Part shown: positions 1 through 64,000 of the stretch, one piece after another
Layout of the letters: every line of letters starts with the position of its first letter
Position numbering within the stretch: the first letter of the stretch is position 1
From: a virus
Lineage: Duplodnaviria > Heunggongvirae > Uroviricota > Caudoviricetes
Virus record (IMG/VR): IMGVR_UViG_3300014205_000001
Coordinates: 253,413 to 317,412 of that record
Reading direction: 5' to 3' (one strand)
DNA length: 64,000 bases
The notes under the pieces: generated by a model
Seen by the model: the letters and a program-made list of their open reading frames with translations, nothing else
Database searches by the model: none
What the model was told of the DNA's origin: nothing
Made by a program: the position numbers and the translations under genes

Positions 1-537
1 ACATATAATAGGTATCTGAAACAAAAATTCAACAAAATTTTATTAATACCTATTCATAATCATCCCCATTCTGATCGTGAAAATGGTCAAAAAGAAATTC
101 ATTTTCATGTTGATAGTAGATTTAAATTACCCTCACATTATAATATTGAGAAATATAGATTCTTTTATTCCCCTATACGTATAGTAAATTTTAAGGACGT
201 TAGGGAATATTATTTATGGAGTGATGCGGAAAAAACTCAAGAACATTTAGTAACTTGTGACGAATTAATTCATTATCATGATTTATATTGTTATCGTGAA
301 ACGGAAATGTTTCCCACACCGATTTCGCTAATTCAAAAAAGTAAACTTAAACACAAATGCATTCATAAAGGTAAATGTCCACACCGCGGTTACGATTTAA
401 GCTCTGTTCCCATGTTAGATGGCGTAATTACTTGTCCTTTACATGGATTAAAATTTGATTCAACAACCAAGAAAATATTAAATCACTGGGAATTAACTCC
501 TGAACAATTAGCAGAATATATAAATGACTCGAATTAA
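1..537 (+). CDS. Rieske [2Fe-2S] domain protein (5' partial; frame open from window start)
   Basis: Frame 1 has no stop from nt 1 to 537. C-terminal CPHRG-x16-CPLHG matches the CxH...CxxH Rieske box. The listed M at 307 is probably internal. Confidence 0.5.
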   Translation, partial: TYNRYLKQKFNKILLIPIHNHPHSDRENGQKEIHFHVDSRFKLPSHYNIEKYRFFYSPIRIVNFKDVREYYLWSDAEKTQEHLVTCDELIHYHDLYCYRETEMFPTPISLIQKSKLKHKCIHKGKCPHRGYDLSSVPMLDGVITCPLHGLKFDSTTKKILNHWELTPEQLAEYINDSN

Positions 538-970
538 TGCAAATATCGACCCGGCAGATTTGTGCGATCAACATCTATTAGCAGAATATCGCGAAATTGT
601 TCGTATACCTAACCATGTTCTTAAACATAAAATTAATTTTACACAAATTCCGGATACGTTTCGTTTAGGTACCGGTCACGTAAAATTCTTTTATAACAAA
701 ATCGGATTTTTGCATTATCGTTTCAATTTCTTAAAACGTAATTTAAATCATCGTGGTATAAAAAATAATATCGAAGATGATAGTTTCATTAAAGTGTTTC
801 AACAGCAACCGGAATGTTATTGTAATACAAACATAAATTACGGAAATTTAATTGTAGTTGATCGTATCATCGAACGTGTACTTTTAATGAAAAAAGTTAC
901 GATGAAGGGTATAGCAATTGATAAAGAAAAATATTGTAAAGAATTAAAAACTAAATATGGTAACACCTGA
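524..970 (+). CDS. denV: pyrimidine-dimer DNA glycosylase (T4 endonuclease V family)
   Basis: N-terminus MTRIN..DQHLLAEYRE..LGTGHVKFFYNKIGFL parallels T4 EndoV MTRIN..DQHLMAEYRE..LGAGHVTFFYDKLEFL. Confidence 0.85.
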   Translation: MTRINANIDPADLCDQHLLAEYREIVRIPNHVLKHKINFTQIPDTFRLGTGHVKFFYNKIGFLHYRFNFLKRNLNHRGIKNNIEDDSFIKVFQQQPECYCNTNINYGNLIVVDRIIERVLLMKKVTMKGIAIDKEKYCKELKTKYGNT

Positions 971-1241
971 AGATAAAGCCCAAAGAATTTTTATGATGTA
1001 TGTTCGAGCACTGGACCCAACTCATGGAATTTTAATAAAAACAGAAGTAAAAAATCAAGCATTAAAACTTGCTAAATTACATTGCAATACAATGTTAGAT
1101 GAAATTGATTTAATATTGGAAAAGCAAGGGTATAAAAAGAATGAAGGTAACTGTTACTATTTGGATTATCCTTTACAGAGACATGAATTGTATGAAGACA
1201 CGTTGATTCAGCTTGCAATCATGACTAAATCACTATCGTAA
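957..1241 (+). CDS. hypothetical protein
   Basis: ORF in co-directional tight array, start overlaps upstream stop. Confidence 0.4.
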   Translation: MVTPEDKAQRIFMMYVRALDPTHGILIKTEVKNQALKLAKLHCNTMLDEIDLILEKQGYKKNEGNCYYLDYPLQRHELYEDTLIQLAIMTKSLS

Positions 1242-1295
1242 ATAAATTTCCTAGATTCAAATAAAATACGTATATTTATAGTAAATAAAAACTAC

Positions 1296-3203
1296 ATGGC
1301 AAAGCAACAAAATCTTACTCCCGACGAGGAATTATACTTAAAAGCAAAACAAGCATATTATATCAAAGGGGAACCGATAATGACCGACCCTGAATTTGAT
1401 GCATTGGAAGAAAAACTTCGTGCAGAAGATTCATTCGTCCTTGATATTGTCGGTGCAGGTACCAAAAAGAAAAAAGATGTGTACACCCACAAAACAAAAA
1501 TGGGGTCACTTGCAAAAGTACAATTCAAACCTAACTTTACACCTTGGGACGAATTAGTCGATAAGTTCTTAAGTAAGGTACCTAAAACTGCAACCCTTAA
1601 CTGGGAACCTAAACTAGACGGTAATGCAATTAATATCATGTACGAAAATGAAATGCTGGTAAAAGTATTAAGTCGTGGTGATGGTGTCGAAGGTCAAGAT
1701 TATACCAAAAAATTACAAAAACATTTTCCAGCACGTATCAAAGGATTTTCTGGAGAAATTCGTGGGGAAGCAGTTGTTGATCAATACTTATTCGATTCCA
1801 AATATAAAAAGGACCCCAATGCAACGGAAGCTGATCCGATCAAAAAATATTCCAATGCACGTAACTGGGTTGCTGGTATCTTAGCAGCCGATTACAGTGA
1901 TAAAATTCCTTACGAAGAAATTGACATTGTATGTTTTGAAATTGTCGGTCATACTGGTGATACAAAAGCACAATTAAACAAATGGAATTTCAAAACACAC
2001 GATTTCATGCAATCGACTCCTGCAACAATTAATCAGGACGATTTGGAAACACTATACAAAAAATTTGTTAAGTACCGTGAAAATTGCAAATATCAATTGG
2101 ATGGTATCGTAATTAAAACAAGTGAAGATGTTCGTTCTTATATCGGACGTACTGATCATCATCCACTCTGGGCAATCGCAGTTAAATTTGTAACTCAGGA
2201 AGTTAAAACGACTATCATCAGAATTGAATGGGGAATGAGTAAACGTGGGGAACTTTGCCCCGTTGCAATTTTACAACCTGTCGATCTTTTAGGTAGTATT
2301 GTTACCAGGGCATCAGTTTACAATGCAAGTTGGATGTTGGCGAAAAAAGCTTATCCTGGTGCAGAAGTTACACTAATCAAATCGGGTGATATTATTCCAA
2401 AAATTGTGGACGTTGTAGTACCTGCACCCGGAACTTATACTTTACCTACTGAATATGATGGTAACGTATTAAAATACAACGGAGTTCATTTATTAGTTGA
2501 AGGTTTTGAAAATACGGCTGAATATAAAGCCAATAAATTACATTCAGCAGTTGTTGCATTAGGTATCGAAAATTTAGGACCTGCAACATGTGAACGTATT
2601 GCCAAAACAGGTTTAACTTTAAAAGATTTGTTAAATACAAATCCTGATGGTTTAAGGATGCAATTATTACAATCGAAAGAATTTAAAGATGGCCGGGAAT
2701 TAGAAATTTTAATTGAATCAGTATTCGCTATTACTAAAGTTCAGCTGTGGGAAGTTATTTATTGTTTACAATATCGTAACTGTGGTAAAACAATTTCTAA
2801 ACAATTAGCCAATTGGATGACAAAAATTCCACATGACTTTAAAGGTTTAGAAAAGGATGTCGTAAATGGTTTTGTCAACAATCCTGACCGTGTACAGGAG
2901 GTCAAAGAATTGGTTGGTATATTACTTAACCAAAACATACAGGTCGTTAAACCTGAACCTCCTAAACAGGGTATTATCACGTTCGAAATGACAGGTGATT
3001 GTACAACACATGGCAGCAAATCCGAATTTAAATTAGAATTGGAACAAACAGGTAAATTCATGCATTCGTCATTAGGTAAAGAAACAAATTATTTAGTAAC
3101 GAATACTTTAGTAAGTAACACTTCAAAAATGCAAAAAGCAACTAAATTTGGGGTTAAAATTGTTACTTACGAAGATATGTTAAACATTGCAAAAACAGTA
3201 TAA
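1296..3203 (+). CDS. ligA: NAD+-dependent DNA ligase
   Basis: N-terminal Ia-domain-like YYIKGEPIMTDPEFDALEEKL. Adenylation motif EPKLDGNAI and SRGDGVEGQD. C-terminal BRCT-like segment. Size and domain order fit LigA. Confidence 0.9.
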   Translation: MAKQQNLTPDEELYLKAKQAYYIKGEPIMTDPEFDALEEKLRAEDSFVLDIVGAGTKKKKDVYTHKTKMGSLAKVQFKPNFTPWDELVDKFLSKVPKTATLNWEPKLDGNAINIMYENEMLVKVLSRGDGVEGQDYTKKLQKHFPARIKGFSGEIRGEAVVDQYLFDSKYKKDPNATEADPIKKYSNARNWVAGILAADYSDKIPYEEIDIVCFEIVGHTGDTKAQLNKWNFKTHDFMQSTPATINQDDLETLYKKFVKYRENCKYQLDGIVIKTSEDVRSYIGRTDHHPLWAIAVKFVTQEVKTTIIRIEWGMSKRGELCPVAILQPVDLLGSIVTRASVYNASWMLAKKAYPGAEVTLIKSGDIIPKIVDVVVPAPGTYTLPTEYDGNVLKYNGVHLLVEGFENTAEYKANKLHSAVVALGIENLGPATCERIAKTGLTLKDLLNTNPDGLRMQLLQSKEFKDGRELEILIESVFAITKVQLWEVIYCLQYRNCGKTISKQLANWMTKIPHDFKGLEKDVVNGFVNNPDRVQEVKELVGILLNQNIQVVKPEPPKQGIITFEMTGDCTTHGSKSEFKLELEQTGKFMHSSLGKETNYLVTNTLVSNTSKMQKATKFGVKIVTYEDMLNIAKTV

Positions 3204-3598
3204 TGGACGATAAAATAGCACTTCAAAATATAAAAAATATTACTGTTACAATTACAGATAAAAACGGTAATGTTGCATCACTTGTTTCGACAGGTGATGA
3301 ATTGATTGAACGTATTAAAAGTATGATGTATCAATCTTTAGCTTATTCTTTGAATGCTGGTGTATCAGAAGTAATTGCTGTAATGAGTTTAGCGACAGTG
3401 AAAGATCAACCTGCTATTAAATACATGATGTTACAAAAGTATCGTCAGGATGTGTCCTATTCGTCAAGAGAAGGGTGGAAGAAAGATTGGTATTTTGAAA
3501 TTGACAAAGAACGATTTGAATTTACAAATAAAGTTGAAGCCAATTATGTTTTGGAACATGTACAACATATTAATAATCGTTTACCACTAAAAAAGTAA
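3203..3598 (+). CDS. hypothetical protein
   Basis: ORF, ATG overlaps ligase stop (TAATG). Confidence 0.45.
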   Translation: MDDKIALQNIKNITVTITDKNGNVASLVSTGDELIERIKSMMYQSLAYSLNAGVSEVIAVMSLATVKDQPAIKYMMLQKYRQDVSYSSREGWKKDWYFEIDKERFEFTNKVEANYVLEHVQHINNRLPLKK

Positions 3599-3600
3599 AA

Positions 3601-3789
3601 ATGAAACACAGAATTATCGGAAGTTTTATGTTACAGTTAGTAGAAACTACTCCTAACACAACTGCATATAAATTATTGCTGTTCAATATTCGTATTGTAA
3701 CATGGCATTTTACACTGCTACAAATCAATACAGCACTTTTCTCCATGTTCGGTGCTTTGTCTAACATAAAAAAATTAAAACATGTCTGA
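3601..3789 (+). CDS. hypothetical small protein
   Basis: 62-aa ORF filling the gap between neighbours, hydrophobic. Confidence 0.3.
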   Translation: MKHRIIGSFMLQLVETTPNTTAYKLLLFNIRIVTWHFTLLQINTALFSMFGALSNIKKLKHV

Positions 3790-4150
3790 ATATAAAATAG
3801 GTATCATTCTGGTTGATGTATTCAATCCATTTATTAAAATTGATATTGAAAGATGTCGTTGCAAAATTGTAGATGTAAGAACTCAAGGTAGTACTTCAGT
3901 TTGTGTACGTATTAGAAAATGGCCTGAAACAATTGACCCAGATAATGGAAACGAAACAAATCCTGTAGAGTCAAATCAGTGGATGCCTATTGATCGTGAT
4001 ATGAATGCACGATTTAAATTTGAATCAGAAGTTGATTTAACACAATTAAAAGTTTACGAACAATTAAGTAAACAGAAATGCGCAATGCATAAAAAACCAT
4101 TAAAATACAATTGGAACTCCAAAACAGTCGAAGGATTTAAAACTAAATAA
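3782..4150 (+). CDS. hypothetical protein
   Basis: ORF in operon-like array. Confidence 0.4.
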   Translation: MSEYKIGIILVDVFNPFIKIDIERCRCKIVDVRTQGSTSVCVRIRKWPETIDPDNGNETNPVESNQWMPIDRDMNARFKFESEVDLTQLKVYEQLSKQKCAMHKKPLKYNWNSKTVEGFKTK

Positions 4151-4151
4151 T

Positions 4152-4493
4152 ATGGTAACACCTGAAGAGTATAAAAAAGCAAAGAAAATTGTTGACGAAT
4201 ATGACAGACAACAAAATGATGTTCGGGATGCAAATTTAAAAGCACTTGAACAAGAACTGACAGAATTTTTCAAAACAAATAAATTGTGTTATGATCAATG
4301 TGAAATTAAAGAATTTTACTTGACTACAACCAGTGGATTTGGCGGGAAACATTATGCGTATATTCATTCAACAATTCCAATGTTCGATGAAGATTATTCA
4401 GAATCTGATAAAATGGAAAATGATCTAAATTTATTAGGAATGAAACATGGTTTTGCAGGTTGTAGTATGGAATCAGGAGCTTACGGTAAATAA
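4152..4493 (+). CDS. hypothetical protein
   Basis: ORF, coiled N-terminal half. Confidence 0.45.
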   Translation: MVTPEEYKKAKKIVDEYDRQQNDVRDANLKALEQELTEFFKTNKLCYDQCEIKEFYLTTTSGFGGKHYAYIHSTIPMFDEDYSESDKMENDLNLLGMKHGFAGCSMESGAYGK

Positions 4494-4510
4494 TTCCATT
4501 TTAAATATTT

Positions 4511-4542
4511 AAAAACGGATAGTAAATAGCTATCCGTTTTTT
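4511..4542 (+). terminator. rho-independent terminator hairpin
   Basis: acggatag..ctatccgt stem followed by TTTTTT. Confidence 0.6.
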
Positions 4543-4544
4543 AT

Positions 4545-5090
4545 TTGTGGCTCAATATGCATATAATTGTATTTGTGGCTACTATCATCGATATAAATAC
4601 AAAGCAAGAAATTGTAAAACCTCAATTTCTATGTGACGACAAGTTAACAGCCATTGATTATCCTTTTGGTGGTGCAGTAGTTCATAATATGAAATTAATC
4701 AATCGGTTAATTTCTAAATTTACAAAGTTTAAAAGCAAAAAATTTCCTAAACATCGTACATTACTATTTTGTCGAGGCAGTTCAGGTGCAATTGTTGCTG
4801 CTTTATTTGCTGCTAAATTATTAGGTGACACTCAAATAATTTACGTACGTAAAAGGGGTGAAAATCGTCATGGTGCTCAAAATTTTTTACTACAAGATAC
4901 AGATTTGATAGTATTTGTGGACGATTTTATATGTTCAGGTGAAACAATGCGTGCAATGTATGGAGATATTTTACCTCGATTAAAAAAGCAAAAGCGTGAA
5001 ACAATTGATTTTGTATGTGTGACAGGTTTTGTAAATTTAAAGGATTTGAATTTTAACGTAAAGCACATAATGTGCAAAGGACAATTATGA
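4545..5090 (+). CDS. type I phosphoribosyltransferase (APRT-like)
   Basis: IDYPFGG (APRT N-terminal DYPKPG-like). CRGSSGAIVAALFA..IYVRKRG matches the flexible-loop region. VFVDDFICSGETM is the PRPP-binding motif. Start ambiguous (TTG 4545, ATG 4557 or GTG 4578). Confidence 0.6.
   Translation: MWLNMHIIVFVATIIDINTKQEIVKPQFLCDDKLTAIDYPFGGAVVHNMKLINRLISKFTKFKSKKFPKHRTLLFCRGSSGAIVAALFAAKLLGDTQIIYVRKRGENRHGAQNFLLQDTDLIVFVDDFICSGETMRAMYGDILPRLKKQKRETIDFVCVTGFVNLKDLNFNVKHIMCKGQL
4560..4571 (+). promoter_or_regulatory. conserved motif CATATAATTGTA (copy 1)
   Basis: Exact 12-mer shared with five other loci. Extended -10-like. Confidence 0.5.
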
Positions 5091-5232
5091 GGATTATAAA
5101 ATCACAACCCGGTCGAAAATTATACTTTATTGCTAAAGGTTTCATAAAAATCATTGATGCAATTACACCAATATTGACATTAGGTTTCTATTGGACAGAT
5201 TTAGAATATAAATTTACTAGACGACAATTAAA

Positions 5233-5685
5233 ATGAAAGTATTAAATATAACAACTTACCGTGACGGTGGTACAATAAAACTGGAAACAACTGATGGTGT
5301 CTTTTGGAAAGACAATCGTATTTCATCTACGACCAAAGGTAAATTTTATCGTGGGGATTTCCCAGGGAAAGATAAATCAAAAATGTTAGATGATGAAAAA
5401 TACGAACGGGATTTATATTGGGCGTTAGAAGTCTATCAAAGCGGTAGTTCTAATGCTCGTGTCGAACCTTCATTAATGGCACGTCATTTGATTACAAAAT
5501 TTTCTTATAACGATAAAATTGACATTTCATTAGCACAATTGAGTGCAAAAATATACATTGAATTAATTTTAGAACAACATGTAACATCAATAAACGATGT
5601 TGAATATTGGAAGGAAGTAGAAATTCAATTAAATAATAAAAAATTAACGTTTAAAGAAAACCCAGAAATTGATCACGTAAACTAA
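5233..5685 (+). CDS. hypothetical protein
   Basis: 150-aa ORF. Confidence 0.45.
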   Translation: MKVLNITTYRDGGTIKLETTDGVFWKDNRISSTTKGKFYRGDFPGKDKSKMLDDEKYERDLYWALEVYQSGSSNARVEPSLMARHLITKFSYNDKIDISLAQLSAKIYIELILEQHVTSINDVEYWKEVEIQLNNKKLTFKENPEIDHVN

Positions 5686-5715
5686 ACAATTAACCTTTTA
5701 AAACATAAAATAGAT

Positions 5716-5904
5716 ATGGAAAACTTATACGGATATTACTTTCATTACAATCCTTTTACGAAAATATGGTCAGCAATTGAAATTGCAAAATTGCAGGACT
5801 ACAATGCAGGTAAATTGGATAAAAACGAAATCCTCAAAAATAAAAATATACAAGTGTTGATCGATTTTTTATCAAATCCCAACGCTAAAATTGAAAATGC
5901 ATAA
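5716..5904 (+). CDS. hypothetical small protein
   Basis: 62-aa ORF, weak. Confidence 0.25.
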   Translation: MENLYGYYFHYNPFTKIWSAIEIAKLQDYNAGKLDKNEILKNKNIQVLIDFLSNPNAKIENA

Positions 5905-6073
5905 AAAACTAATCGCTTTTGTACCTGTGTGGTTCTTATACTACACAGGTGAATTTTTTGGTAATTGGGATTGCACGTATGATAACATTTGGGCATATAA
6001 TATGTTCGAAAAGTGTATGTCACGTATGCAACAGTTACAAACTTGGGCTAATTTAAAACAACCGCAGATATGA
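5891..6073 (+). CDS. hypothetical small protein
   Basis: 60-aa ORF, weak. Confidence 0.25.
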   Translation: MKMHKKLIAFVPVWFLYYTGEFFGNWDCTYDNIWAYNMFEKCMSRMQQLQTWANLKQPQI

Positions 6074-6603
6074 AATCGGAATTAGAAATTGAACGTCGTT
6101 GGTTAATGCGTAAATTGCCTAACATTATAGCAAAAGAAAGTTTTAGTATACACCAATACTATACACCTGAAGGTCGATTTAGAAAATCGACTTCTTATAG
6201 TGAGACAGGTGATAAAAATTTTATTCCTGTGACAAAATATTATCACACGATTAAAAAGACAATTAGTCACGGTGTTAACGATGAACAAGAACGTGAAATC
6301 ACAGAAGTTGAATTTAATGAAGCCATTAAATCAGCAACAAAAATGATTAATAAATTACGTTTTATTCATACTCCTGATAAACAACCAGGATGGAATATGA
6401 AATTGAAATTTGAAGTGGATTTGATGTTGAATACGACTTATCACGAAAAACATCATTGTGATTTAATCATTTTAGAAGTTGAATTGGACGACATTAATCA
6501 AGAAATTGAATTTCCTTACTATATTGAAAACCGAATAATTAAAGAAATTACAGGTGATAGTAGTTTTTCAAATTATAATTTAGCGCAATTTTACAAATTT
6601 TAA
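6070..6603 (+). CDS. CYTH-like (triphosphate tunnel metalloenzyme) domain protein
   Basis: N-terminal LEIERRWL resembles the CYTH ExExK start. Alternating acidic strand LIILEVELDD near the C-terminus. Confidence 0.45.
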   Translation: MKSELEIERRWLMRKLPNIIAKESFSIHQYYTPEGRFRKSTSYSETGDKNFIPVTKYYHTIKKTISHGVNDEQEREITEVEFNEAIKSATKMINKLRFIHTPDKQPGWNMKLKFEVDLMLNTTYHEKHHCDLIILEVELDDINQEIEFPYYIENRIIKEITGDSSFSNYNLAQFYKF

Positions 6604-6613
6604 TTTTATCTCT

Positions 6614-7018
6614 ATGAAAGACACTCAAAATTACATTCCCGGTTATCAATTAGCTGAGGATGAATATTTACTAAAAATTCGTCATACAGAATCTAATGTA
6701 ACAGGATTTCTGACAAAATTAAATCAGAATGGAACTGTTCCCAAGAAATTTGAAGATTGGGGAATCTGGAAATATTCACGTGAACCACAAATACCATTGC
6801 CTATTTGTGTCTTTACTGAAAAATTTCGTGCATGTTGGAAATTAGATCATTTCAGAATTGGTGAATCACAACAATGGGCAGCATTAGTACACCCGTATGG
6901 TTTTATTTTAGAAATCTATTTAAGTGATTTTTTAGATATTTTAAAAACAAATTCTTTGATTGAAGGTGTTTTGCAGGGTGATTTTAAATGGCAAAACAAT
7001 AAGCTGATCAAGCAATAA
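6614..7018 (+). CDS. hypothetical protein
   Basis: 134-aa ORF. Confidence 0.4.
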   Translation: MKDTQNYIPGYQLAEDEYLLKIRHTESNVTGFLTKLNQNGTVPKKFEDWGIWKYSREPQIPLPICVFTEKFRACWKLDHFRIGESQQWAALVHPYGFILEIYLSDFLDILKTNSLIEGVLQGDFKWQNNKLIKQ

Positions 7019-7032
7019 ATGATATATAAATC

Positions 7033-7338
7033 ATGATAATTACTGATAAAAACTTTGAAAATCTTATTGCGAATAACAACGTAGTAATGAAATTAGGTGC
7101 AGTTTGGTGTGGACCTTGCCGCCAATTAGACCCCATCATTAAAAAAATGGAAGCTGAAGAAAACAAATTTATTGTAGGCAGCGTTGATATTGATGAAAAT
7201 TCTGTGATCTCAACTCGTTATGGAATTAGAAATATTCCCACAATTTTATTTTTTAAAGAAGGTCAATTAGTTGACAAAATTGTAGGCAATGTATCTGAGA
7301 TTCAGATACGTGAAAAAATTACAACAGCATTAAGCTAA
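7033..7338 (+). CDS. trx: thioredoxin
   Basis: WCGPC active site (AVWCGPCRQL). About 100 aa with thioredoxin fold spacing. Confidence 0.85.
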   Translation: MIITDKNFENLIANNNVVMKLGAVWCGPCRQLDPIIKKMEAEENKFIVGSVDIDENSVISTRYGIRNIPTILFFKEGQLVDKIVGNVSEIQIREKITTALS

Positions 7339-8240
7339 TGGATTACTTTACAAAATCTTTATTCAATTATAATAAACCGTTAATGTTTTTAACGAAACCG
7401 ACATACGTCATTTCGAATATGTTGAATGAAGATGGTAGTACAATGGTACCTCGTTTTCGTTTAAAGAACACAGATATTTTTGATGATTTTCCTTCCAATA
7501 CTGATATGAAGTTTAATCCTGAATTGATTAAACTTGCAATTACGTACGGAATGATTTTACAAATTGATTATAAAGGTGAAGCAGATGATACTCCGGGTGG
7601 ACATACACGTACAATTTATCCCATGGTCTTTGGTTACGGTAAAGAACAACAACCTTTGATTCGTGGATTTCATTTAAATGGTTGGAGTTCAAGTCAAGGT
7701 GGTGAATTAGATAAAACATGGAGAATGTTTCGTGGTGATCGTATTGAAAAAATGGTTTTTACTGGTGCTTTTTATCGTTTAGCTCCCGATGGTTACAATC
7801 CTGATGGAGATAAAGGTATACAACGTATTGTAAAACAAGCTGATTTTGATGAAATTCGTCGTAATCAAACTAAATTAATCAACACGCAACAAATCGATGT
7901 CTTAGATAGAGTTGTACTGAATAAAGTACGTACAATTGAAGCAGAAGACATGAAATTTACCTTAAAATTAAGCAATCCTTTTGCAGGTGATGTGATACCT
8001 AAGAAAGATGCAAAAAATATACGATTAACAATTGCTAAACCTTTAACAGGGCACGGACCTTACATTGTTGTAATTGGAACTAGTATTGGTAGAAATAATA
8101 CTTTCAAATTAAAATTGAATGGTCATGATTCAGGTTCATTTAGAGTAGTAAAATGGATGATGGCAGATAAGTTATCACAAGGTGCAGTTGATAATCAACA
8201 AGAATTTAAAGCTTACATGTTTAAACGTGCACGATTATAA
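7338..8240 (+). CDS. hypothetical protein
   Basis: 300-aa ORF, ATG overlaps trx stop. Confidence 0.45.
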   Translation: MDYFTKSLFNYNKPLMFLTKPTYVISNMLNEDGSTMVPRFRLKNTDIFDDFPSNTDMKFNPELIKLAITYGMILQIDYKGEADDTPGGHTRTIYPMVFGYGKEQQPLIRGFHLNGWSSSQGGELDKTWRMFRGDRIEKMVFTGAFYRLAPDGYNPDGDKGIQRIVKQADFDEIRRNQTKLINTQQIDVLDRVVLNKVRTIEAEDMKFTLKLSNPFAGDVIPKKDAKNIRLTIAKPLTGHGPYIVVIGTSIGRNNTFKLKLNGHDSGSFRVVKWMMADKLSQGAVDNQQEFKAYMFKRARL

Positions 8241-8692
8241 TGGAATTTGATGAATATAAAAAACAATTTGATGAATCTTTTGCTCAAGAAACACCTGAAG
8301 AATTTGTACAAAAAATGGAAGCACTAGGTTACAACTTTATTGATATGAAAACATATACATTTGAAAAAAACGAAAACGGCAAATGGTTTGTAGTACTGCC
8401 TGAGTTCTTGGAAATTTATCCAGGTCACGAAGGTGAACTTCAAATGGTCTTTGGTGCAGATACTATGTTAGACATCATGGCACAAGGCGAAAATATCGTA
8501 CATCTTACTTTAAGTTTACAAGAATTTGAAGGTTGCAATGTATTAAATAAAATGCATAATACACCTGATGTTGGTGGTGCAATGTATATGATGCCTAAAT
8601 ATCAAGGCTTTGAATACAATTTAGAAATGTGGTTATGTGGAGTTACTGAATTTGTTTTCGGTCACATGCCAGAAAAAATTTACTTAAAATAA
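8240..8692 (+). CDS. hypothetical protein
   Basis: 150-aa ORF. Confidence 0.45.
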   Translation: MEFDEYKKQFDESFAQETPEEFVQKMEALGYNFIDMKTYTFEKNENGKWFVVLPEFLEIYPGHEGELQMVFGADTMLDIMAQGENIVHLTLSLQEFEGCNVLNKMHNTPDVGGAMYMMPKYQGFEYNLEMWLCGVTEFVFGHMPEKIYLK

Positions 8693-8708
8693 AAACAACA
8701 AAAATATT

Positions 8709-8996
8709 ATGATTATCATCGTTTATAACACAGACAATTCAAATACAATTACAGGCGTATACAATACTGATTGTGTCAAACCTATTGCTGAATTAGAAGC
8801 AGAATACAAATTGTATTTAGAAGGAATTATTAGTTTAAGTTACGATTATATGGATAATGATCCGAATGATAATATTATTCGTAACAACTTATTAGCAACA
8901 ATGTGCGTAGGTATTACTTTTAATTCATGGTTCGTTCAAACATATCAACCTACAATTGAGACTTTTCAAATTATTACTGACCCTGTAAAAATCTAA
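8709..8996 (+). CDS. hypothetical protein
   Basis: 95-aa ORF. Confidence 0.35.
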   Translation: MIIIVYNTDNSNTITGVYNTDCVKPIAELEAEYKLYLEGIISLSYDYMDNDPNDNIIRNNLLATMCVGITFNSWFVQTYQPTIETFQIITDPVKI

Positions 8997-9000
8997 TTAC

Positions 9001-9573
9001 TTGGAATATTATAAAATAATTGATAATTTTTTATCGCCCTCAGAATGTCAAAAATTAATTGATGTATCTGAAAATATTGGATATTCACCTGCAGATATTA
9101 GTTTTCCTACATCACAAGGTGGTCCTCGCATGATTCCGAATTATCGTAACAACGATCGTGTCTTATATCAAAACGAAGATTTTCGAAAATTAATTGAATT
9201 TCGTTTAGCTGATAATATTCCGCAAACTTATAAACAACAATTAACGAATACTGAAATAGCAACTGCAAAATTTGCAGAAGTTTCAGGATTATTTCGTTTT
9301 TATCGATACGGTCCGGGACATTTCTTTAAAAAACATCGAGACACTACAGAACAATTAGCCAATGGGTTATCATGTATTACAATTTTGATATATTTAAATA
9401 CTGTAGAAAACAGCGGATATACAAATTTAATTGATAATTGTTTACCTAACAAAGTATCAGTACAACCTGTAGTCGGACGTCTTTTAATGTTCGATCATTG
9501 TGTATTACACGAAGGTGAAGAATTAAAAGAAGGTAACAAATATTTAATACGAACAGATTTAATTTATAAATGA
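9001..9573 (+). CDS. 2OG-Fe(II) oxygenase, prolyl-4-hydroxylase-like
   Basis: HRD (HxD) ... HEGEEL second His ... C-terminal R in KYLIRTDL. Fits the P4Hc jelly-roll motif order. TTG start. Confidence 0.6.
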   Translation: MEYYKIIDNFLSPSECQKLIDVSENIGYSPADISFPTSQGGPRMIPNYRNNDRVLYQNEDFRKLIEFRLADNIPQTYKQQLTNTEIATAKFAEVSGLFRFYRYGPGHFFKKHRDTTEQLANGLSCITILIYLNTVENSGYTNLIDNCLPNKVSVQPVVGRLLMFDHCVLHEGEELKEGNKYLIRTDLIYK

Positions 9574-9761
9574 GACCTATACAACAAGACGATATTCAAG
9601 ATTCGTTTAATCAACCGAAAAAAGAATTTCGTTGGATTCATGAATCTACTCGTAAAATTGTACGTGCCATTAATAAGAAAAAAGCTATTCAAAAATTTAA
9701 AGAAGTGTATAATTTATCAACATTAAAAGCTGACGTTCGTCAAGCACAAATGATAGAATGA
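9570..9761 (+). CDS. hypothetical small protein
   Basis: 63-aa basic ORF. Confidence 0.3.
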   Translation: MRPIQQDDIQDSFNQPKKEFRWIHESTRKIVRAINKKKAIQKFKEVYNLSTLKADVRQAQMIE

Positions 9762-10243
9762 AAAATAAAATAAAGAAATTTTTTGATGAGAACGATCAAG
9801 ATGAAGAAGTAATTTCAACATACGAAGAACCTAAAAGGAAAATTGACGAAATGTTATTTCACGGTTCAGGTGCATTTTCAGAAGTCATGTGGAAAATTGT
9901 AATGCGACGTCTTGATGAAGGTCATAGTATTTTATGTGGTTTACAACAAGGTGGAGATAAGAAGGAACAAAAACAAGGAGAAGAATGGATTAAAGATGTA
10001 ATACGAGACGTGTTAGCATCTTTTGGTTATTCAGATGCTGGATTAAAATTTCGTAAGTTACCTTATTTAAAAAGGAAACGACCTACATTAAATGATCTTT
10101 CTCTTAAACATGAACTTGATACATTTTACAAAGATAAAATTGGTGGACCCAATGGTGATCATTGGATAAAATACAAGAATCGTGAAGAGTTCCAAAGATT
10201 TCGTGCTTGGTTAGACAACAAAAATTACGACGAAGATATTTAA
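9758..10243 (+). CDS. hypothetical protein
   Basis: 161-aa ORF. Confidence 0.4.
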   Translation: MKNKIKKFFDENDQDEEVISTYEEPKRKIDEMLFHGSGAFSEVMWKIVMRRLDEGHSILCGLQQGGDKKEQKQGEEWIKDVIRDVLASFGYSDAGLKFRKLPYLKRKRPTLNDLSLKHELDTFYKDKIGGPNGDHWIKYKNREEFQRFRAWLDNKNYDEDI

Positions 10244-10612
10244 TTATTTGTAAAGAACAACTGTTGAAGCAATTCCTAAATTGACTTCAATCACACCTAC
10301 ATCTTGAGTTTTCCCAGGTAGAATATATACGTTTACTTTATAATCACGTGGATTTAATTCAGGAACATATTTTGTAATTTGATCCGTAATTTCATTTTGC
10401 AATGTCGATGCAGGAAATTTAGTTTTCCAAAGATATTTAGGTACATCAGCACCAAAATTTTCATCGCCTAATACTTCACCTTTATTTGTCATTAAAATCA
10501 TATAGATTTTTGCAATAACAGTTTCCAGAAAAGTTTGATTTTCTAATTTCAATTCATTGAAGCCTGGGTCTTTAGGACCTTTAACGTAAATATCTGATAA
10601 GTCTTTTGCCAT
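10244..10612 (-). CDS. baseplate wedge protein, T4 gp25 / GPW family
   Basis: TNKGEVLGDENFGADV ... YVPELNPRDYKVNVYILPG ... VIEVNL parallels T4 gp25 TRKGSRPFDPEFGCDL ... YEPRIDKLAVNVIPV ... IVEIRF. Confidence 0.65.
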   Translation of the reverse strand: MAKDLSDIYVKGPKDPGFNELKLENQTFLETVIAKIYMILMTNKGEVLGDENFGADVPKYLWKTKFPASTLQNEITDQITKYVPELNPRDYKVNVYILPGKTQDVGVIEVNLGIASTVVLYK

Positions 10613-10617
10613 GTGTT

Positions 10618-11592
10618 TTATATATTGTATTTAATATGAACACCTTGATCATCTTCAGTATCAAGAATATGTAATCCACCCATTTTGGTAATTTTAGGTA
10701 AGTTACGTAAAGTTTCCTCTAATGTTGTAAGCTGTGAGTTGTCTTTTAGTAAATAACATTCATCAGGAAAACGATTATAAATTTTGTAAAATAACATAAA
10801 GGATTGTTGTGACATACAATCAGCTGTGACTAATTTTACTAAAGGTTTTGTTTTAAGTATTTGTTGAACAACAGTTTTACCAAATCCTTGATTTTGAAAT
10901 TCAGGTAAAATTGTTAGATAAACAAATTTTATTTCTGTTTTTTCATCTAATATTTCGCAACTACCAATTAATTTATTTTTGTAAATGACATGAAAATCAT
11001 ATAAATTCGCTAATTTGAAATTTTGTTTAAGTGTAACTTCATTAGAATTTTGTAACTTCTCGGTAATATATCTGAACGCTTGAATGTTAGTTACTATACC
11101 TTCATGAATACCGATAAAAACTTTAAACCATTTTTCTAATACTGTTGGAGATAATGAATGACCATTGTCACCTTCAACGTCATCGATTTCAATAATATCA
11201 TCAGTAGGTATCATATCGTAAGTTTTATCGTTGTTGACAACTTTATCTTTCGTTGAAACAATTACCATTAAATCGTTAGGTACTAAAGTAGTATCAATAA
11301 TGTCAGGAATTGCTAATAATTTTTCGTTATTAGATTTAAATGAAGGCATGAATAATAAGCATTCAGTATTTGGTAATTGATTACATAAATGAAATGCTAA
11401 ACAACCACCTAAAGAATGACCAATAATTACATCGTAATGTGTTTCCTTGACTTTTTCTAAATACGTATTAAATATATTGGGTTGATTACGATAATCAATT
11501 AAAGGCATATCAAGACTTCCGTATTTAGATAAAATATCAATACGATCTTGAAAAGGTTTGGAATCTAATCCGTGTAAAAATAATATTTTCAT
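10618..11592 (-). CDS. alpha/beta-hydrolase (GHSLGG serine hydrolase) fused to GNAT acetyltransferase-like C-terminus
   Basis: N-terminal ILFLHGL..IIGHSLGG nucleophile elbow. C-terminal QNQGFGKTVVQQIL resembles the GNAT acetyl-CoA motif. Confidence 0.55.
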   Translation of the reverse strand: MKILFLHGLDSKPFQDRIDILSKYGSLDMPLIDYRNQPNIFNTYLEKVKETHYDVIIGHSLGGCLAFHLCNQLPNTECLLFMPSFKSNNEKLLAIPDIIDTTLVPNDLMVIVSTKDKVVNNDKTYDMIPTDDIIEIDDVEGDNGHSLSPTVLEKWFKVFIGIHEGIVTNIQAFRYITEKLQNSNEVTLKQNFKLANLYDFHVIYKNKLIGSCEILDEKTEIKFVYLTILPEFQNQGFGKTVVQQILKTKPLVKLVTADCMSQQSFMLFYKIYNRFPDECYLLKDNSQLTTLEETLRNLPKITKMGGLHILDTEDDQGVHIKYNI

Positions 11593-11595
11593 TAC

Positions 11596-12360
11596 TTATC
11601 GTGTTTTATTAAAGAAGAATCCACCAGCACCTTGCTGACCAATTTTTGTTAAGTATTCTTTTACTTCTGCAACCATTTCTTTACCTAATTCATAAATACG
11701 ATCTGTAGAAATTTTACTGTTACCAGCTAATTGCATATCTACAAATGATAAATGAATTGAATACGCCATCATTGTTTTACCTGTTACATAATTAATAAAA
11801 TATGGGTCACCAAATAAAGCTTCTTCACTAATATTGGCCCAAACTTCTAAAACTAAGTTACTACGTAATGAAGTTTGTACTTCAAAACGTTTACTGTTCG
11901 GATCGAAACTGAATTTAGTTGTGTTCTTATTGAAAGTCGATAAAGCATCCTGAAACGATTGCATCACTGCCATTGATTGAGCCCATTCACCTACATTGAC
12001 AGTTGCAATATAAGGTTGTGAAGTTAAACCAAAAGCTACACTATTTTGTGGTAATAAGTAACCTAATTGTTGCATCTCTTGATAGTTAACTAAATATACC
12101 CAACGTACTGCTTCCACTTCATCGGGCAATGTTAAAAACTTAATATCTGTACGACGATCACGATACATACCTTGTAAATCAACATAATAATATGTACGTT
12201 GATTGGCATATTTATATGCACGATAAAAGAAACGCATTGCATCATTTTTAATGATACGTTCAATATTATCATTACCTAATGTATAAGGTAATAAGCAATT
12301 TAATGTAACGTTATTACGAACGACATCAATTAATTCATCAAGTGCTAAACGTTTATCCAT
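11596..12360 (-). CDS. hypothetical protein (possible baseplate component)
   Basis: 254-aa ORF inside the gp25-containing module. Confidence 0.45.
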   Translation of the reverse strand: MDKRLALDELIDVVRNNVTLNCLLPYTLGNDNIERIIKNDAMRFFYRAYKYANQRTYYYVDLQGMYRDRRTDIKFLTLPDEVEAVRWVYLVNYQEMQQLGYLLPQNSVAFGLTSQPYIATVNVGEWAQSMAVMQSFQDALSTFNKNTTKFSFDPNSKRFEVQTSLRSNLVLEVWANISEEALFGDPYFINYVTGKTMMAYSIHLSFVDMQLAGNSKISTDRIYELGKEMVAEVKEYLTKIGQQGAGGFFFNKTR

Positions 12361-12361
12361 T

Positions 12362-13702
12362 TTATTTCTTAGTATCTTTTATAATTTTATCTGTAGGACT
12401 AACTTGCCAGAATGTATCTTTATTGCTCATTTTTACACTTACATCTAAATCAGCATTCTCTCCCATGTTACCTGAACGAAATACACCTTCAACCATTTTA
12501 CAATCAATTAATCCACCATCGAACATACAATTTTCTAATACAGAATCTTCTAATGCTTGACAGTTACTTAATTTCACATTATCAATATTGGATTCGTAAA
12601 TATTACTTGTATAGACGTGACCATTACTTACGTCGCAATTAATTAAATCGCAATTGAATAAAGTACATTCAGTAATTCTGCAGTTAATAAAATCAACATT
12701 CGATAAATCAACTTTATTCAAGATGCCATCTACAATTTCTAAACGACTAGTATCAGTATTGTAGTTAACACGAATACCTTCAAATTTTTCTACGTTTTTT
12801 ACAACTTCGAAAATTTTACCCTTAAATTTATCCCAGTTCGCACAGATAGTTCTGTAGTCACCTTCTTTATCCATTTCAACTTTAATATTATCAATGTTCG
12901 ATAAAAATTCGTTATAAGATGTGTATTGTTTGAACCAATTAATATTGTCTTCTAAATAAGAAAGTAATTTAATGTTATCTTCCGCGATTAATGGGTCAGT
13001 GATTGCTTTACGCGTTTCTAAGACAAAGTAATCCATTAACGTTAAGATACGATCAGTTTGTTTTTCGTAATTTTCACCTCCAATGTAACGATATTCTAAA
13101 TATCCTTTCCATTTTTTCTGCATATTAATACCGTAGTATTTAGTATCATCAGGTATTGTTAAGGATTCTAATGTATGACGTAAACCAACTTCGCTATCAT
13201 CAAAACCTTCGAATGGCATTATCCATTTAATAGAACGAGCATAAATATTGTTACGGCGATTTGGAAATTTTTCGTACACAAAATCTTCGTTAAAGTTTAG
13301 AATCAATTTTACTAGATTTACATCTAATACTTTCATATCATCAAATGATACATTGACATGGACTGAACAGTGATCATCAGTATAACCATTTTCATTAATC
13401 CAGTCTAACATTTTAATTGTAATGACTCTGGCATCCATCCATGTTAAAGGTCCTGTGACCATTTCTAACATATTAGGGCCACCTGAATAGTCAGGTTCGA
13501 TTTTGAATTTTTTGTCAGTAGGTGTAAAGTTACTATGATATTGGTTGAATCCCCAAATTTCAATTCCTTGAAAATGATTATTTAAAGATTCTAATGTTTT
13601 AATATAGTGATGATTTGAATACATTTCAAACTCAAGACCTACTTTCGCATTAACTAAATCTTTCCAATTACTGATAAAAGTACTATTTAAATTATTAGGC
13701 AT
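12362..13702 (-). CDS. glutamine-synthetase-fold amidoligase-like N-domain + pentapeptide-repeat beta-helix C-domain
   Basis: VGLEFEM and CSVHVNV resemble the GxExE / hHvHv signatures of GCS2/amidoligase enzymes. The C-terminus has clear 5-residue periodicity (INCRI TECTL FNCDL INCDV ...). Confidence 0.45.
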   Translation of the reverse strand: MPNNLNSTFISNWKDLVNAKVGLEFEMYSNHHYIKTLESLNNHFQGIEIWGFNQYHSNFTPTDKKFKIEPDYSGGPNMLEMVTGPLTWMDARVITIKMLDWINENGYTDDHCSVHVNVSFDDMKVLDVNLVKLILNFNEDFVYEKFPNRRNNIYARSIKWIMPFEGFDDSEVGLRHTLESLTIPDDTKYYGINMQKKWKGYLEYRYIGGENYEKQTDRILTLMDYFVLETRKAITDPLIAEDNIKLLSYLEDNINWFKQYTSYNEFLSNIDNIKVEMDKEGDYRTICANWDKFKGKIFEVVKNVEKFEGIRVNYNTDTSRLEIVDGILNKVDLSNVDFINCRITECTLFNCDLINCDVSNGHVYTSNIYESNIDNVKLSNCQALEDSVLENCMFDGGLIDCKMVEGVFRSGNMGENADLDVSVKMSNKDTFWQVSPTDKIIKDTKK

Positions 13703-14105
13703 ATATCTTAACTGTATTAATTATTTGTTTGTTGAAGATGATCAGTAAATTTTCACCATTTACTTTTAAAGCTTTGTACGAATTATTTAATACATAAGGT
13801 TTTACGTATTTATCTCCAAATTTCGTAGTTTTCCCAAATTTTGAAATATTTTGATTGGCTAAACTGTTGTTCATGACAGTTAATAAATCTTCAAAATTCT
13901 TTACAATTAGAACATCATCTAATGATTCTAATTTAACTTCTAGCAGAATATTTTTATTAATCGGTAATAACATATTACTGAGATTAAGAATAAGTCCTGT
14001 GCCATAAATTGACTGACTATCAAAATGTTCCAGACGTAATTTATTGGAAATTGCGCTTGAAACTTGATATAAATCTGTCTGATAGTAGTAATTCAGTTGT
14101 AGCAT
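13695..14105 (-). CDS. hypothetical protein
   Basis: 136-aa ORF. Confidence 0.4.
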   Translation of the reverse strand: MLQLNYYYQTDLYQVSSAISNKLRLEHFDSQSIYGTGLILNLSNMLLPINKNILLEVKLESLDDVLIVKNFEDLLTVMNNSLANQNISKFGKTTKFGDKYVKPYVLNNSYKALKVNGENLLIIFNKQIINTVKIYA

Positions 14106-14130
14106 GTATTATATATTAAATATATAAACT

Positions 14131-14868
14131 ATGGACACAAGATACAAATTTAAAGAAGTTGGAAGAATGTTTAAAGTACTTTATAATGATTATCATGATA
14201 AAGAATATCAAAATGCTGTAATTCCATCTAAACGTCAGAAATGGCAAGCATATTTACGTACAATCAAATGCTTATTAATATACTTATGGAATGGAATTTC
14301 AGCTCCTATATTTTATCCATTTTGGTATTTATTTAGAACTCAAATCTGTGCTAAGATTTATAAAAATACATCGTGGCAGGAGATTAATGATTTAGTCGAA
14401 AAGAATAAAAGAAAAGAAGTGAACGCATTACTTAAACCCAATGGTAAATTTTGGTATTGGTTGTGGACTTATGGTGATTTACGTGATCCGTTAGGTGAAG
14501 GCGAAATTGTGAATTATGGTGTGAAAAACAATTTTTGGAATCGTTATAAAGAAAACGGATTTCGAAATGCTAGATTTACTATTAATTTCATGAAATTTAA
14601 TACTGCAGACATTGTTAAAGTTGTACCTATTATTGATAAACAAAATCCACATGTGTTTGTTAAGTCATGGGGTTTAGGAGATAAAAAAGCAGGTGTTTAT
14701 TTTGCATGGATGCTGGATGAAGATAATGATTGGCATTTAATCTATCGCGATTTAAATGCAAACAATTATTTTTATTATGGGTATGTAGGTTTAGGTAGTT
14801 TCGGAAGAAAATACACTAGATTTGAAGTAAGTTATCGTGCAACTGATAGTACGTATACTAAATATTAA
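14131..14868 (+). CDS. hypothetical protein
   Basis: 245-aa ORF, Trp/Tyr-rich, lone + gene inside minus block. Confidence 0.45.
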   Translation: MDTRYKFKEVGRMFKVLYNDYHDKEYQNAVIPSKRQKWQAYLRTIKCLLIYLWNGISAPIFYPFWYLFRTQICAKIYKNTSWQEINDLVEKNKRKEVNALLKPNGKFWYWLWTYGDLRDPLGEGEIVNYGVKNNFWNRYKENGFRNARFTINFMKFNTADIVKVVPIIDKQNPHVFVKSWGLGDKKAGVYFAWMLDEDNDWHLIYRDLNANNYFYYGYVGLGSFGRKYTRFEVSYRATDSTYTKY

Positions 14869-15167
14869 TCGTTAACTGCAGTAGAATTTTTGGTAATTAC
14901 TGTTTCAGGCAAATTAGGTTTACCTTCTTTTAAATCATTCAACAAAGCAATTTTATCACGAATTGAATCCACTAAACATTCAGTAAGTTCTTTAGATTCG
15001 AACGTCACGCCTTCGATCGTAAGTTTACGATAAATTTTGTGATAGATCAAATTGTAATTAGCTTCGTCCAAGTTCAAATAGTTTAAGAACTGTTGTGGAG
15101 TTACGCCTTCAATTACATACGAATCTAAAAATTGATTAATAGCTTGATATATTTTTGTTTTGTTCAT
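14865..15167 (-). CDS. hypothetical protein
   Basis: 100-aa ORF. Confidence 0.4.
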   Translation of the reverse strand: MNKTKIYQAINQFLDSYVIEGVTPQQFLNYLNLDEANYNLIYHKIYRKLTIEGVTFESKELTECLVDSIRDKIALLNDLKEGKPNLPETVITKNSTAVND

Positions 15168-15724
15168 TAGTATTCCCCGTAATATTTATCACCAAATAAT
15201 GCTGTGATAAAATGCATTAAATTTTCATCAGCAAAACCATCAAATTCAGGATAAATTGAATTAGCTGCTTCTTTAAGAGTTTTACCAATTACTGAATCAG
15301 GAACGTTATCTTCTTCATCACCTTTTAATTCAGTAATATAATATTGATTTATTTTTTGAATATCTTCAGCTGTTAATACATGTTCCGCTTCAGGTACTGT
15401 ATTTACATTATCTAATGTTAATGCAGTTTTATCATCATTTGTAACAGGAGTTAATGTAGAACCACCATGACCTTCACCACCTTGAGGTGTTTCTTCACTT
15501 AAATGATTTTCTAAAAAATCATCCATGTCAGCTTTAATTTTTCCGAAAATAAATTCAATTTCTTCATTTGTAAAAGGTGCACTTAATTTTTCACCTAAGA
15601 AAGTTGAAACTTCAGAAGCTAATTCGTATAATTGCGCTGCACGTTCAGTATCAATTGATTCAACAATTTTATCGTTGTTTTCAACAATTTTATTTTCGTT
15701 TACTATATCTGTAAATTTTCTCAT
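15167..15724 (-). CDS. hypothetical acidic protein
   Basis: 185-aa ORF. Confidence 0.45.
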   Translation of the reverse strand: MRKFTDIVNENKIVENNDKIVESIDTERAAQLYELASEVSTFLGEKLSAPFTNEEIEFIFGKIKADMDDFLENHLSEETPQGGEGHGGSTLTPVTNDDKTALTLDNVNTVPEAEHVLTAEDIQKINQYYITELKGDEEDNVPDSVIGKTLKEAANSIYPEFDGFADENLMHFITALFGDKYYGEY

Positions 15725-15732
15725 TTTGATAA

Positions 15733-16431
15733 TTAGTTTTTATTTTGTATTAACATTTCATGCCAACGTTTTGTAATTTCTTCAGGTGTTAATTCTTCAC
15801 CTTCTTCCCAATTAAAATTATTTAAATCTTGAATATAATTTTGTGGTATTATATCTAAAAATAAATTATATTTTTTGTTGAAAGCGTTTAATTTTTGAAG
15901 AAAATCATCATAATTTGTCATCCCAGCATTCAACACATCTGATAAATCTTGATTTATTTCAGTACCTACACTATATTGAGGTGGATTAATTGGTCTTTTT
16001 TCTTTTGTAGGATTGAATTTATTAATTAATTGAGATACTGTTCTAATAATGTATAATTGTTCTTCAGATGAATATTCGTTTCTAAGAACAGTATTCATAA
16101 TATTATCTTTAAGTTCTTCAGCAATTAAATATAATTCACCTTCACGATCAGCATCTAAAGATTCTAATACTTTATTGTTATCAACATTTTCACCAACGCC
16201 TGTTGCTCCACCTTTAAAATGTTCAATCAAATCAATTGTATAATCAATCATTTTAATATGACCTCCATTATATGTATCAAGTGTATGTTGCATTAAATCA
16301 ATAGCTTTATCTGCTTCTTCACCTGCAGCACCTTCGTTTTCAGCAGCAACGTAACCTTCAAATTTCACTGATGCAGTGTATTTGAATTTGCTATTTAAAC
16401 TTTCTTTAATTAAATCGGTTAGTTTTCTCAT
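15733..16431 (-). CDS. hypothetical acidic protein
   Basis: 232-aa ORF. Confidence 0.45.
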   Translation of the reverse strand: MRKLTDLIKESLNSKFKYTASVKFEGYVAAENEGAAGEEADKAIDLMQHTLDTYNGGHIKMIDYTIDLIEHFKGGATGVGENVDNNKVLESLDADREGELYLIAEELKDNIMNTVLRNEYSSEEQLYIIRTVSQLINKFNPTKEKRPINPPQYSVGTEINQDLSDVLNAGMTNYDDFLQKLNAFNKKYNLFLDIIPQNYIQDLNNFNWEEGEELTPEEITKRWHEMLIQNKN

Positions 16432-16432
16432 A

Positions 16433-16888
16433 TTATTGTTTATTTAATTTATCTAATACATTTGTAACTGCTGTTGACATAGTATCATCAACAACAATAT
16501 GAAATTCATTAGTTCCGTCTTCAGTGTAATACTTTACATCGTCAATGATAATGTTGGTATTATATTCAGTATCTCCAGGAGTTGTATTTGTTTCAGGTGT
16601 TACTCGACCTCTTTCAATATAATTTGTCCAATTCACAATAATAGCAGTTTGATTAGTGCTATTCATAAAACTGATTTCATTTTCTTGTTTTGCAGATTCT
16701 TCTCCCATTTCTGGAAATAAGTTATAATCAACGTTACCTTCAATAACCCATTCACCTGCTTGTAAACTACCTTTGACAGCAGTTTCAGCAATTTTATGAA
16801 GTGCTTCTAATACAATTGGATAATATTTTTTATTATCGTCTTGAAACTCTTCAAAAGTTTTAACGTTTATGCTATAGTTCGTGCCCAT
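16433..16888 (-). CDS. hypothetical protein
   Basis: 151-aa ORF. Confidence 0.45.
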   Translation of the reverse strand: MGTNYSINVKTFEEFQDDNKKYYPIVLEALHKIAETAVKGSLQAGEWVIEGNVDYNLFPEMGEESAKQENEISFMNSTNQTAIIVNWTNYIERGRVTPETNTTPGDTEYNTNIIIDDVKYYTEDGTNEFHIVVDDTMSTAVTNVLDKLNKQ

Positions 16889-17412
16889 TTAAGTTGTGTT
16901 GATATATTTATTGCGTCTGCTAATTCTAAAGTTTTAACGACCACATTTTTATTGTATTCGTTTAATACATTTAAATTATTAATGTAAAAATATGAAGGTC
17001 CGTTTTCGTTATAAGCAGCAAATGTATAAAATTCTTCTTTTTTAATATTTTTATTAAGAGATTCAAATAATTTAATAACATTTGTTACTTTATCTTTTTC
17101 AACTGATACTATCAATTCAAAAGGATTTTTTGATTCTAATATTTTAGAACTGAAATTATATTCATATCCAAACATTGATTCATAAAATACTGCTAATTCA
17201 CTTTGAATTGCCTCAATATTATTCTTAACGAATTTTACACTTATTTCTTCAGGTGCTTTTGCTGGGTCAGTAAAAACTTTTTCAACTAATAAATTAGTTT
17301 GAAAACGGCTTAAACGACAATTAAGAGCTAACTCACAAATCTTTTGAATTTGTGTATCAGGTATTCTGTTTTCGTTCATTTTTTGCTTAAATTCGTTGAA
17401 GTTAGTTATCAT
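16867..17412 (-). CDS. hypothetical protein
   Basis: 181-aa ORF. Confidence 0.45.
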   Translation of the reverse strand: MITNFNEFKQKMNENRIPDTQIQKICELALNCRLSRFQTNLLVEKVFTDPAKAPEEISVKFVKNNIEAIQSELAVFYESMFGYEYNFSSKILESKNPFELIVSVEKDKVTNVIKLFESLNKNIKKEEFYTFAAYNENGPSYFYINNLNVLNEYNKNVVVKTLELADAINISTQLKWARTIA

Positions 17413-17430
17413 TAATGTTATATATTAAAG

Positions 17431-18513
17431 TTACAGTGCAAAACCACCAAAATCCTCATCTCCCATGTCTTGTTTGAAATTTCCGGACACATAATTCGTA
17501 ATTTCTTGTTCTTGAGGAGCAACCTGAACAGATTTCGATTCTGTCCATTTACTAATCCATGAAATAGGATTTTGCACCTTATCAAAAATTGGTTCCAATT
17601 TAATCATTTTCATTCTATTGTTCGTTAACCATTTCATGTACTGAGTTAAAATCTCAGCATTTAAGCCTAACATTGAACCATCCTTGAATAAATAATTAGC
17701 CCACTCAATTTCTTCCTGTGCAGCATCTTTAAACATTTGGATTACTAAATCTTCACATTCAGCAGCAACGTCTTTAAAACCTTCACTTGATTCGTCATTC
17801 AATGTTTTAATTAAAAAAGATGTGAACCCCATGTGTAAATTTTCATCTCTGTTAATCAATTCAATAATTGATGCATTACCTACCATTTTCTTATTTTCCG
17901 CAAAGCAATAAGAACATGCAAATGATACATAGAAACGAATACCTTCCAAGATATTTATCGACATTAGAGTTAAATACAAACGTTTTTTACGATTATGTAA
18001 TGTATCGTTAGGTATACCTTCAATTAAAGCATCATAATACTTAGTAACTGAAGTAGTACGTTTAATAATTTCTGTATCTTGTAGAATAGTATCTAACATT
18101 TCACTAGGATTGGGATAAATATTCTTAATAATATAAGTATAAGAATATGAATGTAAAGTTTCGAAAAATTCCCAAGTTTTTGCGAAGGCTTCGATTTCTG
18201 GATTTGAACAGTCTTCTAATAAATGACTGATACCACGACTTTGTACAGAGTCCAGAAGAATTTGATAACCTAAATTTTTAGTAAAGATAAATTTTTCATG
18301 GTCTAATAAAGACGAATAATCTCCTTTGTCTTTCGATACGTTAATTTCTTCAGGACGCCAAAAAAATCCGATTTGCTGTTTGAACAAACCAAAGATATTT
18401 GCATGACGGAATTTGTCATATCGTTGGAGTCCTAATTTTTCGCCAAAAAATGATGGCTCTTTTGTAAAATCGATGTTTTTTAAGTTTATTATACTCATAA
18501 TTTTATCCGGCAA
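17431..18513 (-). CDS. nrdB: ribonucleotide reductase class Ia small subunit
   Basis: R2 ferritin-like di-iron motifs (EAFAKTWEFFETLHSYSY ... ENLHMGF). Size and placement next to nrdA. Confidence 0.9.
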   Translation of the reverse strand: MPDKIMSIINLKNIDFTKEPSFFGEKLGLQRYDKFRHANIFGLFKQQIGFFWRPEEINVSKDKGDYSSLLDHEKFIFTKNLGYQILLDSVQSRGISHLLEDCSNPEIEAFAKTWEFFETLHSYSYTYIIKNIYPNPSEMLDTILQDTEIIKRTTSVTKYYDALIEGIPNDTLHNRKKRLYLTLMSINILEGIRFYVSFACSYCFAENKKMVGNASIIELINRDENLHMGFTSFLIKTLNDESSEGFKDVAAECEDLVIQMFKDAAQEEIEWANYLFKDGSMLGLNAEILTQYMKWLTNNRMKMIKLEPIFDKVQNPISWISKWTESKSVQVAPQEQEITNYVSGNFKQDMGDEDFGGFAL

Positions 18514-18588
18514 TATCCGGCAATTTTTAATTTGTTATGTTGTTGAAAATGATTTGATTTACTTTTCTATCCGGCAATATCCGGCAAT
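18505..18588. repeat. two copies of ATCCGGCAATATCCGGCAAT (decamer x2 each) 64 bp apart in the nrdA-nrdB intergenic region
   Basis: Exact 20-mer at 18505-18524 and 18569-18588. GC-rich relative to the surrounding AT-rich sequence. Confidence 0.6.
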
Positions 18589-20870
18589 TAAATTGAACAC
18601 GCACCTGATTCACAATCAGCACCTTGAGTTTCTTTTGTTGCTTCGTTATCACGATTATCATTTGTATTTGCATAATACAGAGTTTTAACTCCCATTGTGT
18701 ATGCATATAAAATGTCTTTAATTACACCAGCAATCGAAATTCCATCTTCAGTTGCATTGTAGTAATGATTAGCTGAGATAGATTGGTCCATCCATTTTTG
18801 CATGATCGCAACAATGTTAGTATCACCTGTATTATTGGGCATATCGAATGCCATTTCGTATTTATTTTTCAGTTTCGTAATTTCAGGAGCAACTTGTTTT
18901 ACAATACCTGATTTCGATTTTTTACTAATAATTAATGCACGTAAAATTTCTTTACCATTCGTTGCATTTTGAACTACTGCTGATGATTCGGCTGGCATTC
19001 CTGCAGATAAACAGCTGTTACGTAATCCCCACTGTTTAATATTAGGACGTAAACCTTCCCAATCACAACTGTATTTACGTTTTACAATTTTATCGACATT
19101 TTTATTGTAACGATCAATCGGTAAAATTCCTTGACTATATGTTGTTTGATCAAAATATCCACAAGGTCCTTTTTCTTTAGCTAATTTATTACTTGCTTTT
19201 AGTAAAGAGAATTGCATGTGTTCGAACCATTCATCAATGGCTTCTAAACCTGAATTGTCGCTGTACTTGAAATTATTTTTTGCCATCCAATAAGCCATAT
19301 TGGTTACACCAACTCCAATGGAACGACGTTGTAACATTTTCTTAGCTGCATTGATAGGATAATCCTGATGATCAATTACAAAGTCTTCTAAACGTACAAT
19401 ATATTCAGCTGCTTCATATAATTCTTCCCACGATTTAATTTGACCCATATTAAAAGCTGCTAATACACACAGTGCAATTTCACCTTCACTTAAGTGTTCA
19501 GTTTCTTTTTTATTATCAATGTCGTAAATAGATTTAATAGGTTTTGTAGGTAAACAAATTTCGACACATAAATTTGACATTCTAATTCTTTCAATGAAAG
19601 CTGAATTTTCATTTACATTGTCGATATTCATTACGTACATACGACCTGTACCAATACGTTCTTGTGCAAAGGTGTTCATTAAATCACGAGCCTTTACTAC
19701 TTTTTTACGAATCTTTTTATCTGCTTCGTATTTAAGATATAGTTCATCGAATTTTTTGTTATCACCAAACGCATCGTATAAACCTGGAACATCATTCGGA
19801 CTGAAGAGACAAATATCACCATTTGCAATGAAACGTTGATAGAACAATTTAGAGAATTGAATACCGTAATCAATATGACGAACACGATTATCATCAGTAC
19901 CTTTATTATTTTTAAGTACTAATACATCTTCAATTTCAAGATGCCACCAAGGGAAATATACTGTTGCAGAACCTTTTCTGATACCACCTTGACTACAACT
20001 GTGTAGTGTGGATTGAAACATTTTTAAGAAAGGAATTACTCCAGTATGTACAACTTCACCATTACGTATTTTAGAACCTAATGCACGAAGACTACCTGCG
20101 TTAATACCAATACCTGCACGTTTTGCAACGTACTGACCAATTGCAGTATTTGCATTGAAGATCGAATCTAAAGAATCTTCCACTTCAATTAATACACATG
20201 AACTATATTGGCGGTTTGGAGTTCTGATACCTGCAACGATTGGTGTAGGTAAACTTATTTTTTGTAAGGAAATTAAATCATATAATTTTTTTACGTGAAT
20301 TAAACGTTCATCTTTATCAACATGGTCCATAAACGTTGTCATTGCAATAAGCATATAAGCAAATTGAGGTGTTTCATACGTTTTACCAGTTGAACGATCT
20401 TTTACTAAATATTTATCGATCAATTGTTGTAGACCTGCATGAGTTAAATCGTAATCACGTTTGTGTTTAATGTAGAGATTAATTACAGAAATTTCTTCAG
20501 CTGTATATTTATCTAAAATTATCGGATCATAAAAACTTAATTGAACGTTACGAACAATTACTTCCCACAGATGTGGCATTTCAGTTTTAATTTCGAAAAC
20601 TTCTTTTCGAAGTAAATAATTTAAAAGGTTAGAAGCAACGTATTGATAGTTGGGATTTTTTTCACTAATTAAATTAACTGAGGATTCAATTAATACTTGA
20701 TGAATTTGTTTTGTTGTAATTCCAGGAAAGAATTGCAAATGAGCATTCATTGCAATATCGGATGCGGATACGTTGTTATATTCTTTGGTAGCCCATAAAA
20801 GGACTTTGTTGATTTTTTCTGCGTCAAAAATTGTTTTTTGACCGTCACGTTTGGTAACGTTTAATTCCAT
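18588..20870 (-). CDS. nrdA: ribonucleotide reductase class Ia large subunit
   Basis: N-terminal ATP-cone (VTKRDGQKTIFDAEKI). Catalytic-core size. C-terminal redox tail CESGACSI. Confidence 0.9.
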   Translation of the reverse strand: MELNVTKRDGQKTIFDAEKINKVLLWATKEYNNVSASDIAMNAHLQFFPGITTKQIHQVLIESSVNLISEKNPNYQYVASNLLNYLLRKEVFEIKTEMPHLWEVIVRNVQLSFYDPIILDKYTAEEISVINLYIKHKRDYDLTHAGLQQLIDKYLVKDRSTGKTYETPQFAYMLIAMTTFMDHVDKDERLIHVKKLYDLISLQKISLPTPIVAGIRTPNRQYSSCVLIEVEDSLDSIFNANTAIGQYVAKRAGIGINAGSLRALGSKIRNGEVVHTGVIPFLKMFQSTLHSCSQGGIRKGSATVYFPWWHLEIEDVLVLKNNKGTDDNRVRHIDYGIQFSKLFYQRFIANGDICLFSPNDVPGLYDAFGDNKKFDELYLKYEADKKIRKKVVKARDLMNTFAQERIGTGRMYVMNIDNVNENSAFIERIRMSNLCVEICLPTKPIKSIYDIDNKKETEHLSEGEIALCVLAAFNMGQIKSWEELYEAAEYIVRLEDFVIDHQDYPINAAKKMLQRRSIGVGVTNMAYWMAKNNFKYSDNSGLEAIDEWFEHMQFSLLKASNKLAKEKGPCGYFDQTTYSQGILPIDRYNKNVDKIVKRKYSCDWEGLRPNIKQWGLRNSCLSAGMPAESSAVVQNATNGKEILRALIISKKSKSGIVKQVAPEITKLKNKYEMAFDMPNNTGDTNIVAIMQKWMDQSISANHYYNATEDGISIAGVIKDILYAYTMGVKTLYYANTNDNRDNEATKETQGADCESGACSI

Positions 20871-20945
20871 AATTGTAGAGATAATTTTTATTTGTATGTT
20901 ATATATTGTGTCTACAGTAAATAGTTTTAAAAAATATTTACTTAC

Positions 20946-21137
20946 TTACAGTGTATTATGTGTCCCATTTTCTACGTTTTTGTTTTTGTCTGTATTTTGC
21001 GGAAGGGGTTTTAAGGTCCCGTTTGCTAACGCATCTTCGTAAACTTTCACTTGTCGATGCACTTCGGGCATTACTTCTTCTTCCCATCGTCTTTTAATTT
21101 CATCCCAATTGGGCCAAATGTCTTTAATTGTTTTCAT
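20946..21137 (-). CDS. hypothetical small protein
   Basis: 63-aa charged ORF continuing the minus block. The overlapping + ORF 20851-21042 looks spurious. Confidence 0.4.
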   Translation of the reverse strand: MKTIKDIWPNWDEIKRRWEEEVMPEVHRQVKVYEDALANGTLKPLPQNTDKNKNVENGTHNTL

Positions 21138-21307
21138 ACACTATATATTTATATACTGAAACTATCACTTTGTTTAATATTAAGTTGCAAGTTTTTGGGA
21201 CAGATATGATATAATTAAAAATAAATATAAAATTTATAAATTACGAACAGAAAACTTATAAATTAAGGGTCAGTAAAACTTTTAAAAAATATGTCTATAT
21301 AAGTAGT

Positions 21308-22663
21308 ATGAATAAAGAAGAAATATTTAGTCAGTTCGTATTAGACAGAGATAAAGAACAACTGTCACCAGCTGAAATAAAAATGTTAGACGCCTTATCT
21401 CTCGAAGAAGTTAAGGAATGTTTAGATCAATCCAGTAAACAGAAATATTACAATCAATCCTTAGACTTAGGTCGTAAATTAGCCCTCGTTTGCGTATATG
21501 GTGCGTTTGGTAATAATCACTTTGTAATTTCAACAAAAGAAATTGCGGGTGCAATTACAGCGATGGGTCGTGATACTATTAAATATATGGACACGATCAA
21601 TGAAACATATTGGTACGAATACTGGCATGAAGATACTGAGTTACACGAACACTTAGGTATTAAAACAGAAGACGTGAAAAAATTAGACGCTGCATGGATT
21701 CATCGTGAAACATTATCAGAATATGATGGTGAACCCACACAAGATGAAATTGATGAAGGTACTTATCAACGTAAATTTCCAGTTTCTATTTATATAGATA
21801 CTGACTCATTATTTGTGAGTTTTGATTATGGAATGAAATCCTGTAATTATCAAGGTAAGAAAGAAGATTTTGTATTGAAATGCGCAAAGTTTCGTTTGGA
21901 ACCTTTATTCAAACGTAAATTAGATACGTACGCTAAAAAATATGGTGTACCAAATATTCAAGATTTTGAATTAGAAAATATTAACGAATCCATTTTATTC
22001 GTATCCAAGAAAAAATATATTAAGCATACAGTATGGGAGGACGGTACAGTATTCCCACGTCTACAACAAGTAGTTTCCAAGGGTGTAAATTTAGTTCAAC
22101 GTGGTACTCCTAAATTTGCTAAACAAAAAATCATGGAGATTATCCATTACTTGTTTGATAACAGCGAAACATATAATATCAAGGACTTATTAAAATTCAT
22201 TCGTGATTTAAAGAAAGAATTTGAAATGCAAAATGTGGATGATATATGTCCAAGTTCAAATTTAAATATGTACTTGAGTCAAGGTAAAGTATTAGTGGAT
22301 GGTGTACTTGTGGACAGCCCAGGTATCTTAAACGATAAAACAGATTTAGTATTTGCGAAGGGTACATATTTTACAGTGAAGGCAGCAGGGTTGTATAATT
22401 TTATGTTACATAATAATCCAGAATGGATGAATGATTACGAAATTGTAAAACCTGGAACGAAAATTAAAGTATATCCCACAACACACGAAAAGAATAATAA
22501 ATTTGCGTATCCGATTGGACAATATCCTAAGGAATTTGCACCACCGATTGATTACGATGAATTGTTTGAAAAAACAATTTTGGATGGTGTGAATTATTAT
22601 ATTGAGGCATTGAATTTGCCTAAATTAAATAAACGTTTAAAAGTAGTAATGTCTTTATTTTAA
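21308..22663 (+). CDS. family-B DNA polymerase, C-terminal portion only (motif B, motif C, thumb)
   Basis: KLALVCVYGAFGN ~ T4/RB69 KxxxNSxYG motif B. YIDTDSLFV ~ YGDTDS motif C. KKKYIKH ~ KKRY. No exonuclease or motif A (DxxSLYPS) in or upstream of the ORF. Confidence 0.7.
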   Translation: MNKEEIFSQFVLDRDKEQLSPAEIKMLDALSLEEVKECLDQSSKQKYYNQSLDLGRKLALVCVYGAFGNNHFVISTKEIAGAITAMGRDTIKYMDTINETYWYEYWHEDTELHEHLGIKTEDVKKLDAAWIHRETLSEYDGEPTQDEIDEGTYQRKFPVSIYIDTDSLFVSFDYGMKSCNYQGKKEDFVLKCAKFRLEPLFKRKLDTYAKKYGVPNIQDFELENINESILFVSKKKYIKHTVWEDGTVFPRLQQVVSKGVNLVQRGTPKFAKQKIMEIIHYLFDNSETYNIKDLLKFIRDLKKEFEMQNVDDICPSSNLNMYLSQGKVLVDGVLVDSPGILNDKTDLVFAKGTYFTVKAAGLYNFMLHNNPEWMNDYEIVKPGTKIKVYPTTHEKNNKFAYPIGQYPKEFAPPIDYDELFEKTILDGVNYYIEALNLPKLNKRLKVVMSLF

Positions 22664-22666
22664 ATT

Positions 22667-22807
22667 ATGAAAATATCTTTCTTCACACTAATGGCAGTAC
22701 TGTCACAATTTGCTTTAGCACTTTTTGCTTTTATCGAACATGATTATATGGAAGCACTTGCGTGGTTTTCTTGTTTGCTGTATAATTTAACATCTGATGC
22801 TGATTGA
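22667..22807 (+). CDS. possible small membrane peptide (46 aa)
   Basis: Unannotated ATG ORF in 190-nt intergenic gap, single hydrophobic helix. Weak. Confidence 0.25.
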   Translation: MKISFFTLMAVLSQFALALFAFIEHDYMEALAWFSCLLYNLTSDAD

Positions 22808-22854
22808 TAAGGAAACGTTTAATCCATATATAACATAAATTAAACTGACCTTTT

Positions 22855-23985
22855 ATGAGTTTAAACTTTCAATTTCAAGCAACTCTCGACGAATATCTTT
22901 TAGCTCAAATTTATGAAAATGTACCTAAATTTTCAACAACTTATGTATCAATTGAAGTAAAACATCAACAATTTAATGAATTGTTCGAAAAGTACTTTGG
23001 TGAATTTGAAATTTTTGAAGCAACAAGTAGTTTCCATTCCAAAGTTACAAACAATTTAGAACCTTATATTGACAGATTATTAATTAGTAAATCGACGGCC
23101 GAAAATCCGTCGATTGCAGTTAAGTACAGTGTCACAAATATTAATGACGAATCAGATACTACAAAAGATTTTGATTACGAACAGTATGGTATTTATTCTG
23201 CAACAAATTTTAGTTTTTATTATCCGTATTCGAAACAAAGTTACGTTAATAAATTTATCAACGAACTGAAAACATTAATTCAAGACGAACGTATTACAAA
23301 TCGTTTCTTTACAATTGGTGTAGGTAATGGTGGATTTAAACTAGTAGCAGAAAAAGTTATGTCAATGCAGGATTTAGATATTAAAATGCATTATGGCAAA
23401 AAATTCGTCCCTGTATTAAATGAAATGATTGATAATTTAAAAACTAAATTTCACGGTTTATTTTTATTATATGGCGAACCTGGTACAGGTAAAACAACAT
23501 TGATTCGTTATTTGATTAATATCATGTGTAACGATAAAACTATTTTATACGTTCCGGCGTACATGGTAGAACAATTAGCCAATCCTGAATTTATTTCATT
23601 TTTACAATCACAAAAAGAAAGTATAATTATTTTAGAAGATGCAGAATTTGCACTTCAAGCACGAAGTGATGAATTTGGTCAACAAGCAGTTTCAAATTTA
23701 TTGAATATAACAAACGGTTTATTAAATGATGCAACGAAGATGCAAGTAATTGCGACTTTTAATATGGATAAGAAAAATATTGATAAAGCATTATTACGTC
23801 CAGGTAGATTATTAGGTGATTGTAAATTTGATAAATTGAACGTTGAAGATTCAAAAGCGTTAGCAGATTTTTTGAAAAAAGATATGGAAATTACAGTACC
23901 GATGACCGTTGCTGAAATTTATAATGGTAAAACACTTAACCGTAAAGGTACGAAGAAACGTATAGGAATTAAAGATGATGAATAA
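22855..23985 (+). CDS. classical AAA+ ATPase
   Basis: Walker A GEPGTGKTT, Walker B IIILEDAE, sensor ATFN, SRH-type ALLRPGR arginine finger. Confidence 0.7.
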   Translation: MSLNFQFQATLDEYLLAQIYENVPKFSTTYVSIEVKHQQFNELFEKYFGEFEIFEATSSFHSKVTNNLEPYIDRLLISKSTAENPSIAVKYSVTNINDESDTTKDFDYEQYGIYSATNFSFYYPYSKQSYVNKFINELKTLIQDERITNRFFTIGVGNGGFKLVAEKVMSMQDLDIKMHYGKKFVPVLNEMIDNLKTKFHGLFLLYGEPGTGKTTLIRYLINIMCNDKTILYVPAYMVEQLANPEFISFLQSQKESIIILEDAEFALQARSDEFGQQAVSNLLNITNGLLNDATKMQVIATFNMDKKNIDKALLRPGRLLGDCKFDKLNVEDSKALADFLKKDMEITVPMTVAEIYNGKTLNRKGTKKRIGIKDDE

Positions 23986-24259
23986 AGACCAAGTCTTACA
24001 TATAAATAATTTTAAAGATTATACTCATAATCAAATAACAGAAATGTTGAAAATCTTACAGATGGAAGTCAAAACATTGCGACATAGTCGTGATTATGAA
24101 ATTGAATCATTAAAGGATTTAATTCAAAAATTAGAATCGAAAACAACTCATCAGACAGAAGAAATTGAAAAATTACGCAAAAACAGTTTAACTTATTTAC
24201 AATTGCTGGAAAAACCACTAACTCTTAAAGAACGGGTGTTGGGTAAAAAAATTATCTAA
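23975..24259 (+). CDS. hypothetical coiled-coil protein
   Basis: 94-aa ORF. Confidence 0.4.
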   Translation: MMNKDQVLHINNFKDYTHNQITEMLKILQMEVKTLRHSRDYEIESLKDLIQKLESKTTHQTEEIEKLRKNSLTYLQLLEKPLTLKERVLGKKII

Positions 24260-24277
24260 ACTAATATATAAAAGGTC

Positions 24278-24838
24278 ATGATAACATCAATTGATCAGTT
24301 TAGAATCTTCGAAAATCAAAATCAAAAATTTTACATTTATGTAGGTCACGGTTCGGGCGAAGGTGTCGTTGAATTTTGGCCCGGTCATGAATTTTGGAAC
24401 CATGATGCAAATAAATCATGTCCCATGTCATTTGACATTCTAAATCCATTACACAAATATTCAATGGGAAAGGACAGATTTCCTATGACAATGAATATTG
24501 AACAAATTAGAGATGTATTATCTCGTGATTTTCAGTATTGTGAAGTCATTACAGCTGATGAAATTCCTAAATATTGTAAAAGATATGAACCTCAACCTAA
24601 AGAAATAAATTGGGTTAATATCCGAGCATGTTATCCAGCCATAAAACAATTTATAAAATTAGATGAACGTGATTGGCGAACTTTTGTGAAGGATTTTGAA
24701 CAACAGATCATCCAAAAACGAATTCAAAATGTAGATATGAAAGTATTATGTGAGACTTTCTTTTATAGTTTACAGACATTTAAAATGTTCTATTACCGTG
24801 ATTTGTGTGAAGTTATAGACAATCAATTTAAGCCTTAG
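24278..24838 (+). CDS. hypothetical protein
   Basis: 186-aa ORF. Confidence 0.45.
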   Translation: MITSIDQFRIFENQNQKFYIYVGHGSGEGVVEFWPGHEFWNHDANKSCPMSFDILNPLHKYSMGKDRFPMTMNIEQIRDVLSRDFQYCEVITADEIPKYCKRYEPQPKEINWVNIRACYPAIKQFIKLDERDWRTFVKDFEQQIIQKRIQNVDMKVLCETFFYSLQTFKMFYYRDLCEVIDNQFKP

Positions 24839-24883
24839 AAGACCTTAGTAAATAATATATACTGTATAATATACTGATTTACT

Positions 24884-27800
24884 ATGACAAATACCTCAAA
24901 AAAATACAATTCTATTAATGACGTAGCCGCACAATCGATGCGTAATGGTCAAAACGTTCTGGAATTACTAACAAAAATTGATCAAGCTTTAAACAGCAAT
25001 GACAGTTATGTTACTGCCAAGAATGTTGACGGTGCAGGTCAAGAAACTACTGTACAGATACCTACAATGGGATATGTAAAACAAAAATTGGACCAATTAT
25101 TTAAAATGGTTCGAATTTTAAGTGGTGTTGATGGTAACCCAGTTGCTTTACAATTAAGCGACAATGCATTCAAACGAATCGTTGTAGCTGATCTAAATTT
25201 AGAACCTAAAGCTATCCCTGCACTTGCTCCTGTTACAGTTTTTAAAGCTGACCCAAATCACTTTTTTGATTCCCTATTAAATCCTAAAATTAGTATTCAA
25301 TTAGACTTAACAGATAAAATTTCTACTGATACAAGATATATTGAAAGTAAACGTTTCATTGTTGAATTTGATCAAATCTTAACTGTTGATCCGAATACTG
25401 GTTCCGAATCCATTGCATTAACAACTGATGGTGCTTTACGTAAAGCAGAATTTGAAACTAAATATAAAGGTAAAGCAAATATCGACATGGTTGAATTTGC
25501 TACTTGGTTAGATACTCAAGGTTTAGTAAATCGTGTCGATGATACTTTATTAGATCAGGATTATTTTAGAATTGAACCTAATCGTTTACAAAAGAAAGGT
25601 AACTTTACAATTTTAAATACTGACACGGATGTTGAAAATAAAAAACTTTGGTATGTTTTAGATACATTAACTTATTACGATATTAGTGATTTATTAAATC
25701 CACCTAAAGCAGTTCAATTAAAAGTTGGTGATTTTATAAACGTAAATCCTAATGATACAAATGTAAAATCAACTACTGTTTATAAAGTAATTGAAATTTC
25801 GACAATCACTTCAGAGTTCCGTGTAAGATTCGAAGCTGTATATGGTGAAGAACCTATTCCAGTTCGTTTAGCAGCAATATCAATTTATTCAGATACAGTT
25901 AAAAACCGTACTTGTAAAATTAGTGTAGGATTCGATGAATATTGCGTTGTCTTTATTCGCCAAATTGATACTAACAATAATTTAGTTGGTTTAGATTGGA
26001 GTCCCGGTGTTGGTTTTTGGACTAACGAATTACGTTTAGATAATAGTAACGGTGCTGTATTTAGCGATTACTATACAAAAACTGTATATGATTATGGTAT
26101 TGTATTAGATGATTTAGTAGGTAAAAAAGTTCCGAATTATTATGGAGTTAAACCTAATGCTCCAGTATTAGATGCTAACAATTTTAAAGTAGTACAAATT
26201 AACGGTCACTTAACACAAACAGTAGAAGCTGAAAAAATTCGTGACTTACATAATCAAAAAAATACATTAGCAGCTGAAATTAGTCAAATTCAAACTGCAT
26301 TAGATAAACAAAATAAAATTATTCAAACAACAAGTTTTGCATCGACTGCTGATCGTAAACGTGCCGAAGATGAATTGACTTTATTAAATACAAAATTAAG
26401 TGGTAAATCTCAAAATAAATTTTCAGTAGTACAAGATATTTTATCAAGTAAAAAGAATTTAAATAAAATCGCAGCTGAATATCACGCACGTGGTTTTTTC
26501 CCGATGCCTGTTGCTGCTGAATCTACAAAAACTGTTCCACAGGAAGTAGTTCAATTTGAAATTTGGTATCGTAAACTTTCGAAATCAGGAACTGAAAATG
26601 AAATCTTAACAATTTCCGATATTGATAATAATTCAGCACGGTTAGCAAGTTCTGTTAATACAACTTCTCAAGATAATGTATCACGTCCTAAAACTGTGAA
26701 TGGTGCATTTAGTAATTGGACTAAATTTAAATCAGATGCGCGTAAACGTATTCAAGACCCAATATCAGGCGACTGGAGATGGGAAATTGAAGATGTAAGT
26801 GATGCAAATACACCTAATATTAATCAAATTGATATTGCAATTGAACCCGGTGAAGTTATTGAATTAAAAGTAAAATCATTATCTGAAGCAGGATGGCCTG
26901 AAACACCAACTGAATCGGATTTTTCTAATTCCATTCAAATTATATTTCCCGATGATTTAAATAGTGTATTAAATGAAGACGATTTCATCTTAAAAGAAGC
27001 GCAAGCTGATGATATGACAATTAAATTCGAACGTTCATTAGACGATCGTAATTTATCTTTACATTTAAATACTGGTTATCGTGTAGGCGACGTATATTAT
27101 GCTCATCGTACTCCACATATTGATTCAGGTTTTAAAGACGCTCAAGGTAACGTAATTAATTTATATGATCAGTTACTTGCAATGGTTGTAAAAATTACTT
27201 CTATTGAAGAATTAGTGAATCGTGCAAAAGGTGTATTGGAAGTATATTTAGATGAAAATGGAAATCGTATTCGTCTATTTAATGGTAGTAACTTAAATTT
27301 CAATTTAAATTTAGAAGATTATATGTCACCTACACAAATTGGTGTATCAGGTGCAGCTGTAGATTCTACATCTCGTACTTATAAAAATGATTTAATTGTT
27401 ATTCAACGTTATACATTAATTTTAAAGAACTCTGCAGAATCTGCACAATTAGGTTTATTATCTTATCGTGGTTATGGTGATGCTGCAGGTATGACTCCAT
27501 TCACAATGGCTTATGATGGTAAATATCGTTCAGCAACCAATCGTGGTATTCAAGCAATTTGGACAACTTCAGATTCTTCATTATTAACAACATCAGCAAC
27601 TGTTGACGAAAATAACGCTGGTGCATTAACAGTATTACAATCTCCTAAATATCGTGCAACACAAAAGAACAATCAATGGATTTGGTTAGTTACAAAAGAT
27701 TTAAATGGTAATTATATTTACGATTCTGATCAGGCACAAAACTCAGCAGCCAATACAGCCAATCAATCAACAAATAATGACTTATGGCAATTCACTACAG

Positions 27801-28822
27801 CAGCATTATTAAATAATGGTTCTAAAGTTCATAATACAATTACAAAACGTGATTATAATTTAGGATTTTTAACAGGAACAACTCAAGGAGCTCCTGTATT
27901 AGCAGATGGTATTGATAGCATTAGTGATTCATTAAATTGGAATGTAAGTGAAGCATATAATGCTGCATTAAATTTAGGAAGTAATGGTTACATGGCTTCA
28001 ACAATTCATCCAGTAGTTTCTGGATTTAGTTCAATTGTTGATACATCAACACAATTAGTAAAATTCTTAAAAGCAGGTGAAACAAATTTAATTTCAATTC
28101 CTATTTATATTTATGTAAAACCTTATACAGGTGCATTAGTAACTTCACAAGTTACAGGTGGTGCAGTATTTGATGATAGTAATTATCGTGGTATAAGTAC
28201 AGGTGATATGCCAGTTGTCGCAACAGCAAGTAATATTAAAAGAGTAGGTACTGTTTTACAAGTATTAATGGTTGACTCTTCTTCAAAAAATATATTTGTT
28301 GCAGGTGACCGTGTAGTATTTGATGGATTCACAGATAGTAATTTAACATCATCAACAAATAATATTAATGGTAAAGTTCTTACTGTTACATTAGTTACAG
28401 GTAACTTTATTCAAGTTAATTTTAATCCTGGTTCTTTATCAACAACAGCAGTAACAGACGCTGCAGGTGTTGTTGTTCAAGTTCATAAAAAATATAAACG
28501 TACTGCAGTACCTTCAGGTATTGGTTTACCTGTGTCTTTATCTAGTGAATATACTGGAATTGGTGCAGAATTAGAAGCATATAATGTTTTAGGTCGTGTT
28601 GGTTCCGATAATCGTGTAGTACCAAGTTATGTTGAAATTAAAACAACAACGTCAACTCCTTCACCTGCAAAACATAATAAGAAAATACGTTTCTATTTTG
28701 AAGAAGAAAATTCTGCACGACCTTTTGAAATGCAGTTACAATTTAATATAACACAGTACAAACCCGTTCAGATTCAATCTGGAGGAGGTGGTGGTGGATT
28801 TGGTGGTTTCAGTGGTTCATAA
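24884..28822 (+). CDS. large (1312 aa) putative virion structural protein
   Basis: Long ORF, Ser/Thr/Asn/Val-rich beta-type composition with one central coiled coil, Gly-rich tail QSGGGGGGFGGFSGS. Function unknown. Confidence 0.5.
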   Translation: MTNTSKKYNSINDVAAQSMRNGQNVLELLTKIDQALNSNDSYVTAKNVDGAGQETTVQIPTMGYVKQKLDQLFKMVRILSGVDGNPVALQLSDNAFKRIVVADLNLEPKAIPALAPVTVFKADPNHFFDSLLNPKISIQLDLTDKISTDTRYIESKRFIVEFDQILTVDPNTGSESIALTTDGALRKAEFETKYKGKANIDMVEFATWLDTQGLVNRVDDTLLDQDYFRIEPNRLQKKGNFTILNTDTDVENKKLWYVLDTLTYYDISDLLNPPKAVQLKVGDFINVNPNDTNVKSTTVYKVIEISTITSEFRVRFEAVYGEEPIPVRLAAISIYSDTVKNRTCKISVGFDEYCVVFIRQIDTNNNLVGLDWSPGVGFWTNELRLDNSNGAVFSDYYTKTVYDYGIVLDDLVGKKVPNYYGVKPNAPVLDANNFKVVQINGHLTQTVEAEKIRDLHNQKNTLAAEISQIQTALDKQNKIIQTTSFASTADRKRAEDELTLLNTKLSGKSQNKFSVVQDILSSKKNLNKIAAEYHARGFFPMPVAAESTKTVPQEVVQFEIWYRKLSKSGTENEILTISDIDNNSARLASSVNTTSQDNVSRPKTVNGAFSNWTKFKSDARKRIQDPISGDWRWEIEDVSDANTPNINQIDIAIEPGEVIELKVKSLSEAGWPETPTESDFSNSIQIIFPDDLNSVLNEDDFILKEAQADDMTIKFERSLDDRNLSLHLNTGYRVGDVYYAHRTPHIDSGFKDAQGNVINLYDQLLAMVVKITSIEELVNRAKGVLEVYLDENGNRIRLFNGSNLNFNLNLEDYMSPTQIGVSGAAVDSTSRTYKNDLIVIQRYTLILKNSAESAQLGLLSYRGYGDAAGMTPFTMAYDGKYRSATNRGIQAIWTTSDSSLLTTSATVDENNAGALTVLQSPKYRATQKNNQWIWLVTKDLNGNYIYDSDQAQNSAANTANQSTNNDLWQFTTAALLNNGSKVHNTITKRDYNLGFLTGTTQGAPVLADGIDSISDSLNWNVSEAYNAALNLGSNGYMASTIHPVVSGFSSIVDTSTQLVKFLKAGETNLISIPIYIYVKPYTGALVTSQVTGGAVFDDSNYRGISTGDMPVVATASNIKRVGTVLQVLMVDSSSKNIFVAGDRVVFDGFTDSNLTSSTNNINGKVLTVTLVTGNFIQVNFNPGSLSTTAVTDAAGVVVQVHKKYKRTAVPSGIGLPVSLSSEYTGIGAELEAYNVLGRVGSDNRVVPSYVEIKTTTSTPSPAKHNKKIRFYFEEENSARPFEMQLQFNITQYKPVQIQSGGGGGGFGGFSGS

Positions 28823-28951
28823 TCTTATAGTAATTCATAGTAAATTTAACTTATTGATTATCAACTAGTTAGCTTTACTATGAAAATTAAATTTTTAAGA
28901 TTCAAAAATTATGATTAATTATGTAGTATAAATTTAAAACTATATAAAATC

Positions 28952-29911
28952 ATGAAAAAATCAATCTATCTTATACTCTTCGTACTTATAAGTACTATGA
29001 GTTTTTCACAAACGTTTGTTTCAGTTGAAGGAAGTAAATATCAACTGTTAACAGCAACTAATCCAAGTGCACACGATACAATTATCACTGAAACATCCAA
29101 TTCCTATATTACATTCAGTGTAACTTTACCGGCAAATACTCAATATTCAATAAGTATTGGTGCTAATCTTATCCGAACAAAAACTTCAACAGGTGCTTCA
29201 AATGATACTATTAAAATCAAAGCCAAACCTGAATTAAGTTATTCATGGAATGTTAGTAACAATTTCCATTATCGAATTTACACAAGTAACGTGACAATCG
29301 GTCATTTTAGGGTGAAAAATAAAATAAATTTTTTAAATGTAAATTCCGGAATTTCTGGCAATACTATAAATTTCACACTTGATACTTTAAAAGGTTTGAA
29401 TTATCATATTAACAATTCAATATCGAAAAGTATTTATGAATATTCTTTTTCACAAACATCAACTCCGCCATTAAATGCTACGAATTTATCTACTCTTGTT
29501 GTTGGTCCTTTATCCATGCCAATTACTTCAAGCGGTACATATTATTTACATATTCGTGGTTACAGTTATTATCTTGATCCGAATGAAACTAATTTTGGTT
29601 TAACATTTACAGGTTGGATAACATATTCAGTAGCTGCAACCTATACACAAAGCACAGTTGGAATTTCTGAAAACACATTAAGTAATTTTAAGGTATATCC
29701 AAATCCAGCTAAGGACTTTATTACAGTGCAATACACATCAGCCAATAACATTGAAAATGTGTCACTATATAATATTGCCGGTCAGGAAATGACAACTCAG
29801 GCAGTCGAATCTATGGGTGATAACAAGGTAACCTTTAATTTGGAATCCTATCCACAAGGTATCTACTTTGCAAGGATTGGTTCAAGTACTTATAAATTCA
29901 TCAAACAATAA
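28952..29911 (+). CDS. secreted protein with type IX secretion system C-terminal sorting domain
   Basis: N-terminal signal peptide MKKSIYLILFVLISTMSFSQ. C-terminal ~80 aa (KVYPNPAKDFITVQ ... NIAGQEMTT ... GIYFARIG) match the Por_Secre_tail CTD pattern of Bacteroidetes. Confidence 0.75.
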   Translation: MKKSIYLILFVLISTMSFSQTFVSVEGSKYQLLTATNPSAHDTIITETSNSYITFSVTLPANTQYSISIGANLIRTKTSTGASNDTIKIKAKPELSYSWNVSNNFHYRIYTSNVTIGHFRVKNKINFLNVNSGISGNTINFTLDTLKGLNYHINNSISKSIYEYSFSQTSTPPLNATNLSTLVVGPLSMPITSSGTYYLHIRGYSYYLDPNETNFGLTFTGWITYSVAATYTQSTVGISENTLSNFKVYPNPAKDFITVQYTSANNIENVSLYNIAGQEMTTQAVESMGDNKVTFNLESYPQGIYFARIGSSTYKFIKQ

Positions 29912-29913
29912 GT

Positions 29914-29941
29914 AAAAGCCGGACATACATCCGGCTTTTTT
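29914..29941 (+). terminator. rho-independent terminator
   Basis: aaaagccgga/tccggctttt stem plus T-tract. Confidence 0.65.
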
Positions 29942-29963
29942 ATTCACTTTAAAAAATTTAACA

Positions 29964-30263
29964 ATGAACATTCAAGTATCAAACTGCTGCACTAAATGTC
30001 CCTTATTTAATTGGGATGGTGATAATGGGATTTGGGAATGTAAAGCCATTGATCAACAAATAGAATCTTGGGGCGTTCCACTTGAATCAGAATTACATCC
30101 AAATAATAAAATAGTATTTGAAGAATGTCCATTGAAAACAGGTCCCCTTACTATTGAATTAAATAATGAATTTCCACATATTAAAACACGGGAAGAAAAA
30201 CAACATCCCGAAATAACAAAAAGTTTGAACGAATTAAATTCAATGTTGGATAATCAAAAATAA
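29964..30263 (+). CDS. hypothetical Cys-rich small protein
   Basis: 99-aa ORF with CC..C..C and C..C pairs. Confidence 0.4.
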   Translation: MNIQVSNCCTKCPLFNWDGDNGIWECKAIDQQIESWGVPLESELHPNNKIVFEECPLKTGPLTIELNNEFPHIKTREEKQHPEITKSLNELNSMLDNQK

Positions 30264-30264
30264 T

Positions 30265-30915
30265 ATGAGCACAGAAAGAAAAATAATTACAGTTATCGAC
30301 CTGGCAAAAGATTTAGTTGAAAGGTTAGGCATTGAAGCAGCAATTGCGGAATTAAATAAACGTATCGCTGAATGGGAAGCTAAAAAAACAGGATTTGGTC
30401 CACATGATTTTCAAATTTTATGTAAAACTTCAGGTTTACAAACAGCGATACTTTTCATTCAGGAAAAATACTTAACGCAAAATCTTGCTATACCTTACAG
30501 GTTGCAAAAATATAAAGGTGTTGTTTCGGAAATTAAACGTTTATTTTCTGAATGGTTAAATCCAACCTACGGTAAAGAATTTCGTAGAATTTCGGAAGAT
30601 CAAATGAAAGTTACTTTAATGTTTCTATCATGTTTCAAATCTGAACATTACCCAAGTCTATTTGGTTACTGTGAAAGAAGTTATACATTGGATGACGATA
30701 ACTTTCAAAAATCAACAGTATTGGAAAATCCTTTCACAGTCGAATTTAAAAAATTTATTGCTAAACAAAACTTCAATGTCGAATTAACTGCAGGTATGAT
30801 CAGTTTCATTGACTGTGTGATTGAAGAAACAGTTAGTGTTGACCCAATGAATCAAACAGCTTTTGATGTTAAGGAATATCAGATTTTAGAAACTTTAAAT
30901 TACGACTTATTATAA
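30265..30915 (+). CDS. hypothetical protein
   Basis: 216-aa ORF. Confidence 0.45.
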   Translation: MSTERKIITVIDLAKDLVERLGIEAAIAELNKRIAEWEAKKTGFGPHDFQILCKTSGLQTAILFIQEKYLTQNLAIPYRLQKYKGVVSEIKRLFSEWLNPTYGKEFRRISEDQMKVTLMFLSCFKSEHYPSLFGYCERSYTLDDDNFQKSTVLENPFTVEFKKFIAKQNFNVELTAGMISFIDCVIEETVSVDPMNQTAFDVKEYQILETLNYDLL

Positions 30916-31253
30916 TGGTAAAAACAGCTTCTAAGAAACGGAAATCTAAAGACCCATTTATCCTTCATGTTGAAAAAGAAATGGATTGGAACAAAGCAAA
31001 AGTCACTGAATTAGTAAAAAATGTATTGACTATAAATATGGTCAAATGGGATTCAGATTTATTAAAGGATGATTGGACACGTGCATTTAATTATAAATGC
31101 CTTGCAGGTAGTAGTGTAAAATCAGCAATTCGTTCAGTAGTCAATAAATACTTCAAACAACATGAATTAAATTTCAATTTTACAGTTGTAGCTGACCTAT
31201 CCAATAACAGAGGTGATATTTATCACGAATACACAATAATCTTTTTAAAATGA
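30915..31253 (+). CDS. hypothetical protein
   Basis: 112-aa ORF. Confidence 0.4.
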   Translation: MVKTASKKRKSKDPFILHVEKEMDWNKAKVTELVKNVLTINMVKWDSDLLKDDWTRAFNYKCLAGSSVKSAIRSVVNKYFKQHELNFNFTVVADLSNNRGDIYHEYTIIFLK

Positions 31254-31576
31254 AAAATAATAAATGTCCATATTGCCAAGCAACTGTTGACCCAACTAAG
31301 TTCGATCAACATTTGGAAAGCTTAGGTTGTAGAATTGAAACTGAAATCAATTCCGATCCGACTTTACGTTTTAATTTACGCGAAGCCAAAATGGACTACC
31401 GAAATTTATCACATCAAGTTGATATTCAAATAGCAAATTTTAAAATTGCTTTACATCGTGCAATGCATCATAAATTTCCAACCTCTCATGGATTTGAATA
31501 TCGTAAAATTGTTGTACATCCTACACCACCTATTGGTGAACGACATATATTTCCACCACATTCAGATATAAAATAA
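31250..31576 (+). CDS. hypothetical protein
   Basis: 108-aa ORF. Confidence 0.4.
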   Translation: MKNNKCPYCQATVDPTKFDQHLESLGCRIETEINSDPTLRFNLREAKMDYRNLSHQVDIQIANFKIALHRAMHHKFPTSHGFEYRKIVVHPTPPIGERHIFPPHSDIK

Positions 31577-31604
31577 TATAAACCAAAAACAAAAAACAAA
31601 CAAC

Positions 31605-32432
31605 ATGAAAAAACAAATGCTGAGAATAGCAACAGTTGCCTTACTGGCAATATCCTTTTCATCCTGCAGTACAGAAACTGTCAAAGGAGGCGAAGAAGGT
31701 GTATTTATTAAACAACCCTATTTTTGGGGTAGTGATGGTGTCGATACGACAGACATTTTAACAGATGGTCGTGGAGTAAAATCGTGGACTACTGAATTTG
31801 AAAAATTCACAGTTACTCCTATTAATTACGAAGAAAAATTCGATAACATGGCGAGTAACGATAATACTCCTTTGGATTTTGAATCGCATTTGACTTTACA
31901 AATTTTACGCGGACGTTCACCACACCTGCTTAAATATTTCGGTAAAGAATGGTACGCAAATTCAGTGGCTCAGGTATATCGTGGAATGGTTCGTAAATAT
32001 GTAAGTCGTTACACAGCTAACGGATTAATTTCTAACGATAGTATTATCGCATTGATCGATTTACAAATGCAAAATGAATTACAAGAAAAATTGGATAAAA
32101 TGAAATTACCTGTAAAAGTAATTGTAGTAAATATTGGTAAGGCAGTTCCACCCGATGATGTATTACGTGAATCGGAAAGGACATCCGCACAGAAACAAGC
32201 CATCCTTACACAAAATGCTCGTAAAGATGCAGAGGATTCAAGGAAAGCTGCCGAAATTGCCAAAGCGAATGCGGATAAAGCTTATCGTGAGCAGATGGGA
32301 TTTTCTAATGGGGAATACTTACGGTCACAGGAATTATTGAATCAGACACTGTTAATTCAATCCGGTAAAAACATGAATGTCAGTTTCTTCATTGGTAGTA
32401 ATAACGCACAACCAGTAATCAACGCACGTTAA
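31605..32432 (+). CDS. SPFH/band-7 (prohibitin-like) domain lipoprotein
   Basis: Lipoprotein signal ...LLAISFSSC. SPFH-like core followed by Ala/Lys/Glu-rich coiled segment (AQKQAILTQNARKDAEDSRKAAEIAKANADKAYRE). Confidence 0.65.
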   Translation: MKKQMLRIATVALLAISFSSCSTETVKGGEEGVFIKQPYFWGSDGVDTTDILTDGRGVKSWTTEFEKFTVTPINYEEKFDNMASNDNTPLDFESHLTLQILRGRSPHLLKYFGKEWYANSVAQVYRGMVRKYVSRYTANGLISNDSIIALIDLQMQNELQEKLDKMKLPVKVIVVNIGKAVPPDDVLRESERTSAQKQAILTQNARKDAEDSRKAAEIAKANADKAYREQMGFSNGEYLRSQELLNQTLLIQSGKNMNVSFFIGSNNAQPVINAR

Positions 32433-32434
32433 TC

Positions 32435-32677
32435 ATGAAAAACTTAATTTGTATTTTATTAATTACAGTTTTAATATCTTGCGGACCTAGTAAAGAAGAA
32501 ATTGAACAGCGTGAAAAAGAAAAGGTCGAAGCAGCTGCAGCAGTAATCAAACCAAGTGAATATTTGAAAACAGTAGAAAGGACAAATGATTATATGATTC
32601 AAATATTAACAGTGGAAGGCAAAAAATTGGTTATTTATACAGATTTGCGCCGCGGAGTTGTAATGCAACCTTTATAA
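32435..32677 (+). CDS. small lipoprotein
   Basis: Signal peptide with lipobox LISCG. 80 aa. Confidence 0.5.
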   Translation: MKNLICILLITVLISCGPSKEEIEQREKEKVEAAAAVIKPSEYLKTVERTNDYMIQILTVEGKKLVIYTDLRRGVVMQPL

Positions 32678-32696
32678 AATAAACTTCAAAAATATC

Positions 32697-32724
32697 AAAA
32701 GCCCATCAGTAGATGGGCTTTTTT
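32697..32724 (+). terminator. rho-independent terminator
   Basis: gcccatc/gatgggc stem plus TTTTTT. Confidence 0.65.
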
Positions 32725-32766
32725 AGCGTTTATAGAATACCTTGCAAATAATATATAAATAATATT

Positions 32767-35700
32767 ATGAGCAAAGGTAGCATTTCATTAGTCCGCGCAA
32801 ATCCCCTTTTAACATCAAATGTTAAATTGGTAGTTGACACCCAATATAATCTTTATTTAGAATCGTATAATTCAAACTCAGAATTGAGTGATAAACGATT
32901 CAAAAAATATCTGATCACTAATAATTCATTTTTAAGTCAACGAATTGCATCTTTTTACAAAGATATTCCTACGGATATTGCCTTTGAAGTGCGTAATTTG
33001 ACTCAATCTGATGCAATTCAAATTGACTATGATAATCAATTTGATGATATTTATTATTCAGGTCCTCGTAACGTAGATGATACTCGATACACGGAAGAAT
33101 TTCAATACAACACATCTTTAAAATTATGTCCTGCAAATTTACCTAAATACTTCTTTATTTTTCGTATTGACGGACCTGGTGTTGACGCATTACGTAATTT
33201 AGATAATTTAACAGGCTCCAATATCGATAATATAAAAACAGATTATATTCAAAAATTTAAAGTTTGTTCAGTTTTTGATTTGACACCTAAATCTAATTTA
33301 GGAAAATTATGGAAGAAAAACTATATCGATGATGATGTACTTCCAGTATCGCCTGTAGAATTTGTAATGAAAAAATTTGAATTTTCAAAATGGAAAGGAT
33401 ATGATTATTATACAGGTGGTAGTGTTGAAAAATCGTTTATGTTAGACGATTTTATGGCAAATCAAACAACTCACTTTGAATTTGAAAAATTTATTACTGA
33501 AGGTTTTAAAAAGAATGCTGTAATATGTAGTAATATTGCTAATGTTTCGTTTTTATTCGATGATACAAATGCTAGTGTATTTTATAAATTAGGTGGAATT
33601 GCAACAGATATTCATTACTATGAAACTGACTATCCTTTTATTACTGATTGGATTCGCCAAGGTAAAATAACTGGTAGTCAGTACAATAAAGTTTATGATT
33701 CACTTTCTAATAGTAGTTACTATACCTTTAATGAACATGTACCTTATCGTCGTAAATGGACAATTAATCGTTATACAGGTTTTTATGTAGATGATATAAT
33801 TGCATTAGATCAAGTGTCACCTTACGTAACAGTACCTTTTAATATTGGTGCAGGAATCGTAATTGTGAATAATAAATTTGAAGATGGTTCATCTAATCCT
33901 AAAAGTCCTATTGTAGGTGTGTGGAATCCTAATTTACCTATCTATCTAAAAATTGCTAACAAGCATTATTTAATTGAACAACAAGGTGACGAATATTTAT
34001 TAATTTCAGATCAATTGTTTAATGGTACTTTAGATAGTATTGTTACTGCAGCACAGAAAACTGTAAAGATAGTATATGAAAATATCAAATTTAATCCCGC
34101 GTTAGCAATTCAAGTTGATGTTCCTGTATATCGTAGCACGTTAAAATATATTGATGATACATATTATACTAATTTGCAAATTACTAATTATATGGCTAAT
34201 TCAGTGTTAGTAATTAAAATTGCTGATCGTTACTATGCTTTAAAACAAGATGTTAAATTCAGTCAAACATATTATTATTTAGATACTGATGAATATATTA
34301 CATGTGATAGTGAAACTTTATATCGTAAAATAGCATTCAACGATGCTGAAACATTATCGATGCAAGTTTTGAATAAAGACACTCAGATTTCTTATTTTGA
34401 AATATTATTATTACAATTTACAACAGTAGCAGATTTTGATTTTCAACGTACGAATACTCGTTATTCCCAAATTGAAAATGAAAAATCTAATGAAGTTCCG
34501 TATCAACGTAGTTTTATACATTTATTAGATGTAAAAGATACTTCAGTTCCTATTGATTTGTACTATGAAAAATATTATAATATTTGGTTAGATTCTGCAA
34601 ATTTAAATGCTGCAGTTCCAAGTTATAGTCAATTGTTTTCAGGTACAAATCCTTATTTATTACCTTTAAATTCCGAATACGGAACAGGTGATTTATACAT
34701 GTTTGGTAATGATAGTAAGTTGACAAAAATATGGGATGTAAATCAATCCATTGCTAAATGGGGTATTCATAAATCAATTAACAATTCAAGTTATCCTTAC
34801 AAAATGAATAACAGTTTGGATGTTTCAGGTTTATTTAATTTCACGCCATCTATTTACGATGCAGTACCTAATTTACGTTCAATGAATTTAGATTATTTTT
34901 ATAGCCGTGGTTCAATTGGTGAAAACGTAATCAATCGTACGTTACTTGTACACAGTCCTGATTTCTTTGATATTGAATATTATAAAAATCCTAATTCAAA
35001 ATTAGATTTATTTGATTATTTCTTTAATATTCCATCACGATATACTTATGTTGATAATGGAGTAACAAAATTCCGTTATTACGAACATGAACGCATTTCT
35101 TATTTCAGTCAATCTGATTTAGTAAATGGACCTATGATCTTTCATAAAGGTTTATCTGCATATTTACAATATGTTGATACTGATAATCCTAACGTAGCAA
35201 AAACATACAAATATACACCTGCTGACGATTTACAAGATTATGGTTTTAGTATCTTGTTTAATACACGTTATACAGCGAATACTGCTTTACATGGTAAAGC
35301 AGGTATTGAAATTATTTTAAATAAGATTTACAAAAATCTATTAATTAATATTTACATGTATACTGATGGTTCATATTCTTGTGTTGATTATGCAAATCGT
35401 GATAATATTTACGCAATGACAAATTTAGTATTTAATACAGGTCAAATTGCTGTTACAGATACACCAACAGGAGAAAAAGTTTCAGAATTAACTACAAAAT
35501 CAATCACATTAAAAAATCTTACTAATATTTTAAACGGTACGCATTTAACATATCCTGAATTTAGTCAAGGTATACAATATACTGTTGTAGAAACAGTGAA
35601 GACATATACAGTAGCAACCATTGGTGTAACATTACAAGGAGCACAAACTAAAATACAATTTACTGTGTCGGAAGATGTTGAATTTAAAGAAGGTGATTGG

Positions 35701-36828
35701 ATTTATTTAACAAATACAGGTCAAGCTAATTTAGATAATAAAAATGTGCAGATTATTGAAAAATTAAATAATCGTACTTTTTCTTTTTACGAACAAGGAA
35801 ATTATGTAGTAAATATAATTGCACCTACAACAACATTTACCAAAGAAAAATCAATTTTACCATTTAGATTAAGTGTAATTAATCCCGACGAAATCAAAGT
35901 TAATCCGAATGTGAATACAGTTGCAGGTGATATTTCCTGTCCAGTTACTCCTACAAATAAATTCAACATTGATACTGACATTGTCATTAATATTAATAAT
36001 GAAGGTTCGGTACCTTATGTGTATGTAGATGATATTATATCGCGCCGTATAAAAATCAATCCTGAAAAAGAATTAATCTCTTATTCTGATATTGCAAAAT
36101 TAAATTCAATTTTACGTTACAGTGGACATTATGACCCAATTGTTAATAATATCACTTTATTCAAACGTACAAATTTAATTAATTATAATACACATTTAGG
36201 TACAACAGCACCCTATTTTGTAGAATCAGTGTTAGTGAACGGATTTTATTATTTAGTATTGCACTTTAAAGAAAACGTTTCAACAAATGTATTAACTACT
36301 TATTTAACAGTAGGTGATATTTTCCAAGTTATGACGACAATAAGTAATATTGATATTTTTAAATTTAAAACAGGTGAAGTTACGAAAGTTGAACCGTCAA
36401 CATATTTTAATATAGTAACACCTGGAACTAGTGGATATAAAGTTACTTTATCGAATCCGTATGTTACAAATCCATTATCAGGCATTACTTTTACAGCGAA
36501 TCCTGCATTATCTGCACCTGCCGTGATTGATTATGCTTATAATTCATTTACTCAATTCTCAGTAAAATTATTCAGCAAGGTATATAAAAATGTTGAATTT
36601 GCTTATGACTATGCACATTTTGCAACTAATCGTCACATGATTATTAGCAAAGTATATGAAGGTGTAAATCCTTTAAAAACAAGTAACGAAGTATTTAAAA
36701 CAACAAATAAATACCCAATGATTGATGAACATGGTGTAACTGAAGTGAGTCGTAACTTATTTAAAAGTAGTTGGGACCCTGAATTTTACTACAAAACTGT
36801 CAACAATAAATATAAATTAAAAACATAA
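32767..36828 (+). CDS. very large (1353 aa) putative virion protein
   Basis: Uninterrupted ORF, Tyr/Asn-rich beta composition. No recognisable catalytic motif. Confidence 0.5.
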   Translation: MSKGSISLVRANPLLTSNVKLVVDTQYNLYLESYNSNSELSDKRFKKYLITNNSFLSQRIASFYKDIPTDIAFEVRNLTQSDAIQIDYDNQFDDIYYSGPRNVDDTRYTEEFQYNTSLKLCPANLPKYFFIFRIDGPGVDALRNLDNLTGSNIDNIKTDYIQKFKVCSVFDLTPKSNLGKLWKKNYIDDDVLPVSPVEFVMKKFEFSKWKGYDYYTGGSVEKSFMLDDFMANQTTHFEFEKFITEGFKKNAVICSNIANVSFLFDDTNASVFYKLGGIATDIHYYETDYPFITDWIRQGKITGSQYNKVYDSLSNSSYYTFNEHVPYRRKWTINRYTGFYVDDIIALDQVSPYVTVPFNIGAGIVIVNNKFEDGSSNPKSPIVGVWNPNLPIYLKIANKHYLIEQQGDEYLLISDQLFNGTLDSIVTAAQKTVKIVYENIKFNPALAIQVDVPVYRSTLKYIDDTYYTNLQITNYMANSVLVIKIADRYYALKQDVKFSQTYYYLDTDEYITCDSETLYRKIAFNDAETLSMQVLNKDTQISYFEILLLQFTTVADFDFQRTNTRYSQIENEKSNEVPYQRSFIHLLDVKDTSVPIDLYYEKYYNIWLDSANLNAAVPSYSQLFSGTNPYLLPLNSEYGTGDLYMFGNDSKLTKIWDVNQSIAKWGIHKSINNSSYPYKMNNSLDVSGLFNFTPSIYDAVPNLRSMNLDYFYSRGSIGENVINRTLLVHSPDFFDIEYYKNPNSKLDLFDYFFNIPSRYTYVDNGVTKFRYYEHERISYFSQSDLVNGPMIFHKGLSAYLQYVDTDNPNVAKTYKYTPADDLQDYGFSILFNTRYTANTALHGKAGIEIILNKIYKNLLINIYMYTDGSYSCVDYANRDNIYAMTNLVFNTGQIAVTDTPTGEKVSELTTKSITLKNLTNILNGTHLTYPEFSQGIQYTVVETVKTYTVATIGVTLQGAQTKIQFTVSEDVEFKEGDWIYLTNTGQANLDNKNVQIIEKLNNRTFSFYEQGNYVVNIIAPTTTFTKEKSILPFRLSVINPDEIKVNPNVNTVAGDISCPVTPTNKFNIDTDIVININNEGSVPYVYVDDIISRRIKINPEKELISYSDIAKLNSILRYSGHYDPIVNNITLFKRTNLINYNTHLGTTAPYFVESVLVNGFYYLVLHFKENVSTNVLTTYLTVGDIFQVMTTISNIDIFKFKTGEVTKVEPSTYFNIVTPGTSGYKVTLSNPYVTNPLSGITFTANPALSAPAVIDYAYNSFTQFSVKLFSKVYKNVEFAYDYAHFATNRHMIISKVYEGVNPLKTSNEVFKTTNKYPMIDEHGVTEVSRNLFKSSWDPEFYYKTVNNKYKLKT

Positions 36829-37556
36829 TGCGTAAAGATACAATCGTCAGAGATTATTCTCAATTATTTATTAATGGTGTCGTTAACATGCGTGAAAAAA
36901 CTAACATGTTATGTGGCAAAATGATGGATGTTGAAGACGAAGTTAGAATTAGTTATAACTATACTGTAGATGATTTGACAAATATCAATACAGCATCTTC
37001 ATCTCATAATGTAAGTTACAATTTCATTAAAGAAAAAGCTATTAAAAATTTAATGCTTGACCCATCTCAAACAACTATTGATAAATCAAATTTAACGAAA
37101 TGGATTTTTGAATTAGATACAAAATATTTATTACGTGAATATTTATACAATGAAATATTCACAAATAATCCTCATTCAAGTTTTAGAGATATACGTGCAA
37201 ATGATGTACAAGGTAGTAAAATCAGTAAATCATGTTATGATTATATTGATAAAAACGTATTGTCGCGTTATCGTTTAAAAGATTTCATTTTATGGACGAC
37301 ATATTTTGAACTTAAATTAGGTTCAGTTCCTGGTTCAGGTTCGAATGTATTAAATCCTGAAATTAAGTTATTATATCAAACACCTGTGTATTCATTTAAT
37401 GCAATCCCAGCAATTGCTAATCCTGATACTCAACAAGAAACTGTTGCAATGAAACCTTACAATGATGGTTTAGTTGAAATATCCTATAAACAAAAGAAAT
37501 CTTCACAGTATTATACCTTCATTTGGTATTACGATGCTGTGTTTGAAAAGATATAA
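36828..37556 (+). CDS. hypothetical protein
   Basis: 242-aa ORF, start overlaps upstream stop. Confidence 0.45.
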   Translation: MRKDTIVRDYSQLFINGVVNMREKTNMLCGKMMDVEDEVRISYNYTVDDLTNINTASSSHNVSYNFIKEKAIKNLMLDPSQTTIDKSNLTKWIFELDTKYLLREYLYNEIFTNNPHSSFRDIRANDVQGSKISKSCYDYIDKNVLSRYRLKDFILWTTYFELKLGSVPGSGSNVLNPEIKLLYQTPVYSFNAIPAIANPDTQQETVAMKPYNDGLVEISYKQKKSSQYYTFIWYYDAVFEKI

Positions 37557-37589
37557 ACATTTACTTAAAATTGTCATATAATATCCTGT

Positions 37590-38093
37590 ATGGCAAAAAT
37601 TTCACGCTCCGAGTATAATGAATTGTTGATCGAACAGACTGACATGAAAAAAGCCGAATGGGCTGACGCAATCAAAAACATCGCTCCTTTAATTCGTACG
37701 AAAGACCCCAATGATATGACCGAGGCTTCTGCCTTAGGTTTAAGTTATCGTGTCAAATTGTTAGAAGATATTGGATTTTTTTTAAATGAATTAGTAGGTG
37801 AACAAAAAATTATCAAACAATTAAAACGTGATAAATTTTGTCTCTATGCAACAGGTTTAAATATCGACGGCACACGTCCTACAGGTGCAATCATGAATAA
37901 TCCTTTAATTGGTCTTAGTAAATTAAATGGTAGTCAACGTGATATGATTATTAGTGGAGATTTAGCTGAGTACGAACATAGCCAAGAAATTCTTACAAAC
38001 ACAATTGAACAATTACGTGAATATATCAAGACGATTGATTCGTTCATGTTTGCAATAAAAAATCGTTTAGAGATTTTTCAAATCTTAAAATAA
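37590..38093 (+). CDS. hypothetical protein
   Basis: 167-aa ORF. Confidence 0.45.
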   Translation: MAKISRSEYNELLIEQTDMKKAEWADAIKNIAPLIRTKDPNDMTEASALGLSYRVKLLEDIGFFLNELVGEQKIIKQLKRDKFCLYATGLNIDGTRPTGAIMNNPLIGLSKLNGSQRDMIISGDLAEYEHSQEILTNTIEQLREYIKTIDSFMFAIKNRLEIFQILK

Positions 38094-38674
38094 TGAATAC
38101 AGAATACAGAATAGACGGAAATAAAGTTTGGACATTTGAAGCATACAAACATGCATATTACGACTCTTTACCCGATGGTGGATTTGTAATGTTATGGGAA
38201 AAACTCCCGATCGTAGAAGTGTGTTACGACAGTACAGCAGATACTTTAAAACATATTAAAAAAGTAAATGAATATTTAATTGATGCAAGTCAAGAATTGT
38301 TAAATCGTGCAACGTGCCATGACAATAGTAAATTTTCAAATGTTGAAAAATTATTGTTTGATGAAATGACACCTAAACTTCAAACCTCTTCATACGGTAC
38401 AGAAGAATATCAAGCAATGTTGATGCAATTAAAAGTTGCATTAGATCATCATTATGCAAAGAATACGCATCATCCCGAACATTTTACAAACGGTATTGAC
38501 GGTATGAATTTATTCGATGTGGTGGAAATGTTATTGGATTGGAAAGCAAGTAGTGAAAGACATGATGATGGTGATATTTACAAATCAATTGAAATAAATA
38601 AAAAACGTTTCAAAATGAGTGAACAATTAGTGAATATTTATATCAATACAGCAAAATATTTATGGTCAAAATAA
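38093..38674 (+). CDS. possible HD-superfamily phosphohydrolase
   Basis: H..(25 aa)..CHDNSK then HHYAKNTHHPEH and LLDWKA. His/Asp spacing compatible with an HD domain. Weak. Confidence 0.35.
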   Translation: MNTEYRIDGNKVWTFEAYKHAYYDSLPDGGFVMLWEKLPIVEVCYDSTADTLKHIKKVNEYLIDASQELLNRATCHDNSKFSNVEKLLFDEMTPKLQTSSYGTEEYQAMLMQLKVALDHHYAKNTHHPEHFTNGIDGMNLFDVVEMLLDWKASSERHDDGDIYKSIEINKKRFKMSEQLVNIYINTAKYLWSK

Positions 38675-38997
38675 AAAAACAAATACTTATTGATTTTCAA
38701 TTTACTCAACTACAAATTGATGAGTATAATAAATTAGTTGAAACTACAGGACCTAGATATGGTAAAATAGGAAAATGTGAAAGTGAAACAGGTATGATGA
38801 GTCACAATGAAATTTCTCATCAAGTGATGGAAATTCATCAATGCAATACAGGATTACCTAATTCATATTATATTTATATTTTACAATGGGATAATAAAGT
38901 AGGGATTGATTTAGATTATGGACGGTTTGAATTTGAACCTCGCATAGTAGATGGTAAAATTGTATCGTTTGATGCAATTCGTAAAAAGGCATATTAA
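38662..38997 (+). CDS. hypothetical protein
   Basis: 111-aa ORF. Confidence 0.4.
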   Translation: MVKIKKQILIDFQFTQLQIDEYNKLVETTGPRYGKIGKCESETGMMSHNEISHQVMEIHQCNTGLPNSYYIYILQWDNKVGIDLDYGRFEFEPRIVDGKIVSFDAIRKKAY

Positions 38998-39003
38998 TTT
39001 TTA

Positions 39004-40584
39004 ATGCAATTAAAATATTTAAAGGACCAAGAACGTGTTAAAATAATTCCTGAAACAAAAACAGAACTTCGAGGTATTAAACAATACCTCAATCGTCATG
39101 TCGATGGGTACATGCACACACCACGTTTTAAAATGAAATTGTGGGACGGACGTGAAACTGAATATCGTAGTGAAGATGACACGATACCTCTAGGTTTATG
39201 GAAAGAAGTTTTTAAATGTTGTGAAGATTTTGGGTACCCATTTAATTTTTTAAATAAAGATGAATTTCCTATTAACAGAGATGTTAAAAAGAAAGAATTT
39301 ACAGAATTTATTGAAAATTTCTTTAAAGGTTTTACATTAAAAGGTAAGAACTTTGAAACTCGTGAATACCAATTGCGTTGTGCAATTAATATTCTTAAAA
39401 ATCGTTATTGTAATATGCGAGTTGCAACATCAGGTGGTAAAACACTGATCTATGCAATGTACATGTTTTATTTATTATCCAAATATCCCAAATTTAAATT
39501 TCTTTTAATTGTACCTTCAACTACTTTAGTTACACAATTTTATGACGATATAATGTTATTCAATTGGGATAAAAAATTACATATCAATGCTCAGGAAGTA
39601 TTTGCTGAAGGTAATAAACCTCGTACTACATTTCCTGATGAAGAACCTAATTTTGTAGTAGGAACGTATCAGTCATTGGTCATGCAAAAGAAAGAATACT
39701 TTAAAAAGTTTCATTCAGTTACAGTTGACGAAGGGCATAAAGCAAAAGCTAATTCCTATAGTAAAATATTAAAACATACAGTTAATAACGCAAAATATCG
39801 TTGGGGGATGTCAGGTACCTTTCCTGAAGATATTAGTTACGAAATGATGAAGATTATGTCAGTAACTGGACCTGTAGTTGATCGTGTTACTGCACGGGAA
39901 TTAATTGATGCAGGTTATATTACAGATGTTCACATCAAAGGAGTATTAATGTATCATAATGATTACGAATTTGCAGATCGATTAGAAATTGTTGCAAGTA
40001 GAGATCGTAAAACATGTTATGACTTAGAATGTGAAAAATTACAACAATCAGAAGAACGATTGAATGTAATTAATAAAATTGTGAGTCAATGTAAATCAAA
40101 TACATTAGTATTGTTTCATAACGAAGATTATGGAAATAAGATTTTTGAATATTTGCAAGAACGTAATCCTGATAAAGTATTTCACTTTATTAATGGAGGT
40201 GTAAGTAACAGAAAACGTACACCTATTAAAGCTGATATGGAAAATACAGATAAAGTTCGTGTATTAGTAGCCAGTTTTGGTACCTTATCCACAGGTGTTA
40301 GTATTGATGCGATCACGAATGTGGTATTTTGTCAGAGTTTCAAAAAAGAACAAGTCGTAATACAATCAATAGGACGTGCTTTAAGACTCTTAGAAGGTAA
40401 GACTAAGGCGTATATCTTTGATTTAGTGGATATATTCAATCAAGATAATTATAATAAACAAAAATACCGTCCTTTTCAAAATGTTTTATTTAATCATTGG
40501 AACAAGAGAATGAAAATATATACAGAAGAGGACTATAAGTTCGACTATTTAGAAGTACAATTAAAAGAAAGTCATCAAATATAA
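39004..40584 (+). CDS. SF2 DEAD/DEAH-box DNA/RNA helicase (UvsW-like role possible)
   Basis: Motif I ATSGGKTLI, motif II VTVDEGHKA, motif V FGTLSTGVSIDA, motif VI QSIGRALR. Confidence 0.8.
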   Translation: MQLKYLKDQERVKIIPETKTELRGIKQYLNRHVDGYMHTPRFKMKLWDGRETEYRSEDDTIPLGLWKEVFKCCEDFGYPFNFLNKDEFPINRDVKKKEFTEFIENFFKGFTLKGKNFETREYQLRCAINILKNRYCNMRVATSGGKTLIYAMYMFYLLSKYPKFKFLLIVPSTTLVTQFYDDIMLFNWDKKLHINAQEVFAEGNKPRTTFPDEEPNFVVGTYQSLVMQKKEYFKKFHSVTVDEGHKAKANSYSKILKHTVNNAKYRWGMSGTFPEDISYEMMKIMSVTGPVVDRVTARELIDAGYITDVHIKGVLMYHNDYEFADRLEIVASRDRKTCYDLECEKLQQSEERLNVINKIVSQCKSNTLVLFHNEDYGNKIFEYLQERNPDKVFHFINGGVSNRKRTPIKADMENTDKVRVLVASFGTLSTGVSIDAITNVVFCQSFKKEQVVIQSIGRALRLLEGKTKAYIFDLVDIFNQDNYNKQKYRPFQNVLFNHWNKRMKIYTEEDYKFDYLEVQLKESHQI

Positions 40585-40585
40585 T

Positions 40586-40810
40586 ATGGAAGCAAAGAAA
40601 ACATTTACAGTATCATATTTAATACCTATTGGTGAAAAATATTTACTCGATGAAAACGATCCTGATTCGTTTCATCAATTAACTCAGATTGAAAATACAC
40701 AACATGATATAATTTATTATGAATCGTGGAAGTCTTATTTGAAAAAACTTGGCAATAGAGTACCCACAAAACAAGAATACAATAATTGGATATGTGGTCT
40801 ACCGAACTAA
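40586..40810 (+). CDS. hypothetical small protein
   Basis: 74-aa ORF. Confidence 0.35.
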   Translation: MEAKKTFTVSYLIPIGEKYLLDENDPDSFHQLTQIENTQHDIIYYESWKSYLKKLGNRVPTKQEYNNWICGLPN

Positions 40811-41451
40811 TACAAATATACGATCGTCATTTAGAAAAAGGATATGAATCAATTTTTAAATTGAGTCCTTACTACGAAAATCAGCAAGGTTTACGTCGTG
40901 CAAATTTGCCTTTTGAATATACTATTGCTGAACAAGAAGCAATGAAAAACAATACACATCCATTATATCGTTATGGTGGTACAATGAATCAGCATCATCA
41001 TTTACACAATAATAATTATGTAGCTACTAAATTTTCTGTCTTAGATCGGAAATTATATGCTGCATTTATATTAGATTTTGTATGTAGATATGTAGATAGA
41101 ACAATTGTTGTTGCAGGTGACGAAAAATTTTATAAAGTTTTTTTAGAAACTTATCGATTAGTTCCCATGTATATGAAACCTGGAATTAAGATATGCAATA
41201 AAGATTCAATGATTTTTGATAATGGGAATGCAGTATATTTTCGTCCTTATTCAGATAAAATAATTAGTGGAATAACACCCAACGTTTTAATTATGTTGAA
41301 TTTTGATACCAATCGTTATCATTCACATTTGGAAAAAGTAATTTATCCTACAATGTTTGCACTTTCGAATCGTAAAGTTATTCTACATTCTGAAACAGAT
41401 ATTAATCCTAAGTTGTACGACATTAAGAAATTTACAAATTTGATTATTTAA
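40786..41451 (+). CDS. hypothetical protein
   Basis: 221-aa ORF. Confidence 0.4.
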   Translation: MDMWSTELIQIYDRHLEKGYESIFKLSPYYENQQGLRRANLPFEYTIAEQEAMKNNTHPLYRYGGTMNQHHHLHNNNYVATKFSVLDRKLYAAFILDFVCRYVDRTIVVAGDEKFYKVFLETYRLVPMYMKPGIKICNKDSMIFDNGNAVYFRPYSDKIISGITPNVLIMLNFDTNRYHSHLEKVIYPTMFALSNRKVILHSETDINPKLYDIKKFTNLII

Positions 41452-41466
41452 ACATATAATTGTAAC

Positions 41467-41703
41467 ATGCACCAGATAGATATGAATCACTTCGAATCAA
41501 ATTGGACAGTAGAATATGAATGTATTAAACTTGTTACCAATTTAATGTTACTCAGTATGAATCGTAGTAATATGGAAAAAATATCAGAAGCTGATTTATC
41601 TTCTGAAACAATGCAATATATTAAATCTGAATACTTAGGTCATTGTTTGATTTTAGGTGAAAAAATCAAACACGAACTACATAAAAATTACCGTCTTAAT
41701 TAA
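41467..41703 (+). CDS. hypothetical small protein
   Basis: 78-aa ORF. Confidence 0.35.
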   Translation: MHQIDMNHFESNWTVEYECIKLVTNLMLLSMNRSNMEKISEADLSSETMQYIKSEYLGHCLILGEKIKHELHKNYRLN

Positions 41704-42536
41704 TGAAGAACACATCTGATTACAAAATTACAAACATCGTAGCCGAATTTAAACAAAAATCAATCAAAGATAAAGATACATTCTTTAACCTTTTATTGCG
41801 TCTTAAACAAAGTTTAGAATTTAATTCCACAATTGATTGGTCAACTCTATACCAAGAAATGAGTGCTACATATAAAAATTATCGTCCTTTTTATGCTTCA
41901 GGTCGTTACACCGAAGAAAATATCGACCCTACAACATTTCCACCGAATGCCAGATTTGTATTTGGTAGTAATGATAAAGGTGAACATATTGGAGGTGCAG
42001 CAAAGTTTGCAGTAGATAATTTTGGTGCCATTTGGGGACAAAGTGAAGGTTTACAAGGTCAATCCTATGCAATACCTACATTATATTTTAATGACGATGA
42101 TATTTTAGATAAATTAGATATTATTGACATTGAAGAATCTATCAAAAAATTAATTAATTGTGCATTAGACAATCTTGATTTAGAATTTCATGTCACAAAA
42201 ATTGGATGTGGAATTGCTGGATTTGAAATTAAAGAAATCACATCATTATTTAAAGGAATGTTAATTCCTGAAAATGTAATTCTACCCAAAGAATTTGTTA
42301 ATCCACAAATGTATGAAGAATATTTGTATAATGCTGAACGTAAAAAATTCTTCCATGTTATCAATCCCAATCACGTAATCGTTGCATCAGTTGATGAAGA
42401 AGATATTTGCATTCGTGACATTAAAATGGAAGATGTTGTGAGTCATTTAGGCGATGAATGTGTAACGTGCGAAAAAGATGATTTTTTATTAGCATCTGAA
42501 CAAATTATTAAGAAACTTTATGGAGACAAAAAATAG
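41703..42536 (+). CDS. hypothetical protein with Gly-rich Rossmann-like motif
   Basis: ARFVFGSNDKGEHIGGAAKFA..FGAIWG pattern reminiscent of SLOG/DprA-type nucleotide-binding loops. Unassigned. Confidence 0.4.
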   Translation: MKNTSDYKITNIVAEFKQKSIKDKDTFFNLLLRLKQSLEFNSTIDWSTLYQEMSATYKNYRPFYASGRYTEENIDPTTFPPNARFVFGSNDKGEHIGGAAKFAVDNFGAIWGQSEGLQGQSYAIPTLYFNDDDILDKLDIIDIEESIKKLINCALDNLDLEFHVTKIGCGIAGFEIKEITSLFKGMLIPENVILPKEFVNPQMYEEYLYNAERKKFFHVINPNHVIVASVDEEDICIRDIKMEDVVSHLGDECVTCEKDDFLLASEQIIKKLYGDKK

Positions 42537-42774
42537 ACCTTTATTGATCATCCCACCTCAATTTTCTTCATTTGAAGAAATGTTCAATAGTCAACAGTAC
42601 AAAGATTTTTTAGAATCGGAAGAAGTTGCTGATATTTATATTCAGCAATATACTGATCGTATGCAAGGTATTCCACAAACTAAAGATGAATATACTATTT
42701 TAGTAGGGAAGTGTAACGAACCTTCGATTTTAGAAAAATTTATTGTAACTCACGGCGGACAAAAAATTGGATAG
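42520..42774 (+). CDS. hypothetical small protein
   Basis: 84-aa ORF. Confidence 0.35.
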   Translation: METKNRPLLIIPPQFSSFEEMFNSQQYKDFLESEEVADIYIQQYTDRMQGIPQTKDEYTILVGKCNEPSILEKFIVTHGGQKIG

Positions 42775-42798
42775 TAATTTCATTTATCATTTACTATA

Positions 42799-42810
42799 CA
42801 TATAATTGTA
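42799..42810 (+). promoter_or_regulatory. conserved motif CATATAATTGTA (copy 2)
   Basis: Exact 12-mer ending 1 nt before GTG start of 42812 ORF. Confidence 0.5.
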
Positions 42811-42811
42811 A

Positions 42812-43348
42812 GTGCTTCAAATAGAAACTATATTAGAATTTGACCCACCTCACTTAATTAAAAAACATGAAGTGCAAGGTGAATGGAAGAAAACAGCCAT
42901 TTGCAATGTAGGTGACGATATTGACCAATACTATTCTTGGTTTTTAAAGAAACGTTTTAATCTCAGTTTAATTAAACCGATGCGTGGCAGTCATATTACT
43001 ATCATTAATGATAAGTTGTACGACGAGCAAAAATATCTGCAAGCCAAACAAATATTTAATGGTAAAAAAATAGTATTTGATTACGACCCTGCTGAAATAC
43101 GTGGTGGTATTAATCCTAAAGGTGAAGGTTTTTGGTGGCTGAAAGTATATAATACTGACATCGAAGCAATTCGTGAATTTGCAGGTTTGAATCGCAAACC
43201 TTTTTTTAACTTACATTTAACTTTGGGTGCTGTTCAACAAGAATGGAAAAAAGGAATTAAAAATGGTCCGCCACCTTTAGAAGATATTCAAATACATCAA
43301 TTACATTCGGAATATATTGTCCGTCAAATGATAAAATTCGGTTTATGA
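42812..43348 (+). CDS. hypothetical protein
   Basis: 178-aa ORF, GTG start. Confidence 0.45.
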   Translation: MLQIETILEFDPPHLIKKHEVQGEWKKTAICNVGDDIDQYYSWFLKKRFNLSLIKPMRGSHITIINDKLYDEQKYLQAKQIFNGKKIVFDYDPAEIRGGINPKGEGFWWLKVYNTDIEAIREFAGLNRKPFFNLHLTLGAVQQEWKKGIKNGPPPLEDIQIHQLHSEYIVRQMIKFGL

Positions 43349-43653
43349 AAACAAAAGATAACTTTTTAGAAAATACTCCTGAAGCACTACACAATGTATT
43401 ATTGAAGATTGAAAAACTTCCAAAAAGATATTGGATTTCACAAATCAATGATGGTGATGGTGTGTGCATGCGTGTAAAAATAGGTCGTGGAATGTTCGAT
43501 GAATTACGTGTACATTCACCCCATGCTGCTAAATCATATTTAGTATCAGCTTATAAACAGATACAAACTGCAGGTAAGGGTGGAATATTAGAAATAATAT
43601 TAATTGAAGACAATTGGACAGGTGAAAATATCGGTGTAATAGAATTATTTTAA
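43345..43653 (+). CDS. hypothetical protein
   Basis: 102-aa ORF. Confidence 0.4.
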   Translation: MKTKDNFLENTPEALHNVLLKIEKLPKRYWISQINDGDGVCMRVKIGRGMFDELRVHSPHAAKSYLVSAYKQIQTAGKGGILEIILIEDNWTGENIGVIELF

Positions 43654-43669
43654 AAACAAAACAAATAAA

Positions 43670-44413
43670 ATGGACACAACAGTAAAAAGTATCGACCTTC
43701 GCAAGGGTGTTATTCAGCAAATCGCTGCAAATAAAAATATTGCTGGATTACGTGCACAAGTAGTACTTGTATTGGACCGTAGTGGTTCAATGGAGTCATT
43801 GTATAATTCAGGATTCGTTCAACGTTTATTAGAACGTTTAGTTCCTGTAGCAATGCAATTCGACGACAATGGTGAAATGGAAATGTACCTATTTCAAAAC
43901 AATTGTGTAAAACACGATAAAAACATTAACGAAAAAAATGTTGACGGATTAATTAATCGTGAGATCACTGAACGTAAATACAGTTACGGTGGAACTGCAT
44001 ACGCACCACCAATTCAACAAATCGTAAAAGATTATGTTCGTCATGAAACAATCGAAAAGAAAGGTGGATTTTTTGGATTCGGTAAAACAACAACCAACAC
44101 CAACATTACAAGTACTGACCCTGTGTATGTGATTTTTATCACTGACGGAGAAAACAGTGATCGTACAGCTGCAGAAAACGCAATTAAAGAAGCATCTAAA
44201 TTTGGTATCTTCTTCCAATTCGTGGGAATTGGAAATGCAAAATTTGCATTCCTTGACCAATTAGATACAATGGAAGGACGTACTGTGGATAACGCAAATT
44301 TCTTTCAAGCAAATGATCTTGACAAATTAAGTGACGAAGATTTGTACGGACGTTTACTTGCTGAATTTCCTGAATGGGTGCAAAAAGCACGTCAACTTTC
44401 AATCATTAAATAA
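43670..44413 (+). CDS. von Willebrand factor A (vWA) domain protein
   Basis: MIDAS DxSxS in VLVLDRSGSM. Downstream T (GGTAY) and D (FITDGENSD) motifs in canonical order. Confidence 0.7.
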   Translation: MDTTVKSIDLRKGVIQQIAANKNIAGLRAQVVLVLDRSGSMESLYNSGFVQRLLERLVPVAMQFDDNGEMEMYLFQNNCVKHDKNINEKNVDGLINREITERKYSYGGTAYAPPIQQIVKDYVRHETIEKKGGFFGFGKTTTNTNITSTDPVYVIFITDGENSDRTAAENAIKEASKFGIFFQFVGIGNAKFAFLDQLDTMEGRTVDNANFFQANDLDKLSDEDLYGRLLAEFPEWVQKARQLSIIK

Positions 44414-44416
44414 GTA

Positions 44417-45499
44417 ATGTCAAAATTCATTCTTAATTCATTTGAAAAAAGTCTATTAATTGACTGGTTCAATGAAAAAAATAACGAAAAGTATTATGCT
44501 TCAACATCCACTGGTGATGTTGAAGCAATAGTCGATGAGTATGATGATGATGTTACAGTCTGTTTTGATGCTTTAGGTAAATATAAAACACAATTAGGTT
44601 ATAGACTATCTACGACTATTTCTATTAAAGAAGAATATTTAACTGTAAAAGAATTTGAACATATTATTAATCGCCGTGTATCAGATAAAGGAAAACGGTT
44701 GTTACCACCAATAGTAAATCAGTCTATTGTTTTACACGATGCAGATAATTATAATCGTCTTGAAACAATTGCTGATGAATCAATCGTTGTGATTAAATAC
44801 TTCAACAAACGTGAAGATTATTCAGAATTATTGTCAATGACAGTAGGTAAATATTATATTGCACGAAAACGAATTGGGAGTTCAGGTTTACAATACGAAT
44901 TATTATCTCTTAATTCTTTTGAAAGAAAAGGTACAGGAATCATTGCAGTTAATGCTGATAAAAATCGTTTTCTTGAATTAAAAATAAAAGGATATGTAGG
45001 TAGAAATAATTTTAGTTCTGGAAACGATACTTTATTTCCTATTGTGCATGATATGTGTGACAATGTTATTTTGGATGTCTTTGAAGGTAAACTGATAAAA
45101 TATGAAGCACAACCGTTGATATTATGCAGGTATCGTTTAGCAGAAGTATTAAATCAATTATCAGAAGTAAGATTAAAAGGAACCTTTTTCGTTGAGCATT
45201 TAATCAGAAAATTTAATGTAAGGACTGGATGTGCTACTGGTAGTAGTTATGAAGATCATTTACAAACGGAAAGAAATTTTGAATATTTACAACATCAGAC
45301 ACATCGGCAAACAAATCCACCAGCATATCCTATGATTATGATTAATCAGCGTGATGGTGAATATAACGTGAACTTAATTGTAGATGAATTTGAACGTGTA
45401 CAAAAATTAGAATCAGCAATATTAAAAAATCATCCTAAACAAAATAACCATAAAACAGACTTACAATGTGGAATGGATTTAAACTTTTTATTAATTTAA
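44417..45499 (+). CDS. hypothetical protein
   Basis: 360-aa ORF immediately after the vWA gene. Confidence 0.45.
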   Translation: MSKFILNSFEKSLLIDWFNEKNNEKYYASTSTGDVEAIVDEYDDDVTVCFDALGKYKTQLGYRLSTTISIKEEYLTVKEFEHIINRRVSDKGKRLLPPIVNQSIVLHDADNYNRLETIADESIVVIKYFNKREDYSELLSMTVGKYYIARKRIGSSGLQYELLSLNSFERKGTGIIAVNADKNRFLELKIKGYVGRNNFSSGNDTLFPIVHDMCDNVILDVFEGKLIKYEAQPLILCRYRLAEVLNQLSEVRLKGTFFVEHLIRKFNVRTGCATGSSYEDHLQTERNFEYLQHQTHRQTNPPAYPMIMINQRDGEYNVNLIVDEFERVQKLESAILKNHPKQNNHKTDLQCGMDLNFLLI

Positions 45500-45519
45500 T
45501 CACTAAAAAAACAAAAACA

Positions 45520-45786
45520 ATGTCAAAACTAATCGACATCCTGAAATCAAGTAAGGAAAACGGCGAAGCTAAACAATTAGATCGTCAAGCTAAACAAGCT
45601 AACATTAACACTCAACAAGAAATTTTGGACATCCAAAATCAAATTGAGCAATCTGATGCTAAAATCGAACAAGTAATTTTAGCAAATCCATTTTCTGCTT
45701 CTAAATTATACGAAGCCAGAATGAATAAGGAACTATTGGAACGTAAATTAAAAGCCGTCCAAAGTATCTTAGCAGAATTGTTTTAA
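45520..45786 (+). CDS. hypothetical coiled-coil protein
   Basis: ATG at 45520 chosen (first ATG after upstream stop). Gln/Lys-rich heptads. Confidence 0.4.
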   Translation: MSKLIDILKSSKENGEAKQLDRQAKQANINTQQEILDIQNQIEQSDAKIEQVILANPFSASKLYEARMNKELLERKLKAVQSILAELF

Positions 45787-45792
45787 GACGTT

Positions 45793-45824
45793 GCCAGGAA
45801 AGTAAACATACTTGCTTTCCTGGC
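45793..45824 (+). terminator. 10-bp hairpin (gccaggaaag / ctttcctggc) without T-tract, abutting a TATAAT variant
   Basis: Perfect inverted repeat. Followed directly by CATATAATTAAC and ATG 45836. Confidence 0.4.
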
Positions 45825-45835
45825 ATATAATTAAC

Positions 45836-46159
45836 ATGCAAAGAAACGAAAAGACGTTATGGGAAATATTACAAAATTATTTTTGTAAACAACCCAATAA
45901 TTTATTTAAAGGTCAGGTAGGTATTTATCATTACATTTGGGCTACAGATACTATCCACGAAGATAGTCACGGAATGAAATATGACATTTACGCAAAAGTA
46001 AAAATCGCAGAAATTTATAAAGATTTAGTAGAAGTTGAAAGTGTTGATATAAAAATAAATGATTCTGCAAGTCAGGAAGTTATTAATATCATTAAAAACA
46101 ATTTTCCTAAATATGTTAATCCTAAATACGTAAAATGGCAGTTAGAAAAACAAAGTTAA
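45836..46159 (+). CDS. hypothetical protein
   Basis: Start moved to first ATG (track start 45812 is TTG inside the hairpin). Confidence 0.4.
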   Translation: MQRNEKTLWEILQNYFCKQPNNLFKGQVGIYHYIWATDTIHEDSHGMKYDIYAKVKIAEIYKDLVEVESVDIKINDSASQEVINIIKNNFPKYVNPKYVKWQLEKQS

Positions 46160-46500
46160 AAGAACCTGTTTCTTTCGAAAAAGAATATAAGAGAATCGGT
46201 AAAATCAATCTTAAAAAAGGTGTTACACCTGCTTTAGGTTTGTGTAAATTATTTGAAGAAGCTGGTGAACTTGCACAAGCCGTGAATGTACAGATTGGCA
46301 TTAAAAATGGCGATCCGAAACTCATTGTTGCAAATGTGAAAGAAGAATGTGCTGACGCGATGCAAAACATTATGTCAATTGCGAATTTATTTAAGATTAA
46401 ACCACAAGAACTTTTAGGTGAACTATTCCTTAAAAACGAAACGTGGGATAAAATAAAAAGAAAAGCTGACCCAAAAAAGGCGAAAGTGAAACATGATTAA
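46135..46500 (+). CDS. mazG: MazG-like nucleoside triphosphate pyrophosphohydrolase
   Basis: ALGLCKLFEEAGELAQA ... EECADAMQNI matches the MazG/HisE ExxE...ExxD four-helix metal-binding pattern. Confidence 0.65.
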   Translation: MAVRKTKLKEPVSFEKEYKRIGKINLKKGVTPALGLCKLFEEAGELAQAVNVQIGIKNGDPKLIVANVKEECADAMQNIMSIANLFKIKPQELLGELFLKNETWDKIKRKADPKKAKVKHD

Positions 46501-47020
46501 TATGAAACTGAAACTAATAATTGCTGTAGATAAAAACGGAGTAATGGGTGACAAAAATAAGTTGCCTTGGAAACTAAGTGACGATTTAAAGCAATTCAAA
46601 CAAGAAACATCAAATTCACCTCTTATTATGGGGTCTAATACATTTAATTCACTTCCTGGTATATTACCTAATCGTGAACATATTGTATTGAGTCGTAACA
46701 TGGAAGGTAATAAACACATGAGTGTTTTTACATCGATTAAAAATGCAATGGATTATTTAGCTGAAACTGAATATCAACATGCATTTGTAATTGGGGGCGC
46801 TAATGTTGTAAAGCAATTTGCGCATTTTAATATGTTTGATGAACTTATCATTACACATGTTAACTGTAAAATTAAGGGTGACACAATTTTAGATTTAGAC
46901 GATGATTTAAAATTAGAAAATTGGGACATTTATCGTTCCACTGAATACAAAAAATCTGACAAGAATCAGTATGATTTTGTAGTTAATCGTTATGTTAAAA
47001 AGAAAAAACGTTTTTATTAA
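46493..47020 (+). CDS. folA: dihydrofolate reductase
   Basis: LKLIIAVDKNGVMG..KLPWKLSDDLKQFK..PLIMGSNTF. Canonical DHFR N-terminal motifs and size. Confidence 0.85.
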   Translation: MINMKLKLIIAVDKNGVMGDKNKLPWKLSDDLKQFKQETSNSPLIMGSNTFNSLPGILPNREHIVLSRNMEGNKHMSVFTSIKNAMDYLAETEYQHAFVIGGANVVKQFAHFNMFDELIITHVNCKIKGDTILDLDDDLKLENWDIYRSTEYKKSDKNQYDFVVNRYVKKKKRFY

Positions 47021-47304
47021 TGAAAATTTCAGAATTAGAAAAAATATTAGCATTTGTACGTGAAAAACATGGAGATGTTGAAGTCTTGATTGAAGAATCA
47101 GGAATGGGTGGGTATGCAATGCATACAATTAATGTAAATGATCGCATTAATGAAATGGAATTAAGTTCATTAGACGAAAATGATGATGAAGATATAAAAA
47201 AGCAGTTATTCCCAAGTTGGGATGGTACAGAAGAAACCATTGATGATGTCCCATCTTTAAAGTATTTTGAAATTGGTATGGGTACTTTCTTATTTGCTAC
47301 ATAA
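47020..47304 (+). CDS. hypothetical acidic protein
   Basis: 94-aa ORF. Confidence 0.4.
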   Translation: MKISELEKILAFVREKHGDVEVLIEESGMGGYAMHTINVNDRINEMELSSLDENDDEDIKKQLFPSWDGTEETIDDVPSLKYFEIGMGTFLFAT

Positions 47305-47305
47305 A

Positions 47306-47449
47306 ATGGAAAATTTACCTGAAGGAATGAAAGCTGATCGTGATAATATAGTTTATTACGATACTGAAAAAGAACAATTTTACATTATACAATGGGAAGA
47401 TACTGGTAATGGTGATCGACCTACACGATATTATATTAATAAAAAATAA
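47306..47449 (+). CDS. hypothetical small protein
   Basis: Start set to ATG following upstream stop. Confidence 0.3.
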   Translation: MENLPEGMKADRDNIVYYDTEKEQFYIIQWEDTGNGDRPTRYYINKK

Positions 47450-47460
47450 ACAAAAATAAC

Positions 47461-47664
47461 ATGAGCTCACAAAAAGTACAAGCATCCCGTAATGGTTTAG
47501 GCCTGGGAACAATTCTTTTCTTAATTTTCTTAGTATTGAAATTAACTAATACTATTACATGGTCATGGTTATGGGTTACTGCACCTTTATGGATGCCAGT
47601 TGCGATAATCGTAGGTGTGATGATTGTTATTTTCATACTTGCCTTAATTTTCAATAAAAATTAA
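47461..47664 (+). CDS. small two-helix membrane protein (holin-like candidate)
   Basis: 67 aa, two hydrophobic spans flanked by charged ends. Confidence 0.45.
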   Translation: MSSQKVQASRNGLGLGTILFLIFLVLKLTNTITWSWLWVTAPLWMPVAIIVGVMIVIFILALIFNKN

Positions 47665-47680
47665 TGCGATTGAAAAAAAG

Positions 47681-47692
47681 CATATAATTGTT
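47681..47692 (+). promoter_or_regulatory. conserved motif CATATAATTGTT (copy 3)
   Basis: TATAAT 6 nt before ATG 47695. Confidence 0.5.
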
Positions 47693-47694
47693 AT

Positions 47695-47925
47695 ATGAAA
47701 CAAAGTTTAGAACTTAGGATTGAAATCAGTGGTACGATTGAAGCTGATCTTGAAAATCGTAAATTAGATTTACTGACGGGAATTGCAAAAGCACTTAAAG
47801 AAGTTCAAAGTAATTCTCGTCAATATGACGGAAGTGGTAGAGTTACTATCAAAAGTTCCTTTGCGTCTAATCTTGATTTGTTTAAAGAATTACCTAATAG
47901 TTTACAAAACGAAAACGAAAATTAA
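47695..47925 (+). CDS. hypothetical protein
   Basis: 76-aa ORF. Confidence 0.4.
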   Translation: MKQSLELRIEISGTIEADLENRKLDLLTGIAKALKEVQSNSRQYDGSGRVTIKSSFASNLDLFKELPNSLQNENEN

Positions 47926-47927
47926 AT

Positions 47928-49019
47928 ATGGGAAGCTGGTCAGTATACTGTGGCATCAGTCAAATTGCTATCACCTCAGGACATAAATGTGTCCTATTAC
48001 CGTTAAATCCACAAAAGTATCAGCATTATACTTATCAAACTCATTTACCTGCTACGCTTCCAATTTTTGGTACGTATGACGATTACGGTGGATTAGAAGA
48101 TATTGAAAAAGATGCGAATACAAAATTAATCGAAGAACATTTCAAATGTTCCATTGAAGATTTTTGCCAATTTTTTACAAGAGGTTGCATCCGTGATGAT
48201 GAAGATGATTTCCCGAAACAATTAAAGGAAGTTAAAGAAATGGAAAATTGGCAGTTCATGTTCATTGATCGCCAAGTATATGATTTCATGACAAGTCACG
48301 TAGATAAAAATACTAAAGGTGATCATGATTTTGGTAGAAAAGAAATTCTAACTTTATTAGGATTTGAATTTGTTCGTGAAGATGTTACGAAGAAAGGTAA
48401 TAAATGTTACGACCCAACACGTTATAAATACATTTGGAAATATGGAGAGAAAGAATTTCAAAGTGATGGGTCATATTTACATTGTGGTAAAGAATTAATT
48501 TATAACTTTAAACATTTATTGAATTTAATCCCTGATTTTCCAGAAGATAAAAAATGGATAGGTGAAAAAGCAGGTCATCAAATTTGGGAATATTTAAAAC
48601 CTAAAACGCAACAAGAAAAATTATCCTATATCCTAACAGGAGAACATTATTCAAGTATGGGTAGTTTTCTAGATGATTTTACTGACGAACAAATAGAACA
48701 ACTTTTAAAAGTTTCAGATGATGAAACTGTAAGTCCTGACCAAGTTGCAGCAATAAAAAGAACTATTGAAAAAACTAAAAAGAAAAATAGTAGTTTGCAG
48801 AAAAAGTATTTAGCTGATATTAAAACATTCGGTCAATATTTATCTGATTTAGTTTCGATGTTACAGAATTTTCATCCGATGTCAGGACATTTTGCACCTT
48901 ATGTTAATTATCTAACTCCTCAATGTGGTGAGCATCGTATGCATCAAACAATTTTAGAAAAGTTTGCGGAAATCAATAAAACATATATTGAAGAATACGA
49001 AGAGGACGATGAAGAATAA
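47928..49019 (+). CDS. hypothetical protein with acidic tail
   Basis: 363-aa ORF ending EEYEEDDEE. Confidence 0.5.
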   Translation: MGSWSVYCGISQIAITSGHKCVLLPLNPQKYQHYTYQTHLPATLPIFGTYDDYGGLEDIEKDANTKLIEEHFKCSIEDFCQFFTRGCIRDDEDDFPKQLKEVKEMENWQFMFIDRQVYDFMTSHVDKNTKGDHDFGRKEILTLLGFEFVREDVTKKGNKCYDPTRYKYIWKYGEKEFQSDGSYLHCGKELIYNFKHLLNLIPDFPEDKKWIGEKAGHQIWEYLKPKTQQEKLSYILTGEHYSSMGSFLDDFTDEQIEQLLKVSDDETVSPDQVAAIKRTIEKTKKKNSSLQKKYLADIKTFGQYLSDLVSMLQNFHPMSGHFAPYVNYLTPQCGEHRMHQTILEKFAEINKTYIEEYEEDDEE

Positions 49020-49041
49020 TTTTCAAAGTAAAAAAATTATT

Positions 49042-49053
49042 CATATAATTGTA
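49042..49053 (+). promoter_or_regulatory. conserved motif CATATAATTGTA (copy 4)
   Basis: Precedes GC-rich mini-ORF/RNA element and tRNA cluster. Confidence 0.5.
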
Positions 49054-49094
49054 AAACAAAAATAAACTTTTTAATATATAACCATATAACTAAT

Positions 49095-49193
49095 ATGAAA
49101 AATGTAACAGTTAATACAAGTTCGCGGTCGGCATCCTCAAGACGCCGTAGTAAATTTCTATTGCCTGGACTTATAAGTTAAATACATTGACAT
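49095..49193 (+). CDS. possible 32-aa basic peptide or structured RNA leader (GC-rich island)
   Basis: ATG ORF MKNVTVNTSSRSASSRRRSKFLLPGLIS. Contains ttcgcggtcggcatcctcaagacgccg, atypically GC-rich. Confidence 0.2.
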
Positions 49194-49202
49194 TGTTTTT
49201 TT

Positions 49203-49236
49203 AACTCCAGGTAATTTAATTTATCTGGAGTTTTTT
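49203..49236 (+). terminator. hairpin plus T-tract
   Basis: aactccag / ctggagtt stem then TTTTTT. Confidence 0.55.
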
Positions 49237-49250
49237 ATTGTTGTAAAATT

Positions 49251-49330
49251 GGAAGGTAGCGTACAAGGTGTACATCCCGCCTTGAAAGCGGGCGCGGTCT
49301 AACGACAGGGTTCGATTCCTATATCTTCCG
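49251..49330 (+). tRNA. atypical tRNA-like element (anticodon loop CTTGAAA gives UGA/Ser-type; weak T-stem)
   Basis: 7-bp acceptor GGAAGGT/ATCTTCC, D-arm GTAC/GTAC, perfect anticodon arm CCCGC-CTTGAAA-GCGGG, T-loop GTTCGATTC. Only 3 T-stem pairs. Confidence 0.35.
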
Positions 49331-49335
49331 CATTT

Positions 49336-49410
49336 GGTCCTTTAGTTTAATGGACAGAGCATGGGGATTCTACCCCCAGAGTGAGGGTTCGATTCCTTCA
49401 AGGACTACCA
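49336..49410 (+). tRNA. tRNA-Arg (anticodon TCT), CCA encoded
   Basis: Acceptor GGTCCTT/AAGGACT, anticodon arm TGGGG-ATTCTAC-CCCCA, T-arm GAGGG-TTCGATT-CCTTC, ends ACCA. Confidence 0.85.
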
Positions 49411-49507
49411 AATAAATAAGGAAGATCGACTCATCAGGCGATGGGAGTAGTTTGCTAAACTATCTGTGCATGAATTTGCACACGGGTCGGGACCGTGGTT
49501 TTCCTCT

Positions 49508-49582
49508 GCCTCTGTAGCTCAATTGGATTAGAGCACTCGCCTACGAAGCGAGAGGTTGCGCGTTCGAATCGCGTCAGAGGTA
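49508..49582 (+). tRNA. tRNA-Arg (anticodon ACG)
   Basis: Acceptor GCCTCTG/CAGAGGT, D-arm GCTC..GAGC, anticodon arm CTCGC-CTACGAA-GCGAG (identical loop to E. coli Arg-ACG), T-arm GCGCG-TTCGAAT-CGCGT. Confidence 0.85.
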
Positions 49583-49662
49583 CAGGAATATAATATGAGT
49601 TCGAGTCTCAGCAACGGAGATAGCTACCGTTAGAAGCATTTATGGTGATGCAGTTCCACTAT

Positions 49663-49735
49663 GCCTTCATAGTTCAATGGATTAGAATGTCGCGCTTCGG
49701 ACGCGATGATGTGGGTTCGAATCCTACTGAGGGTA
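49663..49735 (+). tRNA. tRNA-Arg (anticodon TCG)
   Basis: Acceptor GCCTTCA/TGAGGGT, anticodon arm TCGCG-CTTCGGA-CGCGA, T-arm GTGGG-TTCGAAT-CCTAC. Confidence 0.8.
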
Positions 49736-49745
49736 CTTTAAATTA

Positions 49746-51232
49746 TTATGAAATTGCAGTAGGGAAATAAGTAACATTAATAATAATTGTTATTGAAGCA
49801 CTATTCCAAGCAGTTACTGCTCCCACATACAATGTAGATGTACCTGTAGAATATCTTGCCGATAACGCACCTTCAACTGCTGAAACATTTGCATTCCCTG
49901 CTACAGCAATTGTTGCTAAATGTTCTGTTCCTCCATTTGTGGAACCTAATTTAATTCCACCTGTAACTACGTTAGCAGTATTATTTCTAATTACTACTGA
50001 ATCGAAATTATGATTTGGCGAAAAAGTAAATGATGTTGCAGCTGTAATACCTTTACATATTAATACTTCTTTTTGTCCTGTTAAAATTCTCATAATACCT
50101 CTTAATAAGGTTACACTTCCAGAATATAAATTATTAATATTAGTATTAACCATTGCTAAAATAGTATTTCCTAAGGTTGTACATGTAAAATTAATAGAAT
50201 TAGGAAAATTACAAGAAATAATAGTATATGATTGCTGAGGTTGTGTTACAGTTGTATCAGTAAAAACAAATTGATTAATAGTCGTATTAGTTAAACGGAA
50301 AGAATTATTATCCTTTGCATCACTTCTATTAATTGTTAAATATTGTAATTCAGATGAAGTTACAGCTACCTGTGGTGAATAAAATGTATATTGTTGTCCT
50401 GAAGTTACAGTACTGATATTACCAGTATCAGCAAAAATTGAACCTGTACCGGCAATACGAAATGCAATTACGCCTGCTGCGGCAATATTTCCACAGTTTC
50501 CTGATACAGAAATAATATTAACAGTATTATATGCATGTGCAATATTTGTACGCGTTGTTAAATTTCCTACAGTATTAACGTTTGTTATACTAATTGTTCC
50601 ACCTGTTTCAGTTTGGAATAATTCTTCATCGTAATTTCCACTTCTACCTCTAGTTACAGTAACTGCACCCACACTACAATTAATTGCATTACCTGTTATT
50701 ACAACTTCACCTGCTAAACTTCCTGTATTGCTAGGGTCATTAATAGAACAATTTATATTTCCAATTGATGCTGATGTAATATTTAAACGTACTGAACCTG
50801 ACATTTGAGTTCCAGTAACAGTTCCTGTATATTGATTATCAATAGTACCTATTGTAACATGTTTCAATGTACAAGTATAACTAATTTGATCAATTAAATA
50901 ACCGTCACCATCATATATGTAATTTGTATAACCTACACTGTAACCATTTCCTATTGAATTAGTACCAATAATGTTTCCTAAAACTGATTCTTGGCTATTT
51001 TTACCTATAATTTGAATGTTATGATTAAAATTAGATGTAAGTATCAAATTACCTGTATTTGCAGCTGTAGTTTCAGCAACATAAATAGTAACAGTTCCCC
51101 CCCATTTAATTGTTGCATTGTATTTGCACGATTATATGCAGCTTGGAAAGTCGAAAAAATGTTTTGACTTGGACCACCGTTTTTAGCAGCTACAAAGGGG
51201 TCTTGAATATAGACAGAATTAGTTGTTATCAT
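49746..51232 (-). pseudogene. tail-fibre-like beta-helix protein interrupted by frameshift at a G7 homopolymer (two ORFs 51232-51044 and 51047-49746)
   Basis: Upstream ORF ends in low-complexity out-of-frame text after GGGGGGG (plus-strand C7 at 51097-51103). Reading with 8 G joins ..TMQQLNGGG-TVTIYVAETTAANTGNL-ILTSNFNHN.. in one ~495-aa Thr/Asn/Gly-rich ORF. Confidence 0.55.
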
Positions 51233-51245
51233 AATGATTTATATA

Positions 51246-51518
51246 TTAATTTACATTTCCTAAATCACGTGATTTAAGAGGTTGTACGACTGATGTATCT
51301 ATTTTTTCGTTCTTAATCGATTTGGGTTCTGCTAAAGGTTGTTCATACAAATTAGGAAATTTTGCAGGTTCAATTGGTGCTTGACGATCTTCTTTATTGA
51401 CATTATCCTTTTCAGGGTCAATTTTATTTTCGTTCTTTACAATATTATCGTAAAGATTTTTTAAAGATGATGAATCACCTTTTTTGTTAAAGTCGGAGTA
51501 TAAGTTATCGATTGACAT
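51246..51518 (-). CDS. hypothetical protein
   Basis: 90-aa ORF. Confidence 0.4.
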   Translation of the reverse strand: MSIDNLYSDFNKKGDSSSLKNLYDNIVKNENKIDPEKDNVNKEDRQAPIEPAKFPNLYEQPLAEPKSIKNEKIDTSVVQPLKSRDLGNVN

Positions 51519-52353
51519 AATGTTTAAAGTTTAATATTTTTAAAGGGGCAATTGCAAGTTGTGATGTAGGTACATTACTAATAATACTTTTACGTAAAGC
51601 AGCATTCAAGATAATAACCATTTTTTTATCTTTCAACCATTCTAAGTCTTTTTTATTTTTAATAACACGACATAAAAAATTGTTGTAATAGATTTTTATA
51701 AAATCATTTGTCCAATGACATTTTAAATTTAATATTTTATTAGGGTCAACAAACCAACCGTGACCTACAGCACCTAAATTATAATGATTATCACCATTAC
51801 TGCCTAAGTGAATATTTGTTTCAATTCTGTTTTTGTATTTACCTTTTTCGTCAGTATACGCTTCTAATACATCAATTTCAGGTGGCCATGAATTAGAACT
51901 TGAAATCCATACGGCGGGCCATAAACCAACACCTAAGGGCAATTTAATATTCCATTCAAAAATACCATGACCATAATCATAATATGAAGTACATAATCCA
52001 ACACCGTGGGGAATTGTGATGGGTTCTTGATTTTCTAATAAAGTTTTACCATCTTTATCCATGTATGTTGTTACAGTTTTTGGATTATCTGTAATTGATA
52101 AATTTAAACCATCACGTAAATATACTCCTTTCGGATCGTACCATTGTTGTAAATCGTTTGGATGATAATCTCCCCATGCTTGGGACTTACGATAAAATTC
52201 ATCTAATTCAATTTCTGTCATGGTTGTAAAATCTTCAAAATTAGTTTCTACAAAAGAATCTGGAATTGAAAAAATGCCTTGTTTTTGACGAAAAACATGG
52301 TATAAAATCCAAATTTTGATGTTAATTAATTTATTAATTACTTTATCCTTCAT
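51505..52353 (-). CDS. glycoside hydrolase family 16 (beta-glucanase/laminarinase-like)
   Basis: GLWPAVWI and catalytic EIDVLE (ExDxxE) in canonical GH16 order and spacing. Confidence 0.7.
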   Translation of the reverse strand: MKDKVINKLINIKIWILYHVFRQKQGIFSIPDSFVETNFEDFTTMTEIELDEFYRKSQAWGDYHPNDLQQWYDPKGVYLRDGLNLSITDNPKTVTTYMDKDGKTLLENQEPITIPHGVGLCTSYYDYGHGIFEWNIKLPLGVGLWPAVWISSSNSWPPEIDVLEAYTDEKGKYKNRIETNIHLGSNGDNHYNLGAVGHGWFVDPNKILNLKCHWTNDFIKIYYNNFLCRVIKNKKDLEWLKDKKMVIILNAALRKSIISNVPTSQLAIAPLKILNFKHYVNR

Positions 52354-52397
52354 AAATTATATATTAAACTTTCGATAGTAGTGCTTATATAATAAGT

Positions 52398-53033
52398 ATG
52401 GCTAAAAAATCAACAATTAAAAAACCAGCACCTTCTAAACAAGAACTGGCGAAATCAGCAGTTAAATCTGCAGCAGCAAAAAGAGCTGCAATCACTAAAA
52501 AACTTAAAAAAGAAAGTGAAGTCATTTTAAATGATGAAAAAATCAAAGATTTATTGGATTCAATTGCTCAAATGACAGTGGATTTAGATTTGGTTACACA
52601 TCAACGCAATTTATTAGAACTTGATATATCAGCTTATATGTTAACTAATAACGATTTACGTAAAGAAGTTGAAAACTTACGTCGTGAAAAATTACATTGG
52701 GAAAGTACATGTAGTGATTTTCAACTTGAACTAGAAACACAAAAAGCTATGTTTCAAAATATTAGTAAAATGGCTGATGATGCGACTAAACAAAATGAAA
52801 ATTTAACTTCGATGTATTCGGATTCAATTACTATCAATTCTAGTTTACGTGAATCATTACAAAATCAACAAAACGAAATTGAAAATAATAAGATCAACTT
52901 TAGCCGATTGCAAAATGCATTTGACCGTGAAAAAAGTATATTAACTGCTATACAAGATAAACAAAATAATGTTTGGTATAAGAGACTTTATAAGTGGTTC
53001 GATAGTGGAAAATCTTTAGGTCCTAGACCTTAA
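52398..53033 (+). CDS. hypothetical coiled-coil protein
   Basis: 211-aa ORF, heptad-rich. Confidence 0.45.
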   Translation: MAKKSTIKKPAPSKQELAKSAVKSAAAKRAAITKKLKKESEVILNDEKIKDLLDSIAQMTVDLDLVTHQRNLLELDISAYMLTNNDLRKEVENLRREKLHWESTCSDFQLELETQKAMFQNISKMADDATKQNENLTSMYSDSITINSSLRESLQNQQNEIENNKINFSRLQNAFDREKSILTAIQDKQNNVWYKRLYKWFDSGKSLGPRP

Positions 53034-53869
53034 GCATCTATTTGAGCTAATACTAAAATATTATTTTGAAACCATTCGGAGCACTTATTTTTTATAAGTG
53101 CTTTGTTTGTGTTATATAGATCGCGAAAATATTGAACTAAACGTTCAGCTGAAGTTTCGATAATGTCAGGACGATATTCTGAAATAACACCAATCATTTG
53201 TAAATCTGTTTCGTTATCAGTAGGATAATCTAAAAAGGTATAAATACTTGTTTTATAATCATGATCAGAATTAGTAACATCAATTTCGTTATTTTCTGCA
53301 ATACTCATTATCGGTTTTTTAATTAAAGTACCTTTTTGTTTTTTAGCAGATTTACGATGATGTTTCATATTACTCTTACTTTGAATTTGTAACCCAAATT
53401 CTTTTTTAGGTACAATACCTAATTTAGTTGAACCATATTTTACAGGTGTTGCTAAATCGCCACTTCCCATACTTCCAATTTGACCAGGTACACCACTCAT
53501 CCCAGGATTAACTACTGCTCCCATCCCACCACCAGCACCCGCATTTGAAGCATCTTCTTTAATTGCTAAGGATTCTGCAAATTGCAGCATATCAGGTTCA
53601 TTTGCTAAGCGATTAATTAAACCACCAATTTGCAGCTTTAGACTGGGTTCATGAACCTTACATCGTACAATGAATTGATCTTTAATACAATCTTGAAAGA
53701 TGTTTATTGGTAATTTAAGGGTACGATACGTGTAATAATTCTTAGAAGGTGCTTCGTTATATTTCAAACGAACCTTGACTGAATCACCTTCTACTGATAA
53801 AACATCAAAATACCACTTATTATTAATAAATAATTGATCATTTGTTTGGATTACATAACTGCTTGTCAT
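53030..53869 (-). CDS. hypothetical protein with Gly-rich linker
   Basis: 279-aa ORF. Confidence 0.45.
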   Translation of the reverse strand: MTSSYVIQTNDQLFINNKWYFDVLSVEGDSVKVRLKYNEAPSKNYYTYRTLKLPINIFQDCIKDQFIVRCKVHEPSLKLQIGGLINRLANEPDMLQFAESLAIKEDASNAGAGGGMGAVVNPGMSGVPGQIGSMGSGDLATPVKYGSTKLGIVPKKEFGLQIQSKSNMKHHRKSAKKQKGTLIKKPIMSIAENNEIDVTNSDHDYKTSIYTFLDYPTDNETDLQMIGVISEYRPDIIETSAERLVQYFRDLYNTNKALIKNKCSEWFQNNILVLAQIDA

Positions 53870-53892
53870 ATTATTATATATTATTCTAAATG

Positions 53893-53904
53893 CATATAAT
53901 TGTT
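53893..53904 (+). promoter_or_regulatory. conserved motif CATATAATTGTT (copy 5) upstream of sigma factor gene
   Basis: Exact 12-mer 17 nt before ATG 53921. Confidence 0.5.
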
Positions 53905-53920
53905 ATGTAACACATACAAA

Positions 53921-54814
53921 ATGGCAGCAAAAGGGTTAATAATAGGTGACGTTATCATAGCTTTGGTGAATGATAAAAAGAATTACGGCAGATATTTAAA
54001 TGAAGTTGCAAAATTTGGTTTATTAACAATTGACGAAGAAGTCGAATATTTTCAAAAATTTCGCGCCGGTGAAACTAAGTATTACAATAAAATTGCAGAA
54101 CGCAATTTACGATTTGTAATATCTGTTGCCAAAAAATTTCAGAATGTTGTAGCGTTTACAACTGCATTAACATTAGAAGACTTAATCAGTGAAGGTAATT
54201 TAGGACTATGTGAAGCAATTCATAGATACGATGAAACTCGTGGGTTTAAATTCATTTCTTTTGCAGTACATTATATTCGTTCATATATCAATACTGCTAT
54301 TTATCGACATTTACGAACCATTAGAATGCCGCAAAATCGTCAAGTTGTATTATATAAGTTGACAAAATTAGAAAACGAATTACAACAAGAATATCACATT
54401 GATGAAATTCCTACTGAATTATTACAACAATACGCAGTTGAAAAAAATATAGAATCAGCTTCCATGATTTCGGATATTAAAAAATTTACTAATTCAGGCA
54501 CTAGTTTAGATGCATCAAATAGTAATGAAATATGTTTGAAAGACATGATTGAGGATGTTTCAATTGAAGGACCTTTTAGCACTTTATTAAATAAAGAAAA
54601 AGCTGATTATCTGAAAAGTATTTTAGATAAAATACCTGAACGCGTTGCTGAATATATTACATTGCACTACGGTTTAAATAATCAACCTGCATTAGAAATA
54701 AAAGAAATTGCGAAAATTCATAACGTAGGCAACGAAGTTGTTCGTTTTCAAATTAGGAGATGGACTGCAAAAATGTATCGTCCAAATGTAGAAGATTATA
54801 AACAATACAACTAA
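53921..54814 (+). CDS. sigma-70 family RNA polymerase sigma factor (regions 1.2, 2, 3, 4)
   Basis: KFGLLTIDEEVEYFQKFRAGE (1.2). RNLRFVISVAKKF (2.1). DLISEGNLGLCEAIHRYDETRGFKFISFAVHYIRSYI (2.2-2.4). EYITLHYGLNNQPALEIKEIAKIHNVGNEVVRFQIRR (region 4 HTH). Confidence 0.85.
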   Translation: MAAKGLIIGDVIIALVNDKKNYGRYLNEVAKFGLLTIDEEVEYFQKFRAGETKYYNKIAERNLRFVISVAKKFQNVVAFTTALTLEDLISEGNLGLCEAIHRYDETRGFKFISFAVHYIRSYINTAIYRHLRTIRMPQNRQVVLYKLTKLENELQQEYHIDEIPTELLQQYAVEKNIESASMISDIKKFTNSGTSLDASNSNEICLKDMIEDVSIEGPFSTLLNKEKADYLKSILDKIPERVAEYITLHYGLNNQPALEIKEIAKIHNVGNEVVRFQIRRWTAKMYRPNVEDYKQYN

Positions 54815-54831
54815 ACAACAATACAACTAAA

Positions 54832-55038
54832 ATGAAAACATACATTTTCGGTAATAAAGAAATTTTCAATAAAATATACGAACAATTCTTTGCAATGCGT
54901 ATCTTTCATCGTACTGATGAACATGGTCAAATTTTAATGAAATTTGCAACCAAAGGAATTGAAAAGGAATTAATGAAAATGAATTTCATCAAGGAACAAT
55001 TAACAGAATTTAAAGAAATTAAAAAAGATGAAAAATAG
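54832..55038 (+). CDS. hypothetical small protein
   Basis: 68-aa ORF directly after sigma gene. Confidence 0.35.
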   Translation: MKTYIFGNKEIFNKIYEQFFAMRIFHRTDEHGQILMKFATKGIEKELMKMNFIKEQLTEFKEIKKDEK

Positions 55039-55453
55039 AATTGTAATTATATTACGTGGAGTACCAGGAAACGGCAAAACGACTTTTGCAAAATTTTTAG
55101 AATTTATTTGTGACATCAGTGATATGACTTTCACTTTGTGTTGTGCAGATGAATGGTTTGAAGATGAAAAAGGTAACTATAACTTCAAAATGGAAGAACT
55201 GGGTAAAGCACACGCCTGGTGTAAAAATCAATTTAAAACATCATTGGATGGTTTAGTTGATGTTATTGTAGTTGCGAATACTAATGTTCGTACTGACGAT
55301 GTAAAAATGTATCGTAATTTAGCGATTGAAGCTGATTATCGTGTTTTTGTATTGACAGTTGAAAATTGGCACGAAGGTATCGATGTACATAACGTACCGA
55401 ACGATGTAAAAGAAAAAATGAAAAAAACTTTGTTATCAACAATTCGTCTGTAA
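55028..55453 (+). CDS. P-loop NTPase / small kinase (AAA_33- or dNMP-kinase-like)
   Basis: N-terminal IVIILRGVPGNGKTTFA Walker A within 15 residues of start. 141 aa. Confidence 0.5.
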   Translation: MKNRIVIILRGVPGNGKTTFAKFLEFICDISDMTFTLCCADEWFEDEKGNYNFKMEELGKAHAWCKNQFKTSLDGLVDVIVVANTNVRTDDVKMYRNLAIEADYRVFVLTVENWHEGIDVHNVPNDVKEKMKKTLLSTIRL

Positions 55454-55740
55454 TGCTTACAACTAAACAAATAATTGCGCATTTACAAGCTGATTTTTCT
55501 GCAAAAGAATTAGAAGCTATTGAGCTTATCATTGAAAAAATTGATGATTTCTTACTGAACAATTGTAATTATAGATATTGTACAATACGTACGGATATTT
55601 TGCATCCTATTTTAAATGAATTTGAAGTTTATTTAAATAGATACCATAAAATAAAAGAATATGTGTGCGGACAATATCAAGCATTAGGTTGGACAATTAA
55701 ATTAGAAGAAAATTATATTTCATTTGAAATCAAACAGTAA
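55453..55740 (+). CDS. hypothetical protein
   Basis: 95-aa ORF. Confidence 0.35.
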   Translation: MLTTKQIIAHLQADFSAKELEAIELIIEKIDDFLLNNCNYRYCTIRTDILHPILNEFEVYLNRYHKIKEYVCGQYQALGWTIKLEENYISFEIKQ

Positions 55741-55915
55741 ATCAGAAAAAGAAGCAAAATTACATATTTTAAAAGGTTCGCAATTAGAACATGATAAAAT
55801 ATGGAAAGATTTTAGTTACATCTATGGACCTGATAGTCCTCGAACAGTAGCTATACAAAACGAAAGAAATAAACTAACTGATGAAATCAATCAATTATTA
55901 AAAGAATTACAATGA
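55724..55915 (+). CDS. hypothetical small protein
   Basis: 63-aa ORF. Confidence 0.3.
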   Translation: MKSNSKSEKEAKLHILKGSQLEHDKIWKDFSYIYGPDSPRTVAIQNERNKLTDEINQLLKELQ

Positions 55916-56163
55916 CAACAGTAGAATTATTACAACAAAGTTTAATAGGTAAAAAATTACGCCACACAAATCAATGGCATCGTGAAGTTGTATTGACAGT
56001 TGAAAGTATTAAATCCAATTCATATACTAGACAAATTACTCCAGATACTCGTGAAAACGATTGGTATGGTGAAACATCAACATCATATTGGTACGATGTT
56101 ACTTTTAATGATGGTTCAGTTGTAAAGTTTGATATAAACGCTAAATGGGATATTGTAGAATAA
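55912..56163 (+). CDS. hypothetical protein
   Basis: 83-aa ORF. Confidence 0.35.
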   Translation: MTTVELLQQSLIGKKLRHTNQWHREVVLTVESIKSNSYTRQITPDTRENDWYGETSTSYWYDVTFNDGSVVKFDINAKWDIVE

Positions 56164-56179
56164 AAATAAAAACACAAAT

Positions 56180-56812
56180 ATGAAACAAATTTTAATTTAT
56201 TGGTTTTGGTACTGGAAGTATCGTTACCATATTTGGAAAGATCGTAACAATTACGCTAAAAAATATCCTAATCATACAAACGTTGCATTTTATGATGCAA
56301 TGCGTTGGGCATTGGATATACATCATAACGTACGTCAAAGATATGACAAAATTTATCCCTATTTCTTTCACTTGAATGAAGTAAGTAAAGTTGCTATTAT
56401 GTTTCGACATTTAGTAAATGGTAATCCTTTGACTTTTTTAATTGCATTGTTTCACGATGTAATTGAAGATGCAAGGTTGACTTATAACGATGTGAAAGAT
56501 GCATGGGGAAAAGAAGTTGCAGATGGTGTATATGCATGTACTGAATTAAGGGGTAGAAACAGAAGTGAACGTCATGGTCCTGAATATTTTAAGGAATTAA
56601 AATTAAATATGTTAGGACGTTTTGTAAAGATATGTGATGTGATTGCTAATATGGAACGTGGATTAAAAACAGGTTCTTCAATGTTAGATAAATATGTGAA
56701 GGAATATCCTCACTTTAAAGAAGAACTTTATTGTGAAGAATATAAAACAATGTTCACGTATATTGAAGAAGTAATCATCAAAAAATATCACGAAAAGAAA
56801 GCTGCAAAATAA
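56180..56812 (+). CDS. HD-domain hydrolase resembling SpoT/Mesh1-type (p)ppGpp hydrolases
   Basis: YFFHLNEVSKVA (H..EV motif) followed by LFHDVIEDARLT, matching the HDVVEDT box of RelA/SpoT HD domains. Confidence 0.5.
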   Translation: MKQILIYWFWYWKYRYHIWKDRNNYAKKYPNHTNVAFYDAMRWALDIHHNVRQRYDKIYPYFFHLNEVSKVAIMFRHLVNGNPLTFLIALFHDVIEDARLTYNDVKDAWGKEVADGVYACTELRGRNRSERHGPEYFKELKLNMLGRFVKICDVIANMERGLKTGSSMLDKYVKEYPHFKEELYCEEYKTMFTYIEEVIIKKYHEKKAAK

Positions 56813-56813
56813 T

Positions 56814-57209
56814 ATGGAAGAAAAATTTATCCCTAAATCATTAGACGAAGCAGTCGAGTATTTAGTAAAACAAAACGACGAAAAAACATTAGCTGAAATC
56901 AAAAGCATGAATGAAAGACAATTCATGTCAGCAGTTCATCACGGTATGGGAACTGCAATTCGCAATGAATGGAATCTATGGTGGCATGGAATTAAAGGCA
57001 TCGAAGGTGTTCCTAAAGAAAAACCTGAACTGATTGCTGAATTTGAAAAGTTAGGTATTCTGCATGGTGACGATATTTCAGGAATAATTTTAACTTCGAC
57101 TTATCGACAAATTAAAGGTTTAGATCGTGATTTACAAAATCAAATTAAAGAATATCACGATCATTGGAAAGAAAACGGTTTTGCGGATGGTATTTTCAGA
57201 ACAAATTAA
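56814..57209 (+). CDS. hypothetical protein
   Basis: 131-aa ORF. Confidence 0.4.
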   Translation: MEEKFIPKSLDEAVEYLVKQNDEKTLAEIKSMNERQFMSAVHHGMGTAIRNEWNLWWHGIKGIEGVPKEKPELIAEFEKLGILHGDDISGIILTSTYRQIKGLDRDLQNQIKEYHDHWKENGFADGIFRTN

Positions 57210-57612
57210 ACAGAACTTTATAACTTATAGTCACGAAATTATTCAAGGGTATGACTTTGGTAATTTTCGTGGCTATTTTCTATCATTGAAACGTTTGGAT
57301 TCTTATGAACTTATCAAAGAATTATACAAACTTAAAGATGAAGATGAAACATACATTATCGCATTATTAGATTTAATTTGTCAATTAAAAGAAATTACAG
57401 ATTTAGATGTTTTATTGATACCTGTTGAAAGTTACTATCGGCAAAATCAAATCACTCGTAAAATGGCACTCAGCTGTTTTAAATACTGGGAAGATAAAGT
57501 TGCTTTATTTTTTCTGTATCAATTACTTCCTGATTCAGCAGAATATGTTGAATCTTATCGAGTTGCAGTATTATACAATTTACAACAAAAACTTGATATA
57601 ACTCATTGGTAA
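57187..57612 (+). CDS. hypothetical protein
   Basis: Start trimmed to internal ATG to limit overlap. Confidence 0.4.
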   Translation: MVFSEQIKQNFITYSHEIIQGYDFGNFRGYFLSLKRLDSYELIKELYKLKDEDETYIIALLDLICQLKEITDLDVLLIPVESYYRQNQITRKMALSCFKYWEDKVALFFLYQLLPDSAEYVESYRVAVLYNLQQKLDITHW

Positions 57613-57683
57613 TCAACTAGTTATAAATAAATTTCTTTTTGCAAATATAATTAGTTATATTTGTTCTACACAAACTTTACTTT

Positions 57684-57989
57684 ATGACAAGAATTACTCA
57701 AGGCGCTTCTGTACGTCTGAATTTAGAAAATTTGTTCGAAATTCGTGAAAAATTTATTGGTGATCGATACAATAAAATTTTACAGAAAGTTGATGAAAAG
57801 CAACTCAAAAAAGAATTAACATTTCTTACTTACGAAAGTCCAGCTTACATTGATAATGTAAGACATGAATTATGTCGTGTTAGAGGTTTACAACTTTGCG
57901 ACGACCAAGGTCGTAAATTCGACATCTGTGATTTATTAATTCCTGAAGCATCCTTAATTATAATTCAACAACAATATCAACATAAATAA
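57684..57989 (+). CDS. hypothetical protein
   Basis: 101-aa ORF. Confidence 0.4.
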   Translation: MTRITQGASVRLNLENLFEIREKFIGDRYNKILQKVDEKQLKKELTFLTYESPAYIDNVRHELCRVRGLQLCDDQGRKFDICDLLIPEASLIIIQQQYQHK

Positions 57990-58000
57990 AACCAAATAAC

Positions 58001-58342
58001 ATGACAGCAACTACAAAAAATTGTCCCAGCACAATTCAAATGCATCAAGATGTAACCAATTTGATTTTTGAAGCGAAAAAATTCGAAAATAAAAATCCTG
58101 ATCTTGCTAAACAGAAATATGAAGAAGCGTTTTCACTTGCAAAAGAAGCAGCACAACTTTTAAAACAAGAAGTAAATGCTGAACCAATTCGTTCAGAACT
58201 TTACTACAGTGCTAGTTGTTTAGCTTTAAAATTACGTAACAACAGAGAAGCATTTGAATTGGCAGTTGAAGGTAAAAGGTTTTGTCAAAGTTCACCTTTG
58301 TTAGAAGAACTTGAAGAATTACGAATTAAAGCACAATTTTAA
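58001..58342 (+). CDS. hypothetical protein
   Basis: 113-aa ORF. Confidence 0.4.
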   Translation: MTATTKNCPSTIQMHQDVTNLIFEAKKFENKNPDLAKQKYEEAFSLAKEAAQLLKQEVNAEPIRSELYYSASCLALKLRNNREAFELAVEGKRFCQSSPLLEELEELRIKAQF

Positions 58343-58677
58343 TGAAAAAGTTTTTGCAAATATTAAGTTCAATAATGTTGATCTTAAATCCAACTTGTGG
58401 TTTAATGATTGTTGCAAGTATTATACATAGTTGTAAAACAGGAACATATTGGTGGATTATCGCGATAGCATTTTCGTTTGTTATTGTGTATTTTGTTTTA
58501 AAATTCAATGCTTATATGTATCGTGATGAAAACAAAAAACGATACACTGAATATTTGAAATGGAAAGCAAAATTCAGTTTAACACACGATTTAATACAAG
58601 AATATTGTACTGATTATGGCGGTGCTGATTATCAATTATGGCGGAATAAATTAACTGGTAAATACATAGAAATATAA
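58342..58677 (+). CDS. small membrane protein
   Basis: Two hydrophobic helices in N-terminal 60 aa. Confidence 0.4.
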   Translation: MKKFLQILSSIMLILNPTCGLMIVASIIHSCKTGTYWWIIAIAFSFVIVYFVLKFNAYMYRDENKKRYTEYLKWKAKFSLTHDLIQEYCTDYGGADYQLWRNKLTGKYIEI

Positions 58678-59489
58678 TGAATATACATTTTACAGATAAA
58701 GACTTCTTTGAAGATTTAAAAGCTGCAACTCTCGCTAAAGTAAGAGTAGGTTCTCATTTATATGGGACTAATAACGAAAATTCTGATGAAGATTTTCTGT
58801 ATATTTATGCTACATCTAAAGCAGAATTAGGCAGTGTATTTTCAACGAATCATCAATTACAATACAAAGAAAACAATATTGATCATAATTTTGTTTCGTT
58901 ACATCAATTCATTAAGAATTGTATTAACGGTGATAGTCCCATTAATTTTGAAGTAATTCAATCAGATGAATTAGTGGGAAGCGATGTAGAATTTTTAACA
59001 GTACATCAGGATTATTTTCGCACCTATGCAATTATTCGTAGCTATAATGGTTTGGTAAAACGCGACATCAAACATTACAATAAAGCAACTACGGATTATG
59101 AAAAACGTAAACGATTAGGTCATATTGTTCGTGGCATATTGTATACACATTTGTTATTGGATAATAACTTTAATTTCAAACAAGCAAATTTATCCTTTAT
59201 CCAAACACAGCAAAAATATGCTGAATTAGACCTCGACCCAAGAATTGTGAATCCTGAACTACAACGTTTAAATTCCATTGCTGAAGAACAGCGTAAATTG
59301 CTGAATGAAAAATTAGACAACGGCACGTTGGGTTATGCAAAAACAATGGATGTTAAAGGTGGTGTGATAATTACCCAGGATTTACAGCATCTAATGAACT
59401 CTTTATTCTTTCAGGTAAAACAGGACAAGTTAAAGAATTTCGATCTGTCTTATTTCATAAAAGCCTTCGAAAACTGGGTCCAATATTAA
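58677..59489 (+). CDS. Pol-beta-superfamily nucleotidyltransferase (RlaP/PF10127-like)
   Basis: VRVGSHLYGTNNENSDEDFLYIY carries the GS-x9-SDxD NTase signature near the N-terminus. 270 aa. Confidence 0.6.
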   Translation: MNIHFTDKDFFEDLKAATLAKVRVGSHLYGTNNENSDEDFLYIYATSKAELGSVFSTNHQLQYKENNIDHNFVSLHQFIKNCINGDSPINFEVIQSDELVGSDVEFLTVHQDYFRTYAIIRSYNGLVKRDIKHYNKATTDYEKRKRLGHIVRGILYTHLLLDNNFNFKQANLSFIQTQQKYAELDLDPRIVNPELQRLNSIAEEQRKLLNEKLDNGTLGYAKTMDVKGGVIITQDLQHLMNSLFFQVKQDKLKNFDLSYFIKAFENWVQY

Positions 59490-59498
59490 ATTTTAAAG

Positions 59499-59510
59499 CA
59501 TATAATTGTA
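59499..59510 (+). promoter_or_regulatory. conserved motif CATATAATTGTA (copy 6)
   Basis: TATAAT 6 nt before ATG 59513. Confidence 0.5.
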
Positions 59511-59512
59511 TC

Positions 59513-60079
59513 ATGTTAAGAATTAAAGACTGTAAACCTGAAGTAGGCACTTTTGGAAGTGCTGAAGAATTTCCAGTATTGGAATGTATTATCGATCAAG
59601 TTAAATTATTAGAAGTGAAACATCGAATTGCTGTATGTCGGACTTTAAATAAAGTAAATGATCTTGTCGCATTATGTAACAAAATACCTAATGTGCAATT
59701 TCGGATGAATGTGAAACGTAAATTTGAAAAAGAATTACGTGAATCTATTCGTAAGGATTTCAGTTCGATTAATAATAAAATGGCAACTCACATGGAAAAC
59801 TTTGTGCATGCAAAGTTCAATAGCCGTGACGAATTAAAACAACATATTCAAGATTTGAAAAACGATAAATTACGGCAACAGAAACAATCCGCAATTAAAG
59901 ATGTAAAGTTACCTAAATTTTACATTTTTGGTAGTAAATCTTCACAAGATTACGATGTGATTTGTTTTCCTGAGGCTTTACTTAGTATTGCATATAACGC
60001 ACAACTTTGTAAAAATACGAATATGTATTGGAAGATTTGTTTGAACGTGAATCGATGCCTAAAAAGAAAATCAATGTGA
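59513..60079 (+). CDS. hypothetical protein with second GS...DxD-like motif
   Basis: YIFGSKSSQDYDVICF near C-terminus. 188 aa. Confidence 0.45.
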   Translation: MLRIKDCKPEVGTFGSAEEFPVLECIIDQVKLLEVKHRIAVCRTLNKVNDLVALCNKIPNVQFRMNVKRKFEKELRESIRKDFSSINNKMATHMENFVHAKFNSRDELKQHIQDLKNDKLRQQKQSAIKDVKLPKFYIFGSKSSQDYDVICFPEALLSIAYNAQLCKNTNMYWKICLNVNRCLKRKSM

Positions 60080-60660
60080 ATTTAGGTTTTGTGATTGATA
60101 ATAGTATCGGTCATGTTCATAAAGGAACATTTGATGAAGTACATAATAGTGTAATGTGTACATATAAAAATCATAAACAGTTTCACCCATTAACATTACA
60201 ACACTATTATATTCGTGGTGGTGGTGAAAATCAATATACTCATTTAAAAATCAAACGTTGTTTAAGATTTATATTATCTTTCTTTTCTCGTGTTCCTGAA
60301 TTACGCCCATTTGTTAAACCAGCACTTAAAGGTAACATAAATATGAGATTAGATGCTTTGTGTAAAATTGATTTAACAAAACATATAAATTTTGAAGGTA
60401 AGAAAGAAAAGGTGGAAGATATTTATAAAGTGTTAGCCTTTCAATTAGCACAGACACATTTATTAATTCAACGTACTGAAATCTTTTCTAAAGAAGAAGC
60501 AATTAATCATTGCCCAGAATTTACACATGCTTTAAAACGTGAACCTTTAACTTTTTATGATTTGGAAGCATTACAGGAATCATTAACAATGTTGATTGTT
60601 AATACAAAAAATTTAATTCCTAAAATGGAGTCATTAGATGAACCCATTTTCAATACATAA
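60055..60660 (+). CDS. hypothetical protein
   Basis: Track ORF starts at TTG 60028. First ATG is 60055. Overlaps upstream gene by 25 nt in another frame. Confidence 0.4.
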   Translation: MPKKKINVNLGFVIDNSIGHVHKGTFDEVHNSVMCTYKNHKQFHPLTLQHYYIRGGGENQYTHLKIKRCLRFILSFFSRVPELRPFVKPALKGNINMRLDALCKIDLTKHINFEGKKEKVEDIYKVLAFQLAQTHLLIQRTEIFSKEEAINHCPEFTHALKREPLTFYDLEALQESLTMLIVNTKNLIPKMESLDEPIFNT

Positions 60661-60679
60661 GGTTATTACGTTAAAATTA

Positions 60680-60706
60680 AAAGGACAGCTTATTTGCTGT
60701 CCTTTT
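60680..60706. terminator. bidirectional terminator hairpin between convergent genes
   Basis: aaaggacagc / gctgtccttt stem flanked by A- and T-tracts. Confidence 0.6.
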
Positions 60707-60709
60707 CAG

Positions 60710-61237
60710 TTATATATCGAATTTACCTTCTAAATCTCTTGCTAAAATAATGTTTTCAATTAATTGGGGTAAAATTATTTCCGTCACACCCAATACATAC
60801 ACATAAAAATCATATTCTTCAATAGCGTTGAAAGGTAATGCAGCTGGTTGGACGGGTGCAGCAGGTTCAATTGGTGGATTTCCAATTGGAGGTTCGTTTG
60901 AATTATATTCAGTTAATAAAATATTATATGTAATCATATTTTGATTATAGATTGCTAATAAATTATTGTAATTATCAATCAATTTTTTAGCAGCTACAAA
61001 CTGTGTAGTTTCTTGAGTTGTTAATAATCTACCTGTTGGTAAAATTACTAATGAATCAGAAGCTGTTAATGCGCGTTGATAACTAACAATACGCGCATTA
61101 TTAACTTTGTTGTTGTTTACATCGTAGTGTTCAATTGTACACATAATTACAATTTTACGTTGGCTTTGTAACCAATAAAAATCATAAGTTAATTTACGTT
61201 GTAAATCTGTAATAGGGCAATTTGATATTGTGATCAT
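60710..61237 (-). CDS. hypothetical protein (tail-fibre associated?)
   Basis: 175-aa ORF downstream of long fibre-like gene. Confidence 0.45.
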   Translation of the reverse strand: MITISNCPITDLQRKLTYDFYWLQSQRKIVIMCTIEHYDVNNNKVNNARIVSYQRALTASDSLVILPTGRLLTTQETTQFVAAKKLIDNYNNLLAIYNQNMITYNILLTEYNSNEPPIGNPPIEPAAPVQPAALPFNAIEEYDFYVYVLGVTEIILPQLIENIILARDLEGKFDI

Positions 61238-61241
61238 AATT

Positions 61242-63458
61242 TTAGTTGTAGTAGTTTTTTATATTTTTATATATTCCTGTGCGTGTATTTATTTTATTTG
61301 TATCATAACAAATAGTTTCTTGTAAATAACCAATTAAACGATATCCTGCAGATTCACCATATAAATTAGTAATTAAAAATTCATTTACAGAACCCGGACC
61401 TATTTGAAACATCCCTGAAACAATACCATTAACAGCATTGCTGATTACAGTATTACTTCTGTGTATTTCAAGTACGTTAGGAATATTTAATGATATACTA
61501 CCAGGACCTTGTGCAAAAGTACCTAGACTGCCAGTAAGTGTACTATTGTACCCATGATATAATGTACCACTTCCATTTACTTGATATATTCCATAATTAT
61601 TTCCACCACCACCCAACCATTCAGTACCTGTTGTATTGAATTGTACCACACCAATTAAACTATAATCTTTTAAAAAATTTGTTAAAGGTGTTTCTAAATA
61701 TTTACTGTTAGTGTCACTATATATTGCCGGTTTGTTATTTCGAGTAATTAATACACCAGCGTTAACTATTTGTGGTTGATTTGCATTAACAATTTGTGTA
61801 GCATCTAAACCACTTTCAGATTGATCGTACCATGTTACAACATAAGCACTATTATTTCCTACAAATGTCATAAGACTTGTAGTATCTAAATCTCCTTTCC
61901 AATCAAAACCAATATCTATTTCCGCATCATCGTTACTTCGTCTTACACGTAAGCAATAACCACGATATTTACTTCTTAATTTTCTTACTGAGTAAGCCAT
62001 TTTTGCGTTACGTTCTTGATCTAATATAAAAGGATTTGAAACCTTAACAGCATTATAAAATGGATATGTTAAACCAACACCACCATTATATAAAGACAAA
62101 ACATCAGCAGAGGATAAAATACGATTCCAAAAACCTACTTCATCCATGTTACCAGTTAAATTAGAACCAATAAATAAATCGTTTACACTAGCATTGATTG
62201 TTGTAGGCATTGTAGGTAAATGTAAACCTAAAGGTTGTTCAGTAACACATTGAACAGCATCAATATAAATTTTTAATTTATTAATATCTAAAGCTTCCGT
62301 ACCATCATACGTCACAACAATGTGACTCCATTTACCTGGCGTCATGGTACGTGTAACATTACGAGTATAATGATAATCAGCCCCACTTGATTCATAAATA
62401 TATACACCAACACCATATTGATATGAACCATCGTATCGAATTTGGAAACAGTTCAATTTATAAATCCAATATGGAAAAAATAAATCAGGAGATTTTGCCC
62501 AAAATGCAATTGATAATTTATTTATACCTGAAAGTTCTGGCATTGCACCTACGTTGATATTACTACTTGGAGTATATTGTGCAGCTTGGTCTATCTTGCC
62601 ACTCACATAAGATATAGAAGTATCTGTTCCATTATTGCTTCCTACAACATCATTTGAATTATTTTGCATAGGATAATATGAAAATAAACTGTTTGTAAAT
62701 GCTGCAGAATTTTGCATTAATACTCTTTGTTCAGCGTCATTTCGGAATCCTTCTATATTTAAACCAATACCATTATTGTATAAATCAATTGTATCATTGA
62801 TACTTAATTGTCGTTCCCAGATACTAAATTCGTCAATTGTCCCAATCATTGTTGATATAGCTTCAAAAGCTCCACTAATTCCTAAACAACCAATAGAGCT
62901 ATATGACGTAGGAGTATCATTTAAAGTATTTAACCATTTGCCATGATTAACTCCTAATAAAACTATTAACTTGCATAATTTCCCATTAACAGTTAATTGA
63001 TATTGACTACCATTACTTGACCAAGTAACATAGTACCATGTATTTAACAATATAGGAGTATCGTTGTCGTACATTTGACAAAAATTTGCAAATGAATTAT
63101 CACGATATGTGATAGCAAGACGTGCAGTATTGGGACCTGACCCTATATTGTTTCTAACTTCGTACGAAAAAATACTTGAATCACCAAAACCATAATTAAA
63201 AATTCGGTTTGCAGCATTGTAACCTGTTAAATAAATCCATGCACCTATCGTACCTGTAGAAGAATTACTTAAACTTCCTGGAATATACATACGTGAAGTT
63301 GTACCGTTGAATTGTGCACCATTATTTATTTTACCAACAACATGAGAAATATCTATACTAGTCATGTCAGATGTATTGACATAATCATCACCATTTGTAT
63401 CTAATTTATAATGGTGTGCTATATTAGGCGCTATATTATTTCCGTTTTTTAAAATCAT
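61242..63458 (-). CDS. tail fibre / receptor-binding-like protein
   Basis: 738 aa, Asn/Gly/Ser/Thr/Tyr-rich beta composition typical of fibres or lectin-like domains. No enzymatic motif. Confidence 0.45.
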   Translation of the reverse strand: MILKNGNNIAPNIAHHYKLDTNGDDYVNTSDMTSIDISHVVGKINNGAQFNGTTSRMYIPGSLSNSSTGTIGAWIYLTGYNAANRIFNYGFGDSSIFSYEVRNNIGSGPNTARLAITYRDNSFANFCQMYDNDTPILLNTWYYVTWSSNGSQYQLTVNGKLCKLIVLLGVNHGKWLNTLNDTPTSYSSIGCLGISGAFEAISTMIGTIDEFSIWERQLSINDTIDLYNNGIGLNIEGFRNDAEQRVLMQNSAAFTNSLFSYYPMQNNSNDVVGSNNGTDTSISYVSGKIDQAAQYTPSSNINVGAMPELSGINKLSIAFWAKSPDLFFPYWIYKLNCFQIRYDGSYQYGVGVYIYESSGADYHYTRNVTRTMTPGKWSHIVVTYDGTEALDINKLKIYIDAVQCVTEQPLGLHLPTMPTTINASVNDLFIGSNLTGNMDEVGFWNRILSSADVLSLYNGGVGLTYPFYNAVKVSNPFILDQERNAKMAYSVRKLRSKYRGYCLRVRRSNDDAEIDIGFDWKGDLDTTSLMTFVGNNSAYVVTWYDQSESGLDATQIVNANQPQIVNAGVLITRNNKPAIYSDTNSKYLETPLTNFLKDYSLIGVVQFNTTGTEWLGGGGNNYGIYQVNGSGTLYHGYNSTLTGSLGTFAQGPGSISLNIPNVLEIHRSNTVISNAVNGIVSGMFQIGPGSVNEFLITNLYGESAGYRLIGYLQETICYDTNKINTRTGIYKNIKNYYN

Positions 63459-63459
63459 T

Positions 63460-64000
63460 TTATACTAGTGCTATTCTTATCCATTCATCATTTTCGACAC
63501 AGATAAATAAATAATCAGCATCATAATGTTTTTGTGATTGAAAAGTATTTGTAATTGCAGGTCCTGTGTACACTTTACTTGTCCAATTACCTGTGTCTTC
63601 TAAATTTGCACGAGTTGTAGTATCACTAATCCAATCATTGATTAATAATTTTGATGCACTTTGTACACCGCTACTGTTTGATTCTACAATTCTATTACCT
63701 GTACCTGATTGATCAGTAACTTGTAAGTCACCTACTACTTCTAATGTATGACCTGTATTAAAGTTAGAATCACCAATACGGCTTTTACCATTTGCTACAA
63801 TACCTGATTGTTCAATAAATACTCCATATTTATTTGTTCCTGCTAATGCTCCACGAATATATAATCCTGCAGATACACCATACATAAAATAATCTGTAGT
63901 CCCACCACCATAACCAATACCTAATGAAAGTCCACTACCATCATTTACATGTATAGTAGATTGTCCCGCTAAATTATAAGAATTGCTTGTTGCAGCAAAA
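63460..64000 (-). CDS. structural protein, 5' end beyond window
   Basis: Minus-strand frame remains open from 63885 to the window end. Confidence 0.45.
   Translation of the reverse strand, partial: FAATSNSYNLAGQSTIHVNDGSGLSLGIGYGGGTTDYFMYGVSAGLYIRGALAGTNKYGVFIEQSGIVANGKSRIGDSNFNTGHTLEVVGDLQVTDQSGTGNRIVESNSSGVQSASKLLINDWISDTTTRANLEDTGNWTSKVYTGPAITNTFQSQKHYDADYLFICVENDEWIRIALV

Follow-up and report, generated by a model that had tools for sequence, protein, structure and literature searches.

Does the phage gene described here encode a working sigma factor, and which promoters would such a factor read? Phage-encoded sigma factors are a well-known route to the takeover of host RNA polymerase, and promoter recognition in the Bacteroidota is unusual and little studied. 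We analysed a window of 64,000 nucleotides from an IMG/VR virus record (IMGVR_UViG_3300014205_000001, positions 253,413 to 317,412). For motifs and factors, the inspection covered the window and 20 kb of flanking contig. It amounts to 84 of the 391 kb of the phage contig.

The exact sigma protein is found on this metagenomic contig of 391 kb. Its length, together with the T4-like neck and baseplate genes, indicates a jumbo phage. More precisely, a T4 gp13-like neck protein appears in the precomputed Pfam list of the contig, and a gp25-like baseplate wedge protein is encoded in the window. The window (about 30% G+C) also carries genes for a NAD-dependent DNA ligase, both RNR subunits, a helicase, the C-terminal part of a family B DNA polymerase, a virion protein and four tRNAs. 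A phage IF3 gene lies close by on the same contig. The DNA polymerase is nearest to those of the 634-735-kb "huge phages" LR745206 and LR756501-4. Next come those of Chryseobacterium phages, T4-like cyanophages, and Lak (Prevotella) and Tenacibaculum phages. No near-identical DNA was found among GenBank phages. The phage most likely infects a species of Bacteroidota.

The sigma gene starts with ATG at 53921 and ends with TAA at 54812-54814 on the plus strand. It encodes a protein of 297 aa (Table 1). We rejected a longer version of 304 aa, starting from TTG at 53900. It begins within a promoter-like motif, and the conserved N-terminus of the relatives (MAKGL...) gives it no support. The Pfam model Sigma70_r2 scored 45.6 bits on this protein (cut-off 24), TIGR02937 scored 61.9 (cut-off 42.9) and Sigma70_r1_2 scored 23 bits (cut-off 22). 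On the other hand, Sigma70_r4 reached 11.6 bits, below its cut-off of 24.1, and Sigma70_r3 had no Pfam match in the 297-aa protein. The original prediction described recognizable regions 1.2, 2.1-2.4, 3 and 4, to be checked with the r2 and r4 profiles. Regions 1.2 and 2 stand on the Pfam models. Regions 3 and 4 are seen only through full-length profiles and a structure model, with the r4 profile itself below its cut-off.

The full-length comparisons extend over most of the protein. The NCBIfam RpoS and RpoD profiles span aa 24-278, with E values from 2e-39 to 1e-35. Nevertheless, the equivalog cut-offs are far from reached (best 124-136 bits versus 354-572), and all the RpoD/RpoS scores are about one third of the required value. 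PHROG 351 (RNA polymerase sigma factor) matched aa 27-275 (E 7.7e-42). Likewise, PDB chains of SigA, RpoS and RpoD aligned to aa 23-288. When the phage clade was compared with 50 Bacteroidota sigma-A sequences using hhalign, the probability was 100 and the E value 1.8e-64. The alignment has 265 columns, runs through aa 18-290 and covers the entire region 4 of the phage sigma against the host sigma-A.

The AlphaFold2 model has a mean pLDDT of 76.5. The sigma-2 domain is confident (pLDDT about 90) and the 3.2 linker is disordered. The sigma-3 domain is helical (helices 138-158, 165-174 and 180-193, pLDDT 65-80). The sigma-4 domain is also helical, and confident (pLDDT 78-92). The top Foldseek matches of the model in the PDB are primary (SigA) and RpoS sigma chains within holoenzymes. 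By the alignments and the model, regions 3 and 4 appear to be present, but too diverged for the Pfam domain models.

With 23 residues ahead of region 1.2, the phage sigma lacks region 1.1. The 297-aa protein is a phage-encoded, housekeeping-like factor of the sigma-70 family, with regions 1.2 and 2 and, as it appears, 3 to 4.2. This differs from the minimal T4 gp55, just as first claimed: gp55, of 185 aa, is limited to a region-2-like part and depends on gp33 and the gp45 clamp. A six-frame hmmsearch with a clade-plus-host profile found no second sigma gene in the window. The ORF at 59513-60079 was considered for that role and rejected (weak match, E 0.018, with no Pfam or PHROG support).

Table 1. 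Coordinates of the features described in the text, in window numbering.
Feature	Position	Strand	Remarks
Sigma-70-family gene	53921..54814	+	297 aa, sigma-A-like, without region 1.1
Region 1.2	53990..54073	+	aa 24-51; Pfam PF00140
Region 2	54095..54301	+	aa 59-127; Pfam PF04542; alignments
Region 3, diverged, helical (putative)	54332..54499	+	about aa 138-193; hhalign to host sigma-A region 3; AlphaFold2
Region 4, diverged helix-turn-helix (putative)	54578..54775	+	about aa 220-285; hhalign; AlphaFold2; position table
68-aa ORF	54832..55038	+	directly 3' of the sigma gene; kept in every clade member
12-mer GCATATAATTGT, class A promoter-like core	53892..53903	+	contains the -7/-10 box TATAATTG; 17 nt before sigma ATG
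TTATTA at -35-like position of sigma promoter	53871..53876	+	18 bp before TATAAT; conserved in all clade loci
Class B motif TAATATATAA	53874..53883	-	back to back with the sigma promoter; conserved in relatives
Terminator-like hairpin	53077..53105	+	12-bp stem and T run, between convergent upstream genes; consensus scan only
Class A site	4560..4570	+	4 nt before in-frame GTG 4575, PRTase-like gene
Class A site	41453..41463	+	3 nt before ATG 41467, 78-aa ORF; leaderless layout
Class A site	42799..42809	+	2 nt before GTG 42812, 2H-phosphoesterase-like gene; kept in relative L002
Class A site	47681..47691	+	3 nt before ATG 47695, 76-aa ORF
Class A site	49042..49052	+	before a small ORF and the tRNA cluster 49251-49736; class B motif follows at 49072-49081
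Class A site	59499..59509	+	3 nt before ATG 59513, 188-aa ORF; kept in relatives L085 and L086

The protein search returned eight clusters of relatives with 42-65% identity to the phage sigma, followed by a sharp drop to 34-40%. At this lower level, every named match is an RpoD/SigA of Bacteroidota of about 287 aa, and the identity holds over about 87-92% of the length. The closest cellular relatives are therefore Bacteroidota primary sigma factors, and the housekeeping-like character that had been proposed is supported. In a neighbour-joining tree, the phage clade is monophyletic in 100 of 100 bootstraps. With Firmicutes SigA as the outgroup, it groups with other virus-encoded sigmas from IMG/VR among the Bacteroidota sigma-A. 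The tree is rough and has long viral branches; its finer placement is unreliable, and it does not separate a position nested within the Bacteroidota sigma-A from one sister to them.

Sigma homologues occur in about 13% of phage genomes (Schwartz et al., PMC9429907). Our scan of IMG/VR gave more than 540 viral contigs with full-length sigma-70-like genes. None of them lies near this clade; the best identity was 35% in full length and up to 45% over partial matches. Together with its relatives, the phage sigma makes up a separate clade. It comprises nine clusters, all absent from IMG/VR and from GenBank phages. The five relatives fetched with flanks are all syntenic. They present a divergent gene of about 280 aa, the sigma gene, an ORF of 62-68 aa and an AAA_33 kinase. 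Genes for HD_4, DUF6794 and RlaP come after the kinase in those relatives whose contig reaches that far.

For the residue comparison we used the 71 alignment positions with a conservation of at least 95% among the host sigma-A sequences (50+). The block of regions 2.1-2.2 (NLRFV..V.K..Q, DLI.EGN.GL..A, D...GFKFI..AV) is the same in all nine phage proteins and in the hosts. The window protein retains the core-binding motif DLISEGNLGL..A...D. In sigma-70, the main surface for core binding is formed by this block, with the 2.2 motif binding the beta-prime clamp helices.

The regions 2.3-2.4 show a different picture. The host sigma-A has FAVWWIRQ and the phage sigma FAVHYIRS, so that the window protein has H, Y and S at the places of E. 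coli W433, W434 and Q437. All nine clade members have lost the second W of the host pair. Likewise, ERVRQ in region 4.2 of the hosts is replaced by EVVRF. The WW, RQ and ERVRQ positions are 100% invariant in the 50+ host sequences. The replaced WW, Q and ERVRQ positions correspond to those with which sigma-70 contacts promoter DNA. Several host-conserved positions of regions 3.0/3.1 also differ. Finally, a clade-specific insertion of 5 aa (NVVAFTTAL) is located in sigma-2, between regions 2.1 and 2.2, and the N-terminus is MAAKGLIIG, with the MRQLKI of host sigma-A missing. The simplest reading of these residues would be that core binding is retained and promoter specificity altered.

Our main reading is that the gene encodes a functional sigma factor, derived from sigma-A, which binds the host core polymerase and redirects it to phage promoters. 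We give it a probability of about 0.75. The phage sigma would descend from a short primary sigma of Bacteroidota (sigma-ABfr type), or share a recent origin with it. It would have kept the surfaces that bind core RNA polymerase, and several residues are replaced at positions with which sigma-70 reads the -10/-12 region and the -35 element. Such a factor would most likely bind the host core enzyme and steer it to phage promoters poorly read by the host sigma-A. We infer the core binding, as well as which holoenzyme would read which motif, from sequence comparisons.

What promoters could these be? The 12-mer ahead of the sigma gene has an 11-mer core, CATATAATTGT, which we call class A. It occurs in seven copies in the window versus 0.29 expected, and none of 100 shuffles reached seven. 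All seven copies are on the plus strand, intergenic and co-oriented with the next gene. Four further exact copies, on both strands and also co-oriented, are present in the 20 kb of flanking contig, giving 11 exact sites in 84 kb. A generic two-hexamer scan for sigma-70 promoters showed no enrichment (85 versus 85.4 expected). The motif is found upstream of the sigma gene in six of six clade loci, even though the proteins are only 42-65% identical, and the 51-bp divergent intergenic region is conserved throughout in all of them. The conserved 12-mer of the original prediction is thereby borne out. The most distant relative has a C-to-A change at the first position in its three class A sites. 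In three phages, the tRNA cluster is preceded by a class A motif, and this speaks for a promoter and against a signal in translation.

At the sigma gene, the order is TTATTA, 18 bp and TATAATTG, the latter inside gCATATAATTGT. Considering the class A sites together, a weak upstream element (TTTTCA) appears at -36 to -31, 18 bp before TATAAT. Of the 11 sites, 7 have C at -32 and 10 have A at -31, each column with a p of about 1e-3 or lower. By spacing rules, sigma transcription would start near 53907-53910, with a leader of about 11-14 nt. In five of the seven window sites, and in about half of all class A units, TATAAT is 5-7 nt before the start codon. Leaderless mRNAs are predicted from these units. 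The terminator-like hairpin upstream would keep read-through transcription from reaching the sigma gene.

The -7 box of Flavobacterium johnsoniae reads TAHHTTTG, where T-12, A-11, T-8, T-7, T-6 and G-5 are nearly invariant; transcription starts 4-5 nt after it. This species has a weak -33 element and a mean leader length of 33 nt (PMC6847099). Class A corresponds to TAHHTTTG with T-8 changed to A in every copy, the consensus being that of F. johnsoniae and the phage host a presumed one. Compared with the same data, the 4 nt after the G in class A fit the 4-5-nt start rule of the host (PMC6847099). We also considered TAnnTTTG boxes as early promoters in the window. They showed no non-coding enrichment, since the 6 non-coding matches out of 118 equal the non-coding fraction. 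Many sigma-A-like genes on IMG/VR contigs have the canonical TATATTTG upstream.

A second motif, class B, has the consensus TTAATATATAA and is located 3-8 nt before start codons on both strands. The form ATATATAA has 12 of its 17 copies within the 5.3% of the window that is non-coding, and TAATATATAA is present in 8 copies versus 1.8 expected. The copy next to the sigma promoter belongs to the divergent gene of 279 aa (53030-53869), whose ATG follows it after 4 nt. Class B precedes the DNA polymerase, RNR, a clamp-loader-like gene, the gp13/gp25-like operon and a GH16 gene. It is also ahead of the structural operon of 927 and 738 aa. The motif is kept in relatives, and no upstream element was detectable for it. 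To see how general classes A and B are among jumbo phages of Bacteroidota, we examined the Chryseobacterium phage MA9V-1, which has a related DNA polymerase. It has other motifs and long leaders, and was set aside as uninformative on this question.

Our preferred reading is that class A is the target of the phage sigma itself, which would imply the positive autoregulation of the original prediction. We give it close to even odds. The layout of class A suits sigma-A-like regions 2 and 4, and it deviates at a base nearly invariant in the host, which would make the phage sigma the favoured reader. At first, the host holoenzyme might fire class A weakly, by cross-recognition. Then the phage sigma would boost its own synthesis, as well as about a dozen auxiliary genes and the tRNA cluster. 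A point against this reading is that the host holoenzyme or a packaged protein must read the motif of the sigma gene at least once. Considering that this motif is one base off the host -7 box and that a hairpin lies upstream, the first sigma transcripts would come from the host holoenzyme acting there, or depend on the packaged protein.

A narrower form of the preferred reading, which we offer tentatively, is an orthogonalised copy of the host sigma, with a few DNA-contact residues changed. It would have a private TATAaTTG promoter versus the TAnnTTTG of the host, with TTTTCA replacing the -33 TTTG. If so, the phage would possess a self-reinforcing circuit, insulated from host promoters and firing at start codons (leaderless mRNAs). 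It would also be a natural case in which a single-base promoter change, with matching changes in sigma, results in a new specificity.

The same motifs could be arranged as a classical cascade, which we find possible but doubtful. Class A would be early and read by the host sigma-A only. The phage sigma would read class B, which is as natural a target for it as class A, and there would be no autoregulation. Class A keeps the spacing of the host and departs from its -7 consensus by a single base, and the upstream hairpin would leave its promoter as the sole route to the first sigma expression. The gene content goes in the same direction. The genes with class A are early- or auxiliary-like (tRNAs, RNA-repair enzymes, small ORFs, the 2H phosphoesterase, the PRTase-like gene, the kinase/HD/RlaP operon and Rnl1-containing units). 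Class B, strongly enriched in non-coding DNA, is found ahead of most genes for replication and structure. Such a division between the two classes favours the cascade. SPO1 gp28 and T4 gp55 are made by the host holoenzyme and read later promoter classes, and by analogy they might serve as precedents. However, all class A sites have A at -8 versus the near-invariant T of the host, and none uses the host consensus. Class B, without a -35-like element and without TTG, is far from what a sigma-A type would be expected to read. It looks more like the T4 late promoter, normally the target of a gp55-type factor. Moreover, the phage sigma appears to retain a region 4, needless for a promoter of a single element.

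This point bears on which other factors the phage could have. PHROG and Pfam gave no gp55, gp33, gp45, AsiA or RegA-type factors among about 70 window proteins. The tblastn searches with T4 gp55, gp45 and RpbA returned only chance-level matches in the 84 kb of the phage and in three relatives. Further sigma factors, for instance a gp55-like one, may be encoded outside the inspected 84 of 391 kb.

We consider it improbable that the phage sigma is a substitute for the host sigma, with host-like specificity and no private promoters. Its role would be to sustain sigma-A-type transcription, of phage or host genes, once the phage has inactivated or outcompeted the host sigma-A. Its nearest relatives are housekeeping sigma-A factors with the same domain layout and length, and complete phage sigmas have been suggested as acquired from cells (Iyer et al., PMC7824862). 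Nevertheless, the substitutions WW to HY, Q to S and ERVRQ to EVVRF fall on invariant positions equivalent to DNA contacts, and sigma-2 carries the clade-specific insertion. The equivalog scores, at about one third of the cut-offs, also argue against a substitute. In addition, the DNA ahead of phage genes shows no enrichment of host-type TAnnTTTG boxes.

Finally, we judge it very improbable that class A is an RNA-level signal for translation start, such as the operator of a RegA-like repressor with sigma regulated post-transcriptionally: the motif ends 2-4 nt before the start codon in five of seven window sites, and the sigma leader AATTGTTATGTAA resembles what we take to be the T4 RegA SELEX consensus AAAAUUGUUAUGUAA, but the copy ahead of the tRNA cluster, conserved in three phages, has no start codon near it, the distance to the start codon is 14-57 nt for the sigma gene and four other units, a perfect TATAAT is part of the motif, with TTTTCA upstream at promoter spacing, the RegA-like stretch is present in only two of six clade loci, and no RegA-like protein was seen among the window proteins scanned. 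The likeness to a RegA operator and an ATG-TAA mini-ORF at 53905-53910, both in only two of the six clade loci, were treated as coincidence.

Returning to the main reading, a phage sigma derived from sigma-A, the closest known system is the sigma-ABfr of Bacteroidota (about 285-290 aa), which has no region 1.1 (PMC6847099). The phage sigma shares its length, its short N-terminus and regions 1.2 and 2, and apparently also regions 3 and 4. The core-binding residues of regions 2.1-2.2 are identical, and the motif upstream of the phage gene mirrors the TTTG/TAnnTTTG layout of the host. It differs in the absence of MRQLKI, in the insertion of 5 aa and in the changed WW, RQ and ERVRQ. Also, the phage protein is unmatched by the Pfam models of regions 3 and 4 and is far below the RpoD cut-offs.

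The group 2 jumbo phages (Lak, huge phages) encode RpoD-like "complete" sigmas, which are thought to recruit the host core (Iyer et al. 2021, PMC7824862). Our phage resembles them in being a T4-related jumbo phage with a full-length RpoD-like sigma and a DNA polymerase nearest to those of the same group. Like them, it shows no RNA polymerase of its own in the region inspected. However, the sigmas of Lak and LR756500 are only 26-31% identical to the phage sigma, and a candidate cognate promoter can be proposed here. RpoD-like sigmas had already been recorded for the jumbo phages of this lineage, a point missed in the original prediction, so the gene as such leaves the picture unchanged. With its relatives, it adds a new clade to this known type of sigma.

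Other phage factors are more distant. The gp28 of Bacillus phage SPO1 and the gp36 of coliphage phiEco32 belong to the sigma-70 family and replace the host sigma on the core; they read phage-specific, highly conserved promoters (PMC13401047, PMC12276001). Unlike the phage sigma, which is sigma-A-like and full length, they are much more diverged or truncated and have no close cellular counterpart. With T4 gp55, the phage sigma would share the role of a phage factor redirecting the host core, and class B (TATATAA) recalls the T4 late promoter TATAAATA. No similarity to T4 gp55 was detectable in the phage sigma or in the 84 kb searched.

For the Bacteroidota, this locus is a clean comparative system, with sigma-A-derived phage sigmas that present defined substitutions at DNA contacts. 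It adds a well-conserved candidate promoter, one near-invariant base off the host -7 box, and a second promoter class, which covers the replication and structural genes. It could serve to identify the sigma residues responsible for reading position -8 and the -33 element in holoenzymes of the Bacteroidota type. It is also a possible source of orthogonal sigma/promoter pairs for engineering in this phylum.

The small ORF that follows the sigma gene had no family match. Its 68-aa product is a possible partner of the phage sigma.

ORF and gene callers placed the start of the sigma gene too far upstream, inside the promoter motif, both in the window and at the syntenic locus L086. In the window, the extended ORF begins at TTG 53900. 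In L086, the called ATG lies inside ATGCATATAATT and yields an MHIIVIYTTT N-terminus, which we rejected as spurious. An ATG-TAA mini-ORF (53905-53910) is present only at the window locus and at L085, another syntenic relative.

Directly 3' of the sigma gene, an ORF of 62-68 aa is found in all six clade loci. Its identity among these loci is 31-63%, with F..Y...FHR...F.TK invariant, and it matches no family. Candidate roles for its product are sigma partner and anti-host-sigma factor. The unit headed by the sigma gene also has an AAA_33 or PNK-like kinase gene, together with an HD_4 protein (RelA/SpoT-type hydrolase-like), DUF6794 and an RlaP nucleotidyltransferase. Neighbouring units with the TATAAT-containing class A motif encode an RNA ligase of the T4 Rnl1 type and a protein resembling 2H phosphoesterases. 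As a group, all of these resemble a set for RNA repair and alarmone hydrolysis.

At five class A sites of the window, only 5-7 nt separate TATAAT from the start codon. Leaderless mRNAs are therefore predicted for these units. The predicted first codon is GTG in two of the five. Leaders are reported for most transcripts of the host Bacteroidota. The phage also has its own IF3, a translation initiation factor with the Pfam domains IF3_N and IF3_C. Its gene lies on the same contig, about 4.2 kb before the window begins. Since start codons are proofread by IF3, its presence is notable beside the predicted leaderless and GTG-start mRNAs.

In the most distant relative, L084 (sigma 42% identical), AATATAATTGT replaces CATATAATTGT at all three class A sites. 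The change affects one and the same position of the motif throughout this lineage.

The second promoter-like motif, class B (consensus TTAATATATAA), lies 3-8 nt upstream of start codons on both strands. Besides the eight sites in the table, the window has looser TATATAA sites. Replication and structural genes have this motif upstream, as does a GH16 (laminarinase-type) glycoside hydrolase gene, which is also kept in locus L087. The motif is kept in related phages. It recalls T4 late promoters, and no upstream element was found for it. Class A and class B motifs stand in tandem upstream of a tRNA cluster (Ser-TGA, Arg-TCT, Arg-ACG, Arg-TCG), along with a small conserved ORF (ATGAAAAATGTAACAG...). 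This layout is kept in three phages.

Positions of the features in the window and in other loci
Feature	Locus	Position	Strand
62-68-aa ORF	window	54832-55038	
Extended sigma ORF, promoter overlap	window	53900-53920	
Extended sigma ORF, promoter overlap	L086	1613-1645	
Sigma-headed and neighbouring class A units	window	55028-59489	
Sigma-headed and neighbouring class A units	L089	3497-5758	
TATAAT to start codon	window	4560-4577	
TATAAT to start codon	window	41453-41469	
TATAAT to start codon	window	42799-42814	
TATAAT to start codon	window	47681-47697	
TATAAT to start codon	window	59499-59515	
IF3 gene	L088	4526-5095	
Class A site	L084	699	
Class A site	L084	6001	
Class A site	L084	9971	
Class B site	window	14109-14118	-
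Class B site	window	17418-17427	-
Class B site	window	24262-24271	+
Class B site	window	32749-32758	+
Class B site	window	49072-49081	+
Class B site	window	51239-51248	-
Class B site	window	52357-52366	-
Class B site	window	53874-53883	-
GH16 gene	window	51505-52353	-
tRNA-cluster region	window	49042-49736	
tRNA-cluster region	L002	7496-8195	
tRNA-cluster region	L084	6001-7580	
Family B DNA polymerase ORF	window	21308-22663	
MA9V-1 stretch	L090	94079-135227	

Phage polymerase profiles align with the family B DNA polymerase ORF (451 aa) through their C-terminal part only, and the related Chryseobacterium phage MA9V-1 has two separate polymerase CDSs annotated. For these reasons, a split polymerase is suggested. 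MA9V-1 has repeated upstream motifs of its own, TTTTCATATGTCG...TGCTTAAATTTA and TGTATAnTACATACTA, and the leaders there span 25-35 nt. These motifs differ from both class A and class B of the window.

What the first reader, a model, noticed from the sequence alone, without database searches (positions are those of the whole stretch)
58677..60660. Three-gene module led by an RlaP-like nucleotidyltransferase, driven by the conserved promoter motif
ORF 58677-59489 carries the Pol-beta NTase signature GS-x9-SDxD (VRVGSHLYGTNNENSDEDFLYIY). The next ORF, preceded by its own copy of the 12-mer promoter, has a second GS...DYD-like stretch (YIFGSKSSQDYDVICF). It overlaps out of frame with a third ORF (60055-60660).

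Small NTases in phages include anti-defence and signalling enzymes (nucleotide-second-messenger synthases or sponges, MNT-type antitoxins). The pairing of two NTase-like proteins with an overlapping partner is not a described arrangement that I recognise.
Basis: inference. Interest (0 to 1): 0.6.

Follow-up and report, generated by a model that had tools for sequence, protein, structure and literature searches.

The report
Two phage nucleotidyltransferases, one gene frameshifted
This is two genes rather than three in a 391-kb phage genome: a known RNA-repair enzyme (RlaP) followed by a second, unclassified enzyme of the same broad fold whose gene is split here by a one-base deletion, so most of it is ordinary.

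Summary

- **ORF1 (58677-59489)** is a real RlaP/PF10127 nucleotidyltransferase. This family is known, was recently shown to add 1-2 nucleotides to RNA 3'-OH ends, and is described as the most prevalent RNA-repair NTase of jumbo phages.
- **ORF2 (59513-60079) and the overlapping "third ORF" (frame open 60013-60660)** are one gene. It is split by a one-base deletion in a homopolymer: A5 at 60011-60015, where two relatives have A6 and a third has AAAAAG. The repaired 382-aa protein matches intact 382-413-aa homologues end to end.
- **The "partner" ORF** is the rest of this enzyme (two core strands plus the helical domain), not a HEPN or nuclease protein.
- **This second protein ("NT2")** belongs to a large phage family: 895 representatives at 50% identity, with no Pfam, PHROG or NCBIfam model. 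It has an invariant FGS-x4-DxD motif and a confident model whose best structural matches are ANT(3'')(9), AAD(9) and HalB.
- **Its context points to RNA-end repair, not nucleotide signalling:** RlaP next door, a PNK-like kinase nearby, an Rnl1 RNA ligase 8 kb downstream, and one homologue fused to a PNK-type phosphatase.
- **The 12-mer motif** precedes only NT2, not ORF1.

The parts
58677..59489 (+). RlaP-family (PF10127) Pol-beta-type nucleotidyltransferase, 270 aa. Motif G25 S26 ... D37 x D39, with a further invariant D69. N-terminal NTase domain plus C-terminal helical domain. The start overlaps the stop of the upstream ORF (TAATG).
59498..59510 (+). Copy of the recurrent motif GCATATAATTGTA (contains TATAAT), 2 nt upstream of the ATG of the second gene. 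Probably a phage promoter -10 element giving a leaderless or near-leaderless transcript.
   Evidence: 14 matches at up to 2 mismatches against 6.2 expected; 0 of 100 shuffles reach 14. The 7 copies with at most 1 mismatch are all on the + strand. A start codon follows 1-3 nt after the motif in 5 of 7 copies, and one copy precedes the tRNA cluster. The motif is conserved at the same place in L001, L003 and L004. Promoter function was not tested.
59513..60013 (+). 5' part of the NT2 gene (codons 1-167). Encodes the clade-specific N-terminal helical extension (about aa 1-130), then strands beta1-beta2 of the NTase core with F139-G140-S141-x4-D146-x-D148. As assembled, this frame runs on to a stop at 60077-60079 and adds 21 out-of-frame residues.
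   Evidence: Full-length homologues. AF2 model of P0001 (85% identical): helices 22-130, strands 136-139 and 146-151.
60011..60015 (+). Frameshift site: an A5 run where intact relatives have A6 (L001, L002, L003) or AAAAAG (L004). One base is missing, so the reading frame shifts by -1 relative to the rest of the gene.
   Evidence: DNA alignment and codon comparison. The same split products (188 aa plus 210/201 aa) are on record from JGI, ENA and Logan assemblies of the ~391-kb contig.
60013..60660 (+). [quoted passage not shown] Invariant residues: N188, N190, K204, G205, E209, N212, H221, Q223, R249, R252, K297 and others. It was listed as a separate ORF starting at 60028 (TTG) or 60055 (ATG).
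   Evidence: hmmsearch with the family HMM gives 294.7 bits on this frame. No further stops or indels, and dN/dS against L001 = 0.18.
60675..60711 (.). Strong hairpin (AAAAGGACAGC-TTATTT-GCTGTCCTTTT) between the convergent NT2 gene and the leftward gene 60710-61237. Probably a bidirectional terminator that closes the rightward gene block.
   Evidence: Sequence. RNA fold -17.9 kcal/mol, z = -5.3, with 0 of 200 shuffles folding as well.

Best explanation
The locus holds two adjacent nucleotidyltransferase genes at the end of a rightward block of non-structural genes in a ~391-kb phage genome.

**Gene 1 (58677-59489)** is an RlaP-family enzyme. [quoted passage not shown] This would restore nucleotides removed by host anticodon nucleases before an RNA ligase reseals the tRNA.

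**Gene 2 ('NT2', 59513-60660)** is a single gene for a 382-aa protein. It has an N-terminal helical extension plus a ~250-aa Pol-beta-fold NTase with a helical C-terminal domain. It belongs to a large, unnamed family of large-phage proteins. In this assembly the gene is broken by loss of one A from an A6 run. As written it yields a 188-aa fragment, and possibly a 201-aa fragment, that are most likely inactive. The cause is either a very recent inactivating mutation or a consensus error.

**Inferred, not shown:** intact NT2 enzymes also act on polynucleotide (RNA) 3' ends. They would work in the same end-healing and sealing pathway as RlaP, the PNK-like kinase (55028-55453) and the Rnl1-type ligase 8 kb downstream.
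For: **Shown: one gene, frameshifted.**
- The fusion matches full-length homologues, and the alignment is continuous across the junction.
- The window has A5 where relatives have A6.
- Five related contigs carry an intact 382-413-aa gene directly after a 267-276-aa RlaP gene.

**Shown: ORF1 is RlaP.**
- Pfam score above the gathering cut-off, phrog_388, and homologues pre-annotated PF10127.
- A distant tblastn match to T4-like NrdC.11, which PMC12776372 places in PF10127.
- RlaP activity (1-2 NMP added to RNA 3'-OH; DNA and proteins not used as acceptors) comes from PMC12776372.
- PMC7824862 states that it is the most prevalent such NTase in jumbo phages and that its distribution mirrors RNA ligases.

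**Shown: NT2 has an NTase fold.**
- AF2 pLDDT 94.
- The leading Foldseek hits are almost all NTases.
- FGS...DxD is conserved in at least 90% of 64 sequences.

**Supports an RNA-end role for NT2 (inference).**
- An RlaP gene is adjacent in 5 of 20 non-redundant loci (L001, L003, L004, L005, L014) and 3.4 kb away in a sixth (L016).
- A PNK-like AAA_33 kinase lies within 5 kb in 8 of 20 loci.
- Homologue P0300 is fused to a PNK-type HAD phosphatase with a DIDGT motif (phrog_415 4e-19).
- An Rnl1-type RNA ligase (PF09511; phrog_562 2e-40) lies 8.2 kb downstream in the same contig.
Against: - No sequence or profile similarity links NT2 to RlaP (hhalign probability 0.7%).
- Adjacency to RlaP is confined to one syntenic phage lineage, so it is weak as independent evidence. 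14 of 20 non-redundant loci have no RlaP within 6 kb. By tblastn, Lak phages and Bacillus phage G have NT2 but no close RlaP.
- The strand where NTases carry the third carboxylate has invariant N188 and N190 instead.
- The fusion evidence is a single protein.
- Raw reads were not available, so an assembly or consensus error cannot be separated from a real mutation.
Confidence: 0.6

Rival explanations
1. The NT2 gene is expressed in this phage by programmed -1 ribosomal frameshifting or transcriptional slippage at the A run. The split would then be regulatory, giving a short and a long product.
For: A -1 shift on the A5 run (60011-60015) restores the full-length frame exactly. The downstream frame shows no further damage. 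The same A5 appears in three assemblies.
Against: Relatives encode the protein in a single frame, with A6 or AAAAAG, so the shift is not a conserved feature. T-AAA-AAT is not a canonical X-XXY-YYZ slippery heptamer. A5 is far shorter than the runs known to support transcriptional slippage (established knowledge). The three assemblies probably derive from the same sample.
Confidence: 0.05
2. The pair is an anti-defence or signalling device. One or both NTases would make, mimic or destroy nucleotide second messengers (CBASS, Pycsar, Thoeris or Hailong-type), or would AMPylate host HEPN toxins as MNT antitoxins do.
Against: No CD-NTase, SMODS, MNT or PADLOC model is hit. Foldseek E-values are 0.05 or worse. 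The supposed partner ORF is part of NT2. RlaP enzymes tested in vitro use RNA 3'-OH as acceptor, not proteins (PMC12776372). The context genes (PNK-like kinase, Rnl1 ligase, PNK-type phosphatase fusion) point to RNA ends.
Confidence: 0.12
3. NT2 is a catalytically inactive NTase-like scaffold (a pseudo-enzyme) that binds RNA or nucleotides, or partners with RlaP.
For: The spacing is an unusually short GS-x4-DxD. Asn188 and Asn190 replace an acidic residue on the strand that usually carries the third carboxylate. No known NTase profile detects the family.
Against: G140, S141, D146 and D148 are at least 90% conserved across 64 sequences that average 26% column identity, along with many polar residues (K204, D208, E209, H221, R249, R252). 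This pattern is typical of an active site. The family occurs alone in most genomes.
Confidence: 0.1

Closest known systems
[quoted passage not shown]
   Same: ORF1 scores above the Pfam gathering cut-off. It has the GS...DxD motif plus a third invariant Asp, and an NTase domain followed by a helical domain with a terminal helix. It lies in a large phage that also encodes an Rnl1-type RNA ligase and a PNK-like kinase.
   Different: Only residues 18-163 align to the Pfam model, so the C-terminal half is divergent. The ligase is 9.4 kb away and separated by leftward genes, one of which carries a Laminin_G_3 domain, so the two are not in one operon. Activity was not tested.
ANT(3'')(9)/AadA and AAD(9) aminoglycoside adenylyltransferases (PDB 7uy4, 6sxj)
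   Different: Identity is 11-12% and there is no sequence-level relationship. NT2 has a shorter GS-to-DxD spacing, an NxN strand, and in this clade a 130-aa N-terminal helical extension. An antibiotic substrate is implausible for a phage gene.
HalB of the Hailong defence system (PDB 9dbh)
   Different: Foldseek E = 0.05 and TM 0.2-0.4. There is no HalA-like partner and no sequence similarity.
T4 polynucleotide kinase/phosphatase and Rnl1 tRNA-repair pathway
   Same: The same genome region has a PNK-kinase-like P-loop protein (phrog_505 1.8e-6), and the contig has an Rnl1 homologue (phrog_562 2e-40). One NT2 homologue is fused to a PNK-type HAD phosphatase.
   Different: T4 has no NT2 homologue detectable by tblastn. 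No role for a second NTase in this pathway has been described.

Membership tests
RlaP / PF10127 (for ORF1) | Match to the Pfam PF10127 model above its gathering score | tested here: met
   35.9 bits against a cut-off of 23, E = 8.3e-9, residues 18-163. Most of the 160 homologues are pre-annotated PF10127.
RlaP / PF10127 (for ORF1) | Three strictly conserved aspartates in the NTase domain (PMC12776372) | tested here: met
   D37, D39 and D69 are invariant in 41 homologues. D86 and D130 are invariant too. Which Asp is the third catalytic one is inferred from its position on strand 68-74.
RlaP / PF10127 (for ORF1) | N-terminal NTase domain, C-terminal helical domain, and a terminal helix that packs back on the NTase domain | tested here: inconclusive
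RlaP / PF10127 (for ORF1) | Genomic association with an RNA ligase | tested here: met
   A PF09511 Rnl1-type ligase lies in the same contig at window-equivalent 68859-69962, 9.4 kb from the end of ORF1. The association is loose: the two are not in one operon.
RlaP / PF10127 (for ORF1) | Adds 1-2 NMP to RNA 3'-OH | not testable with these tools
   Needs biochemistry.
RlaP / PF10127 (for NT2) | Sequence or profile similarity to PF10127 | tested here: not met
   No PF10127 hit for the fusion or for any of 64 members. hhalign of the NT2 family against the ORF1 family gives probability 0.7%.
Pol-beta-fold nucleotidyltransferase superfamily (for NT2) | hG[GS] ... [DE]h[DE]h motif on strands beta1-beta2 | tested here: met
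   F139-G140-S141-x4-D146-Y-D148 is invariant or at least 90% conserved. It lies on strands 136-139 and 146-151 of the model. The 4-residue spacing is shorter than the usual 9-13.
Pol-beta-fold nucleotidyltransferase superfamily (for NT2) | Third acidic residue on the neighbouring strand | tested here: inconclusive
   Strand 186-195 carries invariant N188 and N190, not D or E. D208 (at least 90% conserved) and E209 (invariant) follow strand 198-202. The geometry could not be checked.
Pol-beta-fold nucleotidyltransferase superfamily (for NT2) | Structural similarity to solved NTases | tested here: met
CD-NTase / SMODS (CBASS-type signalling synthases) | Match to CD-NTase/SMODS profiles or a cGAS-like fold as best hit | tested here: not met
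   No Pfam or PADLOC hit. CdnC appears only at Foldseek E = 0.18 and TM 0.2.
MNT-HEPN toxin-antitoxin | A small (~120-140 aa) MNT protein with an adjacent separate HEPN RNase gene carrying Rx4-6H | tested here: not met
   The adjacent 'partner' ORF is the rest of NT2. Both proteins are 270-382 aa with the helical domain fused on. MNT hits are only local, over 73-80 residues. An Rx4-6H motif was not searched for.

The most novel reading that the evidence does not exclude
NT2 defines a new, large family of phage Pol-beta-fold nucleotidyltransferases: 895 clusters at 50% identity, absent from Pfam, PHROGs and NCBIfam. Its active site is atypical (GS-x4-DxD plus NxN). It would perform a step in RNA-end repair not yet described, for example adding nucleotides to healed 3' ends alongside PNK, RlaP and Rnl1, or it would have a different counter-defence chemistry. 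In this phage lineage it has gained an N-terminal helical domain and become fixed next to RlaP.
Probability: 0.3. Interest if true: 0.55.

Novelty: new member of a known kind. Interest (0 to 1): 0.3.

Why it matters
ORF1 adds nothing new. RlaP in jumbo phages is already described, and the family now has biochemistry.

The useful results are two:
- **An annotation correction.** Two called ORFs are one frameshifted gene, so the "overlapping partner" disappears.
- **An unnamed enzyme family.** The second gene belongs to a large family of large-phage NTase-fold proteins. Members occur in Lak phages, Bacillus phage G, Salicola phage SCTP-2 and hundreds of metagenomic clusters. Its context ties it loosely to RNA-end healing genes.

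If NT2 is an RNA 3'-end enzyme, it would add a component to phage tRNA-repair counter-defence. It would be a straightforward target for biochemistry, using an intact homologue such as P0001 rather than this frameshifted copy.

Tried and rejected
- **blastn of the module against 50,697 phage records:** no match.
- **Separate Pfam and PHROG scans of ORF2 and ORF3:** noise only. This prompted the frameshift test.
- **A second possible junction at the A5 run 60061-60065:** I built this fusion and rejected it, because homologues read 'CKKYEYVLEDLFE...PKKK' through the first junction.
- **PDB sequence searches for both proteins:** nothing below E = 0.27.
- **Pfam scan of all 64 NT2 members at E up to 1, looking for a recurrent weak family:** noise only; Polbeta PF18765 in 2 of 64 members at 0.051.
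- **NCBIfam and PADLOC:** nothing for either NTase.
- **hhalign of the two families, testing for paralogy:** negative.
- **afdb50 fold library:** unavailable.
- **Whether T4-like phages pair NrdC.11 with an NT2-like gene (RB49 locus):** nothing in the annotation suggests one. The locus itself was not scanned with the NT2 profile.
- **Annotated neighbourhoods of Bacillus phage G gp208 and SCTP-2 gp171:** uninformative.
- **Generic sigma-70 promoter scan:** at chance level, 48 found against 49 expected. The terminator scan missed the 60675-60711 hairpin, which I folded separately.
- **Rfam on the whole window:** tRNAs only, nothing in the module.
- **The original 2016 paper that defined RlaP:** not in the library. 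I cite it only through PMC7824862 and PMC12776372.
Full report
**1. What is in the sequence**

The window is ~30% G+C, densely coded phage DNA. It corresponds to positions 81658-145657 of a 390,959-bp metagenomic contig. That contig encodes a DNA polymerase B, ribonucleotide reductase, its own sigma factor, four tRNAs and a T4 gp13-like protein. The region has no nucleotide-level match among 50,697 phage records.

Both quoted peptide motifs are present.

**2. ORF1 is an RlaP enzyme**

- ORF1 scores 35.9 bits on Pfam PF10127 (RlaP; gathering cut-off 23) and 6e-17 on phrog_388 'nucleotidyltransferase'.
- It has 160 detectable homologues. Most are pre-annotated PF10127, and many lie on contigs of 390-600 kb.
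- G25, S26, D37, D39 and D69 are invariant.
- The AlphaFold model is confident (pLDDT 94.2): an N-terminal alpha/beta NTase domain followed by a helical domain.
- By tblastn it is distantly related to NrdC.11 of T4-like phages. A 2025 preprint places T4 NrdC.11 in PF10127 (PMC12776372).
- That preprint shows that two bacterial RlaP enzymes add one or two NMPs to RNA 3'-OH ends. They prefer cleaved-tRNA mimics and do not use DNA or protein as acceptors.
- A survey of 224 jumbo phages calls RlaP the most prevalent RNA-end-restoring NTase of such phages and says its distribution mirrors RNA ligases (PMC7824862).

ORF1 is therefore a new member of a known and expected family.

**3. ORF2 and ORF3 are one gene**

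Scanned separately, the two ORFs hit nothing. The ORF3 frame is open from 60013, just after an A5 run at 60011-60015. Re-reading one A joins the frames as '...AQLCK|KYEYVLEDLFERESMPKKKINVNLG...'.

- This 382-aa fusion matches P0001 (382 aa) at 85% identity over 100% of its length, E = 5.5e-214. It also matches 384-413-aa proteins P0002-P0004 and P0007.
- The alignment runs without a break through the junction.
- At the DNA level the window reads TGT-AAAAA-TAC. L001 and L002 read TGT-AAAAAA-TAC, L003 also has A6, and L004 has AAAAAG.
- The window has therefore lost one base from a homopolymer.
- The same split products are on record from JGI, ENA and Logan assemblies of the ~391-kb contig. So A5 is the consensus of that dataset, but the three are probably not independent samples.
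- Downstream of the shift there are no further stops or indels, and dN/dS against L001 is 0.18 (0.22 upstream of the shift; 0.10 for ORF1).
- The lesion is thus either very recent or an error.
- Programmed frameshifting is unlikely. Relatives are in frame, T-AAA-AAT is not a canonical slippery heptamer, and A5 is too short for transcriptional slippage.

**4. What the second protein (NT2) is**

- Most homologues are ~250 aa and match only residues ~135-382. The N-terminal ~130-aa helical extension is specific to this phage clade.
- An exhaustive profile search finds 895 cluster representatives at 50% identity with E up to 1e-3, and 323 with E up to 1e-30.
- tblastn finds members in Lak megaphages, Bacillus phage G (gp208), Salicola phage SCTP-2 (gp171) and a 636-kb uncultured phage. 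All are unannotated.
- No Pfam, NCBIfam, PHROG or PADLOC model detects the family, and no PDB sequence does either.
- The AlphaFold model of P0001 is confident (pLDDT 94, pTM 0.82). It shows helices 22-130, then strand 136-139, strand 146-151, helix 159-179, strands 186-195 and 198-202, then a helical domain.
- The conserved F139-G140-S141-x4-D146-x-D148 sits on the first two strands, as in Pol-beta-fold NTases.
- The leading Foldseek hits are almost all NTases (HalB, AAD(9), ANT(3'')(9), CdnC, OAS, MNT) but weak, at E 0.05 or worse.
- ORF1 has the same nearest two-domain relatives. Yet the two families share no detectable profile similarity.

There are two oddities. The GS-to-DxD spacing is very short. 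The strand that normally carries the third carboxylate has invariant N188 and N190. D208 and E209 may substitute, but I could not inspect coordinates.

**5. Context and likely function**

- In L001-L005 an RlaP gene (267-276 aa) directly precedes an intact long NT2.
- In L014 a 250-aa NT2 overlaps the end of an RlaP gene. In L016 RlaP lies 3.4 kb away.
- L001, L003, L004 and L014 also share the upstream sigma factor, AAA_33 kinase and HD_4 genes, and L005 shares the last two. So all five are one lineage and the adjacency is not independent evidence.
- The other 14 of 20 non-redundant loci have no RlaP within 6 kb.
- The most recurrent neighbour across lineages is a PNK-like P-loop kinase (AAA_33), within 5 kb in 8 of 20 loci. 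Scores against phrog_505 'polynucleotide kinase' are 1.8e-6 for the window copy and 4.4e-13 for the L019 copy.
- One family member, P0300, is fused to a HAD phosphatase with a DIDGT motif. It matches PNK phosphatase profiles: phrog_415 4e-19, phrog_505 2.5e-11 and PF25109 HAD_PNKP 2.2e-5.
- In this contig an Rnl1-type RNA ligase (PF09511; phrog_562 2.3e-40) lies at window-equivalent 68859-69962, 8.2 kb past NT2.
- A borderline 2H phosphoesterase is at 42812-43348.

Together these favour a role for NT2 at polynucleotide 3' ends in RNA repair. I rate this at about 0.35-0.45. It is an inference from context, not a demonstration.

Signalling or MNT-type roles cannot be excluded, but they have no positive support beyond generic fold resemblance.

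**6. The promoter motif**

- GCATATAATTGTA occurs 14 times at up to 2 mismatches, against 6.2 expected, and no shuffle reached 14.
- The seven copies with at most 1 mismatch are all on the + strand and intergenic.
- In five of them a start codon follows after 1-3 nt. One precedes the tRNA cluster and one precedes the sigma-factor gene.
- If TATAAT is a -10 element, the expected transcription start for the 59498 copy is the A of the ATG at 59513. That implies a leaderless mRNA. This is inference.
- The motif is conserved at the same place in L001, L003 and L004.
- It precedes only NT2. ORF1 is joined to the upstream ORF by a TAATG overlap, and no copy lies between 53904 and 59498.
- A strong hairpin at 60675-60711 closes the block.

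**7. Verdict**

ORF1 is already known biology. NT2 is an unnamed member of a known superfamily and a modest lead, though the copy in this window is broken. I set interest at 0.3.

Noticed in passing
window 56180-56812 and 56814-57209: A 210-aa protein consisting of a SpoT/RelA-type HD hydrolase domain alone (phrog_990 5e-27; TIGR00691 4.6e-7; PF13328 HD_4 in homologues). It is followed directly by a DUF6794 protein (1e-21) in the window, L001 and L003. In L004 and L005 another gene lies between them, and L014 was not checked for DUF6794. It looks like a phage small-alarmone hydrolase with a fixed partner.
   Followed up: partly
window 4559, 41452, 42798, 47680, 49041, 53892, 59498 (+ strand): The motif GCATATAATTGTA recurs with a start codon 1-3 nt downstream in 5 of 7 copies. 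One copy lies before the tRNA cluster and one before the phage sigma-factor gene. This suggests a phage promoter class that produces leaderless mRNAs.
   Followed up: partly
L029 3497-4600 (window-equivalent 68859-69962, beyond the window end): A T4 Rnl1/gp63-type RNA ligase (PF09511; phrog_562 2e-40). Next to it are an R2K ATP-grasp protein and a small protein with a weak Val_tRNA-synt_C hit.
   Followed up: partly
window 55028-55453: A 141-aa P-loop kinase-like protein (AAA_33 at 26.9 bits, just under the cut-off of 27; phrog_2071 4e-30; phrog_505 polynucleotide kinase 1.8e-6). Homologues lie within 5 kb of NT2 genes in 8 of 20 non-redundant loci.
   Followed up: partly
protein P0300 (metagenomic homologue of NT2): The NT2 domain (residues 33-264) is fused to a PNK-type HAD phosphatase with a DIDGT motif. 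Another homologue, P0334, has an unassigned 320-aa N-terminal domain.
   Followed up: partly
window 42812-43348: A 178-aa protein with a borderline 2H-SAK phosphoesterase match (27.1 bits, cut-off 27). It is preceded by a copy of the promoter-like motif and starts with GTG one base after it.
   Followed up: no
window 28952-29911: The product carries a Por_Secre_tail (type IX secretion sorting) domain according to precomputed Pfam hits. This hints at a Bacteroidota host.
   Followed up: no
window 49251-49736: A tRNA cluster (Ser-TGA, Arg-TCT, Arg-ACG, Arg-TCG) with 79-97-nt spacers richer in G+C. The spacer at 49584-49662 contains a T-arm-like GAGTTCGAGTCTC, but neither ARAGORN nor Rfam calls a tRNA there.
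   Followed up: partly
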